A DNA stretch of 35,848 nt, from positions 1-35,848 of IMG/VR virus record IMGVR_UViG_3300048576_000483; one strand, given 5' to 3'. This document shows, in pieces, positions 1-35,848 of the stretch. Numbering within the stretch: position 1 is the stretch's first letter; every line of letters begins with the position of its first letter. The stretch comes from a virus (taxonomy: Duplodnaviria > Caudoviricetes). The position numbers and the translations under genes are program-made. The notes beneath the pieces are model-generated. The model searched no databases and was not told the origin of the DNA. It worked only from the letters and a program-made list of their open reading frames with translations.

Positions 1-1707
<1,707 letters not shown>

Positions 1708-1745
1708 CCGTCCGGTCTTTGGATAGCAACAGGGGGAGCAAAAAC

Positions 1746-1782
1746 CAAAAAGAGGTTACGCCACTGTTGGCATAACCTCTTG
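1746..1782 (-). terminator. Intrinsic terminator downstream of the tRNA 3' end
   Basis: Minus strand AAGAGGTTATGCCA-ACAG-TGGCGTAACCTCTT hairpin (one G-U pair) followed by a T run. Confidence 0.8.
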
Positions 1783-1789
1783 AAAATCT

Positions 1790-1839
1790 TGGCGGGCAAT
1801 GCGGGATTCGAACCCACGACCTTCGGCTCCGGAGGCCGA
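1790..1839 (-). pseudogene. 3' half of tRNA-Arg(CCG); prophage attachment-site duplication
   Basis: Minus strand TCGGC-CTCCGGA-GCCGA anticodon arm (CCG), AGGTC, GTGGG-TTCGAAT-CCCGC T arm, ATTGCCC-G-CCA end; no 5' acceptor strand or proper D arm upstream. Confidence 0.85.
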
Positions 1840-1945
1840 TTCATCCAATCTGCCAATAGGCTGTTTTCGTGTCTTTTGATTGACCATCTAGGCAGATACG
1901 CCAGCTCTGTTCTTCATGCCACACCTCCCCAATTCGAGCAAGTAG

Positions 1946-1965
1946 CTTATCCATTCACTTATCCA
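1946..1965. repeat. Direct repeat CTTATCCA x2, possible integrase arm-type sites
   Basis: CTTATCCA at 1946-1953 and 1958-1965, about 110 bp inside the att core. Confidence 0.4.
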
Positions 1966-2062
1966 GCCGCAGCGGTCGCCCCCTGCACCCCCACCTTTCG
2001 GGAAGGCTCGCCAACGGTCTCATGGGTGGCCCTGGCCCCTTCGAGCTGCCCCCTACCCCCGT

Positions 2063-2130
2063 GGGTCCTCCCTGGAGCCCCAATTACAGGGGTCGCGTGC
2101 AGCCCGGTCCTCCCGTCCACTGAAATTTTT
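2063..2130 (+). other. Putative lambda-like cos site (cosQ/cosN-like)
   Basis: GGGTCCT (same as lambda cosQ) at 2063-2069, then TTACAGGGGTCGCG (lambda cosN begins TTACGGGGCGGCG), then TGAAATTTTT; the phage encodes a GpA-type terminase. Confidence 0.6.
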
Positions 2131-2227
2131 GATCTTCTGATAATTTGGAAACACCTGAAATCGCGTATCATTCGTGCTACGCGTTATTCCAATTGTGTTA
2201 CCTTCTTGTCTCTGTGGAGGAATCAAT

Positions 2228-3742
2228 ATGCCTAAGGCTCAGCTCATTGATCTCAAGGACGTCCGAGCCCAGGTGCATGCAAGAGTAACTCAAGAGGCGC
2301 AGACGCTTGGGATTCCTGACGTTAAGGAAATCGAGATTCAGCCTCAGTTCGTCATGACTTGCTTCCAGGCGAATGAACTTGGCGACGGAGCTCTCTATGC
2401 TGCGCTGCACCGAAACCGCTACCTCTACAACAACGCCTCCCAGGAATGGCTTTGCTGGACGGGCCACCACTGGAAACGCGACTCGCTCCAGGAGGCGCTT
2501 TCCGGGGTGGAACATGTGGTCAACACCTATAGCCAGGAGCTGCCCAAAATGATTTCCGATGCATCGTTTTTCAAGGATTTGTACAAGCGAATCCAGCGCC
2601 TGCGCACAAATCGCGGCCGAAAGAACACCCTTGAGGCCGCCGTGACCTGCGGCGCGGACAGGCTGTCCATCGTCGGCGACGAGCTGGACTGCAAGCCGCT
2701 GCTCTTCCCCTGCGCGAATGGTGTCCTGGATCTGGAGACCGGCGCATTCCGGCCCGGCCGGCAGGAAGATTTGCTCCTGCGCGCATCGCCTGTCGAGTGG
2801 CTTGGGTATGACGCCCCGTGTCCGACCTGGCGCCGCTTCGTGCTGGAGATCATGCGCGGCCGCCAGGACATGGCCGACTTCCTGCAGCGCTATTTCGGGT
2901 ACTGCATCAGCGGGCTGATCAAGGAGCACTCCTTTGTGGTTTTGTGGGGCCGCGGGCGCAACGGCAAAGGGACGTTGGTCGAGACCATCAAGCAGATCCT
3001 GGGTCCGCTGAGCAAACCCGTCGCCTCTGAAATGCTCCTGGACCAGGGCAAATTCGGCGGCAAGAACGCCAGCGGCCCGAGCCCGGAGATCATGGGGCTG
3101 CTCGGCGTGCGGCTGGCCTGGGGATCGGAGACCGACGACGGCCGGCGCATCAGCCCCTCGCGCGTGAAGTGGCTCTCCGGCGGAGACACCCTCGTTGGCC
3201 GCCATCCCCACGACAAGTACGAGGTGAGTTTCAGCCCCACGCACAAGCTTGTGCTCCTCACCAACCACAAACCGGGCGCTCCGGCGGACGATTTCGCCTT
3301 CTGGGAGCGCTGCCTGCTCGTGCCGTTCGAACTCTCCTACGTCTTCCGCGATCCCAATCAGGAGTTTGAGCGCCGCGCGGACAAGGACCTTCCGGCCAAA
3401 CTTGCGGCCGAGTCATCGGGGATTCTGGCCTGGCTCGTGGAGGGCTTCCTGCGCTGGCAGAAGGAGGGCCTTTGCCCGCCGCCGGCCGTGCTCGACGCGA
3501 CGGCTGAGTATCGTTCGAGCGAGGACATCATGGGGCAGTTCGTGGCCGACTGCTGCGCCGTGGGCAGCGACAACCAGGTGGCGGCCACCGCCTTCTACGA
3601 GGCGTTCAAGGAGTGGTGGGAGTCGAACATCAGCAAGAACCCACCGGCCCAGAAGCGCTTCGGCAACCTCATGAAGGAGAAGTTCAAGAGCCGGAAGGTA
3701 GGCGGGAAATACTATTACTTCGGCGTCAAGATAGCGGATTAG
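2228..3742 (+). CDS. P4-family phage/plasmid primase C-terminal (D5-like SF3 helicase) protein
   Basis: GGAGG RBS then ATG 2228; D5_N-like WLCWTGHHW and CANGVLDLETG; Walker A GRGRNGKGT; VKWLSGGD; LLTNHKP; DFAFWER. Confidence 0.92.
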   Translation: MPKAQLIDLKDVRAQVHARVTQEAQTLGIPDVKEIEIQPQFVMTCFQANELGDGALYAALHRNRYLYNNASQEWLCWTGHHWKRDSLQEALSGVEHVVNTYSQELPKMISDASFFKDLYKRIQRLRTNRGRKNTLEAAVTCGADRLSIVGDELDCKPLLFPCANGVLDLETGAFRPGRQEDLLLRASPVEWLGYDAPCPTWRRFVLEIMRGRQDMADFLQRYFGYCISGLIKEHSFVVLWGRGRNGKGTLVETIKQILGPLSKPVASEMLLDQGKFGGKNASGPSPEIMGLLGVRLAWGSETDDGRRISPSRVKWLSGGDTLVGRHPHDKYEVSFSPTHKLVLLTNHKPGAPADDFAFWERCLLVPFELSYVFRDPNQEFERRADKDLPAKLAAESSGILAWLVEGFLRWQKEGLCPPPAVLDATAEYRSSEDIMGQFVADCCAVGSDNQVAATAFYEAFKEWWESNISKNPPAQKRFGNLMKEKFKSRKVGGKYYYFGVKIAD

Positions 3743-3756
3743 CATTGCTTTTTCTG

Positions 3757-3945
3757 GGGTCCGGTTGCGAAGACAGGACAGGACCGTCCACCGGATAGGA
3801 CCAAAAATCTCTATATTAAGAGAATAAATTTTAATCTTTAGAAAGTTCATCGGAGAAAAGGTCTTATGGTCTACAGACTCTCGCAAATTCTAGAGCCTCA
3901 ACACATTCCAGGCAGGACCGAGGGCAAGACCTTTGCGGGACCATC
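3757..3945. promoter_or_regulatory. Putative phage replication origin
   Basis: AT-rich core about 3803-3850 flanked by short (A/G)GACC repeats at 3779, 3796, 3912, 3924 and 3935, with inverted GGTCT at 3860 and 3868; lies between the two replication genes. Confidence 0.6.
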
Positions 3946-3954
3946 GGAGGCGTC

Positions 3955-5367
3955 ATGCTGACCATTCTGGATCTGCAGCGGCAGAAGGGCCTGGAACCAA
4001 AGCGTGTTTCGGCCTCCGAATGGGCCGGCCCATGTCCCGGATGCGGCGGGAAAGACCGTTTCCGGTCCTGGCCGGAAGCGCCCGACGGCGGCAATGGCTG
4101 GTGCCGCCAGTGCGAGTGGGGTGGCGACACCATCCAGTTCTGCCGGGATTTCCTCGGCATGGATTTCGGCGAAGCCTGCGAGCATGTCGGCCGGGACGCC
4201 AAGGTCTCGCCTACGCCGCGCCAAGCCCAGGCTCCGCGCGGGCAGCGCGCTTTCGTCGCGGCGCGGCCGGACCTGCCCCCGGCGCTCTGGCAGCAGCGCG
4301 CCGCCGATCTTGTGGCCTGGGCCCACGCCAAGCTGCTGCGTTCTCCGGAGCAGCTCGCCTACCTGGCCGGCCGCGGCATCAGCGAGGCGACCGCCCGCCG
4401 GTTCAGGCTCGGCTGGAACCCCGGCGAAAAGGGCGAAGACCTCTACCGCACGCGCGAATCGTGGGGCCTGCCGACCCTGCTCAAGGACGACGGCAAGACG
4501 CCGCGTCGGATCTGGATTCCACGGGGGATTGTGATCCCGGTTTTTGCGCCGCATGCCGGCACGGACAGTCCGGTGCGCCTGCGCATCCGCAGACCAAAGG
4601 AACACCTCCAGCCTGGGGAAGCGACAAAATACGTTGTTGTTTCCGGAAGTTCCGCGCACACGCTGGTCACGGACCGCGCCGCCCGGGCCTTCGTCATCGT
4701 CGAGGCCGAGTTCGACGCCATGCTCATCAGCCAGGCGCTCGGCGCGTCGTTGCCCGGCGCCGTGTCCGGAGTGGCGCTGGGCTCCCTGGCCTTCAAGCCG
4801 GACGCGGCCACCGACGAGCTGCTCACCCGGTCGCTGGCCGTGCTCGTGGCCCTGGACTACGAGCCCGTCAGCCCGGAGGAGGACAAGTCCAAGGCCGCCA
4901 ACCTTCGCCGGGTCTATGGCTGGTGGCTCGACCGCTACAAGCGGGCCGAGCGCTGGCCCGTGCCGCAGGGCAAGGATCCCGGCGACGCCTTTCAGGCGGG
5001 TGTGGACATTGCGGCTTGGGTTACTGCGGGGCTGCCTCCCGTGCTGCGCATCCGGGACGCCGAGCCCGCGACGGTCGGACCGTTGTCGTCTGGTGGGGTG
5101 GTTGCAAGGGGCGCGCGTTTGGATGTCCCGGGACATCTCGCCAGCCAGGCGGCGGAGCTGGCTCGGCATATGGCCGCCCATGGCATCACCATCCAGCGGG
5201 CGGACTCCGGCCGGATGGTCCCGCAGCGTGGCGAGGCCACCCCGGCCAGCGCCATGGAGGAAGTTGTTTTCCTCATACCAGACGACCTGTTGGTCTGGTT
5301 GGATAAATGTGGAGCGGGCGTTGTGACGGGAGAGACGCTGCAGCATGCAATTGGAGGTGTGCGATGA
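3955..5367 (+). CDS. DNA primase with P4-alpha-like zinc-binding domain and Toprim domain
   Basis: GPCPGCGGKDRF...WCRQCEWGGD zinc ribbon; YLAGRGI; Toprim motifs IVEAEFDA, VALDYE, GKDPGD; GGAGG RBS. Confidence 0.88.
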   Translation: MLTILDLQRQKGLEPKRVSASEWAGPCPGCGGKDRFRSWPEAPDGGNGWCRQCEWGGDTIQFCRDFLGMDFGEACEHVGRDAKVSPTPRQAQAPRGQRAFVAARPDLPPALWQQRAADLVAWAHAKLLRSPEQLAYLAGRGISEATARRFRLGWNPGEKGEDLYRTRESWGLPTLLKDDGKTPRRIWIPRGIVIPVFAPHAGTDSPVRLRIRRPKEHLQPGEATKYVVVSGSSAHTLVTDRAARAFVIVEAEFDAMLISQALGASLPGAVSGVALGSLAFKPDAATDELLTRSLAVLVALDYEPVSPEEDKSKAANLRRVYGWWLDRYKRAERWPVPQGKDPGDAFQAGVDIAAWVTAGLPPVLRIRDAEPATVGPLSSGGVVARGARLDVPGHLASQAAELARHMAAHGITIQRADSGRMVPQRGEATPASAMEEVVFLIPDDLLVWLDKCGAGVVTGETLQHAIGGVR

Positions 5368-5957
5368 CTCTGACATTGGAGATGTGGCCCATCGGGCGCT
5401 TGCGCGCCTATGAGCACAACCCGCGCAAGAATGACGCAGTAGTTCCAGATATGGTCAAATCCATCAAGGAATTTGGGTTTCGGTTGCCGATCCTGGCCAA
5501 ACCTGACGGAGAAGTGGTGGATGGTCATCTGCGGCTCAAGGCCGCCTTTGAGCTTGGTCTGACTGAGGTGCCCGTGCTGCTCGCTGACGACCTCACCGAA
5601 ACCCAGGTCAAGGCTTTCCGACTGCTTGCTAATCGCAGCGCCAATTGGGCCACCTGGGATAATGATTTGCTCGCGCAGGAGTTGGAATCAATTTCCAGCG
5701 AGGGATATGGTGAGGTTTTTTCCGGATTTTCGGCGGATGAAATTGAAGAAATCAATATGTTGGCGAGCCTTGAAGTCGTCGACGTTGAAAAATCGACCAT
5801 CGATGAGACAAAATTCGGCCGGGAGACTTCTATCAAGGTTGTTCTCCCGCCAGGCGATTTGAGAATTTTCGAACTGGCGATCCAAAAGACTGGAGAATTT
5901 AACCGCGCCGCCGCAGTGCGTGTTATCTGTGAGGCTTATTGTGGCGAAAAAAGATAA
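5364..5957 (+). CDS. ParB/Srx N-terminal domain protein with a short acidic C-terminus
   Basis: YEHNPRKND...SIKEFGFRLPIL...VVDGHLRLKAA...AFRLLANRS...WD; ATGA overlap with the primase stop; GGAGG RBS. Confidence 0.88.
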   Translation: MTLTLEMWPIGRLRAYEHNPRKNDAVVPDMVKSIKEFGFRLPILAKPDGEVVDGHLRLKAAFELGLTEVPVLLADDLTETQVKAFRLLANRSANWATWDNDLLAQELESISSEGYGEVFSGFSADEIEEINMLASLEVVDVEKSTIDETKFGRETSIKVVLPPGDLRIFELAIQKTGEFNRAAAVRVICEAYCGEKR

Positions 5958-6591
5958 TGCAGGCATACAGCATAAGGCTAGAATGCGGGAGTTGTTGCTT
6001 CGAGAAATAGCCGATCCGGTGATAATGGAGACCCATGCAGGGAGTGGGCATTTATACCGGTTGTGTTACTCGGCATATACCCGTGGAGTGGCGTTTGAAA
6101 TCAATAAAAAGAAAGCTGCTCTTCTTGCCTCACAGAGGCCATCTTGGGCAGTCTATAATAATGGCTGTGAGTATGCGCTGATGTCAGGTGTGGGATTTCA
6201 TCTGCCTCTGAACTTCTTTGACCTTGATCCGTACGGAGACCCCTGGCCCGTTTTGGATGCGCTTTTGACCAACCATGCCGTTCTCCCGGACCGCTGGGGT
6301 CTTGTCGTTAATGATGGTCTGCGCAGGTTCCTGATGCTCGGCTGCGGCTGGAAATCGAGAACTGTGGGCGAATATGTCGCCAAGGTTGGCAATACCCATG
6401 CAGGGGAGATCTACCCGGAGCTGTGCCGAGTTATCATGGAGGATAAACTCAGGCCTCACGGTATGGCCGTGACACGCTGGCTTGTCCACTCGTCCGGCCA
6501 TGGCGGCCAAATGACTCATTATGCGGCGGTCATCGAACGCGAAAAAAGCCCCCTCGAAGGCAGGGGGCTGATGCTTAGGCGGCTTGGGTGA
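5941..6591 (+). CDS. Putative SAM-dependent methyltransferase-fold protein (Trm1/TcmP-like DLDPYG motif)
   Basis: Motif I-like IMETHAGSG, acidic motif II VAFEIN, FFDLDPYGDPW; GTG start at 5941 after GAGG, overlapping the ParB gene end. Confidence 0.65.
   Translation: MAKKDNAGIQHKARMRELLLREIADPVIMETHAGSGHLYRLCYSAYTRGVAFEINKKKAALLASQRPSWAVYNNGCEYALMSGVGFHLPLNFFDLDPYGDPWPVLDALLTNHAVLPDRWGLVVNDGLRRFLMLGCGWKSRTVGEYVAKVGNTHAGEIYPELCRVIMEDKLRPHGMAVTRWLVHSSGHGGQMTHYAAVIEREKSPLEGRGLMLRRLG
6542..6569 (-). terminator. Intrinsic terminator of the radical SAM gene
   Basis: Minus strand AGCCCCCT-GCCTTCG-AGGGGGCT followed by TTTTT, about 35 bp past the radical SAM stop. Confidence 0.75.
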
Positions 6592-6602
6592 TGGTCACCA
6601 TG

Positions 6603-7349
6603 CTAGGCAGCGCGCTTGGTTCGACAGTTTTCCAGGTCGATTTTGATATACCGTGCCGCGCCATGTTCATCAAGCTTGGCCTCGGCGCGGTCCAAAAACT
6701 GGCCCCAGTCGATGGTCTTGGTGTGCGGGTGGTAGTTGAGCTTGCCGACCTTGTAGAGGTCGACAAAATCATGGGTCTGATCAACCAGGCGCAGGACCGC
6801 ATCCGGGTTGATGACGGGTTCAAAGCTCACCCAGGTTTCCAGGCCTGCCGCCTTGGCAAACTTGAGGGCCGCGATGCGGTCAGCGGGCAGCGCCGCTCCC
6901 GGCTCCCACGCCAGGGATTCGGCGGGATCGTCAGTGGTGAGGGTCGCAGCCCACACGCCGTTGGCCTTGGCCAGCAGATCGACGTCGCGCTTGATCGCCC
7001 ACAAGCCAGCCTTGGTGAGGATCTGGGGGCGCAGATTGTGCCGCTCCATGATCTGGAGGGCCTGGCGGGTCAGCTTAAGCTCCTTTTCGGCGGGCTGGTA
7101 CACGTCCGAAGTGAAGCTCATGAGGATGAGCTCCCGGCTGCCCGCCAGCTTCTCCGCGTCCTTGGCAAGTTGGGCCAGAGCACCCGGACGCTCACGGATA
7201 TAGGAGGCATCCGAGAACTTGGAGCGATCGGTAAACGTGGCGGCCGGGGCAAAACAGTAGGAGCAGGCGTGGGCACAGCCCTTGTAGAGGTTGGCGGCCA
7301 GGGCCGAATATTCGCGGGCTTTGCCTCTGGGCTCGTAGATGATGGGCAT
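6603..7349 (-). CDS. Radical SAM protein, spore photoproduct lyase-like / DUF5131-related
   Basis: NLYKGCAHACSYCFA (CxxxCxxC), SDVYQPAE, QILTK, WVSFEPV; GGAGGAG RBS before ATG 7349. Confidence 0.88.
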   Translation of the reverse strand: MPIIYEPRGKAREYSALAANLYKGCAHACSYCFAPAATFTDRSKFSDASYIRERPGALAQLAKDAEKLAGSRELILMSFTSDVYQPAEKELKLTRQALQIMERHNLRPQILTKAGLWAIKRDVDLLAKANGVWAATLTTDDPAESLAWEPGAALPADRIAALKFAKAAGLETWVSFEPVINPDAVLRLVDQTHDFVDLYKVGKLNYHPHTKTIDWGQFLDRAEAKLDEHGAARYIKIDLENCRTKRAA

Positions 7350-7395
7350 ATGGGCGTCTCCTCCGGTTATGGGTTGATCCGCTATCCACGGGCCC

Positions 7396-7424
7396 AATAT
7401 ATGCCGATTTTTTTTAAAAATCAA
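7396..7424 (-). promoter_or_regulatory. Sigma70-type promoter of the radical SAM gene
   Basis: TTGATT (7424-7419), 17 bp spacer, TATATT (7401-7396). Confidence 0.6.
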
Positions 7425-7508
7425 GCAATTTCAGGTAGCTATGTAAAATATAAACATAGTCATATCGATGTGTAAGCCGTGTAAGGCGAATATTTATTCG
7501 GGGGAGTC

Positions 7509-8291
7509 ATGACCGATTTATCCGAGCTGGTCGCAAAATCGAATTCCGTCGATGCCGGAAGTTTGCTCGCTGTCAAGGAGCGCGCTCGGCGCGAGATGAA
7601 AGAAAACCCCTCAAGCCAAAATATCGCAGTCTATAATGCCGCGCGTAAGGCTTTGGATGCCGTAGTCCGTGGGCAAGAGACAAAAAAAGTAAATAATGAA
7701 AGTAAATTAGCCTCAATAAAGGAAGTAATCCGCTTCCTTGAGACCGAGGGCTACGCCTCGACCACCAGCGTCTACCGGCACCGGAAGGAGGGCAAGCTCA
7801 AGCCCGATGCGGACGGGTCATTCAGCGAGGCGGCAGTGCTGCGCTACGCCAAGGCTAACTTGAGGCAGATGGCCACAGGCCTCAAGGACAGCGAGGACGC
7901 TGCGCTGCGCCAGGACAAACTGGCCGAGGCGCGCGAAGAACTTATCCGCGAGCAGACCCGGCTGGCCCGGCGCAAGCGCGAAATTGAGGAGGGCAAATGG
8001 GTGCCCAAGGCCGGAGTGGCCCAGGACCTGGCCATGCGCGCGGTGATGCTCAAGACCGGCCTCAAGCAACTCATCACGTCGAGCGTCAGCGATTGGATCC
8101 ATCTGGTGGGCGGCGACCCCCGCCGCGCTCCGGATCTGCTCCGGGCCATGCTGGAGGGCCATGAGCGTCTGCTCTCGGACTATGCCCGCGCGGACAACAT
8201 CACACTCATCATCGAGCCGGCGACGCGAGAGGATCAAGACCCTGGCCAGGAGCTCCCACTGGCGCAGACGGACGAAGGGGGTTGTCTATGA
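7509..8291 (+). CDS. Probable terminase small subunit (Nu1-like)
   Basis: HTH-like segment (STTSVYRHRKEGKL), coiled coil ending REIEEGKWVP, position upstream of the large terminase. Confidence 0.7.
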   Translation: MTDLSELVAKSNSVDAGSLLAVKERARREMKENPSSQNIAVYNAARKALDAVVRGQETKKVNNESKLASIKEVIRFLETEGYASTTSVYRHRKEGKLKPDADGSFSEAAVLRYAKANLRQMATGLKDSEDAALRQDKLAEAREELIREQTRLARRKREIEEGKWVPKAGVAQDLAMRAVMLKTGLKQLITSSVSDWIHLVGGDPRRAPDLLRAMLEGHERLLSDYARADNITLIIEPATREDQDPGQELPLAQTDEGGCL

Positions 8292-8533
8292 TCTCCCTGC
8301 AGCGTGGCCAGGTCGTCGTCATCAGCCCCTCCATCCGCGGCGGCCGGCCGGTGCGCGTGCGCGTAGAGGGGTACGATCAGCGCGGATTCTACGTCGGCAT
8401 GCAGCTCGGGCTCTCCAAGTCCGAGCGTCTGGCCGGCGGCATCCCGCCCCTGCGCGTTTTCCGCGTGGCGCGCATCATGGCCGTGCGCGTGCCCGAAGGC
8501 CTGCAACTGGTTCTGCCGGGAGTCTACCGTTGA
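8288..8533 (+). CDS. Hypothetical phage protein
   Basis: ATGA overlap with the upstream gene and TGATG overlap with the terminase gene. Confidence 0.6.
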   Translation: MISLQRGQVVVISPSIRGGRPVRVRVEGYDQRGFYVGMQLGLSKSERLAGGIPPLRVFRVARIMAVRVPEGLQLVLPGVYR

Positions 8534-10479
8534 TGCTCTGCCAGAACCCGCCACAGCCGGAGCCCGGCGCTCTCGTGCTGCGCGTGCCGGCCGACATGGC
8601 GCCCCCCGGCCTGCCGGAGCGCTGCGAGGTTCGGCTCTATCCCGGCGAGCGCAAGGTCTGGCGCAGCCGCCGCGGCCAGCGCTGCTCGCAATGGGCCGAG
8701 GCCAACCGCGTGGTCACCATGACCAGCCGGCCCGGCCAGTGGCGCAACGACACCACGCCCTATCTCGCCGGCATCATGGACGCCTCCTGGTCCCCGTCCG
8801 TGCGCGTGGTCATCTGCTGCAAGACTCCGCAGGTCGGCATGAGCGAGGCGGTCAACAACTGCGTCGGCTACGCCATCGACTGCGACCCCGCGCCCGTGCT
8901 CTATGTCTACCCGGACGAGATCACGGCGCGCCACAACTCGGATGCGCGCATCCAGCAAATGATCAACGACACGCCGCGCCTCGCCGGCTACAAGACCGGG
9001 TACCAGGACGACATGGCCACGCTGGAGATCAAGCTCCAGCACATGGCCTTGTACCTGGCCTGGGCCAGCTCCGCCGCGGGCCTGGCCAACAAGCCCATCA
9101 AGTATCTCGTGCTCGACGAGGTCGACAAGTACCCGCCCGCCGGCAAGCGCGAGGCCGACCCGATCTCCCTGGCCGAGCAGCGCCTCACGACATACGAGGA
9201 CGACTCGAAAGAGTGGAAGATCAGCACGCCCACGGTGGAGGCCGGCGCCATCTGGCAGGCGCTCAAGACCGAGGCGCAGGAGATCTACCACTACTGGGTG
9301 CGCTGTCCGCTTTGCGGCTGCTGGCAGCTCATGCGCTTCGGCGAGAGAGACGCTGAGGATCGCAAGCCCGGCGGAATCCGCTTCCCCGCGGACGAGCGCA
9401 ATCCGGAGACCATCGAGGCCCAGCGCCTAGCCTGGTACGAGTGCGAGCACTGCCAGGGCCAGTGGACCGACGCCCTGCGCAACAAGGCCGTGCGCCTGGG
9501 CGAGTGGCGTGACGAGGAGGGCTGCGAACTCATGGCCAGCCTCCGGACCAAGCGGCCCACCAAGATCGGGTTCCATATCCCGGCCTGGATTTCGCCTTTC
9601 GTCTCGCTGTCCAAATGCGCGGGTGAGTTCCTGCGCGGGCTCAAGGACAAGGTCAAGATGCGGGCATTCCAGAACGGCATCAAGGCCGAACCCTGGCGCG
9701 ACTACAAAGTGGAGCGCAGCCACGACCGCATCCTGGCCCTGCGCGACGAGCGGCCCGAGGGCACCGTGCCCGGCGGCGGCGTGGTGGCCGGCATCGTGGC
9801 CGGGGTGGACACCCAGGACAACGGCTTCCCCTATGAAATTCGCGCATTCGGCTATGGACTTGCGCAAGCCTCCTGGCAGGTGCGCGCCGGCTTCGTCACC
9901 ACTCTGGAGGCCCTGCACGATGTGCTTTTCGAGGAGCCGATCTACGACGCCGAGGGCAACCAATATTTCGTGGAGCTGGCCCTCATCGACTCGCAGGGGC
10001 ACCGCACCAGCGAGATCTATGATTGGGCGCGTCTGCATCGCGGCAGGGTCTATGCGTTCAAGGGCGAGCAACGCATGCGCCAGCCCTTCGATTTCAGTAG
10101 GATCGAATACTATCCCACGCGCAAAGGAGACAAGAAGGCCATCCCCGGCGGCCTTGTGTTGCTGCGCGCGGACGTGAACCTGCACAAGGACCGGCTTTCG
10201 ACCCTGCTGGAGGTCAACCCGGCGGACCCGGGGGCCTGGCGTATGAACGCCGCCTGCACCGAGGCCTGGGCGCGGCAGATGACGGTCGAATATATCGGCG
10301 ACGACGGCATGTGGCATTGCCCGGAGCATGCCGCAAACCATGCCTGGGACTGCTCGAATTATGCGCTCATTGCGGCCGAGGTCCGGCGGCTCAAGTTCCG
10401 GCCACGGCCGGAGGAGCAGACGCAACAGCATAAGAAGACCACGCCACAGAAACCACAGAGAGGGAGCACGAGATGGTAG
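8533..10479 (+). CDS. Terminase large subunit, lambda GpA family
   Basis: SQWAEANR...PGQWRNDTTPY, KTPQVGMSE, LVLDEVDKYP, ISTPT, CPLCG/CEHC, AGVDTQD, IDSQG, NHAWDC. Confidence 0.95.
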   Translation: MLCQNPPQPEPGALVLRVPADMAPPGLPERCEVRLYPGERKVWRSRRGQRCSQWAEANRVVTMTSRPGQWRNDTTPYLAGIMDASWSPSVRVVICCKTPQVGMSEAVNNCVGYAIDCDPAPVLYVYPDEITARHNSDARIQQMINDTPRLAGYKTGYQDDMATLEIKLQHMALYLAWASSAAGLANKPIKYLVLDEVDKYPPAGKREADPISLAEQRLTTYEDDSKEWKISTPTVEAGAIWQALKTEAQEIYHYWVRCPLCGCWQLMRFGERDAEDRKPGGIRFPADERNPETIEAQRLAWYECEHCQGQWTDALRNKAVRLGEWRDEEGCELMASLRTKRPTKIGFHIPAWISPFVSLSKCAGEFLRGLKDKVKMRAFQNGIKAEPWRDYKVERSHDRILALRDERPEGTVPGGGVVAGIVAGVDTQDNGFPYEIRAFGYGLAQASWQVRAGFVTTLEALHDVLFEEPIYDAEGNQYFVELALIDSQGHRTSEIYDWARLHRGRVYAFKGEQRMRQPFDFSRIEYYPTRKGDKKAIPGGLVLLRADVNLHKDRLSTLLEVNPADPGAWRMNAACTEAWARQMTVEYIGDDGMWHCPEHAANHAWDCSNYALIAAEVRRLKFRPRPEEQTQQHKKTTPQKPQRGSTRW

Positions 10480-10697
10480 CCGAAGCCAAGAGCACCGCGC
10501 TCGTCGGGATGACCGAGATCAGCGCCTACTTGCGCCGCAGCGACAAGACGACTCTGGACCTCATCCGCGGCGAGGGGCTGCCGGCGCGCAAGGTTGGCGG
10601 CATCTGGGAAAGCGACACGCTGCTCATCGACGATTGGCGGCGGAAGCGGATCGTCATGGGCGAGCGGGATGAGGATCGCCGTGAGCGTGCAAGGTAA
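10473..10697 (+). CDS. Small HTH DNA-binding protein (excisionase/MerR-like), possible late regulator
   Basis: GMTEISAYLRRSDKTTLDLIRGEGLPARKVGGIW winged-HTH pattern. Confidence 0.7.
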   Translation: MVAEAKSTALVGMTEISAYLRRSDKTTLDLIRGEGLPARKVGGIWESDTLLIDDWRRKRIVMGERDEDRRERAR

Positions 10698-10826
10698 GGT
10701 CAAGCGGAAAAAATTATCTTGGGCCGGGAATGTTGCCTCCCTGGCCCGTAAATATCCGTAAATCCCAGAACGGCCCAAAAGCGGCCTTACGCTGGCCTCC
10801 GTTAGCATCAGAGCATCGGAGGCGCG

Positions 10827-11054
10827 ATGGCAGGCTTCAGCACATGGACGGCTTTGAAGGCGCAGCTCTTGGATGATTTCGCCAAGAACGTGCACTCGCG
10901 CAAGTCGTACCAATGCGGCGAAACCATCATCACGTTCCGCGATTTCGCTGAATTCAAGGACATGCTCCAGTTCGTGGAGCGCCGCGCCGCAGCCGAAAGC
11001 TCGCGGCCGACTCCCCGCCGCACCTATGCGGGCCAGGGAGGCGGCAAATGCTGA
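10827..11054 (+). CDS. gpW-like head completion protein
   Basis: 75 aa between terminase and portal; KSYQCGETIITFRD hairpin pattern; GGAGG RBS. Confidence 0.6.
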   Translation: MAGFSTWTALKAQLLDDFAKNVHSRKSYQCGETIITFRDFAEFKDMLQFVERRAAAESSRPTPRRTYAGQGGGKC

Positions 11055-12610
11055 CTCCACGCCGTCCCCGCCACATAGCCAGGTCAAATATGCAGCCCGT
11101 GCGGCGCACCGACATGAAGCAGGAGCGCCTGCGCTATGCCGCGGCGCAGATGGGCCGTCTCGTGGGCGACTGGTTCCCTGTTGGTGTGGACGTCAACGCG
11201 CTGGTTTCCCGCGCCTCCCCGCTCGTGCGCGAGCGCACCCGCCAGCTCGTTCGCGATTTCCCGGCTTTCGCCCGCGCGACAAACTCCCTGGCTACCTATG
11301 TGGTGGGCGGCGGCATCCGTTTCCAGTCGCGCGCACTCACCCCGCAAGGCGAGGTGGCCAAGAAGACGCGTCAGTCCATCGAGGACATGTGGCGCCGCTG
11401 GATGGACGAGGCGGACGTTTCCGGCTCCGTCGCCTACAGCCCGCACTTCTATGAGCTGATGAGCCTGGCCAAGCGTCAGGACGTAGAGCAGGGCGAAATC
11501 TTCGCGGTATTTCAGCCGCACCATGCCGGCCGCAAAACTTACCTCGACATGGGCGTGGCCCTCTATGAGTCCGAACGTCTGGCCGGCCTGAACGCCAAAG
11601 CCGAGGGCGGAAACAAGATTCATGATGGCGTCGAGTACGACGCCATCACCGGCAGTCCGGTCGCCTTCCACTTTATCGAGGACACGCTGATCTACAGGAC
11701 GGTGCGGGTCCCGGCAGAAAACGTCATTTTCGGACTTGACCGCCGCCGCCCGGGCCAACTGCGCGGCATAACGCCGTTCGCGCCCGCGCTTATGCTCGCT
11801 CGTGATTTGGCCATGACCATGGATGCGGAAATTGACGCGGCCAAACTGGCCAGCAAGTGGCTGGCCGTGGTCAAAACCCAGGACTCCGAAGCGTTTCAGA
11901 ATGGTCGCGCCGTAGAGAAAAACGGCAAGCCCATTGAATACCTGGAAAACGCAATCATTGAATACCTTGAGCCCGGCGAGGACATCGAGATCCAGAGCCA
12001 CCAGCGCGGCGGCGAAAGCTTCCAGGGCTTCTGCCGCTTCGTGCTGCGGCTCATCGCCATCACCGCAGACCTGCCCTATGAGATCCTGTCCGGCGACTAT
12101 ACCGGCATGAACTACACCACGCTGCGCGTCGGCCGCAACGACTTCAGCCAGCAGATCGCACCCATCCAGGACCGCCATGTCCGCCATTTTTGCCAGCCGA
12201 TCTTCCGCCGGGTGCTTGAGCGCGCCGTGCTGCAGGGCCGGGTGGATTTGCCAGGCTACTGGAACGATCCCTGGAGCTATCAGCGGGGCGTCTGGATCAG
12301 CCCGGGAATGAAGGAGGTCGATCCCCTGCGCGAGGTCAAGGCCGCCATCGAAAAGATCAAGGGGGGCCTTGGCTCGCCCCAGAAATACATCATGTCCCTG
12401 GGCGACGACCCGGACGAGGTCCTCTCCGACCTCAAGGCCTGGCGCGCGGCCTGCGCCGAAATGGGGCTGGACTTCGACGCAATGATGGGGGCTGCCTCCA
12501 CAGCCAACGCCAACAACCCCGCCGCGCTGTCGCCCGACGACGAATCGCCCCTGGACGGCGAGGCCGACACCGATCTCGACGCGCTGAATCAGGAGGAAAA
12601 GAAGCAATGA
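11048..12610 (+). CDS. Portal protein, lambda family
   Basis: RERTRQLVRD, DGVEYD, RPGQLRGITPFAP, LPYEILSGDYTGMNYTTLR, VDPLREVKA; exact start uncertain. Confidence 0.95.
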   Translation: MLTPRRPRHIARSNMQPVRRTDMKQERLRYAAAQMGRLVGDWFPVGVDVNALVSRASPLVRERTRQLVRDFPAFARATNSLATYVVGGGIRFQSRALTPQGEVAKKTRQSIEDMWRRWMDEADVSGSVAYSPHFYELMSLAKRQDVEQGEIFAVFQPHHAGRKTYLDMGVALYESERLAGLNAKAEGGNKIHDGVEYDAITGSPVAFHFIEDTLIYRTVRVPAENVIFGLDRRRPGQLRGITPFAPALMLARDLAMTMDAEIDAAKLASKWLAVVKTQDSEAFQNGRAVEKNGKPIEYLENAIIEYLEPGEDIEIQSHQRGGESFQGFCRFVLRLIAITADLPYEILSGDYTGMNYTTLRVGRNDFSQQIAPIQDRHVRHFCQPIFRRVLERAVLQGRVDLPGYWNDPWSYQRGVWISPGMKEVDPLREVKAAIEKIKGGLGSPQKYIMSLGDDPDEVLSDLKAWRAACAEMGLDFDAMMGAASTANANNPAALSPDDESPLDGEADTDLDALNQEEKKQ

Positions 12611-14646
12611 AGAAGCGCCAGAACGGCAAGCAGAAGCTGGGAACCCGCTCCCTGCGCCTGCGCATGGACGCCGGCGGCAAGCCCGCAAGCCTGGATGAGG
12701 CCACGCGCAGCGTGGAGATCACCTGCGCCACCGAGACCGACACGGTCATGGTCTACGACTGGGAGCTCGGCCGTGTGCCGGAAATTCTGCTCATGTCCGG
12801 CTATCGGCCCACGGATCAGGTGCCACTGCTCGACACCCACAGCCGCGAGGGTGTGGCCAACGTTTTGGGCTCGGTGCGCGAGCTCCGCGTCGAGTCCGAT
12901 GAACTGATCGGGCGCGCCTACTATTCCAGCGTCCAGGCGGCGGACGACGCCTTCACCAAAACCCGTGAGAACCACCTCACGGATTATTCCGCCTGTTACC
13001 GGCCCATCAGCACCACCGTCATCGCCGAGAGCGAGACCGTCAGCATCGGCGGCCGCTCCTTCACCGGGCCGTGCCTGGTGATCACGGACTGGGAGCTCAA
13101 GGAAGTGTCGACCTGCCCAATCGGGGCGGACAACCGGGCCAAGGCCAGGGCCTTGGAGACCACCAACGAGGAGGATGAAGAGATGAACGAGTTTCTGCGC
13201 AAGATGCGCGTTAAGCTGGCCCTGGCCGAGGACGCCACTGAGGACCAGATTCGCGCCGCCATCGAGAAAGCGGCCGAGGATTCCAAGCGCACTTCCGCGC
13301 CGCCCGCCGCTCCGGCCGTGGCCAAGCCCGCCGATCCCAAGCCCGCGCCGGACCCCATCGATCTGGAGGAGGCCGCCCGCAAGGCCGTGGCCGACGATCG
13401 CGTGCGCAGCTCCGAAATCACGATGCTCTGCGAGGCGCACGGCTGCCGTGAGCTGGCCAATGAGATGATCCGCAACGGCGTCAGCGTCGCGGAGGCTCAG
13501 CGCAAGGTGCTGGACGTCTTGACCTCGCGCGGGACCGCGGGCCCGAGCGCCCGCCTTGAGTACGGCGCGGACGAACGCGACAAGTTCCGCGCCGCGGCCA
13601 CCGATGGGCTGGGCCTGCGCGTGGGCCAGAAGCTGGACAAGCCGGCTGAGGGCGCGGTCGCGCTGGTTTCTTATTCCCTGCGCGAGCTGGCCCGCGAGTG
13701 CCTGGTGCGCGCCAACCAGAGCGCTCCCAACGACATCCGCGACATGGTCCAGCGCGCGCTGACCACCAGCGACCTGCCGAACATCCTCAGCAACGTGGCC
13801 AACAAAAGCCTGCTGGCCAGCTTCGAATCGCAGCCCGAGACCTATATGGACTGGGCCGATGACACCGGCTCGCTCTCGGACTTCAAGCTGGCCGACCTGG
13901 TGCGCCGCGGCGAGACCAGCGACCTCGAGGAGGTCAAGGAGGACGGCGAGTTCAAGTACGGCAAGACCAGCGACACCAAGGAGCAGGCCCGCCTGCTGAC
14001 CTTCGGCAAGATCATCCCCATCACCCGCCAGGCCATCATCAATGACGACACCAACTCCCTTTCCACCATCCCGGCCGACATGGGCGAGTCCGTGGCCCGC
14101 CTGCTCGGCGACCTGGTCTACGGCGTGCTCATCGCCAACGCCAACATGGCCGACGGCAAAGCCCTGTTCCACACCAGCCACAAGAACCTCGCCAGCCAGG
14201 GCGCGGCCGTCAGCGTGGCGAGCCTGAACGAGGCCGAGCTGGCCATGGGCCTGCAGAAGGATCTGCTGGGCAAGCGCAGCCTGAACATCCCGCCGAAGTT
14301 CTTCATCGCCCCGCTGAGCCTCAAGGGACTGGCCGAACAGTTCTTCACCACGCAGCTCATCGGCGGCGCCGAAAACCAGCCCAACAAGAACAACCCCTGG
14401 TTCGGTCCCAAGCTCACCCGCATCTACGACACCCGGCTCGACGCCGACGACACGGCCGCCTGGTACATGGCCGCCATGAAGGGCCGGACCATCCGGCTGT
14501 TCTTCCTGAACGGGCAGAAGACCCCCTACATGGAACAGCGCGTCGGCTTCGACGTCGACGGCATCCAGATCAAGGTGCGCATGGACGCCGCGGCCAAGGC
14601 CATCGCCTGGACCGGGCTCTACAAGAACCCCGGCGCGTCGGCCTAG
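12607..14646 (+). CDS. Prohead protease - scaffold - major capsid fusion
   Basis: N-terminal PLLDTH...WELKEVSTCPIGAD protease; Pro/Ala linker; capsid region TTSDLPNILSNVANKSL, GEFKYG, TFGKIIPITRQAIINDD, GLYKNPG. Confidence 0.92.
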   Translation: MKKRQNGKQKLGTRSLRLRMDAGGKPASLDEATRSVEITCATETDTVMVYDWELGRVPEILLMSGYRPTDQVPLLDTHSREGVANVLGSVRELRVESDELIGRAYYSSVQAADDAFTKTRENHLTDYSACYRPISTTVIAESETVSIGGRSFTGPCLVITDWELKEVSTCPIGADNRAKARALETTNEEDEEMNEFLRKMRVKLALAEDATEDQIRAAIEKAAEDSKRTSAPPAAPAVAKPADPKPAPDPIDLEEAARKAVADDRVRSSEITMLCEAHGCRELANEMIRNGVSVAEAQRKVLDVLTSRGTAGPSARLEYGADERDKFRAAATDGLGLRVGQKLDKPAEGAVALVSYSLRELARECLVRANQSAPNDIRDMVQRALTTSDLPNILSNVANKSLLASFESQPETYMDWADDTGSLSDFKLADLVRRGETSDLEEVKEDGEFKYGKTSDTKEQARLLTFGKIIPITRQAIINDDTNSLSTIPADMGESVARLLGDLVYGVLIANANMADGKALFHTSHKNLASQGAAVSVASLNEAELAMGLQKDLLGKRSLNIPPKFFIAPLSLKGLAEQFFTTQLIGGAENQPNKNNPWFGPKLTRIYDTRLDADDTAAWYMAAMKGRTIRLFFLNGQKTPYMEQRVGFDVDGIQIKVRMDAAAKAIAWTGLYKNPGASA

Positions 14647-14693
14647 TCGCATCGGCCTAATCGCGTAGCGAAAGCAAAGACAAGGAGAACGAC

Positions 14694-15065
14694 ATGGCGA
14701 CCAACTTCATCCAGAAAGGCGACCGCATGGACTACACCAACGGCGGCGCGTCGACCATCACCTCCGGCTCGCCCGTGCTGGTCTCGAAGACCCTGGGCGT
14801 CGCGGTCAAGGACATTCCCGCCGGCCAGTCCGAAGCCCTGCACATCGAGGGCGTTTTTGAGATCCGGAAGGCGCACGAGGCCATCAGCCAGGGCGACAAT
14901 CTCTACTGGGACGCCGACGGCAACCCCGAGGGCGCTGCGGCCGGAAACGGCCTTTCCGGCACCGGCTGCCTCACGGCCACTCTCTCCGGCAACGTTTACG
15001 CCGGCAAGGCCTTCGCCGCGGCGGCCCTCACCGACGCCACCGTCCAGATCAAGCTCAACGTCTAG
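14694..15065 (+). CDS. Capsid cement/decoration protein (DUF2190-like)
   Basis: MATNFIQKGD, GVAVKDI, EGVFEIRK, QGDNLYWD, TVQIKLN; follows the capsid gene. Confidence 0.85.
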   Translation: MATNFIQKGDRMDYTNGGASTITSGSPVLVSKTLGVAVKDIPAGQSEALHIEGVFEIRKAHEAISQGDNLYWDADGNPEGAAAGNGLSGTGCLTATLSGNVYAGKAFAAAALTDATVQIKLNV

Positions 15066-15073
15066 GGGCTGTC

Positions 15074-15592
15074 ATGCAGCGGATGATCGGGAGACACTGC
15101 GCGCAGATTTGGGGCGAACTGCCCCGACCGGCGCACAAAGCACTGCTCTGCCTCGGCGCCGCTCCCTGCGGCGTCGAGCAGACGCAGGCCTTTCTCGCGC
15201 ATACCGCTGCGGACGTGGCCGCCTGCAATGACGCCATCGTCACCTACCCCGGCCCGCTTTTCGTGGCGGCCAGCCTGCATGTCAAATTGCTTTCCGGTTG
15301 GCTGAAAGACCGGACGGCGATGAATGGGCGGCCGTGCGTGGTCGGTTCGGACTTTGTCGCGGGCGTGGATGTGGTGGTCGGGTTCAACCGGGCCGTCGGA
15401 TCCAGCGGCATGTACCTCGCCCTTTTGGGCGGGCTCATGGGCTACGGCCGTATCGTGCTGGCCGGCATCCTGCTCGAGCGCGAGGGCGAGGAGCCCTACC
15501 GCAAGATCTGGCGCGCCGCCAAAGACGAAGGCGCCTTGAGACACGTGGAGAGCCTGTCCAGCGGTTGGCTGGGGGATCTCCTGCGGACATGA
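15074..15592 (+). CDS. Hypothetical protein with a Rossmann-like GSSG...GYGRIVLAG motif
   Basis: Motif resembles MAF/MptE-like and sialyltransferase-like folds; fills the gap in the operon. Confidence 0.55.
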   Translation: MQRMIGRHCAQIWGELPRPAHKALLCLGAAPCGVEQTQAFLAHTAADVAACNDAIVTYPGPLFVAASLHVKLLSGWLKDRTAMNGRPCVVGSDFVAGVDVVVGFNRAVGSSGMYLALLGGLMGYGRIVLAGILLEREGEEPYRKIWRAAKDEGALRHVESLSSGWLGDLLRT

Positions 15593-15681
15593 CGTTTCCG
15601 GGTTCACCTCCAGATCCCTCGCCGGCTCGGTAAAATCCTTCCGGGCCGGGCCGGCGGGGGCCAAAAGCAAGGATAAGGCCC

Positions 15682-16203
15682 ATGGTCGACATCCGCCAGA
15701 TTGACCCCGATGCGCCACGCTGGACGCGGCTGACGGCTCAGCTCCTCCTGGATGAGGGCCGCCGGCTCAAGATCTACGCCGACACGGCCAAGCCGCCCAA
15801 GCTCACCGGCGGCGTGGGCCACAATTTCAGCGACCGGCCGGTTCCCGGCATCAAGCCCTACGTCGGCATGGTCCTGACCAGCCGCCAAATCGACGACCTC
15901 TACTACATCGACCGCCGCGAGGCGATTTTCGGCGTCAGCACTCGCATCCCCTTCGCCATGGCCTTGGCCCCGGCGCGCTTCGACGCGCTGGCGAACATGG
16001 CCTACAACCTCGGCATCGGCGGCCTGCTCAAGTTCAAGCATCTGCTCGCGGCCATGGAGCGCGGCGACTGGCCCGGGGCCGTCCGCGAGCTCGACGACAG
16101 CATCTGGAGCCACCAGGTCGACGATGGCATCGGCGGCCGCATCGGCCGGGCCGACCGCATCGCGCAGCTCATCATCACCGGGTTGTACCCGGACGAACGC
16201 TAG
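15682..16203 (+). CDS. Endolysin, T4-lysozyme-like (GH24)
   Basis: DEGRRLKIYADT...LTGGVGHN catalytic E/D/T pattern; ALANMAYNLG; DSIWSHQV...RADRI. Confidence 0.9.
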   Translation: MVDIRQIDPDAPRWTRLTAQLLLDEGRRLKIYADTAKPPKLTGGVGHNFSDRPVPGIKPYVGMVLTSRQIDDLYYIDRREAIFGVSTRIPFAMALAPARFDALANMAYNLGIGGLLKFKHLLAAMERGDWPGAVRELDDSIWSHQVDDGIGGRIGRADRIAQLIITGLYPDER

Positions 16204-16212
16204 GAGGAACCC

Positions 16213-17109
16213 ATGGAGCCCAAGGACATCTACAAGTCCAAGACCGTGCTTGGCGTCGTGACGATGCTCATGACGCTGCTCTCGCTGATCTGCGGCATCA
16301 AGCCGGAGAGCCCGCAGTGGCAGGCCATCCTGCCCATCGTCCAGGGCGTGGTCGGCCTCGCCGGCGCCATCTGGGCCGTGTACGGCCGCGCCAGCATCCC
16401 AAACCAGGGCCTGCGCATCGGCCGCCTCGTGCTCCAGGATTTGCCCAGGCTCATCGACGTGGAGCAGTTCTGCGTCCGCTTGAAGGATGCCGGCGGCCAG
16501 CCCGTCAACATTCCTGCGGGCTCGCCTGCCGACGAACCGCAGCCCATCCAGCCCATCCCCGGCTCGGACAAGCCGGGCGGCTTCTGCCGGGCCGGCTTCC
16601 TCCTCGCGCTCTGCGGCCTTGGCCTCGCGGCCCTCGTGGCCTTCGGCCTGACCGGTTGCGCCTCCACGACCTCCGCGCCCAGCCTCCCGGCCTACGCGCC
16701 GCCGGCGCAGTGCACCGGGACATTCGACAACGCCACCGGCAAGTACACGGGCGGCGACAGCGAAATTCTCAAGGTCCTGCCCAACCCGACGGCCGTCGGC
16801 GTCGCGCTCCAGCTCGGCGACGTGGCCGCCATTCGCGGCGGGGCCTACAAGGCCGCGGACGCGCTGGTGGTCATCGACGAGATCGACGCCGCAGTGGCCG
16901 CCGCCACCGATTACGGGACGCTGGCCACCTACGTCTCGGGCAAGTTGGCCGACGCCAACGCCGCGGCCGGGACGGCCGTCTTCGTCAACAGCGGCCTGCT
17001 GGCGCAGTTCACCAGCCGGGCCGTTATCAGCGATTGCGACCGGGCGATCATCCTGCGCCATACCGCCGCGCAGCGCGCCGTCATCAAGGCCCTGGCCGGG
17101 GGCAAGTGA
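16213..17109 (+). CDS. Membrane protein with holin-like N-terminus and internal lipobox-bearing domain
   Basis: KDIYKSKTVLG-TM...TM-AVYGR, then a third hydrophobic stretch ending LTGC; AGGAGG RBS. Confidence 0.65.
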   Translation: MEPKDIYKSKTVLGVVTMLMTLLSLICGIKPESPQWQAILPIVQGVVGLAGAIWAVYGRASIPNQGLRIGRLVLQDLPRLIDVEQFCVRLKDAGGQPVNIPAGSPADEPQPIQPIPGSDKPGGFCRAGFLLALCGLGLAALVAFGLTGCASTTSAPSLPAYAPPAQCTGTFDNATGKYTGGDSEILKVLPNPTAVGVALQLGDVAAIRGGAYKAADALVVIDEIDAAVAAATDYGTLATYVSGKLADANAAAGTAVFVNSGLLAQFTSRAVISDCDRAIILRHTAAQRAVIKALAGGK

Positions 17110-17423
17110 TGCGCGCCCTGGCCGTCCTCCCGCTGCTCGCTCTGGCCGGCTGCGCCTATGGCGTGGCCGAGTACAGCGTGCGGCCCTACCTGGATGGCCA
17201 GGCCGCGCCGCATTGCTGCGAGGTCGTCGTGCGCAACGGCAAGGAGATCGGCGACCTGCAAGTCAGCTTCGCCCGGGCGGACAACGGCTCCTGCGCGCTG
17301 ATGCTTCGCGAGTCCGGCGTGCGGGCTTTCGACGGCCAGAAGGCCGCCACGGACGCCATGACGGCCACCATCGACGCCGCGGTCAAGGCCGCCGTCAAAG
17401 CCGCGCTGGCCGGAGGCCTGTGA
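17109..17423 (+). CDS. Lipoprotein, possible spanin component
   Basis: MRALAVLPLLALAGC lipobox; TGATG coupling at both ends. Confidence 0.7.
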   Translation: MRALAVLPLLALAGCAYGVAEYSVRPYLDGQAAPHCCEVVVRNGKEIGDLQVSFARADNGSCALMLRESGVRAFDGQKAATDAMTATIDAAVKAAVKAALAGGL

Positions 17424-17965
17424 TGTATCTCCCCGGCGACCTCATCCTCTGCCACGGCGGCGGCCTGCTCCAGCGCGGCATCCGCTGGGCCGAGCGTTCG
17501 CCGGGCGAGGCCGCGAGCTGGGCCAACCACGTCGCCGGCTTCACGTCGCCGGGCATGGTCACGGAGGCCCTGTACCGCGTGGTCTGCCGGCCCTTCGCCG
17601 ACTTCGCCGCGCAGGCCGCGGACTACCAGATCTGGCGCTGCGTGGGCCTCACCGAGACGCAGCGCGAAGCCGTGGCCGCCGTGGCCCTGGGCTACGTGGG
17701 CCGGGAGTACGGCTACTTCAAGATCCTGGCGCACCTGGGTGATGCGCTGCTTTCGCGCCTGGCCGGCCGCAACATCTTCATCACCCGCCGGCTGGCGCTG
17801 ATGGACCGCTATCCGATCTGCTCCTGGGTCTGGGCCCAGGCCTACCAGAAGGCCCTGGGCCTGACCTTCGGCGTGCCCGCGTCTGAGGCCGATCCCGACG
17901 ACATGCACGACTGCATTCGCACCTCGGCCGCCTGGATCATGGTGGCTGAACACAAGGGGGCATGA
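17423..17965 (+). CDS. Permuted papain-like NlpC/P60 (YiiX/YaeF-like) enzyme
   Basis: PGDLIL...NHVAG...YVGREYG...ICSWV with His before Cys. Confidence 0.75.
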   Translation: MYLPGDLILCHGGGLLQRGIRWAERSPGEAASWANHVAGFTSPGMVTEALYRVVCRPFADFAAQAADYQIWRCVGLTETQREAVAAVALGYVGREYGYFKILAHLGDALLSRLAGRNIFITRRLALMDRYPICSWVWAQAYQKALGLTFGVPASEADPDDMHDCIRTSAAWIMVAEHKGA

Positions 17966-18219
17966 TGAGCGGCGAGATGTGGATCACCATCGTTTCGCTC
18001 CTGCTCCAGGGGCTTTTTGCGATGCTCCTCGTGCTGTTCCGGTCGACCGTGGCCGACCTGAAAAACGAGCTGGTCAGCCTGCGCGAGCTGATTTGGACGG
18101 ACACCGTGCGCAAGTCCGAGCTGGAGGAAGTCAAAAAGGACATCCAGGCGCTGTACAGCAAGGCCAACGCCCGAGCCGAAACCTGCGCCGCCAACCACGG
18201 CAAGGAGCACGGCAAATGA
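17962..18219 (+). CDS. Small membrane-anchored coiled-coil protein
   Basis: N-terminal TM, coiled-coil C-terminus, coupled starts and stops. Confidence 0.65.
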   Translation: MMSGEMWITIVSLLLQGLFAMLLVLFRSTVADLKNELVSLRELIWTDTVRKSELEEVKKDIQALYSKANARAETCAANHGKEHGK

Positions 18220-18575
18220 GCGAATTTTCGGACCTGGCCGCAACCCTGCTGGAGGACGCCGGCGAGGCCGTCACCTACCAGGCCGCCGAGGGCTCGGCCG
18301 TGGCCATGTCGGCCGTCGTCTCCCGCTTTGGCCGTGGGTCGTGTCCCGCCGGCTGGCCGGCGGACAGCTTCCCCGGCTTCGCGCGGCACGCCGCTTTCCG
18401 CGTTCCGGCGGAGGCCGCGGACGGTACGGCCATTCCGGAGCCGGAGGCCGGCGCAAAATTCGTGCTCGACGGCGTGGCCTACACCATCGGCGAGGTCGTG
18501 CGCGAGCCCGTGAGCGGCTCGCATGGCCTGTGGTGGATCTGCCGCTGCGCGGCGCAGGCCCGGGGGAAATACTGA
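18216..18575 (+). CDS. Head-tail joining protein (putative)
   Basis: GEAVTYQ...PEAGAKFVLDGVAYTIGEV pattern, size and position. Confidence 0.65.
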   Translation: MSEFSDLAATLLEDAGEAVTYQAAEGSAVAMSAVVSRFGRGSCPAGWPADSFPGFARHAAFRVPAEAADGTAIPEPEAGAKFVLDGVAYTIGEVVREPVSGSHGLWWICRCAAQARGKY

Positions 18576-19219
18576 TGGGCAAGCGCTACGACTATGGCGA
18601 GGGTCTGGTCACCACCTCCAGCGGACGCCAGTATCCATTCCACTCGGATTCCGGCGGCGGATCGTTCCTGCGCATCAACGATACGGCGAAGCCCTGGCTG
18701 GCCTATCTGGCTCGAAATTTCCGCACCGAGTTCGCCCGGTCGCTCTCGCGCATCGGCTACTGGCTGCGCAAGGAGATGCGCGACGCCATCGAGTCCGGCG
18801 GCCCCGCCGGCGCAAGCTGGCCGGGCAGGTCGAACGTGCAGCAGCTCCGGATGCTGGACCGAAAGAAGAAAAGCCGGCGGTCGCTGCTGCAGTATGGCCA
18901 GTTCGGCCGGCTGATCAAGGCCGTGGGCTACAAGGCCGACCGTGAGGAGCTGCGCGTGCAGATCGGCTGGCTGAGCGCCACGGCCGCGCCGCTGGCGGCC
19001 AAGCTCCAGGCCGGGTTCGAGACACCGATCAGCGAGAAGATGCGCGCAATGTTTTTCGCCGCGGGCTCGGCCCTGGCCAAAAGCGGCAGCATCGCCGACC
19101 CGGCCCGGCCCCTGGTGCGGCCCCTGTTCGAGCAGGTCGAGGCCGAGATTCCGCGCCGCATCGAAGCGTTCATCATCCAGTACCTGGACCGGGCCGGCGG
19201 CTCGGCCAAAGCGGCCTAG
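18575..19219 (+). CDS. Neck/tail completion protein (putative)
   Basis: Basic protein with PARPLVRP motif near the C-terminus; position. Confidence 0.6.
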   Translation: MGKRYDYGEGLVTTSSGRQYPFHSDSGGGSFLRINDTAKPWLAYLARNFRTEFARSLSRIGYWLRKEMRDAIESGGPAGASWPGRSNVQQLRMLDRKKKSRRSLLQYGQFGRLIKAVGYKADREELRVQIGWLSATAAPLAAKLQAGFETPISEKMRAMFFAAGSALAKSGSIADPARPLVRPLFEQVEAEIPRRIEAFIIQYLDRAGGSAKAA

Positions 19220-19229
19220 GAGGCAGGAC

Positions 19230-19670
19230 ATGGCCGAGGCCTACGACATCGTGAAGTGCTGGAGCGAGGAGCTGGCGCAGTCCGCGACTCTCGCCGCGTT
19301 TTGCCGGGAGCGTTTCGGCACCGGCCCTCACGTCCTGCTCGGCTACGCGCTTACGTCCCGTCCGGATGAGCGGCGGGCGCCGTGGATTTTGCTCCTGCCC
19401 ATGGAGCAGGACGGCGGATACGAGGCCGAAGCCGAGGAGAGCAGGGTGCTTCTGGCCTTCGGCGTCATCGACTCCGAAGTCGTCACCTCGGGCGCGCTCA
19501 CCGAGCAGCGCGGCCACGCGTCGATCAAGCTCTTCGAAGAGGCCATACGGCAGGTCCTGAGCGCCACGGATTGGCCGCCCAGCACGTGGGGCGGGGAATA
19601 CGTGCAGCCGGCCGACGACTATTACGAGGCGCATCGCATCTACACCTATCACGAGACCAACACCCTCTAG
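19230..19670 (+). CDS. Tail terminator-like protein (putative)
   Basis: Acidic 146 aa ORF immediately before the tail tube gene; strong RBS. Confidence 0.55.
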   Translation: MAEAYDIVKCWSEELAQSATLAAFCRERFGTGPHVLLGYALTSRPDERRAPWILLLPMEQDGGYEAEAEESRVLLAFGVIDSEVVTSGALTEQRGHASIKLFEEAIRQVLSATDWPPSTWGGEYVQPADDYYEAHRIYTYHETNTL

Positions 19671-19688
19671 CGAGGGGAGGAGGCGACC

Positions 19689-21125
19689 ATGAGCGGCAGA
19701 CAGGCCAAAGGTTTCAAGGCGTCGATGATCATCGACCGCGAGGATGCATACGGCGTCATGCGCGCCGCGGCCGCGCGCCGCGCCTACCGCGTCCCCATGA
19801 TGACCAACGGCATCACCGCCGTCCCGAAGCTGACGGTCGACAAGGACACCATCGTCGGTCGGCGCGATCCCACCGAGCCGTCCAAGGGCGACATCGAGGC
19901 CTCCGGCACGATCAAGGTCCCGCTCGACGCGCACAACTTCGGGCTGCACCTGGCCAACATCTTCGGCGACCCGGTCTCGACCGCAGAAGTCGCGGCCCTG
20001 CATCCCAACGCCGCGGCGGCGGTCAACCTGGGCAACGGCCGCGTGGGCATCCCCTGCACGGCCCATGGCCTGTCCTGGGGCGCGCCCATCGTCATCGCCG
20101 GTACCACGCACTATGACGGGGCCTACATTCTGACCACGGACAGCACGGCCGACCGCATCGTCATCGCCGCCACCTACACGGCGGAGACCTTCCTGGGCAC
20201 CGAGACGATCAACCTCGGGCGCAAAGTGGTCATCTCCGGGGCGGCGCGCGACGCCGGATCCGGCAAGGTCGGCCTGCCCGCGGCGGCCCATGGCCTGCCC
20301 GTGGGCAGCCGCATCGTCGTCTCGGGCTCCGCGCACTACGCCGCCACCTACACCGTGCTGCGCGGGACCACGGCCAACGAACTGCTCGTCACCGCCACAT
20401 ACGAGGCGGAGACCCTGACCGCCAGCGCCGTCTGCCACTACTGGGACAAGACGTTCAAGATTCAGGACGAGATGCCGTCCTGGGGCTGCGAAAAGGGCTT
20501 CCCCGGCATCCCGATGTACCTGTGGTTCCGGGGGGGCAAGGTCAAGAAGCTGAGCCTCAGCCTGAGCGACAGCGGCGTGCTCTCGGCCAGCTTCGACATG
20601 CTCGGGGCGAATGAGGATAAAATCCAGGACGATTCCGGGGACCCCGCGCCGTATGACGCCAGCCCGGTGGAGCTGCCCGTCGCCAAATACGAGAAGGCGC
20701 ATCTGTCCATCATCGAGGGCGGCGCGGTCTCGTCCAATCGCATCACGACCTACACCCTCGACGTCGATTTCGGCCTGGAGGGCAAGCCCACCATCAACGC
20801 CCCCGGCAAGACCGGCGAACTCGGCGACATCACCGAGGGGATCATGGAGATCAGCGGCAAGCTCGAAGCGCTGTTCAAGGACGCCAGCTTCCTGGACAAG
20901 GCTCTCGGCTTCCAGACCAGTTCGCTGGAGGCGCTGCTGAGCCGCGAGGGCTACCAGCTCAGCTTCAAGGTGGAGGAGCTCAAGTACGAGCAGAGCACGC
21001 CCTCCATCGACGGCCCGGCCGGCGTCCTCGAAAGCCACAACTACCAGGGCTTTTACGCCTCGGGCGCGTCCGATTCGGCCATCGTCGTCCGCGTCCGCAA
21101 CGAAATGTACAGCCTTACGGAGTAG
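19689..21125 (+). CDS. Major tail tube protein with two inserted beta domains
   Basis: GRRDPTEPSKGDIEASGTI, FRGGKVKKLSLS, ISGKLEALFKD, TPSIDGPAGV; duplicated AHGL insert. Confidence 0.8.
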   Translation: MSGRQAKGFKASMIIDREDAYGVMRAAAARRAYRVPMMTNGITAVPKLTVDKDTIVGRRDPTEPSKGDIEASGTIKVPLDAHNFGLHLANIFGDPVSTAEVAALHPNAAAAVNLGNGRVGIPCTAHGLSWGAPIVIAGTTHYDGAYILTTDSTADRIVIAATYTAETFLGTETINLGRKVVISGAARDAGSGKVGLPAAAHGLPVGSRIVVSGSAHYAATYTVLRGTTANELLVTATYEAETLTASAVCHYWDKTFKIQDEMPSWGCEKGFPGIPMYLWFRGGKVKKLSLSLSDSGVLSASFDMLGANEDKIQDDSGDPAPYDASPVELPVAKYEKAHLSIIEGGAVSSNRITTYTLDVDFGLEGKPTINAPGKTGELGDITEGIMEISGKLEALFKDASFLDKALGFQTSSLEALLSREGYQLSFKVEELKYEQSTPSIDGPAGVLESHNYQGFYASGASDSAIVVRVRNEMYSLTE

Positions 21126-21130
21126 ACACC

Positions 21131-21490
21131 ATGCAGATCACCCTGCCCGTCAGCGGCAAAGAAATCGAACTGGCTTCCTGGACATGGGAGGAATCCCGCA
21201 CGTTCTGGGAGCGCGCCAAGGCCTTCCTCGTGACCGAGGCAGCGGAGCCGGAGCGCAAGACAAGGGCCGACTGGATGGAGCACGTTTTGCGGCAGCATTA
21301 CCCCGGCCAGGTGCTGGAGCAGGTTTTCGTCAACTCTCCCGACGCCATCCAGCTTTACAATGAAACCGTGCGCTACAACATGGCCGGCCCGGAGCAGGTA
21401 AAAAACTCCTTCGGCTCTGGGACTGGCAAACAGACCCAGAGCGAGTCCGATACTGCCGCGCCTGCCGCGGATCCGGCGGCGGAGGATTAA
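21131..21490 (+). CDS. Tail assembly chaperone (gpG-like)
   Basis: Between tube and tape measure genes; contains slippery A AAA AAC at 21400-21406. Confidence 0.75.
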   Translation: MQITLPVSGKEIELASWTWEESRTFWERAKAFLVTEAAEPERKTRADWMEHVLRQHYPGQVLEQVFVNSPDAIQLYNETVRYNMAGPEQVKNSFGSGTGKQTQSESDTAAPAADPAAED

Positions 21491-21768
21491 CGGACTGCGG
21501 GGCCTGCGAGTACGGCCAGGCCCCGCATCTTGACCCCGCCGCCGCGCCGGCCTGGAAGCTCTGGCAGAGCATCCAGACGCAGTGGCGGGTGGGTTTTGGC
21601 GGAGCGACGGGGCTGGACTATCCGGCCGTGGCGAAAGTGGCCGAACTCCTGGGGATGCGCATGGACAGGATGATGCTCGAAACGATTCAGGCGCTCGAGG
21701 CTGCGCAGCTCGACCGTTGGGCCGCGACCGCCGCGGCGGCGCGCGAGGAGGCCCGCAATGGCCGCTGA
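21400..21768 (+). CDS. -1 frameshift extension of the tail chaperone (gpT/DUF1799-like)
   Basis: Open -1 frame KLLRLWDW...QTQWRVGFGGATGLDYPAV...NGR* with no start codon of its own before the conserved motif. Confidence 0.8.
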   Translation, partial: KKLLRLWDWQTDPERVRYCRACRGSGGGGLTDCGACEYGQAPHLDPAAAPAWKLWQSIQTQWRVGFGGATGLDYPAVAKVAELLGMRMDRMMLETIQALEAAQLDRWAATAAAAREEARNGR

Positions 21769-24460
21769 AACCCGCATCATCGTCTCCGCCAAGGACCTGG
21801 CCAGCGACGTTTTCCATAAGGCCGAACTGGGAGCGGAGGGGCTGGCCCGGACCATCGAGAAATACGAGGGGCTTATTCCTTTCGCCTCGTTCGGCATGGG
21901 CTCCTATCTGGCCAAGGACGCACTCAAGGGCCTATTGGAAGAGACCATTGAACATATCGACAAGACGGGCAAGCTCGGCCAACAGGTCGGCATGGCCACC
22001 GAGGAAATCACCAGCTACAGCTATGCGGCAAAACTCGCGGATGTCAGCACCGAGGAATTCGTCCGCAGTGTGGAGAAGCTTTCAAAGAACATGGTTGGCG
22101 CGGTGGGCGGCGTGTCCGAGGGCATGGACAGCATGGCCTCCGGCGGCAACAAGGTCCGCGCCGCGCTCGTGGCCCTGGGCTTCAGCCAGCAGCAGATTGT
22201 CCAGGGCCAGCAGAACATGCCGGAGTTCCTCGGCCAGATAGCCGACAAGTTCCACGGCGCGGAGGACGGGGCCACAAAGACCGCCATCGCCATGATGCTT
22301 TTTGGCAAGTCCGGTGCGGCAATGATTCCGATGCTCAACCAGGGCGGCGCGGCCATCACGAAGATGCGTCAGGAGGCCGAGGCCCTAGGTCTTGTCTTCG
22401 GCGACGACCTGGCCAAACAGGCCGAGGAGGTGGAAGACAATTTCAAGCGGCTGCATGCCCGTATTGAGGGCTTCGAGATACTCCTCACCTCGGGCGCGCT
22501 CCCGGCCGTCCAGGATTTCTCCGAGTACCTCATGCACAGCGTTGGCAGTACCGACGCGCTCAACGAAAAGCTCAGTTTGGTAGAGAAGAGCCTGCGGGGC
22601 ATCGTCTATTGGGCCATCGCAACCAAGAACGTCGGCGACATGTTCGCCTCCGGGGCTTGGCATGTGCTCAAGGGCGGCACGGATCTCATGGTCGGGGATT
22701 TCAAGAGCGCCAATAAGCACATCATGGATCTGGCGCGTTCGAACATGGAAGACCTTAATGACATCATGCGCGGCTATGATGATATTTGGGTGGGACATGC
22801 CACCCAGCGCGAGCGCACAAACCTCAAGGGCCACGACGGCCGATCCACGCATGATGCATTGGGCGAGAAAAAAACAAAGCTCAAGAATCCGAACACGGAT
22901 AATGGAAAAGGCCTTGATACAATAAAGACTTTGCACGAGGAAGCGCTCAAAGCGGATCAGGCCCTCATGCAGGTTCGAGACTCCTACGATGAATTAACAT
23001 TAACGCTTGAAGGTGACGTCTTTGGCGCGGCATTGATCAAAAATCAGCGCGAAGCCAACAAGGAACTAATGGAGGCCGTCCGCGACTGGCAAAAAATACA
23101 AGATGAGAGAAAAAGCCTTTCGACCAAAGGAAAGCTTACGGGGGAGGCTTCACGGCTGCTGAATGAAAGACAAGCGTCTGTCGCGCAGCGGATGCAGGGT
23201 ATCCGGGAAAGACAGATGCTTCAGGATCAGCAAAAATCCATTGAAGCTCAGCTTGAGGACATGTCCCACGACGCCGCCCACATCACGGCCATGGCCGAAA
23301 GCACCGGCATTGGCCAGTGGGAGGCCAAGGCCAACGCGATCAAGGCGAAATACGACGCGCTGCGCAAGGACCCCAAGACAATGCGTTTCAGCTCCGACTG
23401 GGACGCGGAGCAGGGCGCGGCGCTTTTGCGGCTGGAAAGTGACAAGGCCGTGGCCATGGCCCAGCAGCGGGCCGAGCTGGCCCAGCTCCTGGGCGACACG
23501 CACGGCTACTACGGCGAGCAGGTCAAGATCCTGGAGATCCAGCGCGACCTGGCCGGCACCGACGAGGAGCGCCGGCTGATCCAAGAGAAGCTGAACCGCG
23601 CCCAGGCGCAGTACGCCGGCGACGGCATGGACGGTCTGCGTCGTTCATTCAAGGATTACGCCGGCGACGCGCAGGATATGTGGAAAAACTGGTACGAGGC
23701 CGGCCGGGCCTCCATCAGCAAGATCCAGGACGCGCTTGCCGATGTGTCCGTCGGCAAGTCGGTCGACATCCAGAAATTCGGCCAGGACCTCGGCCGGGAG
23801 ATCAACAGCAACATCATCATCCGTCCGGCCATGGGCAAACTGATGGACTCCCTGAGCTCCATCCCCGGACTGGAGGACATCTTCGGGGCGGGGAAGGACG
23901 CCGCTCTGGCGACGGCATCGGTGAGCCTGGACGCCAGCGCCGTGTCGCTCGACGCCTCGGCCATTGGACTGGACACTGCGGCCCTGAGCCTGGAGACGGC
24001 GGCGATATCGCTGGAAAGCGCAGCCCTCTCCATGGGCGCGGGCGGCGCGGGGGCCATCGCCCAATCGGGATCGGACATGCTCAGCGGCATGGTCGACGAC
24101 TTCTTCAACCTGGACGGGGCGCGCGCCAGCGGCGGACCGACCGGCCCCGGCGATTACCTCGTGGGCGAGCGCGGGCCGGAGATCCTGCGCATCGGCGGAA
24201 GCGGTTACGTTTACGACAATGCGCGAACCCAGGACATCCTTTCCGGCGCCGCCGCATCCGGCGCGGGGCTGACGCAGCACAACGTCACCATCCAGCAGAC
24301 ATTCGACTTTCGCGGGGCGGACTCCTCGGCCATTACGCAGCTCCGCGCCTATGCCTCGGTCATCAAGCGCGAGTCCGTCGCCGAGGCCATGGCCAAGGTC
24401 CGGGCCGAAGCCGACCGCGGCGGCAGCTATTCCAAAAGCCTGGGCCGCCGGTCGAAGTAG
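21758..24460 (+). CDS. Tail tape measure protein
   Basis: 900 aa helical Ala-rich ORF; LFGKSGAAMIPMLNQG; C-terminal GARASGG...YLVGERGPE. Confidence 0.93.
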   Translation: MAAETRIIVSAKDLASDVFHKAELGAEGLARTIEKYEGLIPFASFGMGSYLAKDALKGLLEETIEHIDKTGKLGQQVGMATEEITSYSYAAKLADVSTEEFVRSVEKLSKNMVGAVGGVSEGMDSMASGGNKVRAALVALGFSQQQIVQGQQNMPEFLGQIADKFHGAEDGATKTAIAMMLFGKSGAAMIPMLNQGGAAITKMRQEAEALGLVFGDDLAKQAEEVEDNFKRLHARIEGFEILLTSGALPAVQDFSEYLMHSVGSTDALNEKLSLVEKSLRGIVYWAIATKNVGDMFASGAWHVLKGGTDLMVGDFKSANKHIMDLARSNMEDLNDIMRGYDDIWVGHATQRERTNLKGHDGRSTHDALGEKKTKLKNPNTDNGKGLDTIKTLHEEALKADQALMQVRDSYDELTLTLEGDVFGAALIKNQREANKELMEAVRDWQKIQDERKSLSTKGKLTGEASRLLNERQASVAQRMQGIRERQMLQDQQKSIEAQLEDMSHDAAHITAMAESTGIGQWEAKANAIKAKYDALRKDPKTMRFSSDWDAEQGAALLRLESDKAVAMAQQRAELAQLLGDTHGYYGEQVKILEIQRDLAGTDEERRLIQEKLNRAQAQYAGDGMDGLRRSFKDYAGDAQDMWKNWYEAGRASISKIQDALADVSVGKSVDIQKFGQDLGREINSNIIIRPAMGKLMDSLSSIPGLEDIFGAGKDAALATASVSLDASAVSLDASAIGLDTAALSLETAAISLESAALSMGAGGAGAIAQSGSDMLSGMVDDFFNLDGARASGGPTGPGDYLVGERGPEILRIGGSGYVYDNARTQDILSGAAASGAGLTQHNVTIQQTFDFRGADSSAITQLRAYASVIKRESVAEAMAKVRAEADRGGSYSKSLGRRSK

Positions 24461-24468
24461 GGGGAGGC

Positions 24469-25095
24469 ATGAGCATCGAGCGCATATCCTGGCCGACCCT
24501 CGGCAAGCGGCCGCGCGAGTGGGGCTGGAAACTCATCGCCAACGGCAGCGACTGGACCTCGCCTTTCGACTCCGGCGGCCAGACGCTGGAGTTCCCGGGC
24601 ACGCGCTGGTGGTGCACCATCAGCTACGAGGAGCTGCGCGAGAGCGACTGGCGCATCCTGGACGCCTGGCTGGCGCGGATGCGCGGCATGTCCGGCCGCG
24701 CCCTTTTCCCGATGATTCAGGCGGAGGAGCCGCGCGGCCTGGCCACCGGGACGCCGGTCGTCAGCGGCGCGGCCCAGACCGGGCGCAGTCTCGTCACCGC
24801 CGGGTGGACCGCGAGCACGGCTGGTATCCTGCTCACGGGCGACTATTTCAGCGTGCCCACGGACAGCGGGCCTGAGCTCAAGATCATCACCGCCGACGCC
24901 GACAGCGACGCCGACGGCAAGACGACGCTGCGCTTCGAGCCGCCGTTGCGCAACAGCCCGGCCTCCGGCGCGGCGCTCACGGTGCGCACGCCCCTGTGCC
25001 CGATGCGCCTGTATGACGCCGATCAGGGGCAGCTCTCGCTGAGCACCATGCGCCGCGGCGGCTGGACCGGACAGTTCGTGGAGGCCTGGATATGA
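24469..25095 (+). CDS. Distal tail protein (putative)
   Basis: GGAGG RBS; SPFDSGGQT...RW, GDYFSV, FEPPLR; follows the tape measure gene. Confidence 0.7.
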   Translation: MSIERISWPTLGKRPREWGWKLIANGSDWTSPFDSGGQTLEFPGTRWWCTISYEELRESDWRILDAWLARMRGMSGRALFPMIQAEEPRGLATGTPVVSGAAQTGRSLVTAGWTASTAGILLTGDYFSVPTDSGPELKIITADADSDADGKTTLRFEPPLRNSPASGAALTVRTPLCPMRLYDADQGQLSLSTMRRGGWTGQFVEAWI

Positions 25096-25670
25096 GCGGC
25101 CGGGAGATGACCGCGCAGGCGGCGGCCGCCGCCCGCCAGGAAGTCGTGCGGATGATGCTCCTGGCCCGGCTGGAGTTCGACGGCGACCCGGCGCTGGTCA
25201 CCAGCGCGCCGTATGACGTGGCCTATGATCTGGACGGCGACGGCGAGGCGGAGATCTGGCGCTCGACCTTTGGCATGGGCCAGGTATCCGGGGCGGAGGA
25301 GGGGCTGGAGACGCAGGCCTACGGCCTGACGTGCAAGCTAGCCGGCCTGGACGCCGCGGCGATTTCCCTGGCCCTGCAGTGCGACCCGCAGGGCCGGCCC
25401 GCCAGCTTCTGGCTGGCCTTCCTGGACGCGGACCACCAGATTGTGCCGGCCCCGGTCCTGCTTTTCCGGGGTCGGATGGACGTCATGCCCATCACCGGCG
25501 GCAAGAGCGGCGAAATCACCCTTTCCGTGGAGTCGCGGCTGGCCGACTGGGACCGCGTGCGCGGCGGCCGCTACACCGACGCCGAGCAGCAGGCGCGCTG
25601 CCCCGGCGACCGTTTCTTTCAGTTTTGCGCCGCGGCCTGCGACAAGGAGATCAATTGGGGGCGCTCATGA
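25092..25670 (+). CDS. Tail tip/hub protein (putative)
   Basis: LFRGRMD...ITLSVESRLADW...RYTDAEQQARCPGDRFF. Confidence 0.72.
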   Translation: MSGREMTAQAAAAARQEVVRMMLLARLEFDGDPALVTSAPYDVAYDLDGDGEAEIWRSTFGMGQVSGAEEGLETQAYGLTCKLAGLDAAAISLALQCDPQGRPASFWLAFLDADHQIVPAPVLLFRGRMDVMPITGGKSGEITLSVESRLADWDRVRGGRYTDAEQQARCPGDRFFQFCAAACDKEINWGRS

Positions 25671-26101
25671 CCAACCGCCGTCCGGACTGGCCCTCGCGGC
25701 TCATGGGAGCCATCGACGCAGCCCGCGCCAAGCCCTTTAGCTGGGGCGAGCTGGACTGCTGCCTCTTCGCCTGCGACTGCGTTGCGGCCATGACCGGCGT
25801 CGACCCGGCCGCCTGGTTCCGCGGCCGCTACCATACGGCCGCCGGAGCGCGGCGCAAGCTGCGCATCTATTCCGGCGGCGGCCTGGAGGCCACGGTGGCG
25901 CTGCTGGCCGCGCGACACGGCCTGCCGGAAATCATGGTGGCGCAGGCGCAGCGCGGCGATCTCGTGCTCATCGACGCGGCGGAATGCCCGCCGGAGGCGC
26001 GGGCCCTGGCCGTCTGCGCCGGGCTGCGCCTGGCCGTGATGACGGAGCGCGGCGTCGGCTTCGTCTCCCCGGCGCGGGGCCTGCGCGCCTGGAGGGTCTG
26101 A
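25667..26101 (+). CDS. NlpC/P60-like tail tip assembly protein (gpK-like)
   Basis: DWPSRL...PFSWGELDCCLFA...TGVDP...AQRGDLV...RAWRV. Confidence 0.8.
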   Translation: MTNRRPDWPSRLMGAIDAARAKPFSWGELDCCLFACDCVAAMTGVDPAAWFRGRYHTAAGARRKLRIYSGGGLEATVALLAARHGLPEIMVAQAQRGDLVLIDAAECPPEARALAVCAGLRLAVMTERGVGFVSPARGLRAWRV

Positions 26102-29100
26102 TGGGCGCCGTCGTCGCCGCAGTCATCGGGGCCGTGGCCAGCTCCTGGGCCAGCGGCTACGTCATCGGCTATTTCGCGCTGCAGGGGACATGGCTCGCCG
26201 GAGCCGTGCGCTTTGGCCTGGGCATGATCGCCACGATGATGAGCTCCTCGCTGTTCTCGACGAGCGAAAAAAAATCCGACCTGGGCACCACGGCCCAGGA
26301 CCGCAAGCTGACCCTGCGCAGCACGCAGGAGAACCGCAAGCGCATCTACGGCACGGCCATGGTCTCCGGGCCGCTGGCCCTCAAGACCAGCACCGGATCC
26401 AGCAACGAATACCTGCACCTCGTCATCGCCATCGCCGGCCGCAAGGTGCGATCCATCGGCGAGGTGAGCTTTGACTCCGTGCTCTCCACCGCCTCGAGGG
26501 TGAGCGACTACAACCGGGTCAAAAAGCACCTGGGCAGCGCTTTGCAGGAGGCGGACGCCGACCTCGTGGCCGAGGTCCCCGGCTGGACCACGGCGCACCG
26601 CGGCCGTGGCGTGGCCTACGTGTACACGCGGCAAAAGTACGACTCCACGGCCTGGCCCAACGGCATCAAGAACGTCCAGGCCATCGCCGAGGGCCACGCC
26701 CTGTATGACCCGCGCCTCGCCACCATCTCCATCGCCGCCAGCGCAGCCGGAACCCCGGCGGTTCTGACCACCACGGCGGCCCACGGCCTGGCCGTGGATG
26801 ACGAGGTGTTCGTCCTTGGTCATGCGGACCTGGCCAAGCGCTATTTCGTGGCCAGCGTTCCCAGCGCGACCACGCTGACCCTGGCCGACGCCGTGAGCGG
26901 CGCGGCCGTGGCCCTTGCGGCCGCCAGCACGGGCGGCGTCCTCTCCCGCATGCGCTGGAGCAACAACTGGGCCCTGTGCGTCCTGGATTACCTGCTCGAC
27001 CCCGAGGGCCTGGACTGCGGCATGGATGAGATCGACGCGGACTACTGGATCGCCGCGGCCAATCTCTCCGATGAGCAGGTGGCCCTGGGCGCGGTGGCCG
27101 CGTTCACGGCCGACCCCGCCACGGACGTGATCACCCTGGCCGAGGCCGTGCCCTGGCAGACCGGCCTGCAGGTGCGGCTGAGCTCCACCGGGAACCTGCC
27201 CGGCGGCCTGGCGGCGGCGAAGTCCTATGCCTGGGTCCGGCTTTCGCCGACCACGGGCCAGCTCGCCGCCACCAAGGAGGACGCGCTCTACGGGCTGGGG
27301 GTCGACATCACCAGCGCGGGGAGCGGCGCGCACAGCGTCAGCGCCGCGCTGATCTGCGGCATCGACGCGGCCGCGCCGCAGCAGAGCGCGACCTTCACGG
27401 CGGACGCGTCCAGCGACGTGCTGACGCTTTCGGCGGACATCGCCTGGACCACGGGCGTTCGGGTTCGGCTGAGCTCCAGCGGGACGCTGCCCACCGCGCG
27501 CATCACCGTGCACCATGAGCCATCGTCCGGCGGAGAGTCCGCCGAGTTGGGATGGGATGAGATCGTCGAGCAGGCGCTGAGCGCCGGGACCGACTACTAT
27601 CTGATCCGGGTGAGCGCCAGCACGTACCGGCTGGCCAGCAGCGCGGCCAACGCCACGGCCGGAACGGCCATGGACATCGTCTCCGCGGGGAGCGGCGCAC
27701 ACACCATCGCCAACTACGTGGCGGCGGGCGCGGCGCACAGCGGCCTCGTCACCCTATCCGACGAGGTCCCGCGCGACAGCGATTCGAGCGACGACAGCGA
27801 TCAGGACGAGATCAATCCGCAATTCGGCTGGGACACCGGCGACGGCGTGGCCTTCGCGGGCGGCACGCCGCCTGCCGGCCTCGCGCTCGGCGTCACCTAC
27901 TACTGGATCCGCGTCACCAACACCACGGGCTATCTGGCCGCCAGCCACGAGGACGCCATCGCGCATGCCGCCATGACCCTTGTCGATTCCGGGGCCGGCC
28001 TCGCGCTGGCCCGCGTGAGCCAGGCCCGCTACACCTGCAACGGCGTGCTCGACCTCGGCAACAAGCCCATCGACAACCTGGACAAGCTGCTCACCGCCGG
28101 CGGCGGATATGTGCCCTACATCCAGGGCCGGTATCGCCTCTACGGCGCGGGGGCTCAGGTCCCGAGCTTCGCGCTCACCGCCTCGGACGCGCGGGACTCG
28201 GTCAAGGTCCAGGCCCGGCAGGCCAAGCGCGACATCTACAACGCCGTGCGCGGGACCTTCATCGACCCCACGCAGCTTTGGCAGGCCACGGATTTGCCGC
28301 CGTTGCAAAGCGCCGTTTACCAGGCGCAGGACGGCGGCCAGGTGATCTGGAAGGACCTGGAGCTGCCGTTCACCACGGATTGCATCCGCGGCCAGCGCCT
28401 GCTCAAGATCTATCTGGAGGACGCGCGCCAGGGCATGACCGTCGACTTTCCCGCGCGCTACACGGCGGGCGGGGCGTCGGTCTTTGAAATCGCGCCCATG
28501 TGCGTCGGCACGCTCAGCATGAATCTCTTCGGATTCACGGCCAAGCAGTTTGTCTGCACCTCCTGGAAGGTGGCCGACGATCTGGGCATCGACCTCGTGC
28601 TCAAGGAGTACGCCGCCGCGGCATTCGATTGGAGCCCGGCCGAGGCCAACCACCCGGACTACGCGCCGAATACCGCGCTGCCCAGTCCCGGCGTGGTGGC
28701 GGCCCCGACTGGCCTTTCCCTGGAGTCCGGCACCGCCGTACTCTACGTCCGGGCGGACGGCACGGTGCAATCGCGCCTGCGCCTGGCCTGGACGGCCCCG
28801 GCCGACCGCTTCGTCTTGTCCGGCGGGACCATCGAGATCGGCTACCGGCGTAGTTCGGATGCGGCCTGGACGCGCGGCGGATCCGTCGCCGGCGAGGCGA
28901 CCGAAGCCTATATCCTCGACGTGGAGGACGGCGTCGCCTATGACGTGCGCATCCGCGCGGTCAACGGCATCGGCGCGGCCTCGGCCTGGGTCGCCGGTTA
29001 CAATCACATGGTGCTCGGCAAGAGCGAAGCGCCGCCCGCGGTGGACGGCGTGTATCTGCACGGCGACTCCATCTACTGGACCTACGGCGGGCAGCCGGTG

Positions 29101-30048
29101 GACTTCGCGGGCTATCGCGTGCGCATCGCCGGCGGCGTCACGCGGACCTGGGAGAAGGGCGTCGACTGGCCCAACGCCGACGCCGTCGTCACCGAAAGGT
29201 CCATCCCGCGGTCCGCCCTGGGCCTGGCCACGCAGACCATCATGGTCAAGGCCCAGGACAGCAGCGGCAACCTCTCCGACGTGGCCCGCGCCCTGACGCT
29301 CAATCTCGGCGAATACTCGCCGGACAATGTCATCGTCACCACGGATGAGCGGGCCCTCGGCTGGCCGGGGACCATCACCGGCGGCCACGTCGACGCTGAT
29401 GGCGACCTGGCCTGCGACGACACCGGCGACGCCTACCTGCCGGACGGCGCGAGTCCTTACCTGCCGCAGCCGCAGGCGGCCTATCTGCCCGTCAGCTATG
29501 GCGAGATGACCTATGCCTGGGAGTATGTCCCCGCCGCGGCGGACGTGCCGGGCGTGGCCTACCTCACCACGGGCATCGAGGGCGACGGCTGGAATGTCCA
29601 GTACCGCCGGCGCGGCACGCCGGAGACCTACCTTGGGCACGACGACGACGCCTATTTGCCCGACAATTCTGCGCTCTATCTGGGCGGCCCCACGCCCTGG
29701 ACGCCGTTCACCGGCGGAATCGCCATGCAGCGCGAGCGGCTGGACCTGCTGCTGACCATCGAAGCCGGCGTGCATGCCGGCAAAGCCAACGCGCTCAGCG
29801 TCTCCATCGACGTTGCGGACATCGTGGAGAGCTTCGAAAATCTGGTGATTTCGTCCGCCGGAACGCGGCTGCCGATCACCAAGACCTACCGGTCCATCGA
29901 CTTCCTAGGGTCAATCGCCCTGCACGATGACGGCCACGGCGCGACGGGCGTCGCCGTCCTGGACAAGGATCCGGCCCTGGGACCGAAGCTGGCCGCCGTC
30001 GGGGCGAGCCAGGCCACCATCGACGTCTACAACATGAAGGGGCATTAA
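26101..30048 (+). CDS. Tail tip attachment/central fibre protein (gpJ-like) with inserted repeats and an FN3-like domain
   Basis: RKRIYG, HRGRGVAYVY, WSNNWALCVLDYL, RYTCNGV, YNAVRGTFIDP, DLELPFT, YDVRIRAVNGIG. Confidence 0.88.
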   Translation: MGAVVAAVIGAVASSWASGYVIGYFALQGTWLAGAVRFGLGMIATMMSSSLFSTSEKKSDLGTTAQDRKLTLRSTQENRKRIYGTAMVSGPLALKTSTGSSNEYLHLVIAIAGRKVRSIGEVSFDSVLSTASRVSDYNRVKKHLGSALQEADADLVAEVPGWTTAHRGRGVAYVYTRQKYDSTAWPNGIKNVQAIAEGHALYDPRLATISIAASAAGTPAVLTTTAAHGLAVDDEVFVLGHADLAKRYFVASVPSATTLTLADAVSGAAVALAAASTGGVLSRMRWSNNWALCVLDYLLDPEGLDCGMDEIDADYWIAAANLSDEQVALGAVAAFTADPATDVITLAEAVPWQTGLQVRLSSTGNLPGGLAAAKSYAWVRLSPTTGQLAATKEDALYGLGVDITSAGSGAHSVSAALICGIDAAAPQQSATFTADASSDVLTLSADIAWTTGVRVRLSSSGTLPTARITVHHEPSSGGESAELGWDEIVEQALSAGTDYYLIRVSASTYRLASSAANATAGTAMDIVSAGSGAHTIANYVAAGAAHSGLVTLSDEVPRDSDSSDDSDQDEINPQFGWDTGDGVAFAGGTPPAGLALGVTYYWIRVTNTTGYLAASHEDAIAHAAMTLVDSGAGLALARVSQARYTCNGVLDLGNKPIDNLDKLLTAGGGYVPYIQGRYRLYGAGAQVPSFALTASDARDSVKVQARQAKRDIYNAVRGTFIDPTQLWQATDLPPLQSAVYQAQDGGQVIWKDLELPFTTDCIRGQRLLKIYLEDARQGMTVDFPARYTAGGASVFEIAPMCVGTLSMNLFGFTAKQFVCTSWKVADDLGIDLVLKEYAAAAFDWSPAEANHPDYAPNTALPSPGVVAAPTGLSLESGTAVLYVRADGTVQSRLRLAWTAPADRFVLSGGTIEIGYRRSSDAAWTRGGSVAGEATEAYILDVEDGVAYDVRIRAVNGIGAASAWVAGYNHMVLGKSEAPPAVDGVYLHGDSIYWTYGGQPVDFAGYRVRIAGGVTRTWEKGVDWPNADAVVTERSIPRSALGLATQTIMVKAQDSSGNLSDVARALTLNLGEYSPDNVIVTTDERALGWPGTITGGHVDADGDLACDDTGDAYLPDGASPYLPQPQAAYLPVSYGEMTYAWEYVPAAADVPGVAYLTTGIEGDGWNVQYRRRGTPETYLGHDDDAYLPDNSALYLGGPTPWTPFTGGIAMQRERLDLLLTIEAGVHAGKANALSVSIDVADIVESFENLVISSAGTRLPITKTYRSIDFLGSIALHDDGHGATGVAVLDKDPALGPKLAAVGASQATIDVYNMKGH

Positions 30049-30049
30049 C

Positions 30050-30292
30050 ATGACGACCCTGCCCATCGCTGGGATTTTCACCAACACGAGCACGACGAAC
30101 GCGCAGGCCAAGCAGGCCCAGGACGACATGCTGGAGGCCACCCGCACGGCCGTGCAAACGGACGACGCCCGCCTGACCAACTCCCGCAAGTGCAACAATA
30201 CCTTCGATGACCCGGCCGTGGCCAGGTCTAACCTGGGAATCCCCAGCACTTCGCTGGCCCCCGTAAAAAAGCTGGCCTACTGGCTGGCCTAG
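30050..30292 (+). CDS. Short tail-fibre-like protein
   Basis: DDARLTNSR and ARSNLG motifs typical of fibre N-termini. Confidence 0.6.
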   Translation: MTTLPIAGIFTNTSTTNAQAKQAQDDMLEATRTAVQTDDARLTNSRKCNNTFDDPAVARSNLGIPSTSLAPVKKLAYWLA

Positions 30293-30304
30293 GAGGTCAA
30301 GAAC

Positions 30305-30631
30305 ATGGCTTTGAAGAATTGGCCCCTTATCCCGTCCGCCGCCACAGAGACCGATCTCGTCGCGGGCACCACCGGCAAGACCACCTACGTGAAGCACGTG
30401 CTCATAACCAACCACGGATCGGGCACGGCCAACATCGAACTGCGCCTCACCGATGCGAGCAACAACCTGCTGGCCATGCAGGGCTATCCGCGCAGCGTCG
30501 CAATCGGGAACTCCATCAAGATCCCCGTTGAACTCAACATCGAAGAGACCCAGAAGCTTCGGGCCACGTCGTCCATCGCCAACGTCAGCTTCACCGCCAA
30601 CGGCGACGACGATTTTAGTCTGACCGCATAG
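30305..30631 (+). CDS. Hypothetical beta-rich virion protein
   Basis: AGGAGG RBS; beta-strand pattern; phage-like codon use. Confidence 0.65.
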   Translation: MALKNWPLIPSAATETDLVAGTTGKTTYVKHVLITNHGSGTANIELRLTDASNNLLAMQGYPRSVAIGNSIKIPVELNIEETQKLRATSSIANVSFTANGDDDFSLTA

Positions 30632-30639
30632 GAGGGCCC

Positions 30640-31359
30640 ATGATTCTCGACATCAACGACATGGGGCTTGAGCGGATGGCCTATCCGCACTTGACGGGAG
30701 TTCCCGTTGTCCTACCATTCACCGAAGCCACGGCTGACGCCAACACCTTCGTCTGCGAGTTCACGGGCGGAAGCAGCGCCAACGAAACCGGAGTTGGCCT
30801 CGGCCTCACCGGGGCCGATCTCGTGCTGTCGCAGGCTGGCGGCGTCGGCGCGGCATCCAGTGGACACAGGGGGCTTGCTCCCAATAAGTACTTCACCGGA
30901 ACCGCCGCATTCGTTGCCGCCTGGGCCAACCAGCCAGAGTGGTCGTTTTTCCTGGAATTCCAAAGCAATGTCATTGCCGTAAACGCGACGCTATGGGATT
31001 TGGAGACGTCCACTAGGGGCCTTAATCCTCAGGCGGCATTTGCGTCCGGAATCTATAACCTTTATGCGAATCCCCAGATCATCACGCCCGGAGATACGCT
31101 GCCCAACACCACGTCCAGCATCTACGCGGGAGCGTGGCTCAAGAACAACATCCTGCATTTCGGATGGAAGATCACCGACATCATGCCTATCGGATGGGAC
31201 GATTTCCCCGCCACGCAGCGTGTGGCCTGCCGGGGCGTCGCGCAATTCAGCGGCACCTGGACGACATTGCGCGTCGCGGGATCAACCTCCTATGGGGCCA
31301 CCATGAACATCGGGCGGGTCATCGCCAGCAAAATCGGCCTTGCGGCCGCGCCGATCTAA
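30640..31359 (+). CDS. Putative receptor-binding (lectin-like beta-sandwich) protein
   Basis: AGGAGG RBS; Gly/Thr/aromatic beta-rich sequence; lower-GC 3' half. Confidence 0.5.
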   Translation: MILDINDMGLERMAYPHLTGVPVVLPFTEATADANTFVCEFTGGSSANETGVGLGLTGADLVLSQAGGVGAASSGHRGLAPNKYFTGTAAFVAAWANQPEWSFFLEFQSNVIAVNATLWDLETSTRGLNPQAAFASGIYNLYANPQIITPGDTLPNTTSSIYAGAWLKNNILHFGWKITDIMPIGWDDFPATQRVACRGVAQFSGTWTTLRVAGSTSYGATMNIGRVIASKIGLAAAPI

Positions 31360-31367
31360 GGAACACC

Positions 31368-31700
31368 ATGCAGTATGCAATCTGTACCCTGAATGACCTA
31401 GGATTTGTGGACGGCAACGGCAAACCCCTAGCCAGCATTGATGGTCGCGACAACCGGACCGAACCCTTTCGCCATCTTGGCGTTGCGGGCTATCCGGAAA
31501 GCGCGGTGTTGTGCATCGACCAACCCGGCGAAGCAAAAACCACTACGCTGGCGATCCTGCCAGACGGCGCGGGTCTTCCCGAGAACGGCAAGGAGATCGC
31601 CGCTGCCGACGTGCGCGCGCTTTTGGTGGCCAGCTACGGCTTTCCCGCGGGCACCACGCTGGGCCTGGATGGCCTGCCGGCCATGCCGGCGGGGACGTAG
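31368..31700 (+). CDS. Hypothetical protein at the end of the tail operon
   Basis: AAGGA RBS, ATG 31368. Confidence 0.6.
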   Translation: MQYAICTLNDLGFVDGNGKPLASIDGRDNRTEPFRHLGVAGYPESAVLCIDQPGEAKTTTLAILPDGAGLPENGKEIAAADVRALLVASYGFPAGTTLGLDGLPAMPAGT

Positions 31701-31824
31701 CCCACGACAGACATCGTCGACGCCGCCCCGACCGAGGCGGGCAAGGCCTGGCTGGCGGACCTGGAGGCGCAGATCTCCGCGCTGCGGGTGAAGCGGACGA
31801 CGACATGAGCGAGCAAGCGGATCG

Positions 31825-32943
31825 CTAGCGCGTCCTTTGGCTCGGGGTGTACGCGGGGATGCGTAGCCGGGTGCGTCGTCGCTGGATGGATATGGGCGTG
31901 CGTCCTAGTATCAGGCCTATCGCGCTGTCTGTGTCCGTGCCCAAGAGAGCGTCCTCCTCCGCCGTCCAGTCATTGTGTGGCCTACGACGTATGTATGCGG
32001 GGATGCGCAGACGGTTGCGATATCGCTCGATGGATTCGGGCGTGCGTCCTAGTATCAGGCCTATCGCTCTATCTGTGTCCGTACCCAAGAGAGCTATCTG
32101 ATCCGCTGTCCAGCCTCCGCGCTGATGGGCTGGGCTCGACTTACCACGGGAGTTGGGGCGGGGAGTATAGGGTATCGCGCGCACATCGTCGGGATGGACT
32201 AAGCGACGACGATCTCTCATAATAGACATTAACCAATTGGTGTGCATACGATATAATATAGCATACTCGGGTATGCCAGTAAGCCTGGACGCCACATCTA
32301 TAGTGATCCACTCGGAGATGTCATCGGGTATATATCTCGTGTCGGCGCGAAATCGGCGGTTGACCGATTCGCGCCACAGGAAGAGGTCATCTATCCGGAT
32401 CCAGGGTCTACCTTCGAGGCGGCAAGATCTGAGATCGCCGGCTTTTATTGCAGAGGATAATGTGGCAGGAGTAAGTCCTATAATTTGCGCGGCTTCGGCC
32501 GTGATGAGGAGCCTACAGCCGTCGGCGTCATAACGCCGGACATGCTCTGGCCGACGGCGATGCTGGCTCACCGCGCCAGCGCTCCGGCCATGCGCCGCGC
32601 GAAAATCCTCAATAGTGCTGGTGGTATCAACGCACCGCTCCCGCCACCAGGCCGCGTTGTCCGCATGCCAGTCATGGCCCAGGGCCTTGCGCAGGCGCTT
32701 GATGGCCGTGCGGCAGAGAGGCAAGCTGATGCCGTCCGGGTCCATGCGCATCGACTCAAGGTAGTCCGCAAGATCGCGCGTCATGATGGCCCTGACTCCG
32801 CCGCCCCCTTTGCCGCGCTGCGCGTCCTGGGGCCAGCCGAGCATAACCGGCCAGCCATGCTCCGTCGGCCGCGCCTCGCGGACATCCCAGACGCGGCCCC
32901 AGATGTCCTCTGCCTGACCGATGATCGTCGCGTGTCGTCCCAT
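31825..32943 (-). CDS. Multi-HTH DNA-binding protein with C-terminal Myb/SANT-like repeats
   Basis: TAEAAQIIGLTPATL and DVASRLTGIPE HTH-like segments; two WTA..ALLGTDTD.AIGLILGRTP repeats. Confidence 0.7.
   Translation of the reverse strand: MGRHATIIGQAEDIWGRVWDVREARPTEHGWPVMLGWPQDAQRGKGGGGVRAIMTRDLADYLESMRMDPDGISLPLCRTAIKRLRKALGHDWHADNAAWWRERCVDTTSTIEDFRAAHGRSAGAVSQHRRRPEHVRRYDADGCRLLITAEAAQIIGLTPATLSSAIKAGDLRSCRLEGRPWIRIDDLFLWRESVNRRFRADTRYIPDDISEWITIDVASRLTGIPEYAILYRMHTNWLMSIMRDRRRLVHPDDVRAIPYTPRPNSRGKSSPAHQRGGWTADQIALLGTDTDRAIGLILGRTPESIERYRNRLRIPAYIRRRPHNDWTAEEDALLGTDTDSAIGLILGRTPISIQRRRTRLRIPAYTPSQRTR
31849..32112. repeat. Imperfect 144-bp tandem duplication (48 aa)
   Basis: GCGGGGATGCG at 31853 and 31997; shared GGGCGTGCGTCCTAGTATCAGGCCTATCGC. 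Confidence 0.9.
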
Positions 32944-32949
32944 GCCGAC

Positions 32950-33438
32950 CTATCCAGCCAGCAGGCTATCCACGTAGGCCTCAGGCTTCACCGTCCGGTA
33001 GTGGCCCGCCTGCCAGTAGGCGCAGGCCCAGATCGCCAGGGCGGTCGCCTCGATCTGCCCCAGGCCCTCCAGGCGCGATGCCAGCGCCTCCGTCTCATAG
33101 CCCCACTTGGCGGCCATCCCGTCCAGCTCGGCGTCGCGCACCATGAGCGCCAGGTGATCCGGACCGCAGAGCTGGGGCATGAGATAGTGGGCGTTGTGCA
33201 GGTCGACAAGCGCAAGCAGCTCCTCACGCGAGAGCTGCCGGGCTGCGCGCGCCAGGGCGCGCGGCAAGGCGACGCCCGCCCACTCGATGAGCCAGGCCGC
33301 GCCGCCCGTGGGCGAGGCGAAATTGTCTGTCGCGTAGTCGAGCGTGGACTCGTCGAGGCGCATGCTGACCATGCGGCGGCCGGCGCTGGGGCGCTGCTTG
33401 ACGCGCCCGCGCTTGGGCGTGGTGGGAGAGTCGGACAT
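32950..33438 (-). CDS. Hypothetical protein with possible ribbon-helix-helix N-terminus
   Basis: AGGAGG RBS; MVSMRLDESTL pattern. Confidence 0.7.
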   Translation of the reverse strand: MSDSPTTPKRGRVKQRPSAGRRMVSMRLDESTLDYATDNFASPTGGAAWLIEWAGVALPRALARAARQLSREELLALVDLHNAHYLMPQLCGPDHLALMVRDAELDGMAAKWGYETEALASRLEGLGQIEATALAIWACAYWQAGHYRTVKPEAYVDSLLAG

Positions 33439-33534
33439 GGGCACCTCCTGTGTGTGTGCGTTGCCGGGACTATCCCGGCCCCGATGCCAGGTCCGAGCGG
33501 GGCTCGGATCTGGTGCGGGGTCAGGCCGCGAGCG

Positions 33535-33792
33535 TCACAAGATATCTCCATGACAGCCGGGACGTAGGCGCACGGCGCCCACACCATTGAGGCCATTGGC
33601 CGCCATAGCCACGCACATACGCGCGATCTCCGGCGTCTCCCTCCGCGTGATCCGCATCTCCCAGTCCTCCCATAATCGGACTCCAAGCCATGTCCCGGTC
33701 ACAGAATGGTGGGCGGCAAGTCGATCCTGGGCACGCTTGGCGATGATGCGGACATCATGGATATCAGTCATGGCGGCGGTGATGGTGGGCAT
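33535..33792 (-). CDS. Hypothetical protein
   Basis: AAGGAGAG RBS before ATG. Confidence 0.6.
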   Translation of the reverse strand: MPTITAAMTDIHDVRIIAKRAQDRLAAHHSVTGTWLGVRLWEDWEMRITRRETPEIARMCVAMAANGLNGVGAVRLRPGCHGDIL

Positions 33793-33902
33793 AGTCTCTC
33801 CTTGTGGATCTATGAGCCAGTAGGTATAGTCACACGTCCTCGCCGGCCGTCGGGGGGCAGGCTGCCAGGCTCTGCATCCCCCTCGACGGTCGCGGCGAGG
33901 CG

Positions 33903-34232
33903 CTAGATGTAGTACACAGACCGCCCCGCAGCGCCCATGCGCTCCTCAGCGATGGGTCCGGTCTCGTCAGCGATGATCCGATAGCCATACTCATAGTCAT
34001 CCAGCTCATCCCAAGAGGCTTGGGGGTCGGGATCACAGCCCTCCCAGTCGGAGATATCCGCATCCGCATCCGCAAGGGCGGCGGTATCCGTGCGCAGCGC
34101 CGCCGGGTTATGCTCGTAGCCACTGTGCGCATACACCGGGATAGTGCGCTTGTGGTCATCGGCCGCAAAGACATACAGGGTCAGGCCGCCGCCATTGTCC
34201 TCGACCACGCTGTAGATATACTTGGCGCTCAT
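33903..34232 (-). CDS. Acidic hypothetical protein
   Basis: GAGGAG RBS; first gene after the sigma70 promoter. Confidence 0.7.
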   Translation of the reverse strand: MSAKYIYSVVEDNGGGLTLYVFAADDHKRTIPVYAHSGYEHNPAALRTDTAALADADADISDWEGCDPDPQASWDELDDYEYGYRIIADETGPIAEERMGAAGRSVYYI

Positions 34233-34285
34233 GGTCTCTCCTCGGTTTGTCGGGCTTGGCCCCCTGCCTTGCCCTTGTTGAGGAT

Positions 34286-34314
34286 AAGATAGCGACGCGC
34301 TGACATTTTGTCAA
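34286..34314 (-). promoter_or_regulatory. Near-consensus sigma70 promoter with overlapping palindrome
   Basis: TTGACA (34314-34309), 17 bp spacer, TATCTT (34291-34286); TGACA-TTT-TGTCA at 34301-34313; AT-rich tract upstream. Confidence 0.8.
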
Positions 34315-34404
34315 GCACTTTGTAATATTTTTATTATTAATAATATCGGCATATTGTCGTTATTGGGAAAAATGATCGCGTAGGAGTCACAAGCTGGGCC
34401 CGGG

Positions 34405-34929
34405 CTACCAAGGGGCGGCGTGCCCTCGGTTCCGATCCCATTCCTCGCGGTAGAGGCGGGCCAGCTCGGGAGAGTCCAGGATGAGCAGGTTTTCGGCGTT
34501 GCGCGCCTCCGCCCCGGTGGTGAAGTTGAAACTGCCGGTGGCCACGGCCCGGCAGTCGAAGACCATGATCTTGTTGTGCGCGATGGCGTGTCGTGAATCC
34601 ACGGCGACGTGGCCGCCGCAATCGGCCAGCGCCTGCCCCTGGCCTCCCTTGGCTGTCCGCTGCGAGCGGTCCAGCACGGCCTCCACTCGCACACCGCGCG
34701 CGACGGCCCGGCAAAGAGCCGCGGTGATGGGTCCGGAGGTGAAGCTGTAAGCCAGGATGTAGACAGACTCGTGCGCCGCGTCGATATGACGCACGAGCGC
34801 ATCCTGCGCGCCGCCATGGGGCGAATAATAGACCTCCGTTGGAACTTCTTTGAGTGTGAGGTCTTTTGCCGCGCCGCTGCCGGTGAGCATCAGCAGCGAC
34901 ACGACTACAAAGGCGAAAAAGCGCTTCAT
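34405..34929 (-). CDS. Exported phospholipase D-family (Nuc-like) endonuclease
   Basis: Signal peptide MKRFFAFVVVSLLMLTGSGAA; YYSPHGG, AYSFTS, single HNKIMVFD...GSFNFT...NAEN motif. Confidence 0.9.
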   Translation of the reverse strand: MKRFFAFVVVSLLMLTGSGAAKDLTLKEVPTEVYYSPHGGAQDALVRHIDAAHESVYILAYSFTSGPITAALCRAVARGVRVEAVLDRSQRTAKGGQGQALADCGGHVAVDSRHAIAHNKIMVFDCRAVATGSFNFTTGAEARNAENLLILDSPELARLYREEWDRNRGHAAPW

Positions 34930-35552
34930 TGATCGTCTATGGTATCGAGAAAATCCGCAATTTCAACTGGCGCGAAGCCTTGCTTTTCCAGAATCAGGCC
35001 AGCTTCGGCAAGGCCGAGTTGGCCTCCATGCGCAAGCTGGACCTCGTCATACGCCTTTTTTATGGGCGACGACGGGGGGCCTACTCCGGAGGGCATATCC
35101 CGGCCGCAATGCTTGCAAACAATGGCCTCGGGTTTGATCTCCTCGGCGCAATAGGGACAGAGGCGCGGTGTCGGCGGCGTGTAGGGCCGTGGTTCCTTGC
35201 GCAGGAGAAGGGGCTTAAACAGAACCGCCCAGGTCAATACTATGAGCGCTGTGGTTAAGACCCCAGCGTACTTCCCGTACGTTTCAGGGGGAATGATGAG
35301 CATGGACAGGGTGATGCTGAGCCCAGGCGAGATGAAAAAAAGGAAGAATCGACCAAACCGGCTGCTCTTTTGTATGTGGAATGATTTCGTCTTATACGCG
35401 GACCCGACTGCGGGACTCAGGCCGACCATAAGCAGTGCGAAGGGGCCGAGCAGAATGCCGAGTACGAACCAAAGACCTGAGCTTTTGTTTTTCTGCCCGG
35501 CGATGTAGGAAGAAGCGATACCGCAGAGTACCCAGATCGCGAAATATCCCAT
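34926..35552 (-). CDS. Multi-pass membrane protein with zinc ribbon
   Basis: About 4 TM segments; CPYCAEEIKPEAIVCKHCG; ATG 35552 after GAGG. Confidence 0.8.
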   Translation of the reverse strand: MGYFAIWVLCGIASSYIAGQKNKSSGLWFVLGILLGPFALLMVGLSPAVGSAYKTKSFHIQKSSRFGRFFLFFISPGLSITLSMLIIPPETYGKYAGVLTTALIVLTWAVLFKPLLLRKEPRPYTPPTPRLCPYCAEEIKPEAIVCKHCGRDMPSGVGPPSSPIKKAYDEVQLAHGGQLGLAEAGLILEKQGFAPVEIADFLDTIDDQ

Positions 35553-35560
35553 CCACCACC

Positions 35561-35848
35561 TCACAACATCTGCATCACCCAGACCGCACGGCCCACGATG
35601 AGATCATCCCTGCCGTCCAAGACCACGCGCATTGGCGGGTGCTCGGGGTTGATGCTTTTGAGTATCAACTCGCCGGCCTGGGGGTCAACGAATATCCGCT
35701 TGACGGTTAGCCCCTCATAGGGGATGCGCACTCCATAGCGCTCCCCAGCCACAATCCCCCTTTCCTCGGTGTTCAGGCCCACGAAAGCGCCGTCGTGGAT
35801 CTCCGGCTCCATGCTGTGGCCCTTGATCTGCACGATGAGGATGCTCTC
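35561..35848 (-). CDS. C-terminal S24 peptidase domain of a cI/LexA-like repressor (5' end outside the window)
   Basis: GHSMEP (catalytic Ser), TVKRI (catalytic Lys), LKSINPEH, IVGRAVWV. Confidence 0.88.
   Translation of the reverse strand, partial: ESILIVQIKGHSMEPEIHDGAFVGLNTEERGIVAGERYGVRIPYEGLTVKRIFVDPQAGELILKSINPEHPPMRVVLDGRDDLIVGRAVWVMQML

What the first reader, a model, noticed from the sequence alone, without database searches (positions are those of the whole stretch)
5364..7424. Candidate phage DNA-modification system: ParB domain + DLDPYG methyltransferase + SPL-like radical SAM enzyme
Seen: between primase and terminase sit a ParB/Srx-domain gene, an overlapping SAM-methyltransferase-fold gene (ETHAGSG, FEIN, DLDPYG) and a convergent CxxxCxxC radical SAM gene. 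Established: this slot in lambdoid phages often holds a ParB-fused N6A/N4C methylase with a DPPY motif. DLDPYG is instead typical of Trm1 guanine-N2 methyltransferases and resembles TcmP proteins that partner DUF5131 radical-SAM-like proteins. SPL-family enzymes act on DNA bases. Inference: two-step, non-canonical base modification (methylation plus radical chemistry) for anti-restriction, with ParB as recruiter or nucleotide-processing partner. An alternative is write/erase or repair activity.
Basis: partly seen in the sequence, partly recalled or inferred. Interest (0 to 1): 0.8.

Follow-up and report, generated by a model that had tools for sequence, protein, structure and literature searches.

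The report
Phage ParB–methylase–radical SAM DNA-modifying cassette
This prophage carries a three-gene set that recurs just before the packaging genes of many unrelated uncultured phages (a ParB-type protein predicted to dock a methylase shaped like a tRNA guanine methylase, plus a separately oriented iron-sulfur radical enzyme), and it likely puts a two-step chemical mark on phage DNA that has not yet been measured.

Summary
The best folds are Trm1 for the middle protein (Z 16.2) and spore photoproduct lyase (SPL) for the radical SAM (Z 17.8).

Among 136 methylase clusters, ParB is adjacent in 119. A convergent partner is adjacent in 101: SPL-like in 71, DUF5131 in 30, never both. These two partners are full-length homologues (hhalign 97%) and swap often on the tree.

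The ParB protein ends in a conserved 47-residue module found only with this methylase subfamily. A complex model docks it on the methylase's conserved QRPxWAVY strand (0.80; best control 0.00). The methylase is a remote TcmP relative, not a member.

Best reading (0.42): ParB and methylase methylate an exocyclic amine, probably guanine N2, in replicated phage DNA, and the radical enzyme converts that methyl group. Erasure and independent repair remain open. No chemistry was shown, and anti-restriction is untested. The scan found this kind of cassette before on other DNA (e1-6284271, e1-3332736). My paper searches found no study of it.

The parts
5364..5957 (+). ParB_N-domain protein (197 aa), translationally coupled to the upstream primase; predicted recruiter subunit of the methylase
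   Evidence: Pfam ParB_N E 1.2e-5, just below cut-off; PHROG 620 E 1.6e-40 and the N-terminal part of PHROG 498; N19 and G54 in 58 of 58 rows, R57 in 36 of 58, N90 in 37 of 58
5814..5954 (+). Conserved C-terminal strand-helix-helix module of the ParB protein (residues 151-197), ribbon-helix-helix-like, predicted to dock the methylase
   Evidence: E170 invariant, R181 nearly so; present in 118 of 136 methylase clusters, and in the reverse set only in the 10 clusters with this methylase subfamily; Pfam RHH_1 weak in 2 of 53; complex score 0.80, best control 0.00
5941..6591 (+). Trm1-fold class I SAM methyltransferase-like protein (216 aa; most homologues about 200 aa, so the last ~14 residues are a tail over the terminator)
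   Evidence: AF2 pLDDT 92.5; Foldseek top hit Trm1 E 1.5e-9; VIA Z 16.2, rmsd 3.1, 191 aligned; E30, G34, G36, D94, D96, P97, G99 invariant in 57 rows
6547..6569 (-). Intrinsic-terminator-like hairpin with U run, downstream of the radical SAM gene and inside the methylase's 3' tail
   Evidence: 8-pair stem; region fold z -2.18, 5 of 200 shuffles as good
6603..7349 (-). SPL-like radical SAM enzyme (248 aa), full-length homologue of DUF5131
   Evidence: Pfam Radical_SAM E 3e-9; NF033668, NF038135 and TIGR04470 matches all below cut-off; SPL top fold, Z 17.8, 221 aligned; hhalign to DUF5131 97.3%, 201 columns
7350..7424 (-). Promoter-like site (TTGATT-17-TATATT) and GGAGGAG ribosome-binding site of the radical SAM gene, in the gap divergent from the terminase small subunit
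   Evidence: sequence; function inferred, not shown
7509..8291 (+). Terminase small subunit (context: the cassette's usual downstream neighbour)
   Evidence: PHROG 57 E 4.9e-10; terminase-like genes of unrelated families follow the cassette in related loci

Best explanation
The ParB protein and the Trm1-fold enzyme are predicted to form one methyltransferase complex that likely methylates an exocyclic amine (most likely guanine N2) in newly replicated phage DNA before packaging, and the radical SAM enzyme would then take a hydrogen from that methyl group and convert the base into a further-modified one. Shown: gene anatomy, folds, conserved SAM-binding and cluster motifs, co-occurrence, and interchangeability of the SPL-like and DUF5131 partners. 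Predicted: ParB docking, where the strand of the C-terminal module pairs with the methylase's QRPxWAVY edge strand, so the split pair equals the ParB-methylase fusions of other phages. Inferred: DNA as substrate, guanine as target, the order of steps, and a role in shielding or marking virion DNA.
For: Co-occurrence: partner adjacent in 101 of 136 clusters and within 6 kb in 6 more. Of 6 near-complete genomes with no adjacent partner, 5 hold one elsewhere (three are one clade, one copy has an internal TAG).

Reverse survey: 51 of 71 radical SAM clusters have a methylase within 4 kb by my profiles, and 17 have the methylase co-directional upstream, mostly in ParB>methylase>radical SAM order.

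The pairing also holds outside the phage slot: 18 of 19 cellular TcmP loci have DUF5131 next door and 0 of 19 have ParB. TcmP is a remote relative of the methylase (hhalign 87.9%).

The same slot holds ParB-fused DNA N6/N4 methylases, which PMC4738411 describes as ParB-terminase loci predicted to modify phage DNA.

Complex score 0.80, best control 0.00. The mark was reached by 116 of 157 solved and 2 of 215 mismatched pairs; runs agree in at least 92% of contacts; partner pLDDT at least 87. The job was unlike the calibration.

Precedent: M6 gp53, a radical SAM with an SPL-like fold prediction, remodels a phage DNA base (PMC8989533). Trm5 followed by TYW1 on tRNA guanine is recalled, not from a call.
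Against: The partner is on the opposite strand in 102 of 102 strong hits, with its own promoter and terminator matches here, so the genes are probably not co-transcribed.

One complete 120-kb genome (G006) has the methylase and no partner by two searches; four incomplete records also lack one.

Twenty of 71 radical SAM clusters show no methylase by my profiles (11 have short flanks; L184 carries a Dam-like/GNAT fusion). The cultured phage PDS1 has a distant homologue with none within 4 kb.

The radical SAM also neighbours DPPY-type methylases (8 of 71), which fits a generic role or slot sharing. Methylase and radical SAM distances correlate only weakly (rho 0.28).

Trm1 identity is 13%, and the hundreds of other Foldseek hits include small-molecule and protein methylases.
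Confidence: 0.42

Rival explanations
1. Write and erase: ParB and methylase mark DNA during replication, and the separately expressed radical SAM removes the mark (radical N-demethylation that needs no oxygen) after injection or in the lysogen, or protects the host from the methylase.
For: The partner is an independent leftward unit in 102 of 102 strong hits (here). In a minority of loci it follows leftward genes such as Spo0J-like ParB, DUF932, AAA and beta-clamp-like genes. SPL, the closest fold, reverses a DNA lesion (PMC4929162). It neighbours several methylase types.
Against: Distant relatives have the genes co-directional (17 upstream, 6 downstream of 71; with L251 re-read by eye). No fourth conserved cysteine like SPL's hydrogen donor is present.
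Confidence: 0.2
2. The methylase complex acts alone as an ordinary anti-restriction or packaging methylase, and the radical SAM is an independent DNA-repair or replication-fork enzyme that shares the pre-terminase slot.
For: The radical SAM or DUF5131 occurs without a detected methylase (20 of 71; PDS1; no annotated methylase within 3.5 kb in PhiCh1 and Nsp-JY10). SplB-like enzymes occur in SOS operons (PMC3765255). G006 lacks a partner.
Against: The slot was refilled by the paralogue many times (22 changes, at least 8 forced) and the two are never together (0 of 5 and 0 of 5 records, mostly incomplete). The cellular TcmP-DUF5131 pairing (18 of 19) exists without ParB.
Confidence: 0.18
3. The pair acts on something other than duplex DNA: tRNA (like Trm1), free nucleotides, or a protein.
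For: The top methylase folds are the tRNA enzymes Trm1 and TYW2. tRNA-like sequence follows the methylase in L139/L144.
Against: The methylase model aligns only to Trm1 residues 17-232 of 387, so it lacks Trm1's C-terminal part. The ParB partner and the slot are those of DNA methylases. ARAGORN finds no tRNA gene in the window.
Confidence: 0.12

Closest known systems
Phage ParB-terminase (ParB-Tls) methyltransferase loci (PMC4738411, passages; PHROG 498; PADLOC MTase_II N-terminus)
   Same: Same slot before terminase, same ParB_N domain, methylase partner; DPPY fusions occupy this slot next to the same radical SAM in 8 of 71 reverse clusters.
   Different: The methylase is Trm1-fold with DxDPYG, not DPPY; it is split from ParB and predicted to dock through a dedicated module; a radical SAM or DUF5131 partner is usually present.
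TcmP + DUF5131 pair (TIGR04474 + PF07505; PADLOC PDC-M30B/M41B for the DUF5131 part)
   Same: DxDP[FY]G methylase-fold protein paired with a Megacluster-5 radical SAM (PMC9477430 table); DUF5131 partners here hit PDC-M41B/M30B at E 3e-79 or better.
   Different: The methylase does not hit TIGR04474 or any PDC model and is only remotely related (87.9%); it is shorter, ParB-linked and convergent; here the partner is the SPL-like paralogue.
Trm1 tRNA (guanine-N2) methyltransferase
   Same: Best fold match (Z 16.2); DLDPYG aligns with DLDPFG; weak Pfam TRM hits in 19 of 57 members.
   Different: 13% identity, catalytic domain only, phage DNA context; substrate untested.
Spore photoproduct lyase and the SplB-like PA0069/Rv2578c families
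   Same: Best fold match (Z 17.8); CxxxCxxC motif; weak HMM matches.
   Different: Lacks SPL residues 1-69 and any fourth conserved cysteine; all NCBIfam scores are far below cut-off.
Phage M6 gp53 radical SAM isomerase of thymidine hypermodification (PMC8989533, passages)
   Same: Radical SAM with an SPL-like fold prediction that remodels a group added to phage DNA by a partner enzyme.
   Different: Acts on glycinyl-thymidine in a hydroxymethyluracil pathway; no such genes were seen in this cassette.

Membership tests
Class I SAM methyltransferase | Rossmann-like methyltransferase fold with motif I (ExxGxG) and acidic motif II | tested here: met
   E30, G34, G36 invariant; E53 in at least 90%
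Class I SAM methyltransferase | Methyl transfer activity | not testable with these tools
   needs an assay
Trm1 (PF02005/TIGR00308) | HMM score over cut-off | tested here: not met
   no hit for the window protein; best member of 57 E 0.0036
Trm1 (PF02005/TIGR00308) | DxDP[FY]G motif IV | tested here: met
   aligned to 2dul DLDPFG; PYG in 120 of 128 strong family members
Trm1 (PF02005/TIGR00308) | Full-length ~375 aa protein with C-terminal domain | tested here: not met
   216 aa; aligns to Trm1 residues 17-232 only
TcmP (TIGR04474) | HMM score over 53 bits | tested here: not met
   no hit at E 0.1; a profile of 19 TcmP sequences finds none of these methylases; remote homology 87.9% over 102 columns
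TcmP (TIGR04474) | Neighbour is DUF5131 | tested here: inconclusive
   here the neighbour is its SPL-like homologue; DUF5131 is adjacent in 30 of 136 clusters
N6-adenine/N4-cytosine DNA methylases | [DNS]PP[YFW] motif and PF01555 match | tested here: not met
   no such motif or Pfam hit; only a weak PADLOC MTase_II match, E 0.011, on motif I
Radical SAM superfamily | CxxxCxxC motif and partial TIM barrel | tested here: met
Spore photoproduct lyase | Conserved fourth, hydrogen-donor cysteine (C140/C141; role recalled) and N-terminal domain | tested here: not met
   only three invariant cysteines in 57 rows; aligns to SPL residues 70-341
PA0069 / Rv2578c / TIGR04470 families | Score over curated cut-off | tested here: not met
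   84.8 of 360, 55.5 of 430 and 41 of 410 bits
ParB CTPase fold | N-terminal nucleotide-binding motifs (GxxR, downstream N; motif roles recalled) | tested here: met
   G54-H-L-R57 and N90 in the window protein; R57 in only 36 of 58 relatives
Partitioning ParB/Spo0J | Helix-turn-helix for parS recognition | tested here: not met
   no HTH_ParB hit, whereas a Spo0J-like neighbour gene in L049 has one
Ribbon-helix-helix proteins | Strand-helix-helix dimer that binds DNA | tested here: inconclusive
   RHH_1 weak in 2 of 53; no solved-structure match; in the model the strand contacts the methylase

The most novel reading that the evidence does not exclude
This is a DNA guanine-N2 methyltransferase, loaded by a ParB-type partner, coupled to a radical SAM enzyme that turns the N-methyl group into a new hypermodified purine (or erases it without oxygen). 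It would define the shared chemistry of the uncharacterised DUF5131 and SPL-like families and of cellular TcmP-DUF5131 defence candidates.
Probability: 0.25. Interest if true: 0.87.

Novelty: new variant of a known kind. Interest (0 to 1): 0.62.

Why it matters
DUF5131, the SplB-like radical SAMs and TcmP are widespread, and the papers I could see give them no known substrate (PMC4929162 says so for archaeal SplB-like enzymes). This locus shows that the SPL-like and DUF5131 enzymes are interchangeable homologues coupled to Trm1-fold methylases, and it gives a small three-gene test system with a specific predicted docking surface. If the best reading holds, it adds a new DNA base modification and another radical SAM enzyme acting on DNA; PMC8989533 named only SPL and M6 gp53 in 2021.

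Tried and rejected
1. C-terminal 'AA' on the radical SAM looked like a ClpXP degron. Rejected: it is forced by antisense overlap with the methylase's HYAA codons (24 of 29 at that overlap, 2 of 78 elsewhere). The window's own protein is one of those 2.

2. Clamp-binding-like QxxLF tails occur in 11 of 107 partners against 13 of 1,084 ORFs (a total that includes the partners). Several lie in the overlap zone and the window's enzyme has none, so I did not use this as evidence.

3. Sequence searches of the PDB gave nothing significant for the methylase, the radical SAM or the C-terminal module. The ESM Atlas gave unnamed viral clusters and one TRM-labelled cluster at 0.92.

4. No cultured phage holds this methylase subfamily (0 of 50,697 records). 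One distant form matched only Dulem virus 36 and another matched nothing.

5. Sequencing runs: no RNA holder listed; two runs with small shares gave only short pieces. This says nothing on expression.

6. The methylase and radical SAM profiles are unrelated.

7. Methylase-radical SAM binding was not modelled; the single complex job went to the ParB module.

8. Paper searches found no study of this cassette or of enzymatic N2-methylguanine in phage DNA; (TcmP) returned only unrelated acronyms in the 20 of 361 listed. The library lacks most subscription papers. Iyer 2013 (PMC3763556) was not held. The main text of the PADLOC candidate preprint does not name PDC-M30/M41; its supplements could not be seen and may bear on the TcmP-DUF5131 pair.

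9. The careful tree did not finish; the quick tree was used.
Full report
Observation. The window is a virus record. It begins with a host-like activator gene and a tRNA-like attachment remnant at 1793-1862 (Rfam; ARAGORN found none), so it is probably a prophage; the host is unknown. Primase, ParB and methylase overlap at their ends and probably form one unit. The radical SAM has its own promoter-like site (7424-7396), ribosome-binding site (7358-7364) and terminator-like hairpin (6569-6547). The position 7424 is therefore promoter sequence, not a start. GC in 5001-7500 is 0.52-0.59, against mostly 0.60-0.72 in the rest of the window.

The methylase. It has no Pfam, NCBIfam or PHROG hit, but 63 homologues were found, of which I aligned 56 with the window protein. 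The AF2 model (pLDDT 92.5) has Trm1 as top match by Foldseek (E 1.5e-9) and VIA-align (Z 16.2, rmsd 3.1, 191 aligned; next is TYW2 at 14.4). DLDPYG aligns with Trm1's DLDPFG. It is not a Trm1 or TcmP member by HMM. Its profile matches a profile of 19 TcmP proteins at 87.9% over 102 columns. A wider set of distant relatives (hhalign 99.3%) has DLDAYG, DLDDYG or DFDAYS, so the two aspartates and the aromatic residue are the constant part. That these activate an exocyclic amine is recalled from Trm1, not shown. Guanine N2 is the likeliest target, but adenine N6 or cytosine N4 are not excluded.

The radical SAM. SPL is the top fold (Foldseek E 1.6e-7; Z 17.8 over SPL residues 70-341). It has three invariant cysteines only, and invariant lysines and tryptophans (K113, K200, K236, W148, W173, W215), which suits a nucleic-acid substrate by inference. 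It is below cut-off for PA0069, Rv2578c and TIGR04470. Its profile matches DUF5131 over 201 columns at 97.3%. PMC9477430 (table passage) places MJ0683-like, DUF5131 and SPL in one megacluster.

Co-occurrence, forward. I collected 174 loci: the best 80 of 84 viral matches, all 13 genome loci, the best 80 of 161 metagenome matches, and one earlier duplicate. They form 136 clusters at 90% identity, including the window's own copy and 5 weak matches. A convergent SPL-like gene is adjacent in 71, a convergent DUF5131 in 30, DUF5131 further away in 6, none in 18, and 11 are truncated; no locus has both. ParB is adjacent in 119, elsewhere in 3, absent in 5 and cut off in 9 (DUF5131 identity confirmed). 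All 102 partner hits in strong family members are on the opposite strand. On a quick tree of 117 methylases (weak, partial and truncated rows left out) the DUF5131 label needs 22 changes, at least 8 forced. I searched 10 of the 18 no-partner records whole: 4 hold DUF5131 elsewhere, 1 holds an SPL-like gene with an internal TAG, and 5 hold neither. Among the 6 that are at least 90% complete, 5 have a partner and G006 does not. L067 has a third type of radical SAM directly downstream. Five SPL-type and five DUF-type records lacked the other partner (only 3 complete). Baselines are 172 and 9 of 50,697 GenBank phages. Named hosts of genome loci span Desulfovibrio, Chloroflexota, Acidobacteriota and cyanobacteria.

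Co-occurrence, reverse. Ten have the same methylase subfamily. Thirty-three have a distant DxDx[YF][GS] relative: 17 co-directional upstream, 6 downstream, and 10 convergent, two of these fused to ParB at only 31 bits. Eight have canonical N6/N4-type methylases by my own profile (Pfam agrees for L187 and L232). Nine have none found, one of which carries a Dam-like/GNAT fusion, and 11 have short flanks. So both partners are exchangeable, and the link is frequent but not obligate. In cells, 18 of 19 TcmP loci have DUF5131 beside them and none has ParB, which argues that the pairing is functional and not only slot sharing. Pairwise distances of methylase and radical SAM correlate weakly (rho 0.28; 0 of 500 permutations as high).

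The ParB subunit. The ParB_N part is variable (median identity 26%) and keeps the GxxR arginine in 36 of 58 rows. Residues 151-197 are much better conserved (mean column identity 55%) with a strand-helix-helix pattern, weakly like RHH_1 (2 of 53). The module is in 118 of 136 clusters. The 18 without it are 9 truncated, 5 weak matches and 4 others. In the reverse set it occurs only with this methylase subfamily. The methylase motif QRPxWxVY behaves the same way (111 of 128 against 0 of 31 distant). A complex model of two modules with the methylase scored 0.80, best of 3 controls 0.00. The mark was reached by 116 of 157 solved and 2 of 215 mismatched pairs; runs agree in at least 92% of contacts; partner pLDDT is at least 87; the counts hold only roughly for this job. 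The interface joins I157-P163, E170 and R181 to methylase residues 59-74, which are the conserved residues on both sides. This supports, but does not show, that ParB recruits the methylase.

Mechanism. Shown: anatomy, folds, motifs and pairing. Predicted: docking. Inferred: the complex, made with primase, methylates an amine on new phage DNA, and the radical enzyme attacks that methyl group. I put conversion to a further-modified base at 0.42, erasure at 0.20, independent repair at 0.18, a non-DNA target at 0.12, and other readings at 0.08. Anti-restriction is plausible but has no direct evidence here.

Known systems and papers. PMC4738411 (passages) describes ParB-terminase methylase loci predicted to modify phage DNA during packaging; the paper it cites for this, Iyer 2013, I could not read. 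PMC8989533 (passages) gives the M6 gp53 precedent. PMC3765255 and PMC4929162 (passages) place SplB-like enzymes in repair contexts, the latter with unknown substrate in archaea. PMC12445080 (one passage) lists tcmP beside hna, and PMC12429752 (passages) lists TcmP in prophages without function. PMC10853773 (passages) added nothing specific. DUF5131 partners match PADLOC PDC-M30B/M41B, while the methylases match no PDC model. Ten searches found no study of this cassette. Earlier notes of this scan describe related cassettes on other DNA; they are leads, not support.

Verdict. This is a real, conserved, uncharacterised variant of the ParB-terminase methylase locus and a phage cousin of TcmP-DUF5131. 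The chemistry may be new but is untested. Interest 0.62.

Noticed in passing
window 1793-1862 (-): tRNA-like sequence (Rfam 35.4 bits; CCG anticodon read from the sequence; missed by ARAGORN) at the host-phage border, probably the attachment-site copy of a tRNA-Arg gene.
   Followed up: partly
L012:1496-3295, L017:1743-3539, L119:6583-8067: The SPL-like radical SAM carries inteins, two with LAGLIDADG domains.
   Followed up: partly
L067:7023-8003: A third, unrelated-looking radical SAM type sits co-directionally right after the methylase in a locus lacking both usual partners.
   Followed up: partly
L184:4287-5627 (similar N-termini in L186, L188): Dam-like-phage1 plus GNAT fusion gene downstream of the SPL-like radical SAM.
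   Followed up: partly
L194, L195, L241 and relatives: ParB partners of the distant methylase subfamilies end in different conserved strand-helix-strand modules, one type per subfamily; possibly other docking modules.
   Followed up: no
L049:7671-8552, L018:8655-9749, L024:7485-8315, L062:7473-8348: Leftward genes upstream of the partner in some phages: Spo0J-like ParB (12 loci), DUF932 (6), AAA clamp-loader-like (6), beta-clamp-like (4).
   Followed up: partly
L263 (PDS1) and L265 (PhiCh1): ASCH-domain genes lie near the radical SAM or DUF5131 in cultured phages; sliding-clamp genes do so in PhiCh1 and vir524 (L268).
   Followed up: no
L264:2846-4786 (Dulem virus 36, PP511521): An annotated genome with co-directional ParB, distant DLDAFG methylase and radical SAM genes.
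   Followed up: partly
L054:6623-7963: DUF5131 fused to a C-terminal DUF488-N3a domain.
   Followed up: no
window 15074-15592 (+): 172-aa ORF among head genes whose last ~20 residues resemble those of the Trm1-like methylases at a glance; no family hit of note and no hit to my methylase profiles.
   Followed up: partly
window 31825-35833 (-): Leftward cluster with an HTH_17 protein, small unknown genes, a PLD-family nuclease-like gene and a zinc-ribbon membrane protein.
   Followed up: no
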